A stretch of 64,000 nt of DNA, taken from positions 37,792 through 101,791 of the forward strand of contig CAWFOV010000007.1 in NCBI GenBank assembly GCA_963817605.1, written 5' to 3'. Origin of the DNA: an uncultured Solirubrobacterales bacterium. GTDB taxonomy: Bacteria; Actinomycetota; Thermoleophilia; Solirubrobacterales; Solirubrobacteraceae. Below, in pieces: positions 1 through 64,000 of the stretch (the first letter of the stretch is position 1; each line of letters opens with the position of its first letter). A program made the position numbers and the translations under genes. The notes under the pieces are model-generated. The model was not told where the DNA came from. It was given only the letters and a program-made list of their open reading frames with translations, and did no database searches.

Positions 1-296
1 GCCGTGCGCATAAGCGCTCAGGACAGAGCGATCGAAGCCAGCGCGGCGCGCCAGCTCAGCCTGGCTGAGCCCGCTCCTTCGGCCGATCTCGGCGAGGAGC
101 GTCGCGGAAAGATCATGTTGTGTGGCGGACATAGGCAGATGTTAGCACAAACACCTACTCTATTCGCCATCTGTTGACGTATCCGTCCATCACCACCGCG
201 ACCATCCGGTCGATCAGCACACGCGCGATCGGGGAGCACGCCGGTCTCGTAGGCCGCCTTAGCTGCGCGTGTCTGTTCGTATGTTCGTGACACCTG

Positions 297-863
297 TCAG
301 TCCCCTGGTGGCCCGTCGTCGGATGGCTGGTCAGCATCGCTGTCGATCGCTTTGTCGCGCAGCTGGCGCAGCTCGGGCAACGCTTCTCGATCGGCTGGGC
401 GATTGGCGATCTCCTTGGACCGGATGATGTCCTCCAGCGCGGCGACAAGTATGGTGTGCTCGCCGATCTCTAGGAGGATGGCGTTCTCGCGGAGTTGCTC
501 GTAACGGACGAGGTCCCAGCGACTGTCGCGGGGAATGCCGAGCAGGATGTCGATGTCACCCGCGTCGGTGCGCCATGTCGTGATCTCCATGCGGGAGAGC
601 ATGACGCCGTCGAGTGGCAAAGCGAGTCCCTCGGGAGGTGCGTCGGAGCCGCTCAGGCGGGCGCCGAGCTCCCGCAGGGCGTTCGCCACTCGGTCGAGGT
701 TCTCGCGATCCCAAGCGGGACAGACGTCCAGATCCTTGGTCGGACGTTGAGCGCCTTGCCACTGCGCGGCCAGTCCACCAACCGCGACGAACGAGACTTG
801 ATGGCGCTCAAGTGCGCTGATCAGTGCGTCGGGATCCAGCGGCGGCGCGTCGGGGCCGCTCAC
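297..863 (-). CDS. Nucleotidyltransferase-fold protein (DUF6036/AbiEii-like), possible TA toxin
   Basis: VGGLAA...RPTKDLDV motif, a later DIDIL and the C-terminal LEDIIRSKEIANRPADREALPEL signature. Confidence 0.75.
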   Translation of the reverse strand: MSGPDAPPLDPDALISALERHQVSFVAVGGLAAQWQGAQRPTKDLDVCPAWDRENLDRVANALRELGARLSGSDAPPEGLALPLDGVMLSRMEITTWRTDAGDIDILLGIPRDSRWDLVRYEQLRENAILLEIGEHTILVAALEDIIRSKEIANRPADREALPELRQLRDKAIDSDADQPSDDGPPGD

Positions 864-1113
864 GCGCTCGGGTTGCTCGGATCGTATGGCGGCCAGCCGT
901 GCCGGGCGCGATGTTCATTGACGAAGGCGATCAGCTCCTCCGGTGTGGCGCGTTTGCGCGGGCCGGTCTGTCCATCAGCACGGGAGTGTCGTCCGCACGG
1001 CGCGGAGCGCAGTTGGCGTTGACCCAGTCGCCCCACTCCTTGAGGGAGGCGAACTCGGACTTCACTCGTCGCTGCGAGCTTGCCTCAGGCGAATTGATCT
1101 GTAGCTTCGGCAT
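860..1113 (-). CDS. Small protein translationally coupled to the nucleotidyltransferase (putative partner/antitoxin); one frameshift near 950
   Basis: ORF 931..1113 continues in another frame to a stop overlapping the downstream GTG (GTGA at 860-863). Confidence 0.4.
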
Positions 1114-1794
1114 ACTTCAGATTGTATCGCGCGGTGGCGGTCGCTCAAATCATCTGCCTTTATTCGGTCGCCTGTCGATGACGCGGCTGCCTACGCCGGG
1201 TTAAACCTCACGGACGTTATATAGACGCGCGCGAACCCCAAGAGGAAGTTGGGACGGTACTCACGGTCGCGTGTTCCGTCTCAAGTATGGGCTACGGTGT
1301 GTCCATGTGGTATGCGCATACCGTAAGAGTAAGCACTGGTTTACCCGATCGCGTGTTCCGTCGCAAGCGCGAGTTACAGTGCATTCGTGTGATATGTCAG
1401 GATGTGAGAAAGGTTTGTGATGTCATATTGCCTATAAATGAATGAGTGACACATGTGCCTCCCGGTTCGAGGCTAAACTCTCTACAGCGCGGAGGTGTCG
1501 CGCTCGTGAATGGGTGAGCGCGTACATCTCGGCGCGGTAGAGAGCCGACCTGAGATGGTGCCTGATCCGACCGACCCGTGCCCGAGTGATCACCAATCGA
1601 GAGGTTCGGCGCACGCACGCGGGTGAGCAGAACCTCTCGATTGGTGCCAGGGCTACAGCGTGCCCCGACCTTACGGTCGGGGTTTTGGTCGTGGTTAAAG
1701 GGTAGGTCATTGGGGTGCGGGGATGACGAAAGAAGGGAGAGTTGGGGAGGGTGTGGGAAAGAGTGGAACTCATTCTCATGGCAGGGGTGAGGAA

Positions 1795-1955
1795 AGAAGG
1801 TGCTGGGGAAAACAGGGGTGGGAGAAAAGAGAGCAAGACTTAGTCTTGTGGTGGTGAAGGGCTGAAGGAAGGGTATGTGTGGGAAAGAAAGGTGCTGGAA
1901 AACGTGGGTGCGAAAAGAAAGGAGAGTAAGACTTAGTCTTGTTGTGGTGAAGGAA
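1795..1955. repeat. Degenerate ~93-bp tandem repeat in a purine-rich tract, containing the palindrome AAGACT-T-AGTCTT
   Basis: aagacttagtcttg at 1835 and 1928; aaggtgctgg..aaaac repeats about 92 bp apart; a variant lies near 2127. Confidence 0.6.
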
Positions 1956-2424
1956 GGAGAGGTCGAAGGAAAAGGTTGGGGAAGGGAAGGGTGTAGGGGA
2001 TGAGATGCGAGAAAAAAGGTTGGAGAAGAGAAAGATGGTAGGGAGAAAGGAGGAAACAAATGAAGAGGGTTTCTGAACCCGGAACAGCAAAGTACTTCTG
2101 GGGTAGGACGGAACTCAATTTCCTCAAAGACTAAGACTTATTCTTACTGAGGTGTGTCAAGAGGCATTGAAAATTGTAGGTGGAGCGGAGCGAGATGTCT
2201 TTGCATAACGTGGTGGCCGGTGGACGTCGAGACGCCGAGCTCGCTGGCGGCGTGCTCGATGGTGGGGGCAGCCGACAGCCGATACCTGACTAATGCCATG
2301 CCGCGCCGGACGACGACCCGTTCGAGCAGGTGAGATTCCGTCCGGGGCGGGGGCGCGAGCAGTACCTGGCAGACATCGCGCGCTGCCAAGCCGCGCTCGC
2401 CGCGGTGGGCTCCGGCGTGAGGAG

Positions 2425-2686
2425 GCGATCGGGTGCGCGCAGTTTTCGCGTGTCGAGCTTTGCGCTGCCGAGCTCGCCAGATCGCGACAGCGCCGGTATG
2501 TTCAACCGGACCCGTGCACATCCGGTACAGCATCGTTACGAGTGTCGTCTTGCCAAGGCCGTTCGCGCCAAGGATCAGCGTCAGTCCCGGTTGGAACGTG
2601 ACGTCCAGGTTCGGACTGCTCTTACTCCCCGGATACAGCCCGTAGGCGGTGACGGTCAGGCGGTTGAAGATCGGAAATGACGTCAT
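2425..2686 (-). pseudogene. N-terminal fragment of an SMC/ABC-type ATPase
   Basis: LTVTAYGLYPG...GLTLILGANGLGKTT Walker A; frameshifted near 2495 and truncated at about 2425. Confidence 0.6.
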
Positions 2687-2811
2687 GTCGGTCTCTTCAG
2701 AACTATTCGAGCTCCCGAGAGGCGGAGCTTATGAGATCGCGCGGTCGTGCATCGTCCGCGATCGACAGCGCGCTCACCGGCCGTCGAGCAAGTCGAGCTC
2801 ACTCGCGCAAG

Positions 2812-3240
2812 TCAGCTGGGCGCCCGGCGATCCCATGGCCGCGCGCCTTCCACTTGCGCCGCAAGCGCCAGCAACGCTCCCTCCCCCGCCGGCCGCCCAA
2901 CGATCTGGACGCCGAGCGGCAGCCCGTCGGCGCCCTGATACAGCGGCAGCGAGATCGCCGGCTGCCCAGTCGCGTTGAAGACGGGCGTGAACGGCGTGAA
3001 CAGCCCTGACGCAGTGAACGTCAACATCGGCTCCGGCGCGGCCGTGTCGAGCGTGCCGATCGGCAATGGACGCTGTGCAAGCGCCGGTGTCAGCAGCCCG
3101 TCGTAAGGCTCGAGGAACGCGACGAGCCGCCGCGCGAACTGCTGCAGGCGCGTCGCCGCGGCCATGCTCGGCACTGCGCCGAGCTTGCCGATCATCGAAT
3201 AGATCGCCCAGCTCATCGGCTCCATGTCCGCTGCCGTCGC
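2812..3240 (-). pseudogene. C-terminal fragment of an amidase
   Basis: LLTPALAQRPLPIG...FTPVFNATGQPAISLPL...GLPLGVQIVGRPAGEGALLALAAQVE, typical of the amidase-signature C-terminus; no N-terminus. Confidence 0.7.
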
Positions 3241-3775
3241 GGCCGGCGAGCACCAGTGCAGCAAGCTTCCCAACGAGCCACATCCTCCGTCGCTGCTCGA
3301 TGGAGACGGCGAAGCCTTCGCCCTCCCGGTCGCCGAACATGATCCCTTGAAATCGATGCCTCTGAAGCAAGGCAACGCAGACGAGCCTGTGTACGCCTAG
3401 CGACTCGAGATAGCGCTTCGGAACAGGTGATCCGAGGTCAGACCCAAGCATGAACACCGGCTGACGGAGCGCCGCGGCTTGCAAGCGTATCTGCTCGTCG
3501 ATCGTCGGCTGGAGCTCGCAAAGCTCCTCCTCGGAGACTCCATGAGCGCCCACAAGTCGCGCGCCGCCCACCGGGTCGGCGACGAGAAGGGCCGCTCTCT
3601 TCAGACCGCACACCTGTGCGAACCCCTCGCAGACGCGACCGTAGAAAACCCATCCGCTTGGTGAGCGATCCACGTCGGAGAGCATGGCCAGCATCGCCTC
3701 GACAGCTGTGACGGCCCACCGTTCGTGTGCGTCGAGCGCCTCAGCTGCCGGCATCTTGCCCTCCGAGATCGTCAC
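3240..3775 (-). pseudogene. N-terminal GAF-domain fragment of a sensor protein
   Basis: GAF-like pattern (RAALLVAD...LVGAHG...LVCVALL...GIMFGDREG) joined abruptly to the amidase fragment. Confidence 0.5.
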
Positions 3776-3826
3776 TTTAGGCGAGCCTGCCGCACGGCAG
3801 ACTCTGGCCCAGTCAAGCCGTCGCGA

Positions 3827-4205
3827 CTAGTGCACCACTGCAGAGCGCCAGGCCTTTGCGAGATCCTTGCCCTCGTTGGGCGCGAGTGCGCTCGGGTCGA
3901 TGAACAGGGCCAGGTCGATCGAGACGTTTTCGAAGACGAGACTGTTGGCACCGCTGGGAGAGGGTAGCCCAATCGCGCGGTCGATTGCCTGGTCAAATGA
4001 TGCCAACGCTCCGCACTTGTGGACCCGAGGTACCGTGAACGTGGTGTCGGCTTGGTTGGCTCCGTGCAGCATGAGCTTGTCCATGGGGCCGCCTCCAGCC
4101 GGCGTCCCATTGAGTTCGAACGTTTCGCTGGCGGGTTCGGGCAGTGAGGTGTTCACGGGTGCGAAGACGATAGGTTCCTTTGCCGTGCCGATCGTGCATT
4201 CCGGA
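3827..4205 (-). pseudogene. C-terminal fragment of a secreted protein
   Basis: GPECTIGTAKEPIVFAPVN...DTTFTVPRVHKCG...IGLPSPSGANSL; the 5' part is replaced by a duplicated segment. Confidence 0.45.
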
Positions 4206-4408
4206 CCGAGCCGCTGGCGCTTGACCCGCCGCCACCGCAGGCTGTGATCGTCACGGCGAGCAGCGCTGTCGCGGCGAGCACTGCCAATAGCTTGCCTGAT
4301 CGCCCGAGCACGATGGGCGGGACGTTACCCCGCGAAGTGGTGGATGTATAGATTTGTTTCTGTGTTCGGAACTTATGGTGGGAGACATTTTGATGGATGT
4401 CTTGACGC
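4206..4408. repeat. ~203-bp duplicate of 17179..17381 (upstream region and 5' end of a lipoprotein gene)
   Basis: Direct sequence identity at an offset of 12973 bp. Confidence 0.9.
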
Positions 4409-4520
4409 ACCGGACGGGCATATCTAGCACGGACTGCACGCAAGCACTCGAACTCACCGATAGCCCCAGCCACGCCAGACTGACTGGCTAGCTGAGACGA
4501 TCGGCGACAATCCTAACTCC

Positions 4521-5242
4521 CTACTGGTCCGCGAATACTGCTTCTTCTACCCCTCCTTGTAACGCAGTCATCGTCGCTAACCCTTCTAAGACCACCGGCA
4601 CCTCGCTCACCGACATGTTGATCGATTCTTTTAGCACCGGAGTGATCGGCGTGACGCACGGGTCCGCCGCGCACCATTCCTCGGTTGGTTTGGGTACGCC
4701 ACCCACTTCTTCCCCGAAGCAGTGGAATTCGTGTTTGGCCTTTTTCACTTCTGCTTCTAAGTGTAAGCAGAGCGTTTCGCCGGCTAACACTTCGACTAAG
4801 ATGATCGAGCACGAGTAGTGCACCGCGTTGTTTAATAAGAGTATTGCGGATTGGGTTAAGGCGAACGACCCGCCTTTTAGCCTATCCCATACTAAATGCC
4901 ATTCGCCTAAGACTAAGATGACTCCAGTCGCCTCTCCTAACCCTGTGCATTTCACTTAATTCCACCCGATTCTGTCCCACATTCTTCGAAATCGGTATGG
5001 AATAAGCCTTTCGGTGGTTTGCTTGAGGTTTCCGTACCTTCGCCTTTTGCTTTTTCGCAGATGACCGGGGTTTTCGTTTCGCCTCTTGACGTCCATTTTC
5101 CCACACCTTTACCGTCCCAAGTCCTAGTCGTCGACGCCGGTAAGTTTTCCGGTAAGTTGAGCGCAAACGCCGAGCTTGCCAGCCCCGCGGCCGATGCAAA
5201 GACCGCCACGAGCGCCAGACCCAGCAGCTTCAATCGTCTCAT
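4521..5242 (-). CDS. Secreted Cys-containing protein, paralogue 1 (frameshift near 4955)
   Basis: Signal peptide MRRLKLLGLALVAVFASAAGLASSAFA; ORFs 4952..5284 and 4521..4955 join; near-identical paralogues at 13.5 and 14.6 kb. Confidence 0.75.
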
Positions 5243-5604
5243 TGCAGAACGCTCCTTCATTTGATTTGCTGGCGGAAGCCTCAATGCCCATCAGCGCACC
5301 AGATCTGCCGAAGGGCAGCGGGTTCCGCCGGGATGCGGCTCTAGGGCGAAGTTCCGAAGAGCCGAACTACGCCCCGATCATCCCGTGCCGACAGCGGGCG
5401 TCAACGGACGTCTCTAATGAGGCTCGTACCCTCCTGCCAGTTGGCGATGCGCTTGCGCGGCGAAGTCGGACCGGCGTCAGCGAGAGACGAGGTGCCCAGG
5501 ATCACGCTGGTGCGCTGCCAGGACGAGAGCACAGGGGCCTTTGCTTTGGGAGCCTTGGCCTTGCTGCGCCGGATGAGGCCCGGCCCTGCCCCCAACTACC
5601 TGCA

Positions 5605-8600
5605 CTACCTGCGCTTGCCCCCGCCCTTCCCCCGCTTCTTAGCCTTCTTAGCCTTTTTCTTGCCCGTCGTGCACCCGGTGACGCTGATCTTCGTGTTCTG
5701 GTGCAGCTGCGCACCGTTCTGGGCGACGAAGTCGGTCGGCATCACAAGCGCAGTGGTGCTCGTGTGCTTGACCTTCTTGGTGACGTGGATCGTGCGCCCT
5801 TTGCGTTTGACGGCGACGCGCTTGTTGATCGTCGTGACCTTGGAGGGCTGGCAGAGGTCGCCGTTGGCGGTAAGCGCCGAGAACGGCCCTTGGGGCAGCG
5901 TCAGTTCAAAGGAGTTGAAGGGGACGTCGGGCGTGGCCTTGAAGGTGCTCGAGGTGATCCCGTTCTTGATGAAGGTCGAGCCGACGAGCTCTACGGTCAC
6001 GCCGTAGCCCTGCAGGATGATCGTCAGGTTAGGGAAGGCTTCGTTGCCGTGGGAAACGAAGTAGGCGGGGCCGGTCAGCGGAACGGGCAGCAGCGGGGTT
6101 ATGACTTTGGCCTGGCCGACGATCGACGCCGCCGGGCAATTGGCGCGATTGGCTTCAAAGGTCTTTGCCAGGCAGGCCTTCTGCAGCGTGGTCAGGCGGG
6201 AGGGCAGCTGCTTGGGCAGGTCCACCTTGACCATCGAGATGTTCGCCTGGGAGCCGAACTTGGCGTTGGGATAGCTCAGCTTGACCGACAGGCTCGCGCC
6301 GTTTGCTTTAGAGGTCTTAGCGGTGGTTGAGACTTTGAAGTCTGGCTTGAAGGCGAGCGTGGCGCAGTTGGTGACCTGGAAGGGCACCGAGACCGCCTGG
6401 GAGGCTCCTTCGTGGCTTTGGATCGTTCCGGTGATGCTCTGCGGGTCGCAGTTGGTCGGGTTGAACGTGAAGCCCGGACGAGTGATCGTGACGTTTACGT
6501 GCTTGAGCTGCACGGGGATGCCTTCGATCATCTGTGGGATCGCGTGCGGGCCTTCGCTGTCGGTGGCGATCTTCAGCTGGGCGGTCAGCGGGTCCACGTC
6601 GATCTTCGCCCTGACGACCAAGCAGTCACACGCCGGGTGGTTTTGGGGGGTGTTCTCGAGGTCAAACGGGCCGGCCTTGACGGGGTTTACGACCGCCAGG
6701 CCAAACGGGGCGCCCTTGTATTTTTCGGTGATGTAGACCTTGCCGCCTGTGACGGTCACGGGGTCTGCGCCGAGGCCCGCTGAGATCGTCGTTTCCCCGA
6801 TCTGGCTCTCGGCGGGACACGCGCCTTCATTGGCCTGGGCTTCTGGGCAGAGCTTCACACCGGCGAGGATGCCCGAGAGCCCGGGCGCCATGCTCAGCTG
6901 CACGGCGCCGATGTCTTGCTCTCCGTCCTGGCGGTTCATGCTCGTCGTCAGCGTGCTGAAGGCGCCTGCCTGGATATTCGTCGTGCCGGCCGTGAGCGTC
7001 GGGGCGAAGGGCAGGCTCTGGCCGGGGCAGGGGGTTGCGTTGGGGCCCGAGGTGATGTTGAAGGTGCTCTGAGAGTTGACCGCTTCATTTCCCGACCAGG
7101 GCGTGAAGCTCGCGTTGGTCGTGTAGGGGCCGCAGTGGGCGGGGGTCCCTAGCGGCGCGCGTTCGCCGCCGAAGAAGTGCAGTTCGGCGTCTTCAAAGGG
7201 CGCCTGCGGGCTGTTCTTGAACGTCCCGATGACCTGGCCGGTCGGCGTCAGGCGCACTTCGCCGGGGAGCTTGATGAGCACTCCCGAGACCGGGTCCTTG
7301 GCGACGATGTACAGCGCGACCAGGCTCCCGAACGGGTTTTCATTCTGGCTTGCCAGATACACAGAGCCTTCGAGCGCGTTTGCCAGGATCGGGACCTTGA
7401 TCTTCACCGTGCCGACCTTGGAGGCGTCGGGACAGAAGTTCAGGCCGGGCTGCAGTGGTTCGGGCAGCGCCGGCGTGAAGGTGGCAGTCTGTGAGCCCGC
7501 ATGCAATTCGCTGTAGCCGGTGAAGCCGACCAGGCCCTCCGAGCAGGCCTGCAGCCCATCGCCTCCAGAGGGGTTTACCGCCACGCCCTCGGGCAGGGCG
7601 ACCGTGATGTCCCTGACGGCCGACTCGGCCAGGCTTTCGGCCTTCAGCACCGCGTCCTGGGGGACATGCACGTCGACGTTCAGGCCGGTCGGCGTGCTCG
7701 CGGCGTTGCCGTCGGGCGTGACCCTGATTTCCGGTGAGAAGGGCAGGCGGTTGCAGCCATCGAGCGCCTGGGGCAGGTGGTATGGGGGCGGTTCTGCGAC
7801 TTCAGAGGGTTTGCCGGGCGCGGCCCAGGAGTCCGCGCGAATCGACGTTTCAAAGGGTGCTTCACAGGAGGTCGGCATCACCAGAAACGGCGGCGGGGCG
7901 CTGGGGTTCGTCGCCGGGCAGGCGCCCGGTCCCCCCAGTTCCTGTAGGCATTGCCAGCCACGCTGGTGATCGTGTTCGGGGTCGCCGGGGACCCCCCAGA
8001 AGCTGAGCTTTGCGCTGAGCAGCCACGCCACCTGAGGGATGTTCAGCGAGCTGACGGTCACCCCATAGTCCCCGCCGGTGCGCACAGATGTGTCAAGGAA
8101 GGCCGTGACGATCCCCGCCGCCTTAAAGCCAAAGCGCACGGGCTCGCCTTCGCGCGGGACCATGTTGAAGATCGGCGCGACGAGCGTGGTGAAGTGCAGG
8201 TCGGCAGGTTCGTTGACTGTCACGGTGGCCACCCCGATCGCCGAGGAGGCCGGGCATGCGTTGATCGTCTGTTCTCCGCCTTCGTTTTTCGCCTTTATAT
8301 CCTCAGCGAACTGGGCGTCGGTGCACTGCGCAAACGGCGTCGGGTTGCCAACCAGGCCAGCCGGCAGTTCGGCGATCACGTCCTTGGGCAGCGCGACGGT
8401 CCGCGGCTTCTTTTCCGGATCTTCTGGGTCGGGGCCCTGGCTGTTGAGTGTCACGACGCTGGTGAGCTGAAACGGATGCGAGCCCGCCTGCGTGTCGATC
8501 AGGCCACCCTGTTCTTCGGGAATCAGGCTGTAGTCGTCGATCCCGAACTGCAGCGCCGTGCCCACCTTGAGCGGATGGCTCGCGCTGACCGAGCTCCCCG

Positions 8601-9096
8601 CACCGCCGCCAGAGACGGTGGCGGTGTTCAGCGCGCCGTCTTCGGCGGCTTTTGTGACCTGCACGGTGATGCGCATTTCGATCACTTCAAAGGGCGGCAG
8701 GAACCCAGGTTCGCCTTTTTCGTTTTTTTCAAAGGTGCACGTCAGCGTTTTGGTCACGCAGTTGACGGGCCCGCGGTCAAAGCCGCCCCCTTGTGGGCCG
8801 CCGGCGACGCCACTGATGAAGATCGGCGTCAGGCCGGGCGGCAGCTGATCGGAGATCGTGATCTTGCCCGCGCTAGACGCGTTGCCCAGGTTCTGTGCGA
8901 CGACGAAGATCTGCGCTTCGCCTTTGGCTGGCAGCACGCTTGGGCGCGAGCCCGAGGTCAGCCCCCACCAGGGGGCGGGGGTCTGGGCGAAGGCGGGTGC
9001 GCTTGCGATCGCCGCCAGCGACAGGCAGGCACCGACGGCAAGGAGAACTACGGCCCTTGCGAAGCGAATGGGCTTGCTCGGCTGCGCCATGCTCAC
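5605..9096 (-). CDS. Large secreted beta-rich protein (1163 aa) with DUF11-like N-terminus and Lys-rich tail
   Basis: Signal peptide, NLGNA...ITISDQLPPGL, many paired Cys, internal repeats, C-terminal KKKAKKAKKRGK. Confidence 0.8.
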   Translation of the reverse strand: MSMAQPSKPIRFARAVVLLAVGACLSLAAIASAPAFAQTPAPWWGLTSGSRPSVLPAKGEAQIFVVAQNLGNASSAGKITISDQLPPGLTPIFISGVAGGPQGGGFDRGPVNCVTKTLTCTFEKNEKGEPGFLPPFEVIEMRITVQVTKAAEDGALNTATVSGGGAGSSVSASHPLKVGTALQFGIDDYSLIPEEQGGLIDTQAGSHPFQLTSVVTLNSQGPDPEDPEKKPRTVALPKDVIAELPAGLVGNPTPFAQCTDAQFAEDIKAKNEGGEQTINACPASSAIGVATVTVNEPADLHFTTLVAPIFNMVPREGEPVRFGFKAAGIVTAFLDTSVRTGGDYGVTVSSLNIPQVAWLLSAKLSFWGVPGDPEHDHQRGWQCLQELGGPGACPATNPSAPPPFLVMPTSCEAPFETSIRADSWAAPGKPSEVAEPPPYHLPQALDGCNRLPFSPEIRVTPDGNAASTPTGLNVDVHVPQDAVLKAESLAESAVRDITVALPEGVAVNPSGGDGLQACSEGLVGFTGYSELHAGSQTATFTPALPEPLQPGLNFCPDASKVGTVKIKVPILANALEGSVYLASQNENPFGSLVALYIVAKDPVSGVLIKLPGEVRLTPTGQVIGTFKNSPQAPFEDAELHFFGGERAPLGTPAHCGPYTTNASFTPWSGNEAVNSQSTFNITSGPNATPCPGQSLPFAPTLTAGTTNIQAGAFSTLTTSMNRQDGEQDIGAVQLSMAPGLSGILAGVKLCPEAQANEGACPAESQIGETTISAGLGADPVTVTGGKVYITEKYKGAPFGLAVVNPVKAGPFDLENTPQNHPACDCLVVRAKIDVDPLTAQLKIATDSEGPHAIPQMIEGIPVQLKHVNVTITRPGFTFNPTNCDPQSITGTIQSHEGASQAVSVPFQVTNCATLAFKPDFKVSTTAKTSKANGASLSVKLSYPNAKFGSQANISMVKVDLPKQLPSRLTTLQKACLAKTFEANRANCPAASIVGQAKVITPLLPVPLTGPAYFVSHGNEAFPNLTIILQGYGVTVELVGSTFIKNGITSSTFKATPDVPFNSFELTLPQGPFSALTANGDLCQPSKVTTINKRVAVKRKGRTIHVTKKVKHTSTTALVMPTDFVAQNGAQLHQNTKISVTGCTTGKKKAKKAKKRGKGGGKRR

Positions 9097-12000
9097 CTCT
9101 TGGCCTTTTGCTTGGCCTTCTTGGCGACCTGCTTTGGGCCGTAGCGCTTGCGTGCCTGGGCTTCACAGCTCACGCGGCGCTTCTTCTGCTTTTTGTATTT
9201 GCTGCGACAGGACTTCAGCGCTTTGGCCAGTTGCTGGGCACGGGTCAGTTTCGCTTTGGGCGGCGCACCTGGCGGCGAAGCGATGTTGCCCTGCCCGGAG
9301 AAGGTGGCGCTGGAGGGCGAGCCGAAGATCGACGGCTGGGAGGTGGGCGCTGCCCTGCAGGAGTCCGCGGTCACGCACGCCGGAGGATGCGTCGGTTCCT
9401 GCAGGCACGGAGCTTCACTTGTGCACGCGTGGGCGTCATAGAGGTCAAGCGCGCCGTTGACGTCCTGTGCCACGAGCCGTTCGGCGGTCACGAAGAACAC
9501 GTCCCCGCCGCTTTCTGAGGCGTCCATGAACCCCGACGCCCCGGCCGCACGACCGGAGGAGATGAGCGACACGCAGCCCCCGGTCCCCGCGTTGAACGTC
9601 GCTGAGGTGCCCGAGCAGTCGCCCACGCCGCCGGGCTCATACTCATAGACGTCCTGGTTTTTGTTGATGTCCTGGGCGACCAGCGCGTCTGCTGAGTTGA
9701 AGAACAGCCGGCCTGAGTTTGCTAGGTAGCGCGGTTGATACAGCGCATGGCTCAGTGAATAGGGCGTCCACGCCGGCACGTTCGCCGCGATCCATGTTTC
9801 TTTCGGCCACACTTCGGAGCCGGCGACAAGCGCAGATGCTGCTTCAAGCTTTGCGTATTCCACGCCCGCCGGCCGCGCCCCCGAGCGATCACACGACGCG
9901 CACACCAGGCTGCCCGACCCCGCGCTCTGTGCGTGATAGAGAAACACCTCCTCGTCTGGTTCGCCGCTGACCGCGTCGTGGTTGTCATAGCCCGTCAGCG
10001 AGCGCTGTGACATGAACGCCAGGTAGCGCCCGTCCGGCGACACCCGCGCCGTCTGCGTGCTCAGATCGACTCCTCCCTGCCCCGTCCAGTCCGGGTAGTC
10101 GGCCCCCGCCACCGTCGCTACAAGGTGCGTGGCGCCTTCGTGGTAGGCATACAGCCCGCACTGCCCTTCGCCGGTTGCGCCGTTGATCTTGCAGTCCCCC
10201 GCGCTCGCGCCGCCTTCGCCGGCGTCGCCCAATACCCCGTTGGCGGTGAAGTACACCCACGAGCCGTCTTCGCTTGCCCCGATCACCGCGCCCTGCACGT
10301 CTGCTGCCTTGCCCGCCCCTGGCGCCGGCGTCAGGTCTGTCAGCTTGCACTGAAGCTTGCCCGCGACTTCGACCATCTCACATTCATACAGATCGGCCTT
10401 GTTCGGTATCTTCGCTGCGTCTTTGCGCAGGCGCTGTGAGTCTGTGAACAGCACCCGCGCGCCGTCGGGCGAGGCCAGCTGGAACCTCGCGCCGGCGCTG
10501 CCTTCACCGCAGCCTTCTTCAACGCACTGCGCTTCTGGCAGGTCAAGCTGCGCCGTCTGGCCTTTGGTTAGGTCGCGCATGTATAGGTGGCCATCTTTGT
10601 CAGACCACGCCACGCGCGAGCCGTCATCTGAGATCGCGTGGCGCGCGATCGTGCCCCCCAGGCCCAGGAACGCTTCTTTGCCCGGAACTTCTTCGCCTTT
10701 TTCATTTGCCGCGCGCAGGCTCACGAGTTCTATCTGCTCGCTCGCCGGCCTGCCCGGGGAGATCTCATACAGCTCTTGCTGTCCGCCTGTCGCCACCGAG
10801 GTCAAGGCCACGCTCGAGCTGACGAGCACATGCGCCAGATCGGCAGTTGCGCCGACGAACTTCACTTCGCCAAAGGTCGGTTCGGGGTAGGCTTTGGCGC
10901 CGCCGAATTTCTTGCCTGGCGGCACGTTTTCATAGCCGGGTGCACCCGTCACCAGCGGCGTGAAGCAGCTTTGCGGCGAGGCCGAGCATGTGGAGTTGTG
11001 GCGCACATACGGTGTGCGTTCGCTGGCCGGCGGGAACGCTTCTTCGCGGAGCGCGTTGAATCCGCCCAGCGGTTCCACAAGCGAAAGCGCCAGGTCTTCA
11101 GAGAAGAACCGGTACTCCTGGCCGTTGCCGGTTGACGGCGGGGCGGCCGTGGCGTGCGCCAGCGAGATGTCCTGAGAGGACCAGCCCGCCGCCCCGCGCG
11201 TCGAGAGCACCTGCACGCCGCCGTAGAGGTAGCCTTTGACGCCTTCTTCGGTGGGCAGCGTCGCCAGGTAGCTGACCGCCCCGCCGCCTGAGGAGGCCTC
11301 GATCACCCCGCCGACTCCGCTCGCCAGCAGCAGCGCGCCGTGCTTGTCTGCCGGGGAGACGAGCTCCCAGCGTCGCCCGTCGGGCAGCGCTGGCCCGCCG
11401 CCTGCGCCTTGGGTCGTGAACGTCTGGTTGACACCGGCGAAGGGCACCGCTGCTTTTTTGCCTTCGACTTCGAGTTCTGAGACGGCCACCACGCGGTAGT
11501 GATAGAGCGTGCCCGGCAAAAGGCCCTGGATGTGCTGGGGGGTCACCTGCACGTCGCCGATGCCTGCGCCCAGCGCGCCCGGCGCCGCGGGCGCCTGGGC
11601 TTCATAGGCCGTGCTCGTGCCGTACTGGAAGTAGTAGCTGGTCAGGGCGCCGTCGGGGTCGATGCTCGCCTTCAGCGTCGCCGCGGTCGCCGAAACGTCG
11701 GCGGCCGACTCGCTGTGGATGCCCGGCCCTGGCGTGACCAGTTCTTTGTCATCTGCGGCTTCGCCGGGGTTGGTGCCGTTTTTGTTGCTGGCCTGCAGGC
11801 GAAAGAAGTAGGTCGTATCCGGCGCGAGACCTTCTTTGAGCGCCGCTTTGACGGCCACCGGGGCATTGCCTTCCGCTACGCCTTTGTCACACGGCGCGAT
11901 CTGACCGAACGCTTTGCTCGTTCCCCACGTGAACTGGCACGTGGCGGGGCCTTCGCCCAACGGGTTGACGCTGCCGTTGAGCGTCGCTTCGATCTTTCCT

Positions 12001-13306
12001 TCGCCACCGGCGCCCAATGTGACGCGCACTTCGCTGGCCGGTGCCGTCGTCGCATCCGGCACGACGGCGCTTGACCCGAATGCGTTGACCACGCCCGTCT
12101 GCTGCGCGGAGTCATAGTCGCCGATGTAGACCCTGCCGCTGGCTGCGTCGGCCGCGACGCTCCGCGGCGAGGTGAACGGCCCCGCAGACGTGCCCGTCAA
12201 TCGCGTCAGGTATTCGCCTTTGGCGTTGAACTGCTCGACGATCTCTTGCTGACTTCTTCAACGACGTAGATGTCGCCATCGCCGTTGACCGCCATCGGAC
12301 CGATGCGCTGGAAGGATTCTCCCGGCGCTCCTTCGATCGAGAACAGGAAGTTGTAGACGCCCGGCAGGCCGCCCGCCGGTTCGAACACGTCGACGAGGCA
12401 TTCTGCTTTGCCTTCTGCGCAGTCTTCCGGCCCGTCCGCTACGAGCACGTCCCCGTTCACGGGCGACACCGCGACGCCTCTCACTTCGGTAAAGGGCACG
12501 AGTTTGCTACCCGCGCACGGCAGCGCTTCCCCTGCTGTTTCACACGTGCCCGTCAGCTGCGCGATCACCCCGGCCGGTTCTTTGCCCCCTGCTTGGGCTG
12601 TGAGCACGTTGACCACGTTTTCGCTGGTGAAGTTAGACGAGGCCAGGTAGAGGTCGCCGTGCGTTTCTAGGTTTGGCGATGCGTTGACCGCCACGCCCCT
12701 GAGCTGGTTGAAGCTTTTCTCTGGCGTGTTTGTTCCGCTCCACACGCCTTCGGGTTGAAGTTTCCCTGACGGCCCGAACACCGCCAGCACGTTCTGCCCT
12801 TTCCGCCCCGCGCCGACGTAGACCTGTTCTTCACCGCCTGCATGTCCCACCGCGACCGCGCCGCTCAGATGTTCCACTTCTTCTTCTTCGCCAAGCTGTG
12901 GCGCCACGAAATTCCCGCTTGAGCCATCGAACTCGTTGACTCTCGACTTGCCGAGGTTTTTGCCGCCTTCTATTCGCTCGGCCACCCATAGATGCCCGGA
13001 GTCAGTCATAAGCGCGCTCACGCCGCTCAGCGGGCCCGCGATGCACGCAGGCGGAGCGGGACGACAGCTAGGCGGAGCGCCTTTGGCGAGCTGGGTTGTG
13101 AGTTCGGGGAGGAACTGGTGTGTGATCGCAGCCTTGGCGTCCGTGCCCGTGTAGGCCAGGCCGAAGGCCATCACGCCGAGCGACGTCAAGCATCCCACCA
13201 GCGCTCTCTGCGATATCACACCGCCGCCACGCCGCAAGCGCGACGCCCGCGGAGTCTGAGTACTCCAACTCACGATCGGCAATCCCCTTCTCGATTCGCG
13301 TAGCAT
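9093..13306 (-). CDS. Large secreted protein with NHL/beta-propeller repeats, FN3-like domains and a TolB-like propeller (frameshift near 12245)
   Basis: ORFs 12206..13306 and 9093..12200 join in the frame IVEQFNAKGEYLTRLTGT; GVAV...GDLY repeats; GLLPGTLYHYRVVA; basic C-terminal tail. Confidence 0.8.
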
Positions 13307-13523
13307 GCCCTCTCACGCCCCAACAGCCACCAACACGGTCCGCTGAAACCAAACACAGCCTAGGCTCGCTCGGCACGCCCGAACAAGGGGCGTCTCCCAC
13401 TGCACGTGGCGCAAACCTGTGCTCAGTCCGGCGATCGTCCTTCGCTCGCCGGCTCGCGCAGATAGCGGTGCGCGGAGCCATATGGCTCCGCGCACCTTTC
13501 ACCGCGTCAAAAGCTACGCGATA

Positions 13524-14248
13524 TTACTGGTCGGCGAATATTGCTGTCGCCTGCTCCGCCTGTAAGGCGGTGACCGTGCCTAACCCTTCTTGCACCGAAG
13601 GCACCTCGCTTGCCGCCATGTTGATCGACGATTTCAGCACCGGGACAATCGGAGTGACGCACGGGTCTGCCGCGCACCATTCCTCGGTTGGTTCGGGTTT
13701 GCCACCCGTTTCTTTCCCGAGGCAGTGGAATTCGTGCGTGGCCTTTTTGACTTCTGCTTCTAAGTGTAAGCAGAGCGTTTCGCCGGCTAACACTTCAATT
13801 AAGATGATCGAGCACGAGAAATGCACCGCGTTGTTTAAGAAGAGCACAGCAGACTGGGTTAAGGCGAACGCTCCGCCTTTTTCTCTATCCCAGACTAAGT
13901 GCCATTCGCCTAAGGCTAAGATGACGCCCGGTCGCCTCTCCTAAGCCCGTGCATTTTACGGTGATACCACCAGTTGTCGGTGGCACATTCTTCGAACGCG
14001 ATGTGGAATAAGCCTTTCGGCGGTTTGCTCGAGGTTTCCGTGCCTTCGCCTTTCGCTTTTTCGCAAATGATCGGGTTCTGTCCTTCGGCTTTGAACGTGG
14101 TTTTGCCGACGTTTTTCCCTACCCAAGTCCTCGTCGTCGAGGCCGGTAAGTTTTCCGGTAAGTTGAGCGCGAATGCCGAGTTCGCCAGCGCCGCGGTCGA
14201 TGCGAAGACCGCCACGAGCGCCAGGCCCAGCAGCTTAAATCGTCTCAT
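13524..14248 (-). CDS. Secreted Cys-containing protein, paralogue 2 (frameshifts at about 13930-13980)
   Basis: Same signal peptide and core (ETLCLHLEAEVKKA..EFHC, EEWCAADPCVTP) as paralogue 1. Confidence 0.75.
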
Positions 14249-14648
14249 TGCAGAATGCTCCTTCATCTTGATGATTGCTTGGCGGAGCTCAAGCCGTCTG
14301 CACAACAGATCCGACGGACGCATCGAGCCCCGTCGCGGATGCGGTTCCATGATTCCGAGGAACCGAACGACGCCGATTACTGTCTCACCGCTCTCAGGAT
14401 GCGTCAAGCTATGTCTCCAGCGCCGTGCGGACGTGGAGCGATCCGTCGGGCCGGCGCTTTGAGGGCGGGGATTGCGGACTTGCGGAGTCGCGGCGACGCA
14501 CTCCACTTCGTCGACGACGCGCATGCCTTTCTTTTTGGCCCACCCGGAGGACTGTCTAAGCCTGCCGATAGCCCAGCCAAGCTGGCCGGGCTATCAGCGA
14601 CCGAGCGTCGCTAGTGCTAGCGAGAGTCCCTAGGGCCTGGGGTATTGC

Positions 14649-15165
14649 TTACTGATCCGCGAATATTTCTACTGGCGCTCCTCCTTGTAACGCGGTCATC
14701 GTCCCTAACCCTTCTAAGACACCTGGCACCTCGCTCGCCGACATGTTGATCGATGATTTCAGGGCCGGAGTGATCGGCGTGACGCAGGGGTCCGCCGCGC
14801 ACCATTCCTCGGTCGGTTTGGGTACGCCATTCACTACTTCGCCAAAGCAGTGGAATTCGTGCGTAGCCTTTTTCACTTCTGCTTCTAAGTGTAAGCAGAG
14901 CGTTTCGCCGGCTAAGAGTTCAGCTAACACAATAGAGCACGAATAGTGCGCCGCGTTGTTTAATAAGAGGAGTGCGGACTGGGTTAAGGCGAACGTGCCA
15001 CCTTTTAGCCTATCCCAGACTAAGTGCCATTCGCCTAAGACTAAGATGACTCCTGTGGCCTCGCCTAAGCCCGTGCATTTTACTTTGATGCCGCCAGCTT
15101 CCTCCGTGCATTCTTCGAAGGAGATGTGGAATAAGCCTAACGGCGGTTTGCTTGAGGTTTCCGTG
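14649..15165 (-). pseudogene. Secreted Cys-containing protein, paralogue 3, 5'-truncated
   Basis: Homology to paralogues 1 and 2 ends abruptly at about 15165 (ETSSKPP region). Confidence 0.7.
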
Positions 15166-15371
15166 GGCGCGCACCGACCCTACGTACACCGCCGCAATGT
15201 TGCGGATCTGTTCTGCGGAGTTTGGGAGCCTCGCGGTTGGGCTGTGCCCGCATGCATAGAGCGTGCGGGCGGCAAGCCTCGGTCAGTCCATCGATTGCGT
15301 GAACGCCGCCACACCTTCCCTTTGATAACGAGGTGGTCGCCCAGGGAAGGTGTGGCGCGTACGACTCCTTC

Positions 15372-16103
15372 TTATCCCCTCACGGCCCAACTGCCGAGGA
15401 AATGCGATTCAGATTCAGTGATGACGACGAGCACGGCTCCCGTCGGCCCAGCGCCTCCTCCGGCGAAGCCGATCGCGCCGGGTTTGAGGATGAAGACTCC
15501 GCCGGTGCCTCCGACGGGCGAGGAGAGACCGCCTTCGAATACGCACAGGAATCCGGCGTCGGCAACGGGTTCTTCTGCATCACCAGAGCAGCCTTCGGGC
15601 AGTTTCGTTTCAGCTTCGGCTTTTGTAATGTACAGAGCGTGGCTTCCGTCCAAAGGCCCCGCGAGCTGGATCGGGAACGAGATCGTGGCGACCTGGTTTT
15701 CCGAGCCGGGCGATGTAGACCATGTGCCTGTCTCGGTGGCACTTGCAGGCAGGGTGTTGTTAGGAGTCCACGGTTGACCTTCTGGGCCTTCTTCGCCGTT
15801 TTTGCCCGGCGACCCCTGCGGACCTTCTTTGCCCTGCGCGCCCGCTGAACCAGACGGACCCTGCGGACCACCGGCACCCTGCGGGCCACCGGCACCCTGC
15901 GGGCCACCGGCACCGGGGGCGCCGTTTGCGCCGGGCTTACCGTTTGCCCCTTTCAATGCCTTGAGCACCGCAGGGCTGATCTGCTTCGTCGAAGTAATCC
16001 AATAGCGTTTTGCGGCATAGGCGCCGCCGGTCATCGCGAAGACAAGGGCTATGACGGCCACAAGACTCGTCGCGTTGATGTGTCTGCGTACGGCATTGAG
16101 CAT
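15372..16103 (-). CDS. Collagen-like secreted protein
   Basis: Signal-like ALVFAMTGGAYAA, Gly-X-Y run (GAGGPQ x3, GKEGPQGSPGKNGEEGPEG), globular C-terminal domain. Confidence 0.8.
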   Translation of the reverse strand: MLNAVRRHINATSLVAVIALVFAMTGGAYAAKRYWITSTKQISPAVLKALKGANGKPGANGAPGAGGPQGAGGPQGAGGPQGPSGSAGAQGKEGPQGSPGKNGEEGPEGQPWTPNNTLPASATETGTWSTSPGSENQVATISFPIQLAGPLDGSHALYITKAEAETKLPEGCSGDAEEPVADAGFLCVFEGGLSSPVGGTGGVFILKPGAIGFAGGGAGPTGAVLVVITESESHFLGSWAVRG

Positions 16104-16398
16104 CGATTCAGCTCTCCTTCAGGGTCGTGTGGCTTTTGAGTGGTGCGGCGAGCCGGTCGAACCATGACCCTGTTCGTGCCTATCCACTAGGAACCCCCTC
16201 TACACCACGCCTGCGGCGCGACGACCTCCACGTCCTACGTGCCCTCGATGAGACAGCGCAGCACCTGGCAGCGATCGCCGCAATGTAAGACTTGATGCGA
16301 TGCTAGGCCCCCGCGTCTTCGGGGACAAGACGCGTTTCTAATTAGGAGGTCACGCTAGATAACTTCAGCGTCAGAAGGCGGTGATTCCACCCTCCCCC

Positions 16399-17284
16399 TC
16401 ACTGCTTAGCGCAAGCCGGGAGATTGATGCAGCGCCCGGTGGCAAGGGTCGCCACCTGCTCCAGCAAAACCGCGGGGGAAGGGGAGGCGGCCGTGGCGGG
16501 GGCTTCGCCGTGAAACTGCTTGCAGCGTTCGACCACATAGCCTGGGCGGCAGTCAGTCTTGGCCGTCCAGGCCGCTTCGCTTCGAAGCAGGCTCGTCATC
16601 CCGGCCTTGCCCAGCGACTTGACCTTGGCCAGGACCTTCTGCGAGAGCAGGTTCTTCTTGATCAGCAGCAGTTCGTCAGAGGTGCTTATCCGCCTGGCGG
16701 CCTGACTGCGGCTCAGCTCGGCTCGGTTGGGATGGCGCAAGGCCATGGCCTGGTCGTAGTACTTGAGGACTTCCGCGTCGCTTGCCGTAAAGCCCTCGTC
16801 ACCGGCCACGCCGAGAAACCACTGGACCTCGACAAGTAACATCGCCGCCTGGGCTCTCAGCGCCCGATAGAGCTGGCGGCATTTGCCCAGCAGCTGCACG
16901 CCCGAGGCCTGGGAGACTTTGACCGGCGAGGCCGCAGCGGCGGCTTCAAGGCGCGCCACGCAGGCGCCATAGGCACGGCGGGTCTGAGACCAGACCCGCC
17001 GGTATCGTCTGTCCGTCTGACAGTTCGTGATAGTCGCCGGCGGCGACGATCGCCATCCAGTGGCTGATCTGGGCCTTTGTGATCGGCGTGGAGCCCACCC
17101 GGATGACGACTTCGCCAGAACCAGGGCTGGTCGGGACCGTGGCCGTCGCGCTTGCGCTCGTAGCGCTACCCGGGCGCGCCGAGCCGCTGGCGCTTGACCC
17201 GCCGCCACCGCAGGCTGTGATCGTCACGGCGAGCAGCGCTGTCGCGGCGAGCACTGCCAATAGCTTGCCTGATCGCCCGAGCAC
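16399..17284 (-). CDS. PrsA/SurA-N-like lipoprotein lacking the parvulin domain (frameshift near 16975)
   Basis: Lipobox ITAC, VIRVGSTPITKAQISHW, VSDPP, C-terminal WTAKTDCRPGYVVERCKQF. Confidence 0.65.
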
Positions 17285-17465
17285 GATGGGCGGGACGTTA
17301 CCCCGCGAAGTGGTGGATGTATAGATTTGTTTCTGTGTTCGGAACTTATGGTGGGAGACATTTTGATGGATGTCTTGACGCTCAACCGCACATCAAGAGA
17401 TACTTCCGGCTCTCGCGAGCTGCGCCACTGCCACGCCCAAGGTAGCTTCACGCTGAGACGACACC

Positions 17466-18290
17466 GTGCCCACATTTCTTACTACGCTGACAGGCACCCG
17501 CGACCGCAGTTCGGGTGAAACCCGACCACACATCCGAGCTGGCTTTACCCTACGGAAGCTCACTCGCACCGTCGGCCTAATTGCCGCAATTGGTGCGGCC
17601 GGTGCGACGGCGACTGGCTGCGCCAGCGGGATGCCAGCCGATGCAGTGGCGGAAGTGGATGGCACGGTCATTACCAAGAGCGCATTCAGACACTGGCTGC
17701 ACGTCGCTGCGGTCAGAGACTATGACTTGCACGCCCAAACTCCCGTTCCCTCCGGAGTCGTGCCCGATCCACCGCGTTATGTGCTGTGCGTCGCACATTT
17801 ACAGGCACTCGCTGCGCAGCCGTCGACGGCGGGGCTAGTCCAAACGAACGTGCCTTTTAAGAAGCAGTGTGAAGAACGTTACGAATCGCTGCGCCAGCAG
17901 ACGCTCGGCTCGTTGATCTCGGCTTATTGGCTGATCAGCGAAGGCAAAGCACGCGGGCTGGTCGCTACCGACAAGGCGGTGAGACAGTTCTTAGAAATGA
18001 CTTTGAAAGGTCAGTATTCGACGAAGGCAGAATTTGAAAGTTCCCTCGCCAACAGTGGAGAAACGATCGCTGACCAAGTATTTCGCGCCAAGATAAAGGT
18101 CTTTTCGATCAAAATCGAAAAGCAGTACAAAGCCAACGACGATGGCTCTGGGGTCAACTCGGCGTACGGGAAGTTCATTACCCGCTTTCCCAAGAAGTGG
18201 GCGCCAAAGACGAACTGCCGCAAGGGATATGTCGTCCCCAACTGCAAGCAGTACAGAGGGAAGCTCGCTCCCGAAGTGCAGCTTCTGTAG
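17466..18290 (+). CDS. PrsA/SurA-N-like lipoprotein lacking the parvulin domain
   Basis: ATGC lipobox, VAEVDGTVITKSAFRHW, VPDPP, KWAPKTNCRKGYVVPNCKQY; the true start may be downstream. Confidence 0.7.
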   Translation: MPTFLTTLTGTRDRSSGETRPHIRAGFTLRKLTRTVGLIAAIGAAGATATGCASGMPADAVAEVDGTVITKSAFRHWLHVAAVRDYDLHAQTPVPSGVVPDPPRYVLCVAHLQALAAQPSTAGLVQTNVPFKKQCEERYESLRQQTLGSLISAYWLISEGKARGLVATDKAVRQFLEMTLKGQYSTKAEFESSLANSGETIADQVFRAKIKVFSIKIEKQYKANDDGSGVNSAYGKFITRFPKKWAPKTNCRKGYVVPNCKQYRGKLAPEVQLL

Positions 18291-18359
18291 GTCACGACGA
18301 CCGGACTTGACGACGTCAACACATTGCGACAGCGTGAAATCGCGGAGAGGCAGGCACAA

Positions 18360-19084
18360 GTGCCCGGCATAAGTCGTCGTCTAGTCGCGATCTGCTTCGC
18401 GCTCGTTGCGGTCGTGGGCTCAGCAGGATGCGGCACGAGTGGGGATGCCGTCGTGGCCCAGGTGGGCACCCATTCGATCACCAAGGCGACGCTCGATCAT
18501 TGGACGGCGATCGAGGCCGTCCTTTCCTACCAAACCAGTCCGACTGGCCCAGTGCCAAAGGGAGTAGTGCCAGATCCTCCCAACTATGTTGCAGCTGCGT
18601 CGCCTATTTACGGACGGCTGTAGCCAAACTCGTTGTCAAACCCGCGCACGCTCCGACCGATAGCGATCTCAAGCGGGCGTGCGAGCAGCAGCGCAAATTG
18701 CTCCAGCAACACGTGCTGGACATCCTGATAACCAACTATTGGCTCAGTGGTGAAGGCGCCGCGAAGGGATTCGCCGTGACCGACGCGGAAGTCAAGCAGA
18801 CTATCGACCGGCAGTTTGCCAGCCCAGCGGCGTTCCACCGCTTCCTTGCGATCACCGGCGAGAGCGCATCTGACGAGCGGCTTTTGCTCAGGGGCGATCT
18901 GATGGCGACAAAGCTCCAGCAGGCGGCGGCCGGGGAGAAGGGCCTTAGCGCCTCGCAGCAGGCCCTGGCGAAGTTCATCAACGATTTCTCGGCGAAGTGG
19001 TCCGCGCGCACGAGCTGTAAGCCAGGCTATGTCGTGCAGGAGTGCAGGCAGTACAAAGGCGCCAAGTCGGCGGCAGGGCTCTAG
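18360..19084 (+). CDS. PrsA/SurA-N-like lipoprotein (frameshift near 18600)
   Basis: SAGC lipobox, VAQVGTHSITKATLDHW, VPDPP, KWSARTSCKPGYVVQECRQY. Confidence 0.7.
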
Positions 19085-19118
19085 GCGCTCGACGCTATCG
19101 AGCTTCCCGGTTCTTGAG

Positions 19119-19590
19119 TCAATCCTCCAGCGCCACGGCGGGAGAGACTCCGGCGGCCAAGTATCCAGGCAGTGCAATGGCCACCTCGGCGGCGGCGAGC
19201 ACCAGGCCGAGACTGGCCAGCGTGGCGACGAGAGCGAACGAGTGGACGACGGGGAAGTTGATGACGTTCGCGAGCGCGCGGTCGAGCAGCTGCTGACCGT
19301 AGAGGCCGAAGATGGCCCCGCTCGCGCAGCCGACGCCGAGCAGCAGGATGCTCTCCAGCAAGACCGTGCGCCACAGCTCGGCGCGGGTGAAGCCCTCGAG
19401 CTTGAGCTTTGCCAGCCGCGGGCGGCGCTGCCAGACCATCGTGCCCATCGCCGCCGCCATCGCAAGCACCGCGCCGATCATGATCAACACCGCGATCTGC
19501 GTGAGGCGTTCCAGCCCTTGACGGCTCAGCGTTTGCTGGCGGTTGGCGATGCCCTGGCCTGCGATGTCGGGCGCGGACGAGGTCAACTGG
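19119..19590 (-). pseudogene. C-terminal fragment of an FtsX-like ABC transporter permease
   Basis: QRRPRLAKLKLEG...LLES pattern, three TM segments and an SPAVALED end; cut by an AT-rich segment at about 19600. Confidence 0.7.
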
Positions 19591-19884
19591 TCAAGGCTGC
19601 CGGTAATTAATTATTAATACATATTAGTTTTGAGCTGTATGCTCGACTGTCTAATACTTCACTTGTTAAATGGGGAAAACAGCAACACTCCCATTGCTGT
19701 TGTTCAAAGGAAGCTTCTTTTTTCATCTTCCTTATAGTTTTACCCAAAAACCACAAAACTGATGCGGAATCTAAAGAACTTAGGTGGAGCAAAAGGTTTG
19801 TGGTCTAACGGCCGTTAGCAAGAAAAATCTTTCTGACGTTTACTTTGCCGTTTTGGGTATTCATTTGCTTCGGCATCTAGACAT

Positions 19885-19954
19885 ACCCACCATCCCAACC
19901 CCCGACCCTACACCGTCCTTGGGACGGGAAAATAGCGGCTGCTTAGGACACTTC
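19885..19954 (+). repeat. Dispersed non-coding repeat family, copy
   Basis: acccaccatccc...accgtccttgggacgggaaaata..ggc.gcttaggacacttc; near-identical to 20719..20786. Confidence 0.8.
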
Positions 19955-19978
19955 CTTCTCTTGAGGGGATTCTGGACA

Positions 19979-19992
19979 CGAACGTATGTTCT
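19979..19992. promoter_or_regulatory. Putative LexA (SOS) box
   Basis: CGAACGTATGTTCT matches the Gram-positive GAAC-N4-GTTC box, about 30 bp upstream of the ATG at 20021. Confidence 0.5.
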
Positions 19993-20020
19993 GTCGCAGG
20001 GCTTGCGTAGCTTCCCGGGC

Positions 20021-20266
20021 ATGACCTCCCCCACGCCCACATCTCAAAGCAAACGGCACGGCGATCCTTCGGATCTCCTCGCCCTCACCCTGCGATTCGC
20101 CACCTCGGCCTATTTGGCTTCAGAGCGATACCTGGCGAGCGCTCAGACACCGGAGCCAGAGCCCGCACCCCCATTCCAAGCACTCGCCAGACCCCTGCGC
20201 AGAACAGCTCCATCCACCCCACCCCGCCTCATCGTAGGACAAGCCCTCGACCGCCTAGCCGCATAA
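20021..20266 (+). CDS. Small hypothetical protein
   Basis: ATG downstream of the putative SOS box; no recognisable domain. Confidence 0.35.
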   Translation: MTSPTPTSQSKRHGDPSDLLALTLRFATSAYLASERYLASAQTPEPEPAPPFQALARPLRRTAPSTPPRLIVGQALDRLAA

Positions 20267-20386
20267 CGGGCTGGCTTACCCCAAAACTTCGGGAACCCCC
20301 TCAGCACGCAAACCCGGCTCCCCGTGCTGACGGGGAACCCGAAGAAACCCCCAAACCCACCCACTCCTCAATCCGCCCGTCCGGTC

Positions 20387-20584
20387 ATGACAACCAAGGC
20401 ACAACTACACCACCTCATCGACCACCTCCCCGACGACACACCAGACACCACCAGACGGCTACAAGTAGCCCAACAGCTGCTTGAACCTTCGACTTCTTAT
20501 CCGCCGCCTCTTGACGCCGACCTCATCCCCCACCTCGGCGAAGCCATCGACATCCTCACAAGCAACGACTACATATGCGGGTGA
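20387..20584 (+). CDS. Small antitoxin-like protein
   Basis: MTTKAQLHHLIDHLPDDTP is homologous to MATKEHLHKLIDELPDGTP at 23953. Confidence 0.55.
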   Translation: MTTKAQLHHLIDHLPDDTPDTTRRLQVAQQLLEPSTSYPPPLDADLIPHLGEAIDILTSNDYICG

Positions 20585-20594
20585 GGACAGCGAC

Positions 20595-20629
20595 CTAGAG
20601 AAAGACCTCACGGTGAGGTCTTTCTCTAG
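20595..20629. terminator. Perfect 16-bp inverted repeat
   Basis: CTAGAGAAAGACCTCA-CGG-TGAGGTCTTTCTCTAG, 10 bp after the stop at 20584. Confidence 0.65.
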
Positions 20630-20718
20630 TGGTGGGAGAGCTCGATTGGTAAGACAGCCACGGGTAAGTGGCTAGGCACGAGTTGCGCGGGGAAAGCCCT
20701 AGCTGCTGGCGCTCAGGA

Positions 20719-20860
20719 ACCCACCATCCCGCCCCCACCCTAGACCGTCCTTGGGACGGGAAAATACCGGCCGCTTAGGACACTTCGGCGGCGCGGTGGT
20801 TCCAGGCACATATGTTCCAGGCACATATAGATCACGCGCGTGGAACGTTAAGGAGGGCGC
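20719..20860 (+). repeat. Dispersed non-coding repeat family, copy
   Basis: 5' half matches 19885..19954; cgcttaggacacttcggcggcgcggtgg matches cgcttaggacggttcagcagcgcggtgg at 25772. Confidence 0.75.
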
Positions 20861-20956
20861 GGGGGGTCTGAAGCCCGGCCTGCGGGGGAGCGTCCAGGCG
20901 CCTACGGTTCTTTCCCCGATCTGCATCTCCTGGGAAAGAAGTGATAGGATGATTGG

Positions 20957-21409
20957 ATGACTAAGCGGGAGCAGCGAGCGCTGGCGGCCGGGTTCATGAC
21001 GCTCGAGGAGACCCTGCACCGCACCGAAGACGCCCTGCAGAACGGCAGCGTCGAGCAAGCGCTTTCAGAGCTACAGGAGACCCAGCACGCGATCGCGGCG
21101 ATGCGACCGGCGGAGATCGACGTTGCACAGGCAGCCACCGCACTGGGAGTCTCAGAGCCAACGGTTCGGGCCTGGGCCCGGCGGGGGCTGATCGACGTGA
21201 TCAGAGAGCGGCCGATGGCCCTGGCCTTCGGAAGCGTCATCGATCTGCGTCGCGATCTAGAGCGACTACGCGAAACGGCCTCAAGCGAGAAGCGCTGGCA
21301 GTCACTGCTCGCAGCCGCGGCAGACCAGCGCGAGCTCACCGAGCCCGGCGCGAGCGAGGGCCTCGCCGAAGCCCTCGCCGGCAACACAGAACCGCTAACG
21401 CGCACGTGA
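20957..21409 (+). CDS. HTH (MerR/excisionase-like) protein, putative antitoxin
   Basis: IDVAQAATALGVSEPTVRAWARRGLI; GTGA overlap with the downstream toxin-like gene. Confidence 0.65.
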   Translation: MTKREQRALAAGFMTLEETLHRTEDALQNGSVEQALSELQETQHAIAAMRPAEIDVAQAATALGVSEPTVRAWARRGLIDVIRERPMALAFGSVIDLRRDLERLRETASSEKRWQSLLAAAADQRELTEPGASEGLAEALAGNTEPLTRT

Positions 21410-21770
21410 CATACACCGTCACGGTCGCCCCACGCGCCAACCCGCGCGTCAAAACGCTTCGCGGGAAAGCCAAGGACAAGTTCTGGGACGCAATCAACCG
21501 ACTGGAACACGAAGGCTGCATCGCCGGGCACTACCGGATGGGGGCACCAGACGGCTCAGACGCCCACGTCTGCGGACTTCGCTTCTACGCCGACTGGCGA
21601 ATGCACATCGTGTTCGCCGAAAACAACGAAATCGTCGTTTCCTGGGTAGGCCAGCACACCGACAAAGAGAACCCGCACATCGACGGAGCCACCGACGTAC
21701 CCGAGCTGGCAGACATCGGGCGCACCCGCACCGACCAGCCACCCTGCTGCGACGAGCCGGCCGAGGCGCG
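21406..21770 (+). CDS. RelE/ParE-like toxin with PPCC tail; 3' end uncertain
   Basis: MTYTVTVAPRA...DWRMHIVFAENNEIVVSWVGQH; runs into an opposite-strand gene at about 21765. Confidence 0.55.
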
Positions 21771-22249
21771 CGGCAGCATAGGTGAGGCTGCCGAGCGTAA
21801 CAGCGAACTCGAGACTCTGGTCAATCTCAGCGAGATGCACCATTACGCCTTGCAACTTGGTTTGTTCCGGAAACACGCGCGGCGCAACTGCGCTGAGGTC
21901 GATCTTGTGATCTGTCAACTCTGCGAGCGTCGCGTGCATTTCTGACACGTCGACCTGAAGGTCAAATGCTGAGCTGATCAGCAGCAAGACGTTTTGATTG
22001 ATGCGTGCCACTCGCTCCCCAGCTATGCGCAACACGGCTCGTTCCCGTCTCGTTGCCTCGATCTGGACGCTGGCGTCCACCAAGCCGGAGGCGAACATGG
22101 TGCTCGCGACGCCGATCCAGACCGCCTTCCAGGTCGTGCCATTAGCCACTGACACCAGGTAGACGCTGATAAGGCCTGCGATGGCCAGCAGAATCGGCAC
22201 GGCATGTCGAAGGCGTAGGCTCGCAATCGCCGCGTCAAGCGTCCTCATA
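21765..22249 (-). CDS. Membrane protein, hypothetical (possibly 3'-truncated)
   Basis: Two TM segments after MRTLDAAI... Confidence 0.45.
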
Positions 22250-22918
22250 GTAAATCTCCATTCGGAACTGATCTGGGATCGTCCCCACGCGTTCGAGATG
22301 CAGCGAGGTGTCCGAAAAGCCCTTGACCAACAGTTGCCTGCGTCGCCACGGGGGACCCCATCGAACCCACTTGGGAATGTCCTCCCGGCGAACGATGCGA
22401 TCACAAGGCTCACAAAACCGAATGGCAACGGGTTTGCCGTGTACACTTGTGCCCTGAATCTCAACCGTCTGCAACGGGTTGGCCATACCCACGTCGAACT
22501 GAACCTCGTTCGGTTCTCCCACATTACCCCGACGACGAGTCGTCAACGACGCCCTCATATGCAGGCCTCCGCGCCCCTCGGTCGCTCCATCGAGTTCGTC
22601 CCAAAGGCGAAACGAGCCAACCAAAAGGACCACCAGCAACGCAATCACGACGACCGCACCCGTGAGCCACACGCCGGCCCCGAGAACCAGCGCAACGGCA
22701 CCCGCGGCGGTGATGACTCCCAAGCCCGTCACGAGACCCCATGCCCCCTTGAGCGGCTTCCAGAGCGCAAGTAGGCCCGTTCCCACGGAGAGCGCAAGGA
22801 ACGAGAAGATCCGCCGCGTCTTCCTGCTCACTCGTTCCCACCAGGACACGCCCACATCATTGCGGGTTGCCAGCGGGAACGGAGGAAACGCCGGATTTGA
22901 TTCCAACCCAACTCGCAA
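22235..22918 (-). CDS. Membrane protein, hypothetical
   Basis: N-terminal TM segments; the stop overlaps the next start. Confidence 0.5.
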   Translation of the reverse strand: MRVGLESNPAFPPFPLATRNDVGVSWWERVSRKTRRIFSFLALSVGTGLLALWKPLKGAWGLVTGLGVITAAGAVALVLGAGVWLTGAVVVIALLVVLLVGSFRLWDELDGATEGRGGLHMRASLTTRRRGNVGEPNEVQFDVGMANPLQTVEIQGTSVHGKPVAIRFCEPCDRIVRREDIPKWVRWGPPWRRRQLLVKGFSDTSLHLERVGTIPDQFRMEIYYEDA

Positions 22919-23000
22919 CTAGGAGATGCGCCCGGAAGTTCGCCGCGCTGATTGCAGGGTGGCAACGCAGATGCCAACACGGTGCGCTGATTGCCGTCCC

Positions 23001-23750
23001 CTAGATGACGCCGTAGATCTTCAGCACGCCGAAAATGCCAAAAGCCGCAAGGCCGACCAGCACTACCCAGGCAGGCAGCGGCACGCCAGCCGTGTCGTAG
23101 CGCTGAACAAGTTCCTCAGCACGGGCTTTGTAATCAGCGATCTGATGTTTCTGCTCGTCGCTGCGTTGCTCTGCATCCCGCACGCGCGCTTGGATCTCGT
23201 CCCTGCGCGCTTCCGCCGCCGTCTCCTGCAGCGCGCCAGCGATGTACTCCGAATAGAGCTTCTCGAGCTCTGCTTTGTCAGCACCGAGCCGACTGACTGT
23301 CTCCTGATTCCTCGCTTCTAGCTCGTCCAGGAGCTCAAGGAGTGTAGCCCGCTCCTGGCGCCGCGCGGCGCGGTCTCTGTCCAGTGCTCCCAGCTGAGGC
23401 TGCGCAATCACGGCTAGCCCCATCAAGAGCATGACGGTCGAAATTCCTTTCGCCGCGTGGTGCGTCGGGTGCTGGTTTGCAAGCACCCTGAAGCAAGCTG
23501 CCTCGGTCCCTACCGTGAGCACGCCTACTGCCTGGGCGACATTTAGCCGGACAAGGGGAGCGAGCAATACAAGTGCTTTGGCCTCATAGACAAGCGCCAG
23601 AAACAGCACCGGGATGATGGTCGCCGCCACGCTATAGAACGTGAGCGGGTCGCCTACCGTCGGCGTCGCGGCTTTGGCCACGGCGAGCGTCGTCAAGGAG
23701 CTGTGCACGCGGCACAGCATCGCTGGCATGGCGGACAGCCCCACGCCCAT
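23001..23750 (-). CDS. Membrane protein with coiled coil
   Basis: FYSVAATIIPVLFLAL TM segments, central coiled coil, C-terminal TM. Confidence 0.6.
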   Translation of the reverse strand: MGVGLSAMPAMLCRVHSSLTTLAVAKAATPTVGDPLTFYSVAATIIPVLFLALVYEAKALVLLAPLVRLNVAQAVGVLTVGTEAACFRVLANQHPTHHAAKGISTVMLLMGLAVIAQPQLGALDRDRAARRQERATLLELLDELEARNQETVSRLGADKAELEKLYSEYIAGALQETAAEARRDEIQARVRDAEQRSDEQKHQIADYKARAEELVQRYDTAGVPLPAWVVLVGLAAFGIFGVLKIYGVI

Positions 23751-23875
23751 CCAGCAACTCCTGCGCTGGGCGTAGCTGGAACGGTACGCCGCTCCGAGTG
23801 ATGTGTAATGGCTGACATGATCTTTCGCAGCACAACCGGGCGTGACTTCCTCCGCACGGGGATGGCGCCCCTAGT

Positions 23876-23920
23876 TTTGCGCGCGAGTAACCTAAGGGGG
23901 GAAGGTGCATCGAGGTTGGC
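23876..23920 (+). repeat. Dispersed non-coding repeat family, copy (3' part)
   Basis: gcgcgcgagtaac..aggggg.aaggtgcatcgaggttggc matches 25812..25858. Confidence 0.75.
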
Positions 23921-23952
23921 CTGTTGGAGATATGGGCTCTACAATCCCATCC

Positions 23953-24200
23953 ATGGCCACCAAGGAACACCTCCACAAACTGATAGACGAGCTGCCCGAC
24001 GGCACGCCCGAGACCGAACGCCGGTGGAGGCCGCCGAGCACGACCTCGCGCCGAACGGCACGGCCACTGAGTCGCGCATCGTTGATTCCGAGCGCCATGC
24101 AGCACTGAAGAAGCTGGCCGGATTCTTCGACCATCCGGAGACGGCTCCGTGGGACTGGGATCTGCTGCGCGACGTCAAGCGCCATGCCTGGCGAGCCTGA
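23953..24200 (+). CDS. VapB-type antitoxin (frameshift near 24020)
   Basis: Directly upstream of and overlapping a PIN toxin; TACAAT -10 box just before the ATG suggests a leaderless transcript. Confidence 0.55.
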
Positions 24201-24633
24201 CTCCCCCGGACCGTGGGGAGAAGGGCCGCTCGTTGTAGATAACTCCGCGTGGTCACGCGCTCACCGGCCCGAGGTTCGTGAGGACTGGAAGCAAGCGCTG
24301 CTCGCGGATCGACTCTGCATCTCGCCGATCGCACGCCTGGAGATCCTGTTCAGTGCCCGCGACGGTGAAGGGTTCGACGAGCTCGCCGAACACCTGTTGA
24401 CATTGCGGACGGCGCCGTTGACGAACACCGTAATTCGCGCCGCCGAGCACGCGATGCGCACACTCGCGCACCGCAATCCGGGCGCTCACCGCATCCCGCT
24501 CGTTGACTACCTGCTGGGCGCCGCCGCACAACGCACCGCGTCCGCCGTCCTGCACTACGACCACGACTTCGACACCCTCGCCAAGATCATGAGCTTCGAG
24601 TCCGTCTGGCTCGCACCAGCCTCGATCCCGTAG
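24184..24633 (+). CDS. vapC: PIN-domain VapC toxin
   Basis: LVVDNSAW...LEILFSAR...VDYLLGAAA...VLHYDHDFD. Confidence 0.85.
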   Translation: MPGEPDSPGPWGEGPLVVDNSAWSRAHRPEVREDWKQALLADRLCISPIARLEILFSARDGEGFDELAEHLLTLRTAPLTNTVIRAAEHAMRTLAHRNPGAHRIPLVDYLLGAAAQRTASAVLHYDHDFDTLAKIMSFESVWLAPASIP

Positions 24634-24882
24634 CTCAAGGACGGATACGCGCCAAGTTCGATCGGTCAGGCTGCGTCCTGGCGTTCAGGCGAGTCGCGTG
24701 TAGGTTCTTCTGCGGGACCGAAATCGGGGGACCCACGATGCTGCTTTCAAGGCTATCGAACCATACGCCGGTGTGACCGAGGCTTCTTGCCCAGTTCCTG
24801 CAGCTCGACGATATGCAGGTCGCGGTACCCTTGTCCTCGCCAAAATTATACTTCCAACCTCCGAAGACTCTGGCTCGGTCTG

Positions 24883-25518
24883 TCAGCCTAGCGCTATTTC
24901 CTTTGCATCGCCTAAACGAGTGCGGTCAGGGATGATCTCGTGAACTATCCCCATGGCGAGCGCTGTGGTGGCGCTGATGGGTTTGCCGTCTCTGACGAGC
25001 GGTTTGATCGTAGGTCCTGTCAGATTTGTGCGTTCTTCAAGGATCTTTTGCAATTTCTGTTCCTCGCGAGTGAGTCGCATGATCCCTAGATCGAGTTCAT
25101 TGAACAGCTTCGGGTGGGTGCCTGACCGTTCAACTTTCGTGCGCAGCTTATGTATATCTCCGATGTCGAGCGATGGTGCGGCGGTCGGCCATCCGGCGGG
25201 GGTTTCGACGGTGATCGGGTGTATAAGGAACGTCGCTTTGGGAGAGGCAAGTCGCTTGTCGCCCGCAAGGAACAGCACGACTCCCATCGAGGCGACTTCA
25301 CCCGTGGCCAGAGTGACGAGTTCGATGGACGATTCGCTGAGCTCCTTGAACAGCTCCATTGTGCTCGCCACTTCACCGCCTGGCGATGACACGACCAAGC
25401 GAACGCGTTCAACGCGATGGTAAGCGTGTTCGGTCATCTTTGCGAGCAACGCTTCCCTGCTCCAAGGCCAGATCTCCTCAGAGAATTCTTCGTGGACTTC
25501 GATCGGAGCAGTTTCCAT
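24883..25518 (-). CDS. ClpP-family serine peptidase (stand-alone)
   Basis: SSPGGEV, VASMG (catalytic Ser), FLIHP (His), ALAMGIVHEI. Confidence 0.8.
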   Translation of the reverse strand: METAPIEVHEEFSEEIWPWSREALLAKMTEHAYHRVERVRLVVSSPGGEVASTMELFKELSESSIELVTLATGEVASMGVVLFLAGDKRLASPKATFLIHPITVETPAGWPTAAPSLDIGDIHKLRTKVERSGTHPKLFNELDLGIMRLTREEQKLQKILEERTNLTGPTIKPLVRDGKPISATTALAMGIVHEIIPDRTRLGDAKEIALG

Positions 25519-25749
25519 AATCCTATTATACCGCGCGAGCTACTCGTGAACTCGACTGGCGGTTGGAGTGCCACCGGATCGGGCGTTCCGTCTCAAGCCC
25601 GGCGTATCTTGTTCGCCATGGACGTTTGGCTCGTTCTCCGAGAGGCTGCACGGCTTGCCGTGTCCTGGCGGGCTGCGGTGATCGAGAGGGCGGCTGGGCA
25701 AGGTGGCCGGTATCCTTCGGCGAGACGGATGTATCCGACCGGCCGAGCC

Positions 25750-25858
25750 TCAGACCGACCCGAGGACCGTGCGCTTAGGACGGTTCAGCAGCGCGGTGGG
25801 TTGATGTTTACGGTTCGCGCGCGCGAGTAACTGTAGGGGAAGGTACATCGAGGTTGGC
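25750..25858 (+). repeat. Dispersed non-coding repeat family, copy
   Basis: cggttcagcagcgcg plus ggttcgcgcgcgcgagtaac..aggggaagg, shared with 31101..31165 and 23876. Confidence 0.75.
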
Positions 25859-25880
25859 GGTGACGTTCGGCTTGGCATGC

Positions 25881-26690
25881 TCACATGGGGCTGCGCCGGG
25901 CGCTGGACCCGGAACGCTCGGCATCTTCTTGTGTGTCGCCCGCTTGCGGCTTTTGTCTTGCCCGTCGCTTCTGGATCACAAAGGGGCCGGTGAGCGTGTA
26001 CTGACGTTCTTCGGTGGCTCCGGTGGGGGAGCGTATGGTCGCCTTCCAGTTCACGCGCATCGTGAGCAGTTCGTGTTCGCGCAGCTGATCAACGCCGCGG
26101 CGGATGGTGTCGCGCGAGATTCCGTACGACTCGCCTCCGCGCTCGTGGGGGAGGCTAAACGCCTGTCGAAGCGAGAGCGCGATCAGCAGAACGGACTTGG
26201 CTGGGAGATCGAGACGCTCGTTCCAGCCCTCAAGCCAGAAGGCGTGGGGAAGCTTGAAGTAGTCCAGTCTGGCTCCTGAGTCGCCGCCATGGAGGTAGGG
26301 ATATCCCGAGCCTGTGTCGTCTAGCAGCCATATGCGGCGGAGCCGGCCGTCGCGGGTTGTGCGTACCAGTCGGTGGCGCTCGAGCCAGGACCATGACTCC
26401 GAGATCGACACGCGGGAGCTGGGTGTATCTGGAAGTCCGAGGGCGGCTGCCCAGATCCTGGCCGCCATTGCGACGTCGTAGGGGTGGAGGCTCGCCAACG
26501 CGTGCGCGAGCAGGTAGAGCTCGAGCGTGCGGTGGCGGTGTGATCCCACAAACCAGGAAAGGGGGGCAGGGCCGCCGCCTCGCGTGCGCTTCTGGAGGAA
26601 GCCGCGCGCGAGCGGCATGAACTTGCGGCGGCCACCTCGCTGAGTGAGTAGTGCCGTCGCGACCGGGTTCCCGGTTAGGTCATCGGCCAC
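25881..26690 (-). CDS. Hypothetical DNA-binding protein with two winged-helix-like segments
   Basis: GTG at 26690 overlaps the DUF3800 stop; IWAAALGL...SWSWLERHRLV and YGISRDTIRRGVDQLREHELL. Confidence 0.55.
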   Translation of the reverse strand: MADDLTGNPVATALLTQRGGRRKFMPLARGFLQKRTRGGGPAPLSWFVGSHRHRTLELYLLAHALASLHPYDVAMAARIWAAALGLPDTPSSRVSISESWSWLERHRLVRTTRDGRLRRIWLLDDTGSGYPYLHGGDSGARLDYFKLPHAFWLEGWNERLDLPAKSVLLIALSLRQAFSLPHERGGESYGISRDTIRRGVDQLREHELLTMRVNWKATIRSPTGATEERQYTLTGPFVIQKRRARQKPQAGDTQEDAERSGSSARRSPM

Positions 26691-27505
26691 GTTTCTTGCG
26701 CCTTGTTTTGCGTGACTTGGCCAGGAGCTTGACCTTCCAGCGTCCGTGCGGGTCTTCTCTGCCGGCCGGCTGGAAGCTGGGGCACCCGCAGTGGTCCAGC
26801 AGGTGCTCGAGGAGTAGCTGCTTCTGGCTACCGGACTCGGTGCGGCCCTGACGGAGGTCCAGGGTTGTGGCACCTAGCAGTAGGTTCGACGACCTGGAGA
26901 GCGTCGGTCGAGCGCGAGTCGATCCGGCACACGGTCGCGACAGCGAGACGGTCTCTGAGCTCGTTGATGGTCTTAGCTACGTCCCGCTCAAAGTTGACGT
27001 CCGGCGATGTGCTCCTGCCGTCGGCGAGGATCGCCACGATCTCCTCGTCGTCGATGACCTCTCCTAGGACCGTCGCGGCGAGCTTCTCGTAGGCACGCTC
27101 ACGAGCGTGCGGATGTCCCTTGAACTGGGCGGTGACGTCTCCGTTTTGCCGATCAGCGATGTGGCAGCAGAATCTGGCATCCGGGGCCTCGAAGAATAGG
27201 TCCATCGCTGCCTTCGCGAACTCCAACCGCTTGGTGGATGCGCGTGTCCGCGCCTTGTCGAAGTTCGCCCAGTGGAGCTCCTCTCGGAAGCCGTGCTTGT
27301 CGCGCAGCTGCGCGACGTCTCGTAACAGCGGTGCCGCATCGATCAGCTTGAGGACGCCGATGCCGAAGAACCGATCGCGCGGATGGACGACGCCGGTCTC
27401 ATCGAGAAAGATCGTGGCGGTCGGATGATCCGCGGGAAGGCACATCGGGATCGCTGGGAGGTCGTTTGCAGGCACATGGGAAGAGTAGCGTAGTCTTCCA
27501 GCCAA
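26680..27505 (-). CDS. DUF3800-family RNase H-fold protein (frameshift near 26887)
   Basis: IFLDETG, ELHW, LQVV(D)LLLGA restored by removing one base. Confidence 0.75.
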
Positions 27506-27760
27506 GAATAGTTAGGTTGACAGCTATCTCCATATTAGTCCCTATGTTGTAGATTTAATGTATATATTCCCCTATAAGGAGGGAGCTAATAAGGTGGTTG
27601 CTAGCGCACTAATCGTCTATACTTCTGCTTGCGGTTTAGGACTTCGGCAATGCCCTGTCTTAGCCGTATGACGACCGGCTTGCAGCCCTGGGAAACCAGT
27701 AGAGCGCAGTCGGTCGTTCGCCGTTCTGGGTCCTACGAGCGCGCGGCCAAGCGACCGTCG

Positions 27761-27794
27761 CACCCGCCATCGTTTGAGGCTATCCGCCCGGCAG
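27761..27794 (+). repeat. ~34-bp direct repeat, second copy at 31982..32015
   Basis: cacccgccatcgtttgagg[c/t]tatccgcccggcag, one mismatch. Confidence 0.85.
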
Positions 27795-28165
27795 ATCCTG
27801 AATAGCAGACCGCCGATATCACCCAGCGGGATTGGCCACAGCCCCGGCCGATTTCGCCACAGCCTGTGGCGATACCCCGGGGTTATGCTCAGTCCTCCGC
27901 AGTCCAGCGGATCCTCCGCAGGAGCATCCGCTGGGACGTCAACGATCCCTTCGGACGGAGCACCGCCCACCTGTTCGGCGGCCTCGATCAGCCCGGCAGC
28001 GCGCTCGCTGTTTGCCTGCGCCGCGTCTGCCGCTGGCGCTCCCTCCTCGCCCGCGACGGCATAGGCGGTGCATCAAGCAGCCAGAAACGTCGCTCGTCGC
28101 GTCTGAGTCATTGGGCAATGATCGCTAGACGATGCCCTCCCCTCAACCCGGTGGCTGGGCACAAA

Positions 28166-28500
28166 TCAACAGGCCGGCGGCAAGACCGGTTTGACCATGT
28201 CTGAGAGCTCACGATGCTTACGCTCGTGCTCTGTGATTGTGACTCCCTCGTAGCGTTTGCCCGTGAAGATACAGCTGGTCTTCCAGCCTTTGCCTGCCAC
28301 ATCGTCGTATTCCAGGGTCAACACAAAAGGAATGACCGCGGGAAGCACGTAGGACGAAAAGATCAGCGGCTCAAAGGTGGCCACGCCTAGGCCGGCGATA
28401 TGTGCTCGCGCGTCCATCCTTCCGGAGGCCTTGTTCGCGTCGCCGAGGACATCGATTGAACCTTCAATGTTGAGCGCGGGCCCCGATCCAATATTTCCAC
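28166..28500 (-). pseudogene. Hypothetical protein remnant divergent from the RT
   Basis: NIGSGPALNIEG...LTLEYDDVAGKGW reading frame with no clean 5' end. Confidence 0.35.
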
Positions 28501-28581
28501 CGCGGCACCGGAGCGCCTTACTAGCGAGCGAAGATACGCGTCGTCGGGACGCCGGTCTCCGAGATCCACGCTGATCTCAAG

Positions 28582-30192
28582 TTGACACCGATAGCGAGAG
28601 TCCTGATGCGCTCGGAGGGGCGGTCTCTTTGCCTACGTTACGATCCCGCTCGTGCTCAGATCTCAGCGTTAGTGGCGAAGGGCTACTTGCCGAAGGAGCT
28701 GCCACCCCCGTTCACATCCTCGGACCTGGCACAGTTGCTTCCAGCGCTCACGGCCTCAGGCGCCGTTAAGGGCCGGGTCACAGAATGTGTACACCACAAT
28801 CTTGCACGCGTTGGTGGTACGCGGCGGCCGCTCGGAGTCCCAAACCCGGAAGCGTTCATAGCGCTCACAGCAGAGATCCAAGCACAATGGACGAACATTG
28901 ACGCGCATTTCAAGAGCGCCAAGGTCGCCATTTCGCGCCCCGTTGTAACAAAGACTCGCGAACGAGCCGTCCGGCCGAACCTTCACATCGGAACGCGACC
29001 GAACCACCGCGTTCGATCGTGGACAGGGCAGAAGTACGTCCTACGCGCCGACGTTGGCCATTTCTATGGATCACTTTACACCCACTCCATTCCGTGGGCA
29101 CTGCACACAAAGGCAACTGCGAAGGCGAACAAGGGTAAGACGGACGGCGACCGCATCGATAAGGCGATGCGGAACTGCTTGAGCGGCCAAACGTCGGGGA
29201 TACCAGTCGGTCCCGATACCTCATTCATTGTTGCGGAAATCGTTCTTACTGCCGTCGACAAGGTGCTTGGGGAAACCCTCCCGAACCTTCGGGGGTTTCG
29301 ATACATAGACGACTACGAGCTCGCCTTTGATGGTCGAGCTGAGGCCGAGGGCGCGCTCGCGCGCCTCGAGGTGGCACTAGCGGGCTTTGGGCTGTCGCTC
29401 AATCCCTATAAGACTGAGATTGTTGAGTTGCCGCAGCCTTATAAGGACAACTGGACAACAGAGCTCGGAAAGGTAATTGTCCGCACAGACACCTGGAAAA
29501 AGACTCGGTCCGATCTGATCGCACTCTTCAGTCTGGCGGCAGAGCTTGCGCGGCCCTATCCAGGGGCTCTCAACTACGCATTGAGACGAAGTCGAGATGT
29601 ACCTGTCGAGCAGAAAAACTGGGGAATGTTTCAGTCGCTGCTTTGGTCCACGGTTGCCGCGGAGCCAACGGCGATGGCTGGGGCACTGGACCTCCTGAAC
29701 TTGAAGGCCGAAGAAGCCAATTCGTCGGTGCAGAAGGGCCTGGCTGGTGAGGTCCTCGAGTCGATCATCGCGCGGCATGCACCGGTGCGCAATGCGAGCG
29801 AGGTTGCCTGGGCGATTTGGGCGGCGTTGGCTCTCGACATAAAAATGAGCGCTGACGCGGCCACCCTAGTGGGACGGGTCGAGGACGATTTCGTCGCACT
29901 GCTGGCTCTCGATGCCGTTTCGCGCGGGCAGTTTCCGAGCGGCGCGCTTGATCAATCCTTCTGGGAATCTCTCGTATCGGATCCCGATGCCCTACAGGGC
30001 AACCATTGGCTACTGGCCTACGAAGGCGTGACGAGGACATGGCTGGCGACCGCGGCTGCACAAGTCGCCGCTGATCCGTTCTTCTCAGAACTCAATCAGG
30101 CTCAGGTCCATTTCTATGACCCGAACCCAACACGCGCGCCGTTCTCAGGGCCAGCCGCACCGCTACCCGGGGGCGCAGACACGTATGCGTGA
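28582..30192 (+). CDS. UG/Abi-type (defence-associated) reverse transcriptase with alpha-helical C-terminal domain
   Basis: GYLPKELPPPF, RRPLGVPNP, ADVGHFYGSLYTHSIPWA, GIPVGPDTS, RYIDD, LSLNPYKT; helical C-terminus ending HWLLAYE...FYD. Confidence 0.9.
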   Translation: MTPIARVLMRSEGRSLCLRYDPARAQISALVAKGYLPKELPPPFTSSDLAQLLPALTASGAVKGRVTECVHHNLARVGGTRRPLGVPNPEAFIALTAEIQAQWTNIDAHFKSAKVAISRPVVTKTRERAVRPNLHIGTRPNHRVRSWTGQKYVLRADVGHFYGSLYTHSIPWALHTKATAKANKGKTDGDRIDKAMRNCLSGQTSGIPVGPDTSFIVAEIVLTAVDKVLGETLPNLRGFRYIDDYELAFDGRAEAEGALARLEVALAGFGLSLNPYKTEIVELPQPYKDNWTTELGKVIVRTDTWKKTRSDLIALFSLAAELARPYPGALNYALRRSRDVPVEQKNWGMFQSLLWSTVAAEPTAMAGALDLLNLKAEEANSSVQKGLAGEVLESIIARHAPVRNASEVAWAIWAALALDIKMSADAATLVGRVEDDFVALLALDAVSRGQFPSGALDQSFWESLVSDPDALQGNHWLLAYEGVTRTWLATAAAQVAADPFFSELNQAQVHFYDPNPTRAPFSGPAAPLPGGADTYA

Positions 30193-30274
30193 CCTCGCGG
30201 CATACTAGCCCCAGAACCTCGACGCGATCGAGCGGGCTGGGGCTCCGGTGTTCGCGCGAAAGCGAGAAAGCTCT

Positions 30275-30595
30275 TCACCCAGCAGACAGAGAAGGGATGA
30301 GCATGACACCGGCCAACATCGCCAGGACGACGCTGCACAAGCCCAAGCTCGCCATCCTCGTCCCACTACGCCTCGTAGTCCCGCGCTGTCCCATCTCCAT
30401 ATCCGAGACTACGCCCAAAGCAGCGAGGTCCGTCACACCTCGGCGACTCGACCAATGCCTGGAATCCTGAGCGGGAAAACGCAGACGCCCGCTCCCGGTC
30501 ACTGCGTCGTCGTCGAACTCGACGCGGAAGCGCGCCCCTCGGACCGGATCGGCTGGACATCTGCCCCTCGCCGTCGGTCGGCAGGTCCCGTGCAC
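30275..30595 (-). CDS. Small hypothetical protein with C-terminal TM segment
   Basis: Hydrophobic C-terminus; start uncertain. Confidence 0.25.
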   Translation of the reverse strand: MHGTCRPTARGRCPADPVRGARFRVEFDDDAVTGSGRLRFPAQDSRHWSSRRGVTDLAALGVVSDMEMGQRGTTRRSGTRMASLGLCSVVLAMLAGVMLIPSLSAG

Positions 30596-30674
30596 GCGAC
30601 ACGCCAGGTATATGCGGTGCGCCAGGTATATGGATTCACGGGCGCTGCCTCAGGCGTGCTGATCGATCCAGCGC

Positions 30675-30713
30675 GCAAGATCCGATACCCGCACGGCGGG
30701 TATCGGATCTTGC
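30675..30713. repeat. Perfect 17-bp inverted repeat
   Basis: GCAAGATCCGATACCCG-CACGG-CGGGTATCGGATCTTGC. Confidence 0.85.
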
Positions 30714-31100
30714 TCCATTCGCTGCGGAATATTGGTGTGATCCGGCACCACGATCCACGGCGCGCGTGTAACTAGGGAGCGGCGGGTTGGCGGTGGCGCA
30801 GTGCTGGTCAGGCTGGGCTGCTCGTGAGGATCACGCCCACGGATTGGCGTTCCCTGCCCGGCAATGTCTGGCGTCGAGCCGTAAGAAATAAACCGGGCGA
30901 CTGGACGGGCGCACTGGGCTACACGACAGATACCTCAGACCGATCGGAGCTCGCCGCCTCGTAACCTGCCAACATCGGACACAACAAAGCCCCGGGCGCA
31001 TAACCCCCTTGCGGGAGACAGAGGCGGGTCCGGGGCGTCACCGACCATGATAGTACCCGTCATGGACTCTCAGCAAGCCACCGCCTGGCTGTCCGGACCA

Positions 31101-31165
31101 CGGTTCAGCAGCGCGAAGCGGGAGGCATAGATAGGTTCGCGCGCGCGAGTAACTTAAAGGGGAAA
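31101..31165 (+). repeat. Dispersed non-coding repeat family, copy
   Basis: cggttcagcagcgcg...ggttcgcgcgcgcgagtaacttaaaggggaa. Confidence 0.75.
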
Positions 31166-31407
31166 GTGGGTTGGGAACGGGGAGGTGGTTGGCGGGCTGG
31201 TCCCTTCCGAAGGCGCTAGCCTACTTGGCGTATGCCCCAGGTAAGGCTCTCCCGCTTCGGCGGTGATCCCCCTGGGGCTCCGTTCGTTCTGGCCGCTCGT
31301 GGCAATACGCGTACCTGGCGAAGCGGCGCGCGACCGCTGGTGGGAGCTCACACCACTGCGGCCGGACGCGGCGGGCGTATCCACCTATCGTCGCCGGTCG
31401 CCACCGC

Positions 31408-32025
31408 TCAGCCGCCGAGCAGCGCTCCCTCGATCTCGCGCAGGCGATCGATGTCGCCGCTAATGCCAACCATCGCGTCGGTGTATAGAAACGCCTCGCC
31501 GAGGCGCACGATCGCGTAGGCGAGCACGGCCGGGTCGATCTTCGGCGCATAGCGCCCCGCCTCGACCTCGACCTCGATCACCCGCTGCACCGTTCCCACC
31601 ACACGCGGCTGCACGATCCTGCCGTTGAAGGTGAGGACGCGCACCGCGCGCTCCTGTTCTTGCGCTAGGAACGCGCGCATCCCCTCAAACGCCGCCAGCT
31701 CGCGATTGAACCGGTCGAAGGTCGCGAGCAGCGCGCGTGCCCTGCCGCCAGGCGTCTCGGCGCGAATCTGCAACAGACAGTGTTCGCCCATCTCCGCGAG
31801 CAGCTCTCCGAGCAGCGCCTCGCGCGTCTGAAACCAGCGGTGCATCGTCGCGCGCGCCAGCCCCAGCTCGCGCGCGATCGCCTGCACGTTGACCCGTTCG
31901 CACTTCAGAAAGCGCTTCGTCGCCAGTGCCAGCGCCACCTCCCGCGTCGCCGCCGCCGGCCGTCCAGGCCGCCCGTTGCCACACCCGCCATCGTTTGAGG
32001 TTATCCGCCCGGCAGCGTGAAGCAT
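31408..32025 (-). CDS. TetR-family regulator (QsdR-like)
   Basis: RPAAATRE...VNVQAIARELGLARATMHRWFQTREALL; LAYAIVRLGEAFLY; start uncertain. Confidence 0.8.
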   Translation of the reverse strand: MLHAAGRITSNDGGCGNGRPGRPAAATREVALALATKRFLKCERVNVQAIARELGLARATMHRWFQTREALLGELLAEMGEHCLLQIRAETPGGRARALLATFDRFNRELAAFEGMRAFLAQEQERAVRVLTFNGRIVQPRVVGTVQRVIEVEVEAGRYAPKIDPAVLAYAIVRLGEAFLYTDAMVGISGDIDRLREIEGALLGG

Positions 32026-32097
32026 TCCGATTTGGCGCGAGGGGGCTTCGAGGTATCGGGGAGTACCTGGAGACGAAGTATGTCGCGGCGAGCGCTC

Positions 32098-32337
32098 CTA
32101 CTCCCCCTCTGCCCCGCGAACGGCCGCGAGCATCATCACTTCGGCCATGCGCAGGAGGCCGATTGTGGTGTGTGGGCGCGCTTCGCTCGAGCGGACCGAG
32201 ACGCTGGAGCCGTGGGGCCCAACGACCTCGACGATCGTGCAGACGTCACCGATCTGGCAATCGTCGCCGAAGCGTTCTTCGAGCGCCTCCATCTGCTCGG
32301 CAACGACGCGGCCCATCTTCGACTGATCGAGGGTCAT
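32098..32337 (-). CDS. Small conserved-looking hypothetical protein
   Basis: AAGGGAG RBS, normal codon usage, MTLDQSKMGRVVAEQMEALE... Confidence 0.65.
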   Translation of the reverse strand: MTLDQSKMGRVVAEQMEALEERFGDDCQIGDVCTIVEVVGPHGSSVSVRSSEARPHTTIGLLRMAEVMMLAAVRGAEGE

Positions 32338-32460
32338 CAGGTGCTCCCTTCCGCTGGTTAGTCCGAGCGGCCATGATGTCATTGTCGACCACGGTTCGCC
32401 CAGGAGATCGGGAGGAGCCGGACGAGAGTTTCATCCCAAGCCCGGGGTAGCGTCCTCGGC

Positions 32461-35400
32461 ATGAACCTGTCGGGCCAGGCTTTCAAGCCGTCGCTTCAGG
32501 AGCTGCTCGATAGCGGTGAGCTCGCAATCGCTCGTGGGCCCTTGCGCGCCTGGTTGAAACTCAACGCTCAGGCGCTCGGAGCCAGCTACGTCTATCCGGC
32601 TTGGCTGGAAGCTGGGGGTGGGCTCGATCTGGTGCGTGAGCCTCTGCGCGTTTGGTTGATAACCAATGCCCAAGCGATCCAAGCGAGCCACGTCTATCCG
32701 GCCTGGCTGGACGCCGGCGGGGAGCTCGATCTGGTGCGTGAGCCGATGCGCGCCTGGCTAGGAGAGCACGCTGACACTGAGGCCGCGGAGTTCGTCTACA
32801 AGGCGTGGCTGGGCGGCGGTGGCGAGCTCTCACTTGTGCGCGAGAACATCAAGCGATGGATCGAAGCGCACGGCCAAAGCAAGGATGCACGTTACGTCTA
32901 CAGCGCCTGGCTAGACGCCACGGGCCAACCCGGCTTTGTCCGTGAGGCCGTCAGCCAATGGCTGGCAGAGCATGCCACCCTGAAAGAGGCCCGGTTTCTC
33001 TACCGGTCCTGGCTCGATGCGGGCGGCGAGCGCGAGCTCGTGCGCGGGGAGATTGGGGCCTGGTTAGGCCAGCACGCTGGCGCAGCGAGTGCACACCACG
33101 TGTACTGCGCCTGGCTAGAGGCGAAAGGTGAGCGCAGCTTCGTTCGTGAGGGCATCAGCCAATGGCTGGCAGAGCATGCCACCCTGAAAGAGGCCCGGTT
33201 TCTCTACCGGTCCTGGCTCGATGCGGGCGGCGAGTGTGAGTTCGTGCGCGAGGAGATCAGGGCCTGGCTGGCTCTCCATGGAGAGGACGAGGACGCCAGC
33301 TTCCTTCTCAGGGCATGGCTCGAGTCAGAGGGAGAGCTCGATTTCGTGCGCGAGCCGGTACGTGGATGGCTTGACGTTCATGGCCAGAGCACGATTGCGA
33401 GCATCATGTACTGGAAGTGGCTGCAAGCCAAGGGCGAGCTCGAGCTCGTGCGCCAGCGGATCAGCACATGGCTGGCCAGCTTTTCTCTAACGACGCACGC
33501 AAGGCTCGTCTATTGCGGGTGGCTCGACGCCCGGGGCGAGCCTGAGCTGATTTCGCAAGCACTTGGGCAATGGCTCAAAAAGCACGGAAGCGACAAAGAT
33601 GCGCGATCGGTCTATGACGCATGGTTACAGGCGGGCGGTGGGCTCGAGTTCGTGCGTGAGCCGATCGGGCGGTGGCTTGCCATTCACGGCAGTGACCGGT
33701 GGGGAGGATTTGTTTACCGGGCGTGGCTCGAGGCCGGAGGCGAGCCCGGGTTTATCATGAAGCCACTCACAGGATGGCTGACGCGGCACGCTGAGGCCAG
33801 GGACACGCGATATGTGCTCGAGGCGTGGTTACAGGCATCCCGCGAGCCTGAGATGATCCTAAAGCCGCTGCGTAATTGGCTCGAGGTCAATGGCGATACG
33901 CTGAATGCCAGCTTCCTTTATCCAGCGTGGCTGAAAGCTGGAGGTGACATTGAGATCGTCCGTGAGGCGATCGGGCGGTGGCTTGCCATTCACGGCAGCC
34001 AGGAGATAGCCGCATTTGTCTATGACGCATGGCTGGGCGGCAAGGGTGACCTCGAGCCCGTGCGTGAGGGCATCCGCGAGTGGCTTTCACTTCACGGCGA
34101 AACCGTGACGGCCAAACTCGTCTACCAAGGCTGGCTGGACAGGACCGGTGAGGCCGGGTTTGTGCGCGAGCCGATCCGCGGATGGCTCGAGGTTCACAAG
34201 GACAGTGCAGATACCGGGTCGGTATGCCGCTCATGGCTGGAGGCCTCCGGGGAGCTTGCCATCGTTCGCGATCCGCTTTCCAGGACGATTGCCAGCTATG
34301 GCGACGAGCAGCACACGTGGTATGCCTATGAGGCGTGGCTGCGGGCAGGTGGTGAGCTCCCCCTTGTTCGCGAGCCGGTTAGGGCATGGCTAGGGGCTTG
34401 TGGCAACACTGAAGACGCCAGTTTCGTCTATGCCGCATGGCTGGCAGCTCAGGGCGAGCTTTCCCTGGTGCGTGAGCCGCTGAGACGCTGGCTCGAGATT
34501 CATGGCGAGAGCGACCGCGCGCAATTCGTCTACGAGCGCTGGCTGGAAGCAAACGGCGAGACGGATGTGATTGGCTCACCGCTGCAGGCGTGGCTGGGGC
34601 TCTTCGGCGACACGCAGCCTGCCAACATAATTTGCCGTAAGTGGCTGCAAGCCGGCGGGCAGCCAGCGCTCGTGCGTGAGCCCATCGGCAAATGGCTAGC
34701 CGCCAACCACGACGCAAAGACCGTCCAGTTCGTCTGCCAGGCATGGCTGGAAGCTTCGGGAGAGCTTTCGCTGGTGCGCGAGCCGCTGCGGCGCTGGCTC
34801 GATAAGTATCAAGCTGCTGAGGCCGCCAGATTTATCTATACGTCGTGGCTGGCGGCCGGTGGTGAGCTTTCACTGGTTCGTGAGCCAATGGCGAGCTGGC
34901 TTCACCGGCACGCTCACCTCGAGGACGCCAAGTTCGTTCTCAGAGCCTGGCTGCGAGCAGACGGCGAGCTTTCCGTTGTGCGCACCCCGATTGCGGTCTG
35001 GCTCGATGCTAACGCCCAAACGGACACGAGCTTTGTCTGGGTGCCATGGATTCGTGCCAAAGGCGACATTTCATTCGCTCGCGAGCACGTATGCGAGTGG
35101 CTCAAGCGCTATGGCACGACTGAGAACGCCCGCTATCCCTACGAGGCCTGGCTTGATTGTCAAGATGAGGTGTACCTTCTCCGCGAGCCGGTCACCCGGT
35201 GGCTTTCAGTTCACGCAGAGAACGCAGACGCGAGCTACCTCTACGCCGCATGGCTGAAGGCCGGAGGCGATACGGGCTTCCTCGCCGAGGGGCTAAAGCG
35301 CTGGCTCTCAGTCCATGCCAACACCCCACGCGCACACTTCGTCTATGAGCGCTGGATAGACGCAAAGGGTCCACACGACACTATCCGTGAGCCTTTGCGG

Positions 35401-35724
35401 ACCTGGCTTCGGGATCACAGCCAAACCACCGCGGCCAACATCATCTGCCGCAAGTGGCTGGCGGCCGGCGGCGAGATGGACGTCGTACGCGAGCCAATCG
35501 GAAAATGGCTCACATCTCACAGCGACACGGCAAACGCACGATTCATTTACAGCGAGTGGCTGCAAGCCGGAGGCGAACTCGATCTCGTACGCGAGCCAAT
35601 CCGCAGATGGATCTCAAACCACGCCAACACGATAGACGCCAAGCACCTGCGCCGCAGGTGGATCAAGGCCGGAGGCGAACCCGGAGTAGTGGACGAAAGC
35701 GGCAGGGCACCCGCCTATGCCTGA
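32461..35724 (+). CDS. Tandem 34-aa helical repeat protein (30 full repeats, a degenerate first repeat and a terminal half repeat)
   Basis: Consensus AxFVYxAWLxAGGELxLVREPxxxWLxxHGxxxx; 40 + (30x34 - 1) + 28 = 1087 aa. Confidence 0.92.
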   Translation: MNLSGQAFKPSLQELLDSGELAIARGPLRAWLKLNAQALGASYVYPAWLEAGGGLDLVREPLRVWLITNAQAIQASHVYPAWLDAGGELDLVREPMRAWLGEHADTEAAEFVYKAWLGGGGELSLVRENIKRWIEAHGQSKDARYVYSAWLDATGQPGFVREAVSQWLAEHATLKEARFLYRSWLDAGGERELVRGEIGAWLGQHAGAASAHHVYCAWLEAKGERSFVREGISQWLAEHATLKEARFLYRSWLDAGGECEFVREEIRAWLALHGEDEDASFLLRAWLESEGELDFVREPVRGWLDVHGQSTIASIMYWKWLQAKGELELVRQRISTWLASFSLTTHARLVYCGWLDARGEPELISQALGQWLKKHGSDKDARSVYDAWLQAGGGLEFVREPIGRWLAIHGSDRWGGFVYRAWLEAGGEPGFIMKPLTGWLTRHAEARDTRYVLEAWLQASREPEMILKPLRNWLEVNGDTLNASFLYPAWLKAGGDIEIVREAIGRWLAIHGSQEIAAFVYDAWLGGKGDLEPVREGIREWLSLHGETVTAKLVYQGWLDRTGEAGFVREPIRGWLEVHKDSADTGSVCRSWLEASGELAIVRDPLSRTIASYGDEQHTWYAYEAWLRAGGELPLVREPVRAWLGACGNTEDASFVYAAWLAAQGELSLVREPLRRWLEIHGESDRAQFVYERWLEANGETDVIGSPLQAWLGLFGDTQPANIICRKWLQAGGQPALVREPIGKWLAANHDAKTVQFVCQAWLEASGELSLVREPLRRWLDKYQAAEAARFIYTSWLAAGGELSLVREPMASWLHRHAHLEDAKFVLRAWLRADGELSVVRTPIAVWLDANAQTDTSFVWVPWIRAKGDISFAREHVCEWLKRYGTTENARYPYEAWLDCQDEVYLLREPVTRWLSVHAENADASYLYAAWLKAGGDTGFLAEGLKRWLSVHANTPRAHFVYERWIDAKGPHDTIREPLRTWLRDHSQTTAANIICRKWLAAGGEMDVVREPIGKWLTSHSDTANARFIYSEWLQAGGELDLVREPIRRWISNHANTIDAKHLRRRWIKAGGEPGVVDESGRAPAYA

Positions 35725-35899
35725 GCCGCGGGATCCTCACCGCGTGGAATCCTCGAAGGCTTAAGTCGAGGCGGCTCTCCTCTCAAAGCAACTGCGCGGC
35801 GAGCGCTCTGGGGCCGGGTATAGTCCGGCGGGGAGGAATGAGCATTGCGCGGGCGATGGGGCTGGCGGTATTTTGACGGAGCGGAGGTGAGGGGCCCAG

Positions 35900-36265
35900 A
35901 TGCCTCGTGTACGGATAAATCGCACTGCGGGCGCCCGCCAAGGGATCAGCTACGTCGGTGTTTCGCAAAAGTCAAAAGACGATGGTGTTCGCTCGGCGCG
36001 AGCACGGCGAGCAAAGAAAAAGCTGCTCCGTGAAGCACAGGCGCTGAGCGCTCCCACCGGGCCGGCCGACTGGAAGGCTGCGGGCGAGGGCTTGCACCGC
36101 CTGCAGGAACGCTGGAGGATGGCTGGGTTTGCCGGTGAGGAGCACGACCAGCGGCTCTGGAAGCAGTTCAAGAAGGCAGGCGATCAGTTTTGCCGCCTGC
36201 GCGAGGCGCACTATGCCGAAGTCAAGCGCATCAGCAAGCTCGAGAAGTCTCGCGAGGGGGACTGA
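35900..36265 (+). CDS. DUF349-like protein
   Basis: KKKLLREAQAL...DWKAAGEGLHRLQERWRMAG...DQRLWKQFKKAGDQF. Confidence 0.65.
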   Translation: MPRVRINRTAGARQGISYVGVSQKSKDDGVRSARARRAKKKLLREAQALSAPTGPADWKAAGEGLHRLQERWRMAGFAGEEHDQRLWKQFKKAGDQFCRLREAHYAEVKRISKLEKSREGD

Positions 36266-36288
36266 CTATCTATCCGAAACTCCTCATC

Positions 36289-36398
36289 TTGCAGTTTCCA
36301 GCTAAGCAGCCAAGGGACTCCGGAACGACCGGCCACCGCTTCGTTTTTTGCAGTTCCAGCTAAGCAGGCCGCGGGACTCCGGAACGACCGGTCACCGC
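36289..36398. repeat. Two-copy ~51-bp tandem repeat (period about 59-60 bp) upstream of ssb
   Basis: ttgcagt(t)tccagctaagcag...gggactccggaacgaccgg[c/t]caccgc occurs twice. Confidence 0.8.
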
Positions 36399-36523
36399 GA
36401 AGCGGTCTAGGTCGGAACGGAGTTCCAGGCCGCGTCATCCCGTCCCAAGCGCGGCCTAGTCTGGCTTGAATGAGTCGCAGCCTCAAGAGCACCGGCGAGC
36501 TCCTCGGGCGTTAGGAGCCATCC

Positions 36524-36919
36524 GTGTCACCCCCCAACATCAACCACGTGATGCTCACCGGGCATCTCACAAATGACCCTGAGCTATGCGTCCTGCCCTC
36601 GGGGGGCAAGCTGTGCAAGTTGCGGATCGCGCTCAACGCCCGGCGCAGGCACCCTCTCACCGGAGACATGCAAGAGAAACCCCATTACTTCGACGTGGTG
36701 GTGTTCGGCAGCCAGGGCGAGAACGCCGCTAGATACCTCCATAAAGCGCGGCCGGTAGCTGTCGGCGGATACCTGGACTGGCAATCCTGGAAGACCGAGG
36801 ACGACCTCCAGGCAGAGGCGGTGGTCGTGATCGCGAACACCGTTCAGTTCATCGGCTCCTCGCCGGACCAGATTCCTGGCGGGGCGAGTGAGGGCGGGGC
36901 GAGTGAGGGCGGGGCCTAA
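36524..36919 (+). CDS. ssb: Single-stranded DNA-binding protein
   Basis: INHVMLTGHLTNDPEL...YFDVVVFGSQGENAARYLHK...VIANTVQF. Confidence 0.88.
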   Translation: MSPPNINHVMLTGHLTNDPELCVLPSGGKLCKLRIALNARRRHPLTGDMQEKPHYFDVVVFGSQGENAARYLHKARPVAVGGYLDWQSWKTEDDLQAEAVVVIANTVQFIGSSPDQIPGGASEGGASEGGA

Positions 36920-37883
36920 ACGACAGCCATTCGCTGTCCTTGATCGCCTTCTCACAGGGCGCCACGATCGCTCCGGCCCTGACCAGCGCTCCAATCGCTG
37001 AGCGATACTCGCTCTTGCAGAACCTGCCGAACAATTCAGGCGATACCGACATGGCGTGGATGATCTGCGTCGTTGACGCATGACCGACGCTGGCGCCAAA
37101 CCGCTCGATCGCCTTTCCCAGCTCGCCGGTATCCGCTTCGCCAGCACCGGACTGTTTGCGCTCGCTCCTGCACAACAGCTCGCTCATCAACGTAACACCC
37201 GCGGGAGAGCGGGTGGCAAACAGCCATCTGACGGGCGGTGGTCCTGAGCCCGTCACTCGGACCGGGATCTCATACACATAGGAATAACCACAGCTCCGCA
37301 GGCAGGCGCCGTACAGAACCGCGGCGCGCTGCAGGCCACCCTGCCGGTCCGCCTGATTCCACAGCGTGCTGCCGAGGACCGCGTCAAAACGCTGCTGGCT
37401 CACACTCCCCGCGAGCTCTTCATAGGCGCCGGCATCGAGTTTCAGCAACAACTCGCTCTTGCGGCCCTTGCGGGTGATGAGGCGCTGCAATGTCTCGACA
37501 CTCACACCCTCGCCTGCGAATGGGCTGCAGGCGATAAACGCGGGCTCGACCCCGATCAGGCGAAGGACGTGCTGGATCTGTACCTCGATCGTGCCCGGAA
37601 GGCTGATCGCGACCGGCGGGCCACCCCGCACGAGATCCTTCTCCAGCCCGGCCAGCACGCCGCCGTCCACCGCGAGGTTGATCGTGCGCACCTCCAGAAC
37701 GCCCTCGAGCAAAGACTGTTCGCGCGCCCACCGGGCATATGCCAGCGCCGTGCGCTCGCCGGGCCTCACCGATGCGCTGATCAGCCACAGGCAGCGGCTT
37801 CCGCGGCGCCATTGATCAGAGCGGTCCTCGAGATAGGTTCGCAGCAAGATCCACTCCACCGGGACGCGGGCACCTAGGCCCAT
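36916..37883 (-). CDS. Degenerate TcmP/GMT-like protein with C-terminal wHTH
   Basis: LLRTYL N-terminus, FDAVLGSTLW, EIPV...WLFATRSPAGVTLMSE, SEYRSAIGALVRAG; SAM motif not evident; 3' end uncertain. Confidence 0.4.
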
Positions 37884-37894
37884 CGGTCAAGGCA

Positions 37895-39436
37895 TCACAC
37901 CGCGATGTCATCGCCCAGGCTGCTGCTGATTCGCAGCGACAGCGCGTTCTCCAGATGACTGGCACGTACCCGCTCGCTGCCGGCGAGATCGGCGATCGTG
38001 CGCGCAACACGCAGCGCGCGATGCTGGCCACGAATGCTCAGCAACCCCCGCTGGCGCGCGCCGATCAGCATCCCCTCCGAGCGCTCGTCGAGTCTTATGT
38101 ACTCCCGCAGCATGGGCGGGTCCAGCTCGGCGTTGACGGTGATCCCCAGGCCAGCGAAGCGAGCCGCCTGGCGTTCCCTGGCTTCCATCACCAGCTCGCG
38201 AGCGCGTGCCGAAGTGGTCAGCGGCTGGGCCGCCAGCATCTGCTGGTCGTTGTGTTGCACACGCGGGAACAGATCGATGCGGTCGAGCAACGGCCCGCTC
38301 AGCTGGCGGCGGTAATGAGCGAGTTCTCGCTGAGAGCACTTGCAACGCCCGGGAACCCCGGCGTAGCCGCACCCGCACGGGTTGGTCGCCGCGACGAGCA
38401 TGAAGCGAGCCGGGTAGATCGCTGAGTGCCGGGCGCGAACGATCACCACACGGCCCTCCTCCAGCGGCTGGCGGAGAGCCTCGAGCGTGGGACGTGCGAA
38501 CTCTGTGAGCTCATCGAGGAACAGGACCCCATGGTGGGCGAGCACGACCTCTCCCACCCAACCGGTTTTGGCGCCTCCGATCAGGCCAGCCGTGGTGGCA
38601 GTGTGGTGAGGCGCCCGAAAGGGCCTGTCATATTTCAGCTTTTCCGCCACCTCGCTGCTCCCCAAGCTGTGAATGCGCAGCACGTCCACTGCCTCGGAAC
38701 GGTCCAGCGGCGGCAAGATCGAGGGCAAGCGCTGCGCCAGCATCGTCTTTCCGGTTCCCGGCGGGCCGGTGAACAGCAGGTTGTGGCTGCCGGCCGCGGC
38801 GATGACCAATCCCCGGACCGCCTCGCGCTGGCCTTGCACGTCAACCAGGTCGAGAGGACGAGTGGTGGACGGGATGCGAACAGGCCGGCCGTCGGCCGCC
38901 GGCAATGGGTCGGCAGGACCGCCGCTCAGGAAACGCACCGCGCTCGACAGCCGCCCGGTGACGGCCACCTCGATCTCCTCGACAAGGACCGCCTCCCGTG
39001 CGCGCTCGGCGCCGAGGATGAGGGTTTCCAGGCCGTCATGAGCTGTGCCCTGGGCAGCCCCCAGGGTGCCCTGACAGGCACGTATTGAGCCATCGAGAGC
39101 AAGCTCTCCGTACAGGGCAACGCGCTGCAGCCGCTCGGCCGGCAGCTGGCCGCTCGCCGCCAGCACCGCACAGGCCAGCGCGAGATCGAACGCTGGACCG
39201 ACCTTCTTTACATCCCCCGGCGCGAGATTGGCGATGATCCGCTGGCTGGGGAATTCATAGCCCGAGTTGACGATCGCCGAGCGCACGCGGTCGCGAGCCT
39301 CGCGCACCCCGGCGTCGGCCAAGCCCACCACGGTGAAGGTGGGCAACCCCGGGCGCACATCGACCTCCACGGTGACCGGGCGGATCTCAAACCCGTTGAC
39401 GGCAAACGTCCGTGCTTGAGCAAGCATTCTGCTCAA
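37895..39436 (-). CDS. comM: YifB/ComM Mg-chelatase-like AAA+ ATPase
   Basis: VGLADAGVREARDRVRSA, GPPGTGKT, RPFRAPHH, HHGVLFLDE, NPCGCG, SGPLLDRID. Confidence 0.9.
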   Translation of the reverse strand: MSRMLAQARTFAVNGFEIRPVTVEVDVRPGLPTFTVVGLADAGVREARDRVRSAIVNSGYEFPSQRIIANLAPGDVKKVGPAFDLALACAVLAASGQLPAERLQRVALYGELALDGSIRACQGTLGAAQGTAHDGLETLILGAERAREAVLVEEIEVAVTGRLSSAVRFLSGGPADPLPAADGRPVRIPSTTRPLDLVDVQGQREAVRGLVIAAAGSHNLLFTGPPGTGKTMLAQRLPSILPPLDRSEAVDVLRIHSLGSSEVAEKLKYDRPFRAPHHTATTAGLIGGAKTGWVGEVVLAHHGVLFLDELTEFARPTLEALRQPLEEGRVVIVRARHSAIYPARFMLVAATNPCGCGYAGVPGRCKCSQRELAHYRRQLSGPLLDRIDLFPRVQHNDQQMLAAQPLTTSARARELVMEARERQAARFAGLGITVNAELDPPMLREYIRLDERSEGMLIGARQRGLLSIRGQHRALRVARTIADLAGSERVRASHLENALSLRISSSLGDDIAV

Positions 39437-39673
39437 GCTACGCCGCGCTTTGGACGGTTTGGCGGCGCGAGAGCGGGCCGGGCCTCAGCGGGCTCTTAAA
39501 TAAAAGAGGGCCCCTCGGCCAATCGTGGGCGGTCTAGACCGGCAAGAGGCCGTTAAATGCAAAAAGCGCCCCTGGGCAAACCGCGCAGGCGTTTCAGAGC
39601 GCCAGCAGGGCCCCGCCATATGAAGATGACGAGGCCCTGTGCTCACTGCGCGGCAGGCTTTTCAAGGCCAGGC

Positions 39674-40057
39674 TCAAGCGGCCGGGCATGCGGAAGGCTC
39701 TTGGGCAAGAACATCGGTCACGATCATGAGCACAAGCCCGACATGCTCATCCTTGGCCAGAGCCTTGTCCAATCCGTTGCCGCCAAGTTCCGTTGACAGT
39801 TTCCTGATGACCTCGGGAATCCTGTCGAGGTCGAAGTGCCATCCAGTAAACACCCACGCGGCGCGGTCCCAAGCAGGACATTCCTGACACCGTTCAGCCG
39901 CCAGGGTCATCTCCATGTAGTCCGCGAGGCCTGTGAGCGTTATTGGGATGCTTTGAGCGCGCATCAGCTCAGTCAGAGCATCCAAGTACCTGTACAGATG
40001 CATCGCGATAGCCATGCCCCGCCAGCGCCGGTCCTCCTCAGTATCGACATAGGTCAT
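39674..40057 (-). CDS. Hypothetical protein
   Basis: ATGA overlap with the upstream ORF. Confidence 0.5.
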   Translation of the reverse strand: MTYVDTEEDRRWRGMAIAMHLYRYLDALTELMRAQSIPITLTGLADYMEMTLAAERCQECPAWDRAAWVFTGWHFDLDRIPEVIRKLSTELGGNGLDKALAKDEHVGLVLMIVTDVLAQEPSACPAA

Positions 40058-40497
40058 GGTGAGACCCCTTTCTTTTCATCAGTGCCTACATAATTGATAG
40101 CCCAAAAATGGTGAGGGCTCGTCGCTTCGTCACGGCTTTCGTTCTCTTTCCTGAGACATTCGCGACACACCCAATAGACCCGAGGAGCAAGACCACAAAG
40201 CTCTTCCCAGTCATGAGCCGGCCTGAGCTCATCGGCGTCCTTGTTACACCACTCACATTGCCCGTCCAGCCGAACCGAAGGCGGGATGGCAGGCCAACCC
40301 TCTTCCGCAGGCCATCCATGTTCAGCACAGATCTGGGCGTCTATTGCGTTAAGCTCCCGCTGCTCCTCGCAGTACCGCTCAAATTCAGCCTCCTCCTGCT
40401 CTGGATCGCCACAACTGGCGTCGTGCGAATGTGCTGCCCTGATCCTCACGAACAGCCCGTGGACCAAGCGAACTAGGAGTTTCCATATAACGGTCAT
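40054..40497 (-). CDS. Hypothetical protein with CxxC...CxxC (Zn-binding)
   Basis: CEWC...CREC; AAGGAGG RBS. Confidence 0.55.
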   Translation of the reverse strand: MTVIWKLLVRLVHGLFVRIRAAHSHDASCGDPEQEEAEFERYCEEQRELNAIDAQICAEHGWPAEEGWPAIPPSVRLDGQCEWCNKDADELRPAHDWEELCGLAPRVYWVCRECLRKENESRDEATSPHHFWAINYVGTDEKKGVSP

Positions 40498-40621
40498 CTC
40501 AGTTCCCTCCTTCAAATAGGTTGTTAACGCCGCAGAGCGCGGCTGGACTCCGTATCTCTACGAAGTCCAACCGGGGTGCTCTGCGGTTGCCTCTCCCGGA
40601 AATCGTTCGCTGCCCTTCGTG

Positions 40622-40852
40622 CTACGGGGTGCCGGTCGATTCCAGTTGCACGTCGATGACGGCGATCTGACTTTCACCGCGGCCAATGGCGGCAGCCATC
40701 TGCAACATGGCCTTGGGCGATCCGCATCCCTGATCTCGCCGGCGTTCGAGAGACTGCCGCAGCTCCGTCCTGCGCGCTCTCACCTGAGCGACGAGCTCGT
40801 CGCGATCGTCGATCAGCCTTTCGCGCTTATCAGCAGTGGTTGTCTTGCTCAT
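40622..40852 (-). CDS. Small coiled-coil protein
   Basis: RBS and an upstream family-A hairpin. Confidence 0.5.
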   Translation of the reverse strand: MSKTTTADKRERLIDDRDELVAQVRARRTELRQSLERRRDQGCGSPKAMLQMAAAIGRGESQIAVIDVQLESTGTP

Positions 40853-40963
40853 GATGTTCGAGCCCCTTTCGGCTTGATTTGCTTGCCCAGAACGACGAGA
40901 GGCCCCGCCACCCGAAGGTGACGAGGCCTCTCTCTTTGCTACTGCTGCTTTGGGTCTAGGCGC

Positions 40964-41485
40964 CTATGAGCGCGCTTTGCTTTTCGTGCTTTTGCCTTTC
41001 GTGCTGGCTTTCGTGCTTTTGCCTTTGGTGCTGCTTTTCGTGCCTTTGCTTTTCGTGCTTTTGCCAGCGGACGGTTTGCTGCTGGCCTTGGCGGCCGGGG
41101 TCGGCTCGGCGTCAGAGGCCGTGCTGGCGTCTGACTGCCCGGACGCCTTCTGCACGAGCGTGATCCCGTCCGGGGCGTTCCCCGCGACGATGCTCACGAC
41201 GTCGTGGCGCCCGTCGCCCTCGCCCTTCGTGTAGGAGTCGAGGTACCCCTCGTTGACGCGCACCTTCTGGCCCTTGACGAACGCGGCCACCTCCGTGGCC
41301 CGCGAGCCATACACCTTGACGTCGAAGAACCGTGGGTGGTTCTTCCAGACCTTCGTTGTGGGGTCCTGGCGGCGCCGGTTGCACGCGATACGCAGCAGAG
41401 ATACCGGGGTGCGACCCTGCTTCTCGATGTACACGGCGTCCCGCGTGAGGTTGCCTTCCACCGTAACTGTGTTCTTGTCAGCCAT
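40964..41485 (-). CDS. ssb: SSB with Lys/Ser/Thr-rich basic tail
   Basis: NTVTVEGNLTRD...FFDVKVYG; tail KSTKSKGTKSSTKGKSTKASTKGKSTKSKARS. Confidence 0.8.
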   Translation of the reverse strand: MADKNTVTVEGNLTRDAVYIEKQGRTPVSLLRIACNRRRQDPTTKVWKNHPRFFDVKVYGSRATEVAAFVKGQKVRVNEGYLDSYTKGEGDGRHDVVSIVAGNAPDGITLVQKASGQSDASTASDAEPTPAAKASSKPSAGKSTKSKGTKSSTKGKSTKASTKGKSTKSKARS

Positions 41486-41744
41486 TTTCAATACCTCTTT
41501 CTGGTTAGGTTTAACGACGAAAGCCCCGCCGCCCAAAGGTGACGAGGCCTGTTTGCTGCTTGTGTGAGAGAGAATCTTGCTACTCGGCAGAGCTCGGTAG
41601 ACGGAGGTCCACGAGCAAGGGGCAGTAGCAAGAACCGCTGTTCAGACATGTGACCTCCTAATGGGTCGTTTCCTAGAACGACGAAAGCCCCGCCGCCGGA
41701 AGGTGACGAGGCCTCTTGCTGCTTTTAGGTGTACTACTTCGGGG

Positions 41745-43247
41745 CTAGTGATCAGTCCTATGCTCTACGTCCCGAGACAGATCGAATCCCGGCAGTGGGC
41801 CGATGATCTCACTCAGTGGTTTGACCACGATCATGTCCTGCGCTTTCAACTCCTCGATCGTATCGAGGAGTCCTTTTTCTATGTGGGGCGTCTCGGCGTA
41901 GTACTGCGCCGCCTCTATTTGTCCTATTTGGACAGCGCGCATCAGACCACAGCAGATCGCAGTTCTTCTCTCCCTTTCCTTCGCTGTCAGCTCAACCTCT
42001 ACATCGATCGGCAACGGCGGCGGCTTTCCAGGCACGGAAGGCCCCCAGACCACGATGTCTGGGAAATGGGACCGGGTCTCAGCGGAACGGATATCCACGC
42101 TTCCCAGCCGGCGCCCCTGACTGCGCTCATCGCGGTGCAGCTCGCGGACCCCGATCACACGATGGCTCGGATAGCGGCGCTCCAAGGCAGCCACCACGCT
42201 GACACATGCGATCATGTGCCGGGCCGCCCCGATGCTGACACAAGCCCGGCCGAGTCTCTTGGGATAGGTGTAACCGCCGGCGCCAGCGTGCTTGGAGGCC
42301 AACCTCCGGCCGGCGGTTGTCGGCCTGTACAGCGCGGAATAGCCGACCAGCACCGAGTGCCTCTCCATGAATCCCAAGCTGACGGCTTCATCCAGACACT
42401 TCTGGGCCATGGCGGTACTCAACCCATCCCGCTCGGCCAATGCCTCAGCGGTTATTGCACCCAGCGCGGTAGCCCAGGCGAGCGATCGGGCTCGCTGGAT
42501 GATTTCTCGAGGGACATGGACTTTGCAGTCAGGGCCCGAGGCGGCTCCTGCCGACGCGGGTGTCCGGGCTCGCTGGATGATCTTTCGAGGGACATGGACT
42601 TTGCGCTCAGAGCCCGAGGCGGCTCCTTTGGCCCCAACCGGCGAGCGGCTCAGCTGTCCTGCCGAGGCGAGCGCGGCCCCGGCAGAGGTGAAGTTGAGCT
42701 TTACAGTGACGCGACCGTAAGGCTCGGAGCTGGCGTCCGCTTCGACGCTCAGCACATCTCCCCATGCCTTGGCAACGGTGAGAATGGTCGCATCGAGGTC
42801 GTGCTGCTCTTGTTTCTTCGCACTCCTGCGGACATGAGCTTCAAGAGCTCCCGCCGGCCATCCCTCCGCGACCACCGTACGAGCCAGCGCTCCACGTACC
42901 TCGAGATCCTTTACTGTCAGGAGGGTCAGTGCCTTGTGCATGCACAGCTCGCCACGTTCCAAGAACCCAAGGATCTCCTCGGACAGGTTTAGCAGGCGCA
43001 TCTTGTGTGACACCGCGCTCTGGGTGCACCCCATGCGCTCCGCCATCTCCCTCTGGGTCAGACCCAGCTCCTTCATCAGCGTCGCGCAGGCGCGTGCCTC
43101 CTCTACGGGGTTGAGCTTTGGGCCCGCCCTGCTCTCGAGCAGCGTCGCCTCGAGCGCCGCGAAATCCTCGGGCGCCGGTGGCAACGCCTGTGGGGCCTGG
43201 CTGGCACCATGCTGAGGCTCACTAAGTACCGGTCGTGTTGAATACAT
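41745..43247 (-). CDS. Fusion of ParB HTH/C-terminal domains to a replication-relaxation-like PD-(D/E)XK domain
   Basis: LNPVEEARACATLMKELGLTQREMAERMG...; HFPDIVVW...IDVEVELTAK; internal 78-bp duplication at 42487-42627. Confidence 0.75.
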   Translation of the reverse strand: MYSTRPVLSEPQHGASQAPQALPPAPEDFAALEATLLESRAGPKLNPVEEARACATLMKELGLTQREMAERMGCTQSAVSHKMRLLNLSEEILGFLERGELCMHKALTLLTVKDLEVRGALARTVVAEGWPAGALEAHVRRSAKKQEQHDLDATILTVAKAWGDVLSVEADASSEPYGRVTVKLNFTSAGAALASAGQLSRSPVGAKGAASGSERKVHVPRKIIQRARTPASAGAASGPDCKVHVPREIIQRARSLAWATALGAITAEALAERDGLSTAMAQKCLDEAVSLGFMERHSVLVGYSALYRPTTAGRRLASKHAGAGGYTYPKRLGRACVSIGAARHMIACVSVVAALERRYPSHRVIGVRELHRDERSQGRRLGSVDIRSAETRSHFPDIVVWGPSVPGKPPPLPIDVEVELTAKERERRTAICCGLMRAVQIGQIEAAQYYAETPHIEKGLLDTIEELKAQDMIVVKPLSEIIGPLPGFDLSRDVEHRTDH

Positions 43248-43352
43248 GCTTGCTCCTTTGACTGATTGACCGCCTTATTGGTTGGGCTAAGAACGACAAA
43301 GAGGCCCCGCCGCCCGAAGGTGACGAGGCCTCTGTTGCCTGTCTTTTATGTG

Positions 43353-44150
43353 CTACTGGTGCTGGTGATCCTCTTCGTCCCGCCACGGGGAGAGCTCAAA
43401 GCCCGGCAGCGGGCCAACGATCTCGCTGAGGGGATTGACGATGATCATCTCCCCAACCTTCAGCTCATCGATCGTGTCGAGCAGCCTTTCTTCCAGCTTC
43501 CTTTTCTCGGCGTAGTACAGCGCCGCCTCTATTTGTCCTATTTGGACACCGTGAGCCAGACCACGGCAGATCGCAGTCAGCTCCTCCTTGGACTTCAGGG
43601 TGAGCTCGACCTCGACCCCGACCGGAGGCGGCTCTGGCTCTCCAGGCACACCCGGTGGCCAGATAACCGCGTCGGGGTAGTGGGATCTTTTCTGGTTGTA
43701 CCGCCGGACCTCCACGCTGGCCAGCCGGCGTTTCTGCTCGCTTTCATCGCGATGCAGCTCGCGCTCTCCGATCACGCGGTGACCGCGGTAGCGGCGTTCC
43801 AAGGCAGCCACCACGCTCACGCAGGCGATCGTGTGCCGCGCATCCTTGATGGTGACACGAGCCACACGAAGCCCCTGCGGATAGGCGTAGGAGCCGGCCG
43901 CTGCGTGCTTACGGGCCAACCTCCGGCCGGTGTTTGTTGGGGTGTAGATGTCGGAATAGCCAACCAGCACCGAATGCTTCTCCAGGAGGCCAAGATCGAC
44001 GGCTTCATCCAGACCCTCCCGGGCGGCGTCGATGCTCAGCTCGCTGCGCTCGGCTGAGGCCTCAGCGGTGATCGCACCCAGCGCCGTGGTCCAGGCGATC
44101 ATCCCTGCTCGCTGGAGGACCTGTTGGGAGACATACTTTGCAGTAGCCAT
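43353..44150 (-). CDS. Replication-relaxation-like protein (wHTH plus PD-(D/E)XK), putative relaxase
   Basis: ARHTIAC...HYPDAVIW...VGVEVELTLKS; adjacent to a coupling protein; paralogous to the C-half of 41745..43247. Confidence 0.6.
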   Translation of the reverse strand: MATAKYVSQQVLQRAGMIAWTTALGAITAEASAERSELSIDAAREGLDEAVDLGLLEKHSVLVGYSDIYTPTNTGRRLARKHAAAGSYAYPQGLRVARVTIKDARHTIACVSVVAALERRYRGHRVIGERELHRDESEQKRRLASVEVRRYNQKRSHYPDAVIWPPGVPGEPEPPPVGVEVELTLKSKEELTAICRGLAHGVQIGQIEAALYYAEKRKLEERLLDTIDELKVGEMIIVNPLSEIVGPLPGFELSPWRDEEDHQHQ

Positions 44151-44254
44151 TGAGATGGCTCCTTCCTTTTGACTTAGAAGTGAGAGCCCGGCGGGCTCGG
44201 AGTAAGTGGGCGCGGCCCACAGCCGTGAGATGACTGCGGGCCGCGCCTTGCCGC

Positions 44255-45861
44255 CTACCGATTCACTCGGAAGATCCGTGCGATACACACGAGGCGTTTG
44301 CCTGTGAGGACGATCACGGCGGCCCAGCCCTGAGGCTGGTTTTTCATGTCGTCGGGGTGGATCGTGTACTCACGTCCTCGTGAGCGCGTGTCCCCGCCGT
44401 CGCTACGCTTGGCCGTACTCCATGCGCCTTGAGTGCCCGCGACGTCGGCAATCATGGTGGCTGAGTCGGGGACCACCTGGCGGTGGGCGATCAGGGTCGT
44501 CAGGTTGCCCATCACCTGCTCGAGCAACAGCTCCCGTCCCGGCACGCGCAGGTCCGAGAGCTCCTGGGTGCCCAGCACCAGGCTCATGCCCGCCCCACGC
44601 GCGCGCCCAAACAAGCGCGCGACCTGCTCAGCGGCCAGCGCCGAGAACTCGTCGATCACCACGAGGGTGGGGATCGGCCGGCCTTGCAGCGCCGCTACGG
44701 TCGCCTGCAAGTCCTGGACGATTGCGGCGCCGAGCATGTGCGCGAGCAGTGGCCGGCGATCAGACTCCAGGCTGAAGAACACCACTGCTCGCTGCTGCAC
44801 CATCTGGAGCAGGTCAAAGGGCTCATCCTCGGGGTTCGTGGATCCAGCCAGACCCAACGTCTGACTCGGCCATGATCGCGAGCCGGTCCCGAACACCCGA
44901 CAGGTCGTCTGCTGACGGGGGGTCAGCGAATCCAGATAGGCGTGTGTCTTCTGCGCCTCAACTCCGGGCAGGCTTCTCGCCAGCGACTCGAGCTCCTGCG
45001 GATCCAGCGGTGCACGAGCTGGCCGAGGCTGATCTCAATGCCTGCCTGGCGCAGAACACGCACAACATGACCCAGGTAACGCTGCGCCTGGCGCAGGTAA
45101 TGCGGCTCGGTGAAGCGCTCGCCGGCCAGCAGCTTGTCAACGATTTCCGTCTCGCTACCACGGCCGAAGGGGTTCCACACGACGGATCCCTCCGGTGTCC
45201 AATGGACAAACGGCCGTCCCACACGTTCGGCGGCACTACGAGCCTCCTTCAACATGCTGGGATCGCCCTTGGGGTCCATCAGGATTGCGCCCATGCCATG
45301 CTCGATGGCATGCACTGCGATCAGGGTCTGGGTGACCGTCTTACCCGAGCCGGCAGCACCGACCACAAGCGTGTGCGTGCCTCCGGTAGGACCGCCGAGC
45401 GGGATCCGGACCAGATGCCCGTCCGGCTCTTCGCCGATCAGCAGCTCGTTTCCCTGAAACCACGATGCTTCACGGCTAGACATACGCCGCAGAGTGATTC
45501 TGGTGGAAAGAGCCCGCACAGCATCCAGCGGCCCTTGGAAACTGCGGGCGATCTGCGCCAGATCACCACCCGCATCGATGTCCTCACGCCGCCAGCGCCG
45601 GCCGCGAAACGCGGCCACCAGAGCAGCGACGCCGATCGTCAGGTCGAGACCGCCAAACAGCGGGCGGGCAAGCAGCACCACGACGAACGCCACGGCCGCC
45701 CAGGTCCAGTTCAGCTGCTGCGAGCGCATCAACCGCGCCACGCCCCAGCCCAAGAGGACACCGAGCGCCACATGCAACGTTGTGCTCATCAGCCACGAGA
45801 CCCCGTGGGCGAAGAGCGTGAATGGATTTTGTTGTTCGGATTCGGGGTAATTCGGGGACAT
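44255..45861 (-). CDS. VirD4/TraD-like type IV coupling protein (frameshifts at about 44880-45010)
   Basis: N-terminal TMs, HTLVVGAAGSGKT, MDPKGD, WNPF, VIDEFS, RARGAGMSLVLGTQELSDL. Confidence 0.85.
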
Positions 45862-45983
45862 GGAGTCCCTCCTTTTCTGTATATGGCGGCCGCTTCTCAG
45901 CGGCCCTTAACGTGAAAACGGCGAGCCGATGGCCCGCCGTCGTGATGAGTGCTTCACGCGCGCCCCACGGGGCGCGCGCAGGT

Positions 45984-46655
45984 CTATCCCGGTAAATCCC
46001 GAGTGACCGCCTCGCTCAGCCGTCTGGCGATGGCGATCGCCGCCTCGGCAGAGGTGAATAGGACCTCCAGGCGAGCGCGCCCGCGAGACATGGTGCGGAC
46101 ATGTGCCTCGACGCCCAGCACATTGCCCCATGCTTCGGCAGCGGTTTGGATCGCAGCGCCGGGATCTTGCCCGTCCTCTTGACCGTCCGGCCGTGGGGCA
46201 GGCGCATCTTTGGAAACAGGCGCAGCGCCGGTGCTTTCACGGGCACGAGTCTGGAGTGCCCGTGTCAACCATTCCTCCTCGATCGCCTTATATGCCAGCT
46301 CCCGGCGGGTCTCGGGGTCCTTTACCATCAGCAATGCCCGCCCGTGGCCCTCGCCCAGCTTGCCCCGCTCCACGAGCTCGAGGAGCTCATCGGATAGCTG
46401 TAGCAGGCGCACCAGGTGTGACACCTTGGTTTGGTGGCAGCCCAGGCGATCTCCGATCTGCTGCTGGCTCAGACCGAACTCCTTCATCAGCGTCGCGCAG
46501 GCGCGCGCCCGCTCTACGACGTTGAGCTTCCCGCTCCCTATCTTCTCGAGCAGCTCCACTTCGAGCGCCGAAAAATCGCGGAGCGCAGATGGCCACGCCA
46601 GCTCTTGGTTGGCGCCACGCTTGCCGTCATCGAATGTTGGTTGTGTTCCTGACAT
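45984..46655 (-). CDS. ParB derivative lacking the N-terminal CTPase domain
   Basis: LNVVERARACATLMKEFGLSQQQIGDRLG...LGEGHGRALL; no GERR motif. Confidence 0.75.
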   Translation of the reverse strand: MSGTQPTFDDGKRGANQELAWPSALRDFSALEVELLEKIGSGKLNVVERARACATLMKEFGLSQQQIGDRLGCHQTKVSHLVRLLQLSDELLELVERGKLGEGHGRALLMVKDPETRRELAYKAIEEEWLTRALQTRARESTGAAPVSKDAPAPRPDGQEDGQDPGAAIQTAAEAWGNVLGVEAHVRTMSRGRARLEVLFTSAEAAIAIARRLSEAVTRDLPG

Positions 46656-46766
46656 CTTTCCTCCTTTTGATTGATTGGGCTGGCGGATCACGCCAGCTGG
46701 TAAACGTCAAACGGCGGGCCATGTGGCCCGCCGTTTTGATGAACACCGATGATGCGCCGCCGTGAG

Positions 46767-47390
46767 CTATTTGCTCAGCCGCATGGCTGAGGCGAGCGCC
46801 GCCTCAGGGGAGTTGAAGTCAACTTCCAGGCGTGTCTGCCCGTTAGTCCTTAGGCGAACCTGTATTTCGACACCCAGCACCTCGCCCCACTCCCTCGCAA
46901 CGGCGAGCGTGGACTCTTCCCGGCGGGCAGGCGCATCCTCGCCGGGGGCAGCTGACTCGTCGTTGTTGCTTTCACGAGCGCGAGCTTGCAGTGTGCCCAC
47001 GTTCCATCCCCCGGTGGCCGCTTGACGAGCCAGTTCCTCGCGCACCTTTGGATCGGTTACCTTGAGCAATGCCAGTGCGTGGTTTATGCCTAACTCGCGC
47101 CGCTCCACGTACTCGAGGATCTCCCCTGAGAGCTTGAGCAGGCTCATCAGATTTGCCACTAAGCCGAAGCTGCATCCCAGGCGATCCGCGAGGAGCCGAT
47201 AGGTCAGGCCGAGCTCGTTTATCAGCGTGGCGCAGGCCCGTGCCTCCTCGACACGGCTGAGGTTGTGAAACCTCATGTTCTCGATCAGCGCCGCTTCGAG
47301 CGGGGCGGGATCGAAGCGCCGGCGGGGTGTTGCGGGATCTGACTGGACAATCCCGGCCGGCGGTTGGGGAAACTCCTGTATTGCGGGCAT
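46767..47390 (-). CDS. ParB derivative with internal deletion of the CTPase core
   Basis: PRRRFDPAPL directly followed by EAALIENM...LSRVEEARAC. Confidence 0.75.
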   Translation of the reverse strand: MPAIQEFPQPPAGIVQSDPATPRRRFDPAPLEAALIENMRFHNLSRVEEARACATLINELGLTYRLLADRLGCSFGLVANLMSLLKLSGEILEYVERRELGINHALALLKVTDPKVREELARQAATGGWNVGTLQARARESNNDESAAPGEDAPARREESTLAVAREWGEVLGVEIQVRLRTNGQTRLEVDFNSPEAALASAMRLSK

Positions 47391-47496
47391 GCTTGCTCCC
47401 TTGATTGATGGACTGGCGGATCACGCCAGCTGGTAAACGTCAAAACGGCGGGCCATATGGCCCGCCGTTTTTGATCGCCGGTGATGCGCGCATGAG

Positions 47497-48398
47497 CTAT
47501 TTGCCCTTCGAGCCGCGAGAGGCCGCCTCGCTCAGCCGGGTGGCCGTGGTGAGCGCCGCGTCAGTGGAGTGGAACAAGATCTCCACACGTACGCGCTGGA
47601 AGACGGTCTTTACGTCCACCTCCGCGCCCGCCAGATCGCCCCAAGCTTTGGCGATCAAGGTGACCGCGTCGTCCTCGTCCATCCGCTCCTGCTTGCCAGC
47701 GGGTTTATAGGCCGGCGCCGGGCCGGCGCAGGTCTTACACCCTTCGTGAGGCCTTCACCCTCACGAAGGGCGCTGGCCTCACGAGCACGAGCCTCGAGGG
47801 TCCGCACGCTCCATCCCTCCCTGACAGCGTCGTCGGCCAGCCGCCGGCGCACCTGTACATCCTTTGCCGTCAGCAACGCCCGCCCGTGGCCCTCGCTCAG
47901 CTCACCACGTTCCATCAGCTCGAGAATCTCCCCGGAGAGGTCCAGCAGGCGCAGCAGGTTCGACACCGCAACGCGGCCACGTCCCACGCGCTGACCGACC
48001 TGCTCGAGCGTCAGGCCAAGCTCCTGCACCAGCGTGGCACAGGCCTGTGCCTCCTCGACGGGATTGAGGTCCTCCCGTGCCATGTTCTCGATCAGCGCCG
48101 TCTCGAGCGCCGCGGCATCGTCACACGGAGACACCAGCGCGGGGATGCTCTGAAGGCCCGCGCGGGCAGCGGCACGCCAGCGCCGCTCGCCGGCAATCAG
48201 CTCGTGCTTGCCGTCCGGCCCGGGACGCACGAGCACGGGCTGCAGAACACCGCGCTCGCGCAGTGAGCCAGCCAGCTCCTGTAGCGCCGCCTCATCGAAG
48301 TGCCGCCGCGGTTGTGAGGGGTTGGGCACGATCTCCTCGAGCGCCAGCTCTCGCAGCTCCTGTACGGCTTGACCGGATGTCGATGATCCTTTGAACAT
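47497..48398 (-). CDS. parB: ParB/Spo0J partition protein (frameshift near 47690)
   Basis: PNPSQPRRHFDE, GVLQPVLVR, ELIAGERRWRAA, ALIENMAREDLNPVEEA, SEGHGRALL. Confidence 0.9.
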
Positions 48399-48522
48399 GC
48401 TTCGTTCCCTTCATTTGGGCCGGCACATTCGCCGGCGGGTTTGAACGTCAAAACGGCGGGCCATTGGCCCGCCTTGGTGCAGCGCGGCTCGCGACCGGCG
48501 AGCCGAAAGATTTAGAGATGCT

Positions 48523-48964
48523 TCAGCCGAGCTCGACTTCGCGGGGGCTGATCCTCAGACCCTCGCGAGCGATCAGCCCGAGCACATCGCTGTGGACCCA
48601 GGGTGTCGGCCTGCTCTCGCTCAGCCGGGTGGCCGTGCTGAGCGCCGCGTCAGTGGAATGGAACAAGATCTCCACACGTACGCGCTGGAAGAGGGTGTTT
48701 ACGTCTACCTCCGCGCCCGCGAGCCATGGTGCGGACGTGCACCTCGACGCCCAGCACATCGCCCCATGCTTCGGCAACGGTTCGGATCGCAGCGCCGGGG
48801 TCTTGACCGTCTCGCCGTGGGGCGGGCGCATCTTTGGTGACAGGCGCAGCGCCGGTGCTCTCACGGGCACGAGTCTGGAGTCCCCGTGTCAACCATCCCT
48901 CCTCGATCGCCTTATAAGCCAGCTCCTGTGTGACGTGACCGGATGTTGATGGTGCTTTGGACAT
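48523..48964 (-). pseudogene. Mosaic ParB remnant
   Basis: 5' end resembles the parB start, the middle is near-identical to about 46085-46300, and the 3' part is near-identical to about 47528-47630. Confidence 0.7.
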
Positions 48965-49538
48965 GCTTGCTCCTTGCTTGATCGATGGATGGATGAACAA
49001 AAAAAGACGGCAGCCAGATGGCCACCGTCTTCGATGAAGCGCGGGTCTCAAACAGACGAGCCGCAAGATTTAGACGCGCTTCAGCCCAGCTTCGATGCCT
49101 GCTTTATGGGTTCTTGCGAACACCTTTCTGAGAAGCAAATGCACATGAGGAAACAGCGACCGTCATGTGCGGTGAGGGTCTACTTCGGTGCTCGTGTGCA
49201 ACGAGCTGTGAGGGTCGGCAGGGGCCGAATGGCTCAAGGAAGCAAAATAGAAGAAGCATCGAGAGTAGCGCCCGACTGCCATCCGTCAAGTCACGGCGTC
49301 CCAAAACATGGATGCTCGCCCCACCGGCCCTGCCGATGACAGCGCAGTTCGCCTCTCTAGAGCCGAATTGCAGCGCTCTAGTGTGCAGTTACCCGGCCTT
49401 TTCGCCCGCAGGCAACTGCACGTATCAGGCCTATCTAAGGGGAGGTAACTGCATTCTGCCGGCGGGCAACGGCAGGCTTTCCAAGGCAAATGCATGGGCG
49501 TTTTCCTGCCATCTCTCTCCCGGCACGAGGCCTGGCGG

Positions 49539-49949
49539 TCACGACGCCTGCGCCTCGCTCGCACTGGCCGTCTCCTCTGAGGAACGCCCGCCGCGATCGC
49601 TCACCCGGGGAATGCCGGAGCGTTCGAGCGAAGGCCTGCGCGGCGCGAACATCAGCCGGGCGACCTTGGGCGAGACCACCCGCGCACGCGCGGGCTCATG
49701 TCTCACCGGAAGGCGAAGGACATTTTTCGCCACCGGCTCGGGGTCGGGCGCTGCCGGCTCGGCGGGCTGAGGATCGGGTGCCGCAGGGGCGGGATCAAGC
49801 ACCACGGGACTGGGTCCGGGCGCCGTGGAGCTGTCCTCCAGCGCTCGCAGATCGGCCTGCAGCCGATCGCGCTCCTCCACCGCGCCACGCAACTCCGCCA
49901 TGCGCTCCTGCAGCTGTCGCTGGATTCTTGTCAAGAGATCTTCTGCCAT
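49539..49949 (-). CDS. Hypothetical coiled-coil protein
   Basis: RBS AAAGGCAG; N-terminal heptads. Confidence 0.55.
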   Translation of the reverse strand: MAEDLLTRIQRQLQERMAELRGAVEERDRLQADLRALEDSSTAPGPSPVVLDPAPAAPDPQPAEPAAPDPEPVAKNVLRLPVRHEPARARVVSPKVARLMFAPRRPSLERSGIPRVSDRGGRSSEETASASEAQAS

Positions 49950-50116
49950 CGGACTGCCTTTCTCTTCTCGCGGGTGTCCTACACAACGCGACGCACGGTA
50001 GGCCGCGCTTGAGACGGCAGGCGATGGCGAGAGATTCCGGACAGCTAGCTCCGCGCGACGGCAGGCCCGTTTTGGGCTTTGAACAATCTCGGCATTTCAA
50101 AAACTCCCAGCCTGAC

Positions 50117-51784
50117 TCACCGCTCGTGCACGGTGACGATGTTCGACGCCCCTTCTAAAAAGGGAAAGTCCGCCTCGTGGGGACAGACCACGCGGAAGCG
50201 ATAGGTAACCGGACCGGGAAACTTGAAACGGTAGGACGCGCGATAGCGCCCCTTGGCATTTGTGTGGATGGTGTTGAACTGGATCCATTCACGCCCCGCC
50301 CGGGCCTCCAGCACCAATTGCTTGCCGCCTTCGGGGACCGGCACCCCGTGCAAGGAGCCGCTGAAGAAGATCCTCCTCCCGACGCTCGCGCTGTGCGGCG
50401 CAACGCTTAGGAGGATTCCCGCGCGCACACCCAGCTCGAGCGTCGCCGTTGCCGCGGCGACCGTGTCGTTGATGTGGCTGCGGTAAGCGAAGTGCAATAC
50501 ACATGAGGAGATATTCCGGGGCAACGTCAGGCTCCACTGGCCGGCTGGCCCGGTCAACACACTCGCGATCCGCCGCTCCCCGGCGCCGTGGTAAGCCGGG
50601 GTCGCAAACACATCGAGCGAGGCTCCTGAGACCGGCTCACCAGCGGTGTTCGTCAAATGCCCAATAACGCGGCCGGCTGCTCCATAGCGGCTCGTGAACG
50701 CCGCCTTGCTCGTATGTGACCAGCGGGCGCTGAGCCTGGCCTGATCAGAGGCGTTCGCGCCGTTCGCTGCACCACGCGTCGCAGTAGGACTGCCCGGGCC
50801 GATGGCGCCCGCATTGGCGATCGAGATCGTACCGTCGTAGAGGATCGCCGGGTTAGCAGCGGCATCCTGCACGGTGACCTCCAGCGTGTGCTGCCCGTTG
50901 GAGAACCTGGTCGTGTCAACGGGGACGTCTACCGCCACGCTGCGCTTGCACGGCTGGGCGCTGAGGAACTCGCTGACACCGCTCGGGTCGTTGCCGATGC
51001 TCGCGCATTTACCGCCGTTGGAATCGGGCGTGCCTTGATAGACCGCCGTGCCGTCAACCTCCACGATCACGCGGTACACGCCCGGCCCTTCAGGGTCCTG
51101 GGCGCTGAAAGTCAGACTTGCTTTTCCGCTCGCGGCGGGGGCAAGCAAAGAGCCGGCGAAGCCTGTCCCGGTGGGCGTCGAGCTGTTGGCGAGCTCGATG
51201 TCCGCGGCAGACAATCTGATCTCGGCGTTTACACCACCGCCCGAGCCTGCCGGGCAAGTGGTCGCTCCTTCCGTCGGTCCTACGCACTCGGCCACCATGA
51301 ACAACTGCGTGCCACCCGGATGGCTGATCCCCACCGTCTTGACGGCGCTCGAGCAGGGTAAGTTGAACTGGCAGTTGACGAGCACGTCCGCTGCGGAATA
51401 TTCGTTCTTCGGCGTAGCCACATACGCCTGGCCCTGAGGCGTACTCAGCGAAACCGCCAGCGAACCGCCCGCAATCGTAGAACCGGCTGGGGCCGTATAC
51501 ACCCACATCGGGCCTGTATAGGCCGCCTCTTGCGCTGCTGAGCTGTCAAACGCCGTGAGCGCGCCGCCCGGCTGGGCGCACGTATTGCTCGGGCCGCTGT
51601 CAGGCCCATACCCGCCGTAGGCCCCGCCCTGCCAGCCTTCGACCGGCGCCGGCTGACCGTTCGGCTGGGTACACGAGACCTGCGCCCACTCACCGGCGTT
51701 CGCGGCCGGAGCCCACCCGAGCCCGGCACCCACAAGCAGCCCCACCGCGAACATCCAAACGCTGCGCATCTCCTCCTCCTTCAT
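50117..51784 (-). CDS. Secreted protein with Ig-like domains
   Basis: Signal peptide, paired Cys, NGQHTLEVTVQDAAAN, C-terminal prealbumin-like domains. Confidence 0.8.
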   Translation of the reverse strand: MKEEEMRSVWMFAVGLLVGAGLGWAPAANAGEWAQVSCTQPNGQPAPVEGWQGGAYGGYGPDSGPSNTCAQPGGALTAFDSSAAQEAAYTGPMWVYTAPAGSTIAGGSLAVSLSTPQGQAYVATPKNEYSAADVLVNCQFNLPCSSAVKTVGISHPGGTQLFMVAECVGPTEGATTCPAGSGGGVNAEIRLSAADIELANSSTPTGTGFAGSLLAPAASGKASLTFSAQDPEGPGVYRVIVEVDGTAVYQGTPDSNGGKCASIGNDPSGVSEFLSAQPCKRSVAVDVPVDTTRFSNGQHTLEVTVQDAAANPAILYDGTISIANAGAIGPGSPTATRGAANGANASDQARLSARWSHTSKAAFTSRYGAAGRVIGHLTNTAGEPVSGASLDVFATPAYHGAGERRIASVLTGPAGQWSLTLPRNISSCVLHFAYRSHINDTVAAATATLELGVRAGILLSVAPHSASVGRRIFFSGSLHGVPVPEGGKQLVLEARAGREWIQFNTIHTNAKGRYRASYRFKFPGPVTYRFRVVCPHEADFPFLEGASNIVTVHER

Positions 51785-52086
51785 GAACTCCTACCCGCGC
51801 GCCCATCTCTTATACCGACCATTCCTGCCATGCGGGACAGTCATCTTCGGTTTTGGCCCAGCTCCTTGTGCGCGGTCCGGCCGGCAGTCGCTGGACGCTG
51901 GGAGCGAGCGAACTGTCCCAAGCCGTGCCTAGCGTCTGCGCCCGTGGACATTTGTTTGAGATCCGCTGTGGCTGTAAAGCGCAGATCCGTCCGGGCCGAG
52001 GGGTCCTTAGGCGCGCGCGCGAAGCAGCCATCGGTGAGCTGCCCGCCTAGCCGTGATCTTCTGCCAGCACACCCAAAGCGAGGCCC

Positions 52087-54657
52087 ATGATGTCCAGCCA
52101 AGGCGCCACATCCATCACCCCAACACAGTTCGGTATCGAGCAGCGCGAGCTGGACGCGCGCACGGTCGTGATCTCAGTTCAAGGAGAGCTCGATCTGACC
52201 ACGGCCCCACGCCTGAAGTGGATGCTCGTCGATTCGCTGCAGACGGGCCACAGCCAGCTCGTCGTGGACCTCTCGCTTGCCACCTTCATGGACTCGACGG
52301 CGCTAGGGGTGCTCGTCGGGGTCAAGAGAAGCCTCGACGACGGCGCGCGCCTGGCGATCGTCTGCACCCGGGCCAACGTGCTGATGATCTTCGAGTTCTC
52401 CGGATTGGATGGAGTGTTTGCAATCTTCCCAACACTCGACGAGGCGCTCTCCTACGCGCGGGGAAACGACGGCCAGGCCGCGGCCGGCATAGGTCCGCTG
52501 ATGGCGAGCGTGCAGCGCGGCCTTCCACCAGCTATCTGGCCTGGATTGCGCCTGGCGCTGGGGGCCACGGCCGGCTGTGCTGCGCTCGCCTTGTCATTCA
52601 TCCCAGCCGCCACGGCCAAGCCGGACCATTCGAGGCCAGGGTCCGGCGCTGCGGCGAACCCCGGCGGTGCAGTCAACCCCGGCGGTCAAGCCAACAACAC
52701 ACAGCCCGCCGCGCAGCTGCAACCGCAGCAATCCGGAGGCCAGGGCACGCCGGGCCCAGAACGCCATGGCGCCGGGCGCGAACGGCACGGCTCAGAGCAC
52801 CACGAAGCGCCGGGCGCGCGCCACGCTGGCGAACATCACGAACAGCCTGCGGGAACGGATCAGAGCGGCGCACCTCTCCAACAGAATGGCGGGGCAAACC
52901 AGGGCACGGCGGCGGCGCAAACGGGACCGGAAACGGACCGCCTCCAGCGCCATGGCGCCGGGCGCGAACGGCACGGCTCACAGCACCACGAACGACGGGG
53001 GCGCTCCCAGCAGCATTCGGATTCCCAGGGATCCGTCCCAGCGAAGGTGTCCAGCGGCAAGCCAGAGACCGCCAAGCCCTCGCAGGCCAAAACCACCGCC
53101 AAAACCGCTGCGGCGACGGCGAGCCCGCGCCCATCTGCAGGCGCTAGCGCCCCCGCCGCGCCGGCAGCGATCACAGCAGCGCCGGCAGCGTCCCAGCCAC
53201 TCCTCGCCGGTACGGCAGCACAGACGGTCACTGGCCGCTTCAGGCGTGCAGCCGCACGCGCGCGCCACACCGCAAAGCGCGCCGCGAGCCGCGGTCCCGT
53301 CCTCTTCGTGCCCGGACTCCTCGCAGCCGCAACGATTGCGGCCACAGTCTCCCCGGCGCACACCAAGCACACGGAAAGTGCGGCGCGGCACTCACGAACG
53401 CCCGTCCGCCCATCACCTATCGTCACGACGATCACGAGGATCGTCGGTGTCGTCCCCACACCGGTGTGGGCTGCTATCGGCACCCTGCTCGCGCTCGCGT
53501 TCGCGCTGGCGGTACGCTCGCGCCTTGCCGCGTTGCGCACCCGGCGTCTGGAGAAACAGCGTAGCCAGCTGCTCGAGGATGTGGGGCTGCTTCAGAGCGC
53601 CCTGCTCCCCGTCATACCATCTCGACTCGGTCCGGTAGGAACCTCGGTGGCTTACCGGCCAGCGGCCGGACCGGGAGCCGGCGGGGACTTCTACGATGTG
53701 TTCGCGCTCGAGGATGGCCAGCTGGCGATCATCATCGGCGACCTCTCTGGACACGGGCGCCAAGCGTTGCCCCACACAGCGCTCGTGCGCTTCACGCTGC
53801 GGGCATACCTCGAGGCCGGCCTCTCACCGAGGGAAGCGTTGCGAACGGCGGGCAGTGTGCTCGAGCGCCAGCTCGGGGGATCGCTCGCCACCGTCCTGGC
53901 GGCCACATACCAGCCACGCGATCGCATCCTCGTCTACGCCTCAGCCGGACACCCGCCACCGCTCGTGCTTGGCCTTCCGAGAGGGTGGCGCAGCCGGGCG
54001 AAGACCGGCGAGCCGGGCCCCTCTTCTGCCAGTCAAAGCTGGCGCGGGCGGCCACAGGCCAACGGGGCGGCCGCTTTTTCAGTCAGCTCAGCCGACCCGG
54101 TCACCGCCTGCTCCTCACCACCGATCGGAGCCGGCATTCCGACCGGGACCCGCCAGACGGTCCTATCACTGCCGGGGCAGGCACGGGTCTGCTTCCACAC
54201 CGATGGCGTCACCGAGTCGCGGGTGGGGGGAGAGCTGTTCGGCTCCGAGCGCCTCGCGCAGACGCTCGCCGGACTCGGCCGCCAAGCCACCGCAGCAGCG
54301 CTCTTGGACAGCGTGGCCGATGCCACCGACGCGCGGGGAGACGATATGGCTGCGTGCCTGCTGTGCCTCGAGGGAGGCGCCAGTGCGCCGGTGGTACTGC
54401 GGGAGGAACTCCTGCTGGACAACGAGGCGCCGGCCCGCGACCGGACCGAGGACTTCCTCCTCGCATGCGGAGTGCAGCGCCTGCAGGCGGCTGAGCTGAT
54501 CGGATCGGCGGAGCTCGCCGCAGGACGCGCTGGTTCCATGCTGCTCGTGCTGCACTATACGAACGGGCGGCCGCAGCTCACGCTGGAACCCGACAATGTC
54601 GCGCCCTTGCATGCCCACCACGCCCGACGGCAAGCCGATCTCAGGGTGTCACGGTGA
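52087..54657 (+). CDS. STAS anti-sigma-factor antagonist read in frame with a membrane PP2C/SpoIIE phosphatase (possibly two genes)
   Basis: GELDLTTAP...FMDSTALGVL; LQSALLP, GGDFYDV, IGDLSGHG, ASAGHPPP, HTDGVTE, DDMA. Confidence 0.8.
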   Translation: MMSSQGATSITPTQFGIEQRELDARTVVISVQGELDLTTAPRLKWMLVDSLQTGHSQLVVDLSLATFMDSTALGVLVGVKRSLDDGARLAIVCTRANVLMIFEFSGLDGVFAIFPTLDEALSYARGNDGQAAAGIGPLMASVQRGLPPAIWPGLRLALGATAGCAALALSFIPAATAKPDHSRPGSGAAANPGGAVNPGGQANNTQPAAQLQPQQSGGQGTPGPERHGAGRERHGSEHHEAPGARHAGEHHEQPAGTDQSGAPLQQNGGANQGTAAAQTGPETDRLQRHGAGRERHGSQHHERRGRSQQHSDSQGSVPAKVSSGKPETAKPSQAKTTAKTAAATASPRPSAGASAPAAPAAITAAPAASQPLLAGTAAQTVTGRFRRAAARARHTAKRAASRGPVLFVPGLLAAATIAATVSPAHTKHTESAARHSRTPVRPSPIVTTITRIVGVVPTPVWAAIGTLLALAFALAVRSRLAALRTRRLEKQRSQLLEDVGLLQSALLPVIPSRLGPVGTSVAYRPAAGPGAGGDFYDVFALEDGQLAIIIGDLSGHGRQALPHTALVRFTLRAYLEAGLSPREALRTAGSVLERQLGGSLATVLAATYQPRDRILVYASAGHPPPLVLGLPRGWRSRAKTGEPGPSSASQSWRGRPQANGAAAFSVSSADPVTACSSPPIGAGIPTGTRQTVLSLPGQARVCFHTDGVTESRVGGELFGSERLAQTLAGLGRQATAAALLDSVADATDARGDDMAACLLCLEGGASAPVVLREELLLDNEAPARDRTEDFLLACGVQRLQAAELIGSAELAAGRAGSMLLVLHYTNGRPQLTLEPDNVAPLHAHHARRQADLRVSR

Positions 54658-55088
54658 ACGCTTCGCCAACACTCGCCCCGGACACGGCGCTTCTATTGGG
54701 CATGGCGTCCACAGCGCTGCCCTTCGCTCGCACTCCTGAAGACAAGGCCGAGCGCTGGCTGCGGGTCCTGCGCCAAAACGGCGAAGTGGGAGCCGTGCTG
54801 ACAGAGCTCCAGCTAAGCGAAGGACGGCTCCAAGCCACGGGCGAGAACACCGGTGCTGAGCCCCCCTCTTCCAGGATCGACGATCGCGACGCAGTTGAAA
54901 AAGTCACCGAGCACGCCACCCGCGTTGCCCGCCAGAGGGGCGCCGCGAGGGTCGCAACGACCGACGTGCTGATAGCCGTGATGGATGTGTACGGCCCCGA
55001 CTTCGATCACGTGCTTCAAGCACACGGCACGGACCGCAAAGCGGTCGTCGAACGACTCGGCACGTTTGCAGCGTCCCGCAGGGGCTGA
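54654..55088 (+). CDS. Clp N-terminal-domain-like protein
   Basis: ARQRGAARVATTDVLIAVM...VLQAHG; GTGA overlap. Confidence 0.55.
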   Translation: MNASPTLAPDTALLLGMASTALPFARTPEDKAERWLRVLRQNGEVGAVLTELQLSEGRLQATGENTGAEPPSSRIDDRDAVEKVTEHATRVARQRGAARVATTDVLIAVMDVYGPDFDHVLQAHGTDRKAVVERLGTFAASRRG

Positions 55089-55149
55089 AGGCACAGGCCA
55101 GGGTGCCTGCGGAGCACCGGCCCGCGGTAGCGCATGGCCGGGTTCTCGA

Positions 55150-55223
<74 letters not shown>

Positions 55224-55352
55224 AGGCCGCCCAGTCTAGACGCCCGTGTGCTGACACTCGATCCCAGCCGCGACTACCAGCCGCTCGGGCGGTCCTGAGC
55301 TGTCTACTATGTCCCGGGACATCAGTCTCCGATGTCCCGACACTTCACAAAA

Positions 55353-55441
55353 CGGAGAGGGAGGGATTCGAACCCTCGGACGAGGTTTCCCCCGTCACAC
55401 GATTTCCAGTCGTGCCCGTTCAACCGCTCCGGCACCTCTCC
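55353..55441 (-). tRNA. tRNA-Ser(GGA)
   Basis: GGAGAGGTGCCGGAGCGG...CACGACTGGAAATCGTG, long variable arm, GGTTCGAATCC. Confidence 0.95.
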
Positions 55442-55520
55442 ACCGCACTCGCTTGCGATCCAGCGCGGATGCCGAAGGCTACGACACGAGCGCTCGATCC
55501 GTTGCTAGGCTCTCCTCGCG

Positions 55521-55691
55521 ATGGTTCTAGCTCTCAGCAAAGCGCTCAGCACCGACATCGGTCTAATCGCCACCTTCGGCGGAATCGGCGTGGTCGTCAA
55601 CATCATCGTCGTGTTCATCGCCATCCAGATCCGTGGCGAGCGCCGGCAGAACCTCCAATACCGCTCCTCGCGCGGCTCTCCCGGCGCCTGA
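55521..55691 (+). CDS. 56-aa single-TM membrane protein (below the ORF-track cutoff)
   Basis: MVLALSKALSTDIGLIATFGGIGVVVNIIVVFIAIQIRGERRQN..., GC3-rich codons. Confidence 0.65.
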   Translation: MVLALSKALSTDIGLIATFGGIGVVVNIIVVFIAIQIRGERRQNLQYRSSRGSPGA

Positions 55692-55700
55692 TCACGCGCC

Positions 55701-56750
55701 TCAGATGATGTAGACCGGTGTGCCGACCGGCGATTTGCTGTACAGCGCAATCACGTCGGGGATGCGCATGCGAATGCAGCCATGCGAGGCGTCGTGGCCG
55801 ATCGAGCTGTACTCGCTCGGGTCGATCCCGTGGATGCCGGCGCCGCCGTCGAACGACATGAAGCGCGCCTTCAGGGGATCAGCCGGACCGGGGGGAACCA
55901 CGGTCCCAGCGAGCGCCCCCGCCCACGCTTTTTTCGGCACATACCAGGGCGGATCGACCTGCTCCCATTCGATCTTGTGCAGGCCACCGGGGGTTTCCAA
56001 GCCTTCCATTCCGACCGCGATTTCATACGTTTTTGCCAGTTTCAAATGTTCGTAGAAGCGCAACCTGAATTCTGAGCGGTTGACAACGATGTACCCTGGA
56101 TACTTCGCCGCCAGCTCGGACGTCGTCACCGACGGCTTGACCCCATGCGCAGGGACAGCAACCGTGCGGCTCGCGCCGGTGCCGTTCAGCGCCCGCTCGA
56201 CGCGCCCGGCCAGCTGTGCACCGTTGACGCTCAGCCCGGCCACCGCCGGGACCGTAGTCAGCCCGCTCGCGCTCGCTGAAACCGTCGCATCGCGCGGCGC
56301 GCGATTGACGGCCGCGCTCACCTTCGCCGTCAGGCCCCTCACCGCCTGGTGGGAATAGCTGATAACGAGCGGGATGTTTCGCTTGACGCTGCCACCAAAC
56401 AGCCCCCGTGCTGTCCGCGTGAAGATCGAGCCTGCGCGGCTCACGCTCACGGCCTGAGCGACCATGTTCTCCGTGTCCACCGTCAAGCCCGCTTCGCGCG
56501 CGCTCAGCGTCCACTTCTGCGAACCCGCATGCACGGTCACTGGCCGGTTCAAGTTCGCCACCACATCGCGTTGTACCTTCGCCCGTGCAGCCGCCGCGCG
56601 CATCCCCCCGACATCCACGCCGTCGATCCTCACGCCCTTTGCGATCTCATCGCGCCGGCCGTGGTCATACAGATACATCCCTGCCGCTGCCACCACCACA
56701 ACCGCCGCAAACAGCGCGGCGAGGATCCCCATGCCGCGGCGAGAGCTCAT
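55701..56750 (-). CDS. L,D-transpeptidase with peptidoglycan-binding region
   Basis: N-terminal TM, IAVGMEGLETP, GIHG...SHGCIRM. Confidence 0.9.
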   Translation of the reverse strand: MSSRRGMGILAALFAAVVVVAAAGMYLYDHGRRDEIAKGVRIDGVDVGGMRAAAARAKVQRDVVANLNRPVTVHAGSQKWTLSAREAGLTVDTENMVAQAVSVSRAGSIFTRTARGLFGGSVKRNIPLVISYSHQAVRGLTAKVSAAVNRAPRDATVSASASGLTTVPAVAGLSVNGAQLAGRVERALNGTGASRTVAVPAHGVKPSVTTSELAAKYPGYIVVNRSEFRLRFYEHLKLAKTYEIAVGMEGLETPGGLHKIEWEQVDPPWYVPKKAWAGALAGTVVPPGPADPLKARFMSFDGGAGIHGIDPSEYSSIGHDASHGCIRMRIPDVIALYSKSPVGTPVYII

Positions 56751-56862
56751 CGTGGGTTGCAGTTCGTCGGATTAAAGCTCATCACTCGTCTCATCCTCAG
56801 CCCCTCAATGTACCGTTCGGCGAACGCTGCAGATCACCTTGCACGCTGGCTTTCGCCGCCAC

Positions 56863-57609
56863 TCACAAACGCGCCACCACGAGCGCGCAGGCGGTCACCA
56901 CGATCCCAATAGACAACGCCGCCAGCGCGCCATCGAGCGGTGCCAGCAGACCCTCACGCGACAGCGCTTCCTCGGTGCCATCGAGGAGCTCGCGCACGCC
57001 GCTGACCGCCCTCGTGCGACGTCGCAGCTCACGCGCCTGTGAGCTCAAACGTCGCTGCGCCACGCTCATCGCCAAGCAGCCTGCGGCGATCAGCAATCCC
57101 TGCAGCGAGATCCTCTCGGCCTCCACGAAGTAGCCCGCAAAGGCCGGAAACGCTCCCCACCCGACCGCGAACCACATATCGCTATGCAGCCTCCCACCCA
57201 TCAGCTCGAGGTTGTACGCGGGCAGGAACACGCCTCCGGCGAGCACGAGCGGCACCAGCCACACCGACACGGTGAGAACGCCCCCCACACCGATCGCCAC
57301 CGCGCCCACCAGGCTCACGGCCGCCATCGCGATCAGCATACGGTCAGACAGGTTCGTCCCCAGCGGCCGGTCGTGCAGCTCGTCGAGTGCATGCGCCGCC
57401 ACCCCGACCGCCAATCCGAACGCAACCAGACCCCACAGCAGGCGATCGGCATACAGCCGCGGGGCAACCGCCGCGCCGATCGCAAAGTAGCTCAAATGCC
57501 ACGCCGTATACGGCGGATGCAGCAGGGTGATCAGGTCCCCTGCCCTACCGCCACCGCGGGCGTAGAAAGCAGGGCGATCAGCCTTAGCGGGCATCGCCGG
57601 TGGACTCAC
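56863..57609 (-). CDS. UbiA-like membrane protein
   Basis: LHPPYTAWHLSY, AHALDELHDRPL, multiple TMs. Confidence 0.65.
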   Translation of the reverse strand: MSPPAMPAKADRPAFYARGGGRAGDLITLLHPPYTAWHLSYFAIGAAVAPRLYADRLLWGLVAFGLAVGVAAHALDELHDRPLGTNLSDRMLIAMAAVSLVGAVAIGVGGVLTVSVWLVPLVLAGGVFLPAYNLELMGGRLHSDMWFAVGWGAFPAFAGYFVEAERISLQGLLIAAGCLAMSVAQRRLSSQARELRRRTRAVSGVRELLDGTEEALSREGLLAPLDGALAALSIGIVVTACALVVARL

Positions 57610-58312
57610 TCTTTCTGGCCGACATCACGACCCCGCCGCCGAGACTCATCCGCCGCACCTGCACCTCGCGCAACCCGGCGTCCTCCCAATAGCCGGCGAT
57701 CCGCTCCAACGGATGTTGCTCGTAATAGCCTCTGATGCTCGGCCCGAGAAAACGGCCCACCTCGCTCCAATCGCGCGAGGCCATCCGCCCCAGCACAGGC
57801 AACCCGATCGCGGTGTAAAACCGCCAAGCCGCCCGCGCCGGCAGCCACGGGGGCACGCCGAACTCCAGGGACGCCACCCGCCCTCCCGGGCGCACCACCC
57901 GCGCCAGCTCGCCTACGGTGGCCGCTGGATCGTCGACGTAGCGCAGCAGATACGTGAATGTGACCGCGTCGAAGCTCGCATCCGCGAACGGCAGCTGCTC
58001 GGCCTGCCCCTGCACCAGCTCCACGCTGTTGCCCTCACCGGCGAAGCGCGCCTTGGCGCCGGCGAGCATCTCCGCACTCTGATCGACCCCCACGACCCTG
58101 CAGTCCGCGCGCCTGCGCAGCTCGGCTGCGACCATCCCCGTGCCGGTCGCCACGTCGAGCACTCGCTCGCCGGCCACCGGCGCCACCGCATCCACCAGCG
58201 CGCGGCGCCAGCGAGGATCCTGCCAGAAGCTCAGCGCCGCGCTCAACTGGTCATAGCGCTTTGGCAGGCCTTCGAACAGCTCGAGCGCCTGGAGCTTCCT
58301 CGCCGAGTCCAT
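57584..58312 (-). CDS. UbiE/MenG-family SAM methyltransferase
   Basis: YDQLSAALSFWQDPRWR, VLDVATGTG, LPFADASFDAVT. Confidence 0.85.
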   Translation of the reverse strand: MDSARKLQALELFEGLPKRYDQLSAALSFWQDPRWRRALVDAVAPVAGERVLDVATGTGMVAAELRRRADCRVVGVDQSAEMLAGAKARFAGEGNSVELVQGQAEQLPFADASFDAVTFTYLLRYVDDPAATVGELARVVRPGGRVASLEFGVPPWLPARAAWRFYTAIGLPVLGRMASRDWSEVGRFLGPSIRGYYEQHPLERIAGYWEDAGLREVQVRRMSLGGGVVMSARKSESTGDAR

Positions 58313-58352
58313 CTCTCCACCGTACCGGGCGCAAGCGCGGAGGCGAGATAGG

Positions 58353-59173
58353 GTGTTGCGGATGGTCGCGCTGATCACAGGAGCCTCGAGCGGGATCGGC
58401 GAAGCGGCAGCCCATCGGCTCGCCCGCGAGCCGGCAGCTTCGCTGGTGCTCGTCGCGCGCCGCGAGGAGCGCTTGCGCGCGCTGGCGTCGTCGTTGGGTG
58501 AGGAGCGCGTGAGCTGGGTTGCTGCCGACCTCATCGACGACGACGCGCCCGCGCGCATCCGCGCGCACATCGAGGAGCGTCATGACGGCCAACTGCACCT
58601 GCTCGTCAACAACGCCGGCTCGGGCTGGCGCGCGCGCTTCGCCGACGGGGGCTACGCAAACGTGCGCCGCACGATGGCGCTCAACTTCGACGCGCCCGTC
58701 AGACTCACTGAGGCGCTTTTGCCGCTGCTGCGGGCCTCGGCACCGAGTGCGATCGTGAACGTCGCCTCGACCTCCTCGCGCGTAGCGCGCGCGGGCGCGG
58801 GCGCCTACTCGGCCTCGAAGTTCGCGCTCGCAGGCTGGTCGGACGCGCTGTGGGCGGAGGAGCGCCCGTACGGCGTCCACGTCGGACTGGTGCTCCCCGG
58901 GTTCATCTCAACCGAGGGCTTCCCCCAGACCGAGCTCACCGAGAAAGCGCTTACGCGCTGGGCGGTCTCCACGCCGGAGAACGCGGCCGAGGCGATCTTC
59001 CAGGCCGGCCCGGCCGCAAGGCCGAGCGCTACGTCCCGCGCCCCTACGCTTTGGCGGCGGCGTTTCGGGCTCTCACACCCGGCCTCGTCCGCCGTGTCAT
59101 GGGCGGCAGTGCCGCAAAGGTCATGACCACGACGACCAACCTTGGGGAAGGCCCAACCTCGCCAGATCGCTGA
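58353..59173 (+). CDS. SDR oxidoreductase (frameshift near 59010)
   Basis: TGASSGIG, NNAG, YSASK. Confidence 0.88.
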
Positions 59174-59250
59174 GCGACCCGCCGGCCTTCACCCGAACGG
59201 GACGGCCAGCAAGCAGTCCCATCCCGGGCATTGCTTATCGTGCTGTACTC

Positions 59251-61993
59251 GTGCCTGCTTCTGACTTCCACGCCTCGCTCGTCGACGGTCAGGCCGAGCT
59301 GCGCTTCCCCTATGACGAGCGCCTGCGTCAGCTGCTGCGCGCGCTTCCTGGACGACGCTGGGATTCCGCCGGGCGAGCGTGGTGCATTCCGCTCGATCCT
59401 GAGCGCGCGGAGGCGCTCGCGCGTTTGTTCGCCAGCCTGCCGGGAGCGCCGGATGTGAGCGACGCGCTAGCCCGCGCGATCGAGCGCCGCCGAGCCAGGC
59501 GTTCTCACGACGAGTGCGTGCTCGACCTCGCCCGGCCCGATGAGAACTGGTGGCTGAGCTTCCCCACCGACACCGCGCCCGAGCTCGCACAGGCTTTGCT
59601 CGAGCACCCTGATGGTTACAGCCTGCCCGCAATCGGGCGAGCCTTGGTCCCACTCGACGAGCACGCAGCACGACTCGTCGAAGAGCTGCCCACAGGCCCC
59701 TCCCGCCTGCGCCTGACCGACGACGCAGCGCATGCGCTCACGGAGATCAAACAGAGCACTGGAGCTACACCGGGACGCAGCGCGCTGGCCCACGATGTCG
59801 AGCTGCGCCGCGACCGCCGCGGGGAGCACTGGATCATGATCGCCGCCACGCACGCGCCGCTTGCCAGCGTGCTCGCCGGCCGCACCGGCCTGCGCGCACT
59901 GGATGGTCCCGACGCGACGTTCGCGCTGGCGGCCGTCGAGCACGACGCCGAGCCGATCGCCGAGCTGATCGCCGGGCTCGAGGTCAACCGGATCGACCCG
60001 CGCGTGCAGAGCTGGCTGGCACGTGTCACCACCTGGGCGGGCACCATCGAGGTCGCGGGCCCACACGAGCAGCCCGTGTTCCTGCTGCTCGGCGAGCCCA
60101 AACGGTTGCCGCGCGAGCTGCGCGAGCAGGCGGCCAGCGCCCCCGGCGGAGCGACCGTGCCGTTGACACTCGACACATGGAGGCTGATCGACGGGCGCCT
60201 GCGCGGCTTCATCAGCCCTGGGGCAAAGCGCTGCATCGCGGCGCTGCGCGAAGGACGGCCCGTGCCACCATCCGTACTGGAACTGTCTGTCCTTCACGAG
60301 GACCCGACGTTCGTGCTCGCTCCCGGCCACCGCCCCGAGCAGCTCGAGACCTTCGCAGCGCTCGCGGGGGCAAGCGCCGGCAGACCCCGGTATGGCGGAG
60401 GACCCACGATCGCGGGCGCAAGGGAGCATGCGGAGCTCCCCTGCATCCGCGCCGATCCCTTCTGTGTCCCGGAGCTCGACGGCTTTCTCGCCGCGCACGA
60501 AACCTGGATCGCGCCCGAGGCACTCACGCTGCTGCAGGAGGTTCGCGAGGAGCACGCCCACGCCGCAGGCGTTGTGGCGCTCTCGGCCGCGACCGACGCA
60601 CCGCTCGATGAGGAGGCCGCACCCACCCTCGGCGGTGAGCTGAAGCCGTTTCAGCGCGCGGGCGTTCGCTACCTGATCGAGCAGCGGCGCGCCTTCCTCG
60701 CCGACGAGCAGGGTCTCGGCAAGACAATCGAGGCGCTCGCGACGCTGGAGGCCGATGGCGCCTACCCCGCGATCGTCGTGTGCCCGGCGAGCCTCAAGCT
60801 GAACTGGCTGCGCGAGCTGGAGCTTTGGCTGCCCGGACGCAGTGCTCAGGCGCTCAGCGGCACGCGCACGGATGCCCCGATCGCGGCGGCTGATGTGACC
60901 GTCGTCAACTACGACATCGTCGCTGGCCGCCTGGCCGCACTGCAGGCCCTTGCGCCTCGTGCGCTCGTACTCGACGAGTCTCACTACTGCAAGAACGCCG
61001 CCGCCAAGCGCACCCAGGCCGTTCAGCGATTGTCAGCGGCGGTGCCGCACGATGGGCTCGTACTCGCACTCACGGGCACGCCCGTGATGAACCGCCCAGC
61101 GGAGCTGATCTCGCAGCTGCGGATCCTCGGGCGACTTGCCGACTTCGGCTCGGGTACGCAGTTCGGCAAGCGCTTCCGTGGCCCTGACGCCCACCTGCGC
61201 CTGCACTGGCACCTGCGCGCGCGCTGCTTCGTGCGGCGCCTGAAGGCCGATGTCCTGCCGCAGCTGCCGGCCGAAGACACGTGGCATCGTGCCCATCGAG
61301 CTCGACAACGAGCCTGAGTATCGCCTCGCTGAGCGTGATCTCATCGCGTGGCTGCAGAGCCAGCCGCTGCACCTGGGCGAGCTCGACGCGAGGGTCGCGG
61401 CGGCGCTGCGCGCCGAACGCCTCGTGCGGCTGAACGCGCTCAAGCTGCTCGCCGCGCGTGGCAAGCTCAATTCCGCACTCGCCTGGATTCACGATTTCTG
61501 CTCCTCGGGCGAGCGGCTCGTGGTGTTCGCACATCATCGCGAGATCCAGCGCGCCCTGCTCGAGCGCTTCCCAGCGGCGCTGCACATCCTCGGTGAGGAC
61601 AGCCACGCCGCGAGGGATGCAGCGCTGCAGGCCTTCCAAGCGCCTGACGGCGCCTGCAACCAGCTGATCATCTGCTCAATCGAGGTCGCGGGCCATGGCA
61701 TCACGCTGACGCGATCCTCCAACGTCGCCTTCCTCGAGCTCGACTGGACGCCCGCCAAGCACGATCAGGCCGAGGACCGCTGCCACCGCCTCGGCCAGCA
61801 GGACACGGTGAATGCCACCTACCTGCTCGCCGCCGGCACGGTCGATGAGACGATCGCCACTCTGCTGGAGCGCAAGCGCGCGGTGATCGGCGCCGTAACC
61901 GATGGCCGCGCCGAGGATGAGGAGGGGGTAGTCGACGCGCTCATCCGCGAGCTGCGCGGCACGCCCTACCGGCGGCTGCGCGCGGTGGCGTGA
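59251..61993 (+). CDS. SNF2-family helicase with N-terminal HARP-like domain (frameshift near 61275)
   Basis: LADEQGLGKT, DESH, LTGTP, QAEDRCHRLGQ; N-terminal FPYDERL...PGRRWD. Confidence 0.88.
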
Positions 61994-62008
61994 GTGGACA
62001 GTCGGTCG

Positions 62009-62956
62009 CTACGTGTGGTTGTATCCGAGCAAGGCAAAGCTCTCGAGTGCCGTGTCCACACCGGCCTCAGCAGCATCAACCTGCCCTCGCGCCGCGTCGT
62101 AGCCGGTCACGCTTTCGGCAGTACCCGCCGCGGCTAGCGTTCTGTATGTGTCGCGTGCGTGCAACATCGCGCCCGCCAATGCGGCTTGCGCCGGACCGGC
62201 CGCGAGCGGCGGTTCGAGCGCCACAAGGGATGCGCTCGCGGTAGCAAACTGATTGGCGAGAGCTGTGGCCATGCGGCCCACCGCGGCGGGCGCCGAACCC
62301 CGGCGCATCGAACGCCTCAACCTAAGACGTTCTCTATCCAGAACTCCCACCAACCCACCGAGCCGGCGAGCGTAATCAGCGTCCGGGCTCAGGTCGGACG
62401 CTGACTGGCCTACCAGCGTGAGCTTGGCCACGATTTGCTCACACTGCGGCATGTAGGTGGAGAATCCGGTCAACGCATAGCACGCGAGCGCGGTGGGACT
62501 ATCTCCCTGTTTGGGGACGACGTAGATGTCGAGCATCCGGTCATACCCCGAGATGCTCATATGGCTGTAGTTGTATGCCTGAACGTTGAGGAGATTCGCC
62601 ACTTCGGTACGGGGAATCCCGCGCATAAGGGCCAGGAACTGGCGGGGAAGCGGGCTCGGTTCGCCGCCGGGGAGCTGTCCGCTGATAAGGCCGGCGTGAG
62701 TGGAGTCACCGCCCGGGGCCAGCAGCAGCGGATGGGCGATCGGAAGGCCCGGGACCGCCGCCGCGACGGCGGCCGGCTGCCAAGTGGAGGGATATTCGAG
62801 CAGGACGCCCGCCCCAGACACGATCCGCGTCGTCTCTCCGGACGCAACTCCAGGCGTGGCGGGCGCGCCACGGTTGCCGACCAGGTAACCGCAGATCGCG
62901 ACCGCGACGAATAGCGGGACCACGACCGCGGGCAGGCTGCGAATCGCGCCGTACAC
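62009..62956 (-). CDS. Membrane-anchored hypothetical protein
   Basis: N-terminal TM; long ORF in a minus-strand operon. Confidence 0.6.
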   Translation of the reverse strand: MYGAIRSLPAVVVPLFVAVAICGYLVGNRGAPATPGVASGETTRIVSGAGVLLEYPSTWQPAAVAAAVPGLPIAHPLLLAPGGDSTHAGLISGQLPGGEPSPLPRQFLALMRGIPRTEVANLLNVQAYNYSHMSISGYDRMLDIYVVPKQGDSPTALACYALTGFSTYMPQCEQIVAKLTLVGQSASDLSPDADYARRLGGLVGVLDRERLRLRRSMRRGSAPAAVGRMATALANQFATASASLVALEPPLAAGPAQAALAGAMLHARDTYRTLAAAGTAESVTGYDAARGQVDAAEAGVDTALESFALLGYNHT

Positions 62957-62959
62957 GCG

Positions 62960-63436
62960 TCAGCCCGAGCTGTCGAACGATTTGCTGGCGCCCGGTGCGC
63001 TCTTCGCGTGTTGCCGCGAGCTGGTCGGTGCTGCCGGTGTGTGTGGTTGCGGCTTGGCGGGCAAAACTCTCGTCTGCGGAGCCTGCACGGGCGGCACTTC
63101 ACTCGTGGGTTCCGGTGCCTTCGCAGCGACGCTTTCCACAGGGACCGTCACTTTTCCCGCTCGAGTTGACCCCCGCACGCTCGCGGCCGCAGCGATCTCG
63201 ATCGGTGGAGCGCTGCTCAGATGCAGGGGGATCGCGGTGTCGCCAAGCGCTACCGAGATGCCCGGCAGCGGCGCTTCTCGCGGAGGGCTGCCAGGGCTCG
63301 TCGCGCGCCCTATCGCGAAGAAGCACACGAAGACTGCGACACACAGGCAAGTCACGATGACCAGCCCGCGACCATCTATGCCCAGGGGAAGTCTGTCCGC
63401 CTGGATCCAGCGCCTTGTGATGCGCACAGTGCTCAT
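62960..63436 (-). CDS. Membrane-anchored Pro/Ala-rich protein
   Basis: TM segment; ATGA overlap. Confidence 0.55.
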   Translation of the reverse strand: MSTVRITRRWIQADRLPLGIDGRGLVIVTCLCVAVFVCFFAIGRATSPGSPPREAPLPGISVALGDTAIPLHLSSAPPIEIAAAASVRGSTRAGKVTVPVESVAAKAPEPTSEVPPVQAPQTRVLPAKPQPHTPAAPTSSRQHAKSAPGASKSFDSSG

Positions 63437-64000
63437 GACGAGGGACAGGCGATCGGCCTGCTACCGGCTGGGCTGAGACACGTGTTGACTCGCGCGGGCG
63501 GCTTATTGCGACGAATCGTGAAGCGGGTGTACTTACCGATCTCGCCGCCCTTGGAGACGCGGATTTCGAGCACTGCGCCGACCCTTAGGAGGCGCTCGAA
63601 GCGCCGGAACTCGACCAGGGTCGCACTGGCCGCACTCCTCGATGCCACCATGCGACTCTCCGCCTTGGGACACCCGCGGCCTCGGCAGTGGATTGCGATG
63701 TGGGCCCCATCAGGAGCCTGCACCGTGACCAGGCTGAGCTTGGCGCCGGTGGCGGCGATCGAGCCCGCGATCCGCACGATCGGGAAGGGCAGCATCGTGC
63801 GAGGTGCAGGTGACGATGGCGCGGACGTAGCCGTGGAAGGCTGGCGCGGCGGGGAAGCGGCCGGGGATGGTTGTACCGGCGGAGAGATGGTCGGGGTTGG
63901 AGTGACCGCAGCAGGCGCGAGGACCGTGAACGTAGCCGTGTTGCCGAGGCCGACGTTGCCGGCGTCGTCGGACTGCTCGGCGCGGACGGTGTAGACACCT
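63433..64000 (-). CDS. C-terminal part of a secreted Ig-like domain protein (runs off the window)
   Basis: YTVRAEQSDDAGNVG...PFPIVRIAG...GKYTRFTIRRNKPP. Confidence 0.65.
   Translation of the reverse strand, partial: GVYTVRAEQSDDAGNVGLGNTATFTVLAPAAVTPTPTISPPVQPSPAASPPRQPSTATSAPSSPAPRTMLPFPIVRIAGSIAATGAKLSLVTVQAPDGAHIAIHCRGRGCPKAESRMVASRSAASATLVEFRRFERLLRVGAVLEIRVSKGGEIGKYTRFTIRRNKPPARVNTCLSPAGSRPIACPSS

What the first reader, a model, noticed from the sequence alone, without database searches (positions are those of the whole stretch)
32461..35724. Stand-alone 34-aa tandem-repeat protein with hypervariable positions: candidate modular (HAT/PPR/TALE-style) nucleic-acid or ligand reader
Seen in sequence: the 1087-aa ORF is a degenerate first repeat, 30 in-register repeats of 34 aa (one is 33 aa) and a terminal half repeat, with no catalytic domain, signal peptide or TM segment. 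The scaffold is highly conserved (Y5, W8, L9, G13, V18-R19-E20, W25-L26, H29-G30). Positions 2-3 (SY, SH, EF, RY, RF, HH, RF, SF, SI, RL, RS, GF, RY, SF, AF, KL, GS, WY, SF, QF, NI, QF, RF, KF, SF, RY, SY, HF, NI, RF) and 6-7 (PA, KA, SA, RS, CA, WK, DA, QG, ER, RK...) vary and would lie on one helix face. Established: TALEs (34 aa, terminal half repeat) and PPRs (35 aa) read one nucleotide per repeat, and HAT repeats (TPR-like) can bind RNA. The register G-xxxx-VRExxxxWL...AxxVYxxW resembles HAT/TPR more than the TALE consensus, with which it shares only the GG and HG turns. Inference: this is an uncharacterised superhelical binder whose specificity may be repeat-encoded (a target of about 30 nt), located between a defence island and an ICE-like module. 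An alternative is a detached TPR-like sensor domain that binds proteins.
Basis: partly seen in the sequence, partly recalled or inferred. Interest (0 to 1): 0.85.

Follow-up and report, generated by a model that had tools for sequence, protein, structure and literature searches.

The report
Stand-alone 31-repeat TPR-like solenoid protein
This gene encodes a 123-kDa protein made only of 31 copies of a 34-residue two-helix repeat that elsewhere forms the "sensor arm" of bacterial NLR-like immune ATPases; here it stands alone, is conserved, and looks like a long specific binding platform, most likely for protein, rather than a TALE/PPR-style nucleic-acid code reader.

Summary
Window 32461..35724(+) is an intact 1087-aa ORF with a degenerate N-terminal cap repeat, 30 in-register 34-aa repeats (one of 33 aa) and a partial last repeat. 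It has no Pfam or NCBIfam family, no TM segment, and W-[LI] every 17 residues. AlphaFold2 gives a confident all-alpha solenoid (8-repeat piece: pLDDT 97.6) with a 10-residue helix A and a 15-residue helix B per repeat.

The repeat is not orphan. About 470 database clusters carry it, and nearly all are 1100-1700-aa STAND NTPases (nSTAND5/nSTAND3/NB-ARC, with caspase, trypsin or CHAT heads). In those, 4-25 repeats follow about 700 aa and are usually followed by an unknown 200-aa domain. The window protein lacks the head, the ATPase and the tail.

It is not a remnant:
- A 1087-aa paralogue lies 34 kb upstream.
- Both paralogues have 89%-identical, colinear orthologues in a Solirubrobacterales MAG.
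- dN/dS is 0.20-0.24, like a neighbouring enzyme gene (0.25).

Columns 2 and 6 on helix A differ most between repeats, yet are as conserved between orthologues as the hydrophobic core (Fisher p=1.6e-5). This points to a repeat-specific binding stripe. A nucleotide code is unlikely: 22-24 different residue pairs occur in 30 repeats and the pI is 5.7-6.2. The ligand and the cellular role remain unknown.

The parts
32417..32460 (+). 44-bp upstream block, nearly invariant between both paralogues and both genomes. It is probably the core promoter or operator of a leaderless or short-leader mRNA, with a TANNNT-like TAGCGT 7 nt before the ATG.
   Evidence: 4-way alignment in which similarity starts abruptly at window 32417 and runs to the ATG; the 30-nt core occurs only twice in the genome, once before each paralogue; homology with the orthologous locus begins at 32417; no consistent or significant RNA fold. 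The promoter reading is inference.
32461..35724 (+). Complete CDS, 1087 aa, 123 kDa, pI 5.7: a stand-alone array of 31 TPR-like 34-aa repeats.
   Evidence: dN/dS against the orthologue is 0.20.
32461..32580 (+). N-terminal cap (aa 1-40): about 6 disordered residues plus a degenerate first repeat. Residues 1-108 are 67% identical to the paralogue, against 42% for the interior.
32581..35637 (+). 30 in-register repeats (aa 41-1059). Each has helix A at columns 1-10, a loop at 11-14, helix B at 15-29 and a loop at 30-34. The consensus is A-r-F-V-Y-x-A-W-L-x-A-g-G-E-l-x-l-V-R-E-P-i-r-r-W-L-x-x-H-g-x-t-x-d.
32894..33267 (+). Old internal duplication of a two-repeat (204-bp) unit, 87% identical, also present in the orthologue. 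Column 7 of repeats 5 and 7 is S/S here and A/A in the orthologue, which hints at intragenic gene conversion.
34927..35025 (+). The single 33-aa repeat (aa 823-855), with one residue missing in the inter-repeat loop.
35638..35724 (+). Terminal partial repeat and C-terminal cap (aa 1060-1087) plus the stop codon. The last 96 aa are 60% identical to the paralogue.

Best explanation
The gene encodes a cytoplasmic alpha-solenoid built only from the TPR/HAT-like 34-aa repeat that normally forms the C-terminal sensor arm of nSTAND5/nSTAND3-type STAND (NLR-like) defence ATPases. It has no effector head, no ATPase and lacks the family's usual 200-aa tail, so it cannot signal by oligomerisation-driven effector activation.

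It most likely works stoichiometrically. A rigid superhelix of 31 repeats presents a narrow stripe of helix-A side chains (columns 2 and 6, flanked by 3 and 10) that differs from repeat to repeat but is held constant over time. This stripe binds one long, non-periodic partner, most probably a protein or an extended polypeptide, as shown for sensor repeats of other STAND (Avs) families. The outcome would be sequestration, scaffolding or adaptor function.

Shown: the repeat anatomy, the fold, homology to STAND tails, the absence of other domains, two conserved paralogues, purifying selection, and the special conservation of columns 2 and 6.

Inferred: that helix A lines the concave face, that the ligand is protein, and what binding achieves.
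For: Repeat anatomy.

Fold: AF2 full length gives pLDDT 87.7 and the 8-repeat piece gives pLDDT 97.6 / pTM 0.90, with two helices (10 and 15 residues) per repeat. The nearest shapes are TPR, PPR, HEAT and organellar helical-repeat proteins.

Homology: E values reach 1e-214, 473 representative clusters match, and almost all have the repeats starting at aa 680-720 of a STAND NTPase with caspase, trypsin or CHAT heads.

Not a remnant:
- The paralogue is exactly 1087 aa, with conserved caps.
- Both paralogues have 89%-identical, colinear, intact orthologues in another MAG.
- dN/dS is 0.20 and 0.24, against 0.25 for a neighbouring phosphotriesterase-family gene.

Binding stripe:
- Columns 2 and 6 have 2.8-3.2 bits of entropy between repeats but dN/dS of 0.07 and 0.10 between orthologues, equal to the hydrophobic core. 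Exposed helix-B columns run at 0.43 and 0.46.
- Fisher test against the other high-entropy columns gives p=0.0077 (pair A), 0.0013 (independent pair B) and 1.6e-5 combined.

No conserved neighbour: only the gene plus 44 bp upstream is shared between the two genomes, so it acts without an operon partner.

Published work describes STAND sensor repeats as recognising phage proteins (PMC12803255 abstract; bioRxiv 10.1101/2025.07.08.663546, section 6).
Against: No ligand is known. No STAND protein of this family was found in the same genome with the query used (the genome is only 78% complete), so there is no evident system for it to feed into or interfere with.

I could not inspect model coordinates. 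The assignment of columns 2 and 6 to the concave groove rests on TPR/PPR analogy and on the narrow exposed stripe of helix A.

Two homologue clusters fuse S1 RNA-binding domains behind the repeats, and the best structural neighbours include many RNA-binding solenoids. A nucleic-acid ligand is therefore not excluded.

Confidence: 0.5

Rival explanations
1. Modular nucleic-acid reader. Each repeat would contact one nucleotide of a roughly 30-nt RNA or ssDNA through helix-A residues 2, 3 and 6, in the manner of PPR or PUF proteins.
For: Columns 2 and 6 are repeat-specific and conserved between orthologues, and are net basic (+20/-8 and +19/-5). Column 3 is mostly aromatic (F/Y), as a stacking residue would be.

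The nearest shapes include PPR (TM 0.66-0.69), the Toxoplasma mitoribosomal helical-repeat protein (Z 17.1) and the RESC RNA-editing proteins (Z 16), and PUF.

There is a marginal profile match to the Rrp5 HAT/TPR domain. Two STAND homologue clusters carry C-terminal S1 domains, one of them in a 320-kb genome contig.

Family-wide, columns 2 and 6 co-vary (MI 0.62 against 0.32 when shuffled), though shared ancestry inflates this figure.
Against: There is no small residue alphabet: 22 and 24 distinct (2,6) pairs in 30 repeats, and 107 pairs family-wide.

The whole protein is acidic (pI 5.7 and 6.2, net charge -26 and -13). The adjacent columns 10, 14 and 16 are strongly acidic.

F3 is conserved family-wide like a packing residue. 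There is no Pfam match to PPR, PUF, TALE or HAT. Fold matches to helical repeats at this Z are common (note). The family context is immune sensors known to bind proteins.
Confidence: 0.13
2. Decoy or anti-defence sponge. A free copy of a STAND sensor arm, carried on mobile DNA, would soak up the trigger, or poison oligomerisation, of cognate STAND defence proteins in a recipient cell.
For: The protein is homologous only to STAND sensor arms. In this genome it lies next to an ICE-like stretch with SSB, ParB-HTH and TraG/TraD pieces, and next to a DRT4/6-type reverse transcriptase, DUF3800 and PIN. The gene with its 44-bp leader has moved as a unit between unrelated contexts. It was not found in the 24 same-genus and 16 same-order genomes searched.
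Against: The orthologue and both copies of the paralogue sit among ordinary enzyme genes (GNAT, thioesterase, GST, cupin, phosphotriesterase). There is no homologue in the phage or plasmid collections. No cognate STAND gene was detected in the host genome. The evolutionary rate is ordinary, not arms-race-like.
Confidence: 0.1
3. Structural scaffold or spacer without a single specific ligand, for example a long rigid rod that organises several partners or self-assembles.
For: Both paralogues keep exactly 31 repeats and 1087 aa although their interiors are scrambled (diagonal repeat identity 0.449 against 0.438 off-diagonal). This suggests selection on length or geometry. The caps and the promoter block are conserved.
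Against: Pure length selection would not hold the repeat-specific residues at columns 2 and 6 as tightly as the core.
Confidence: 0.17
4. Decaying fragment of a STAND gene that lost its 5' two-thirds.
For: The head, ATPase and tail domains present in nearly all homologues are missing.
Against: Four intact genes of identical length occur in two genomes. They have dN/dS of 0.20-0.24, their own conserved N- and C-caps and a conserved upstream block. No NTPase remnant lies upstream, where there is a TetR gene and a 94-aa ORF on the other strand.
Confidence: 0.02

Closest known systems
C-terminal repeat (sensor) arms of bacterial STAND/NLR-like defence ATPases of the nSTAND_NTPase5 (PF25199) / nSTAND3 (PF20720, Avs5-type) groups
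   Same: The 34-aa repeat is the same, with E values down to 1e-214. The scaffold residues and the variable columns 2 and 6 are the same family-wide.
   Different: There is no effector head, no NTPase and no 200-aa C-terminal domain. It has 31 repeats against 4-25, its own N- and C-caps, and it occurs as two stand-alone paralogues.
Tetratricopeptide repeats (TPR), including designed consensus CTPR superhelices
   Same: The 34-aa period, the helix-turn-helix unit and the superhelical stacking are shared. CTPR8 matches with TM 0.50-0.52 and an Atlas TPR cluster with TM 0.62. TPR_14 hits 10 of 72 windows from relatives.
   Different: P0001 itself matches no TPR model. Its signature is two W-L anchors 17 residues apart, and helix A is short (10 residues) while helix B is long (15).
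HAT (half-a-TPR) repeats, e.g. the C-terminal domain of Rrp5
   Same: There is a local motif resemblance (A-[RK]-F-x-[YF]-x-x-W-L ... G-[DE]) and a marginal profile match, E 0.008-0.013.
   Different: The match covers one or two repeats only and is not significant. There is no Pfam HAT hit. HAT proteins are eukaryotic RNA-processing scaffolds.
PPR / PUF / TALE one-repeat-one-nucleotide readers
   Same: It is a long array of helical repeats with repeat-specific residues on one helix. The overall arc resembles PPR (TM 0.66-0.69) and PUF (TM 0.45-0.62).
   Different: The period is 34 aa with two helices (PUF has 36 aa with three helices; PPR has 35 aa). There is no small residue alphabet, the protein is acidic, repeats are only about 40% identical (TALE repeats are nearly identical), and there are no family HMM hits.

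Membership tests
Repeat family of nSTAND5/nSTAND3-type STAND NTPases | Significant sequence homology of the repeat array | tested here: met
   The phmmer E value is 1e-214 to 1e-40 against more than 180 clusters. Matches fall in the C-terminal repeat region of the homologues.
STAND NTPase (NLR-like) protein | P-loop STAND NTPase (NOD) module in the same polypeptide | tested here: not met
   There is no NTPase family hit in P0001. Repeats fill aa 7-1079. Homologues carry nSTAND_NTPase5, nSTAND3, AAA_16 or NB-ARC.
STAND NTPase (NLR-like) protein | N-terminal effector or adaptor domain | tested here: not met
   P0001 has none. Homologues have caspase, trypsin-like or CHAT heads.
TPR | 34-residue helix-turn-helix unit stacked into a superhelix | tested here: met
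   AF2 models, with matches to CTPR8 and to an Atlas TPR cluster.
TPR | Match to a curated TPR profile | tested here: inconclusive
   There is no TPR hit for P0001 at E<=1. TPR_14 hits 10 of 72 eight-repeat windows of the family, best E 1.2e-13.
HAT repeat | Match to HAT profile or HAT proteins | tested here: inconclusive
   There is no Pfam HAT hit. The Rrp5 HAT/TPR domain is the best PDB sequence match but only at E 0.008-0.013.
PPR | 35-residue unit matching PPR profiles | tested here: not met
   The period is 34 and there is no PPR hit. Only overall shape similarity is seen.
PPR / TALE / PUF code readers | Small recurrent alphabet of residue combinations at the specificity positions | tested here: not met
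   There are 22 and 24 distinct (2,6) pairs in 30 repeats of the two paralogues, and no pair is seen more than 3-4 times.
TALE | Near-identical repeats differing essentially at a di-residue in the inter-helix loop; TAL_effector profile | tested here: not met
   Repeats are about 40% identical to each other. Variable columns are spread over both helices and loops. There is no TAL_effector hit.
PUF | 36-residue three-helix repeats, typically eight | tested here: not met
   There are two helices per 34-aa unit and 31 units. Foldseek matches to PUF have E>=1.7e-3, TM 0.45-0.55 and rmsd about 8 A.
Nucleic-acid-binding solenoid (functional class) | Sequence-specific binding of RNA or DNA | not testable with these tools
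   This needs Bind-n-Seq, EMSA or CLIP.

The most novel reading that the evidence does not exclude
The two paralogues are programmable readers of a long linear polymer, either RNA/ssDNA or an unfolded polypeptide. One helix-A residue pair (columns 2 and 6) per repeat would set specificity, giving a roughly 30-unit recognition code that bacteria first evolved inside NLR-like sensors and here released as a free binder.
Probability: 0.12. Interest if true: 0.85.

Novelty: new variant of a known kind. Interest (0 to 1): 0.45.

Why it matters
Sensor arms of bacterial NLR-like proteins are usually studied as parts of a three-module machine. Here the arm exists alone, in the longest array seen for its family, in two conserved copies. 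It also carries a clear evolutionary mark of where it binds: one stripe of repeat-specific residues that are conserved over time.

That makes it a clean, effector-free object for asking what this uncurated repeat family recognises and how. Its regular scaffold, with two anchor tryptophans per repeat and very confident models, makes it a possible chassis for designed binders. If the ligand turned out to be a nucleic acid, this would be a new bacterial class of modular readers. If it is a protein, it shows that immune sensor modules can be released for other uses such as sponge, adaptor or scaffold.

Tried and rejected
1. Diversity-generating retroelement. The reverse transcriptase 2.3 kb upstream is a DRT4/Drt6-type defence RT (E 4e-152), not a DGR RT. 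All direct repeats found in 26000-37000 lie inside the gene.

2. Truncated pseudogene. Rejected (see rivals).

3. Partner ATPase. A search of the own genome with the first 700 aa of a STAND homologue found nothing. The genome is 78% complete and only one query was used, so this is 'not found with this query'.

4. Relatives. The gene was not found in the 24 same-genus and 16 same-order genomes searched.

5. There was no match in the plasmid or phage collections.

6. Expression. No RNA holder was listed among public runs.

7. Population variation. Contigs from four soil and mine metagenomes cover the gene at about 97-98% identity but are fragmented at the repeats. No repeat-unit indel was listed, so copy-number polymorphism could not be judged.

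8. The Foldseek search with the full-length model returned only generic giant solenoids with TM 0.1-0.2.

9. The Atlas feature search of the homologues' 200-aa C-terminal domain gave scores <=0.87 with no family. Pfam also gave nothing.

10. The search for related loci with the alignment failed for lack of a conserved word. The single-protein run found the orthologue.

11. RNA structure in the conserved upstream block. The folds are inconsistent, with z-scores of -0.8 to -1.8.

12. PADLOC gave no defence-family hit for the protein itself.

13. Model coordinates are not returned by the tools.
Full report
**1. Observation**

The ORF at 32461..35724(+) is real and intact, at 1087 aa. A W-[LI] dipeptide recurs every 17 residues, 61 times, with one lost anchor and one 16-residue step. 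Each 34-aa unit is therefore two related half-units.

Laid out in register, the protein has:
- a 40-aa N-terminal cap (a degenerate repeat);
- 30 repeats at aa 41-1059, of which the unit at aa 823-855 has 33 aa;
- a partial last unit with an 8-residue tail.

The consensus is A-r-F-V-Y-x-A-W-L-x-A-g-G-E-l-x-l-V-R-E-P-i-r-r-W-L-x-x-H-g-x-t-x-d. No Pfam or NCBIfam family reaches significance. There is no hydrophobic segment, and the pI is 5.7.

The one correction concerns variability. It is spread over many exposed columns (2, 6, 10, 12, 15, 16, 23, 24, 27, 28, 31-34), not only 2-3 and 6-7.

**2. Fold**

AlphaFold2 with an alignment of 30 homologous arrays gives an all-helical solenoid. The mean pLDDT is 87.7. 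The pTM is 0.49, so the global path is uncertain. An 8-repeat piece (aa 75-346) with 72 in-register windows gives pLDDT 97.6 and pTM 0.90. Per repeat, helix A spans columns 1-10, a loop 11-14, helix B 15-29 and a loop 30-34.

Fold searches with the fragment find no specific relative:
- Foldseek on the PDB has a single hit at E<1e-3. It then lists PUF domains (TM about 0.5, rmsd about 8 A), consensus TPR (TM 0.50-0.52) and the Rrp5 TPR domain.
- The exhaustive aligner ranks a Toxoplasma mitoribosomal helical-repeat protein first (Z 17.1, rmsd 3.7 over 268 residues). RESC RNA-editing proteins follow at Z 16 and importin-beta at Z 15. The tool itself warns that such values are common for repeats.
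- The ESM Atlas gives PPR (TM 0.66-0.69), HEAT (0.68), TPR (0.62) and PUF (0.62).

By sequence, the best PDB match of the family profile is the HAT/TPR domain of Rrp5, at a marginal E of 0.008-0.013 over one or two repeats. TPR_14 matches 10 of 72 windows from relatives, but not this protein. The fold is thus a TPR/HAT/PPR-like alpha-alpha solenoid of an uncurated repeat family.

**3. What the repeat belongs to**

Both large protein searches find the repeat in a modest family: 473 representative clusters at E<=1e-3, and 183 at E<=1e-30. A repeat HMM run over all 232 retrieved proteins shows a very uniform architecture:
- about 680-720 aa precede the repeats;
- 4-25 repeats follow;
- in most, a domain of 190-215 aa without a family comes last.

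The N-terminal part carries nSTAND_NTPase5, nSTAND3, AAA_16 or NB-ARC signatures, and caspase, trypsin-like or CHAT heads. This is the tripartite plan of bacterial NLR-like STAND defence proteins. In those, helical repeats are regarded as the sensor (bioRxiv 10.1101/2025.07.08.663546 section 6; PMC12803255 abstract; PMC8195603).

The window protein has neither head, ATPase nor tail, and it has more repeats than any homologue retrieved. A few other stand-alone forms exist. One example is a complete 565-aa gene inside a 2-kb contig.

**4. It is a maintained gene, in two copies**

The same contig carries a paralogue 34 kb upstream, just outside the window (G000:C7:32771-36034). From its ATG it is also exactly 1087 aa, with perfectly regular 17-residue anchors.

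A MAG labelled Solirubrobacterales bacterium (JBIOEX010000004.1) carries colinear orthologues of both copies. Each is intact and 88.6-89.2% identical. Nei-Gojobori dN/dS is 0.20 for one pair and 0.24 for the other. The phosphotriesterase-family gene next to the paralogue gives 0.25 at a similar dS. This is ordinary purifying selection, with no sign of an arms race between these lineages.

The two paralogues share their ends. Residues 1-108 are 67% identical and the last 96 residues 60%, against 42% for the interior. The interior repeats are no more alike in corresponding positions than in any other pairing: 0.449 on the diagonal against 0.438 off it.

**5. Where selection acts**

Columns 2 and 6 lie one helical turn apart on helix A. 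They are among the most different between repeats (2.8 and 3.2 bits). Between orthologues they change as rarely as the hydrophobic core:

| Site class | dN/dS pair A | dN/dS pair B |
|---|---|---|
| Columns 2 and 6 | 0.07 | 0.10 |
| Hydrophobic core | 0.07 | 0.10 |
| Exposed helix-B columns | 0.43 | 0.46 |

Against the other high-entropy columns, the deficit of substitutions is significant in each pair separately (p=0.0077 and 0.0013) and together (6/128 against 133/697, p=1.6e-5).

This is the signature of a specificity surface in which each repeat contributes its own fixed contact. Helix A exposes only a narrow stripe (columns 2, 6, 10; the other seven positions are conserved and mostly hydrophobic), while helix B exposes a wide face. 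In TPR and PPR solenoids helix A lines the concave groove. I therefore infer that the stripe lies in the groove, but I could not check coordinates.

**6. Protein or nucleic acid?**

For a nucleic-acid ligand:
- the stripe is net basic;
- column 3 is mostly aromatic;
- the nearest shapes include many RNA-binding solenoids;
- two homologue clusters have genuine C-terminal S1 domains.

Against it:
- the (2,6) pairs form no small alphabet, with 22 and 24 different pairs in 30 repeats;
- the proteins are acidic overall (pI 5.7 and 6.2), with acidic columns 10, 14 and 16 beside the stripe;
- F3 is conserved family-wide like a packing residue;
- there is no PPR, PUF, TALE or HAT profile match;
- characterised sensors of related STAND families bind proteins.

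I put protein or polypeptide at roughly 55%, nucleic acid at 13%, and no single specific ligand at about 17%.

**7. Context**

In this genome, upstream of the gene lie a PIN toxin, a DUF3800 (PDC-M04A) protein, a DRT4/Drt6-type reverse transcriptase, a TetR regulator and an unassigned 94-aa ORF. Downstream lie a DUF349 protein, an unassigned 344-aa ORF, a ComM/Mg-chelatase-like ATPase, SSB, ParB-HTH proteins and pieces of a TraG/TraD coupling protein.

None of this is conserved. DNA homology with the orthologous locus runs only from 32417 to 35731, and there the neighbours are GNAT, thioesterase, ABM, glyoxalase and GST genes. The gene therefore travels and acts as a single unit.

The 44 bp before the ATG are almost invariant across both paralogues and both genomes, although the coding interiors have diverged to 42%. 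This block occurs nowhere else in the genome. It contains TAGCGT 7 nt before the ATG and shows no consistent RNA fold. I read it as a shared core promoter or operator of a leaderless or near-leaderless mRNA. That reading is inference.

Near-identical sequence is present in soil and mine metagenomes from about a dozen studies. In some contigs, extra sequence is inserted exactly at 32412/32416, the edge of the conserved block.

**8. Verdict**

The code-reader interpretation is not supported, though it is not excluded. The finding is best described as a new, stand-alone, extra-long variant of a known kind: the helical-repeat sensor arm of bacterial NLR-like ATPases. It carries a well-defined candidate binding stripe and has an unknown partner.

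Noticed in passing
outside the window: G000:C7:32771-36034 (= L007:8772-12035, +), 1.76 kb before window position 1: A second stand-alone paralogue, also exactly 1087 aa and 31 repeats. Its ends are 60-67% identical to the window gene, while its interior is 42% identical and not colinear. It is followed by a phosphotriesterase-family gene in both genomes.
   Followed up: yes
window 28582-30192 (+): A solo reverse transcriptase that matches the PADLOC Drt6 and Drt4 models over its full length (E 4e-152 and 4e-140). It is a defence-associated RT, not a DGR, retron or group II intron RT.
   Followed up: partly
window 24184-24633 (+), 26828-27505 (-): A PIN-domain protein and a DUF3800 protein (PADLOC candidate PDC-M04A) lie upstream. 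Together with the RT they support a small defence or toxin-antitoxin cluster.
   Followed up: partly
window 32412-32416: In soil and mine metagenome contigs the sequence diverges exactly here. One contig carries 230 extra bases between 32412 and 32416, and two others run on into unrelated sequence containing a short hairpin. This is the upstream edge of the conserved 44-bp block, so it may be an insertion hot spot or a small mobile element.
   Followed up: no
L016:3001-7686 (P0148, GCA_041690135.1) and P0211: Two STAND homologue clusters carry three S1 RNA-binding domains after the repeats and the 200-aa domain. One is a real 1561-aa gene in a 320-kb contig. This may mean that some family members sense RNA.
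   Followed up: partly
homologues, e.g. P0004:1015-1236, P0033:1040-1259: A conserved C-terminal domain of about 190-215 aa follows the repeats in most STAND homologues. It has no Pfam family and no informative Atlas neighbour. It is absent from the window protein.
   Followed up: partly
window 32993-33094 and 33197-33298 (repeats 5 and 7) vs L008: The two copies of the old 204-bp internal duplication share S at column 7 in the window gene and A at column 7 in the orthologue. The parallel change suggests intragenic gene conversion.
   Followed up: no
window 32098-32382 (-) and 36849-37883 (-): A 94-aa ORF and a 344-aa ORF, both with gene-like GC3, flank the repeat gene. Neither has a Pfam or PADLOC match.
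   Followed up: no
window 44255-44896 (-) and 44923-45861 (-): A TraG/TraD-type coupling protein appears split into two adjacent ORFs, one with the P-loop part and one with the TraG-D_C part. It is either a frameshifted or a naturally split gene in the ICE-like stretch.
   Followed up: no
P0186 (311-aa fragment from a metagenome): A relative whose successive repeats are almost identical to each other and differ at a handful of positions. These are concerted-evolution-type arrays, unlike the roughly 40%-identical repeats of the window protein.
   Followed up: no
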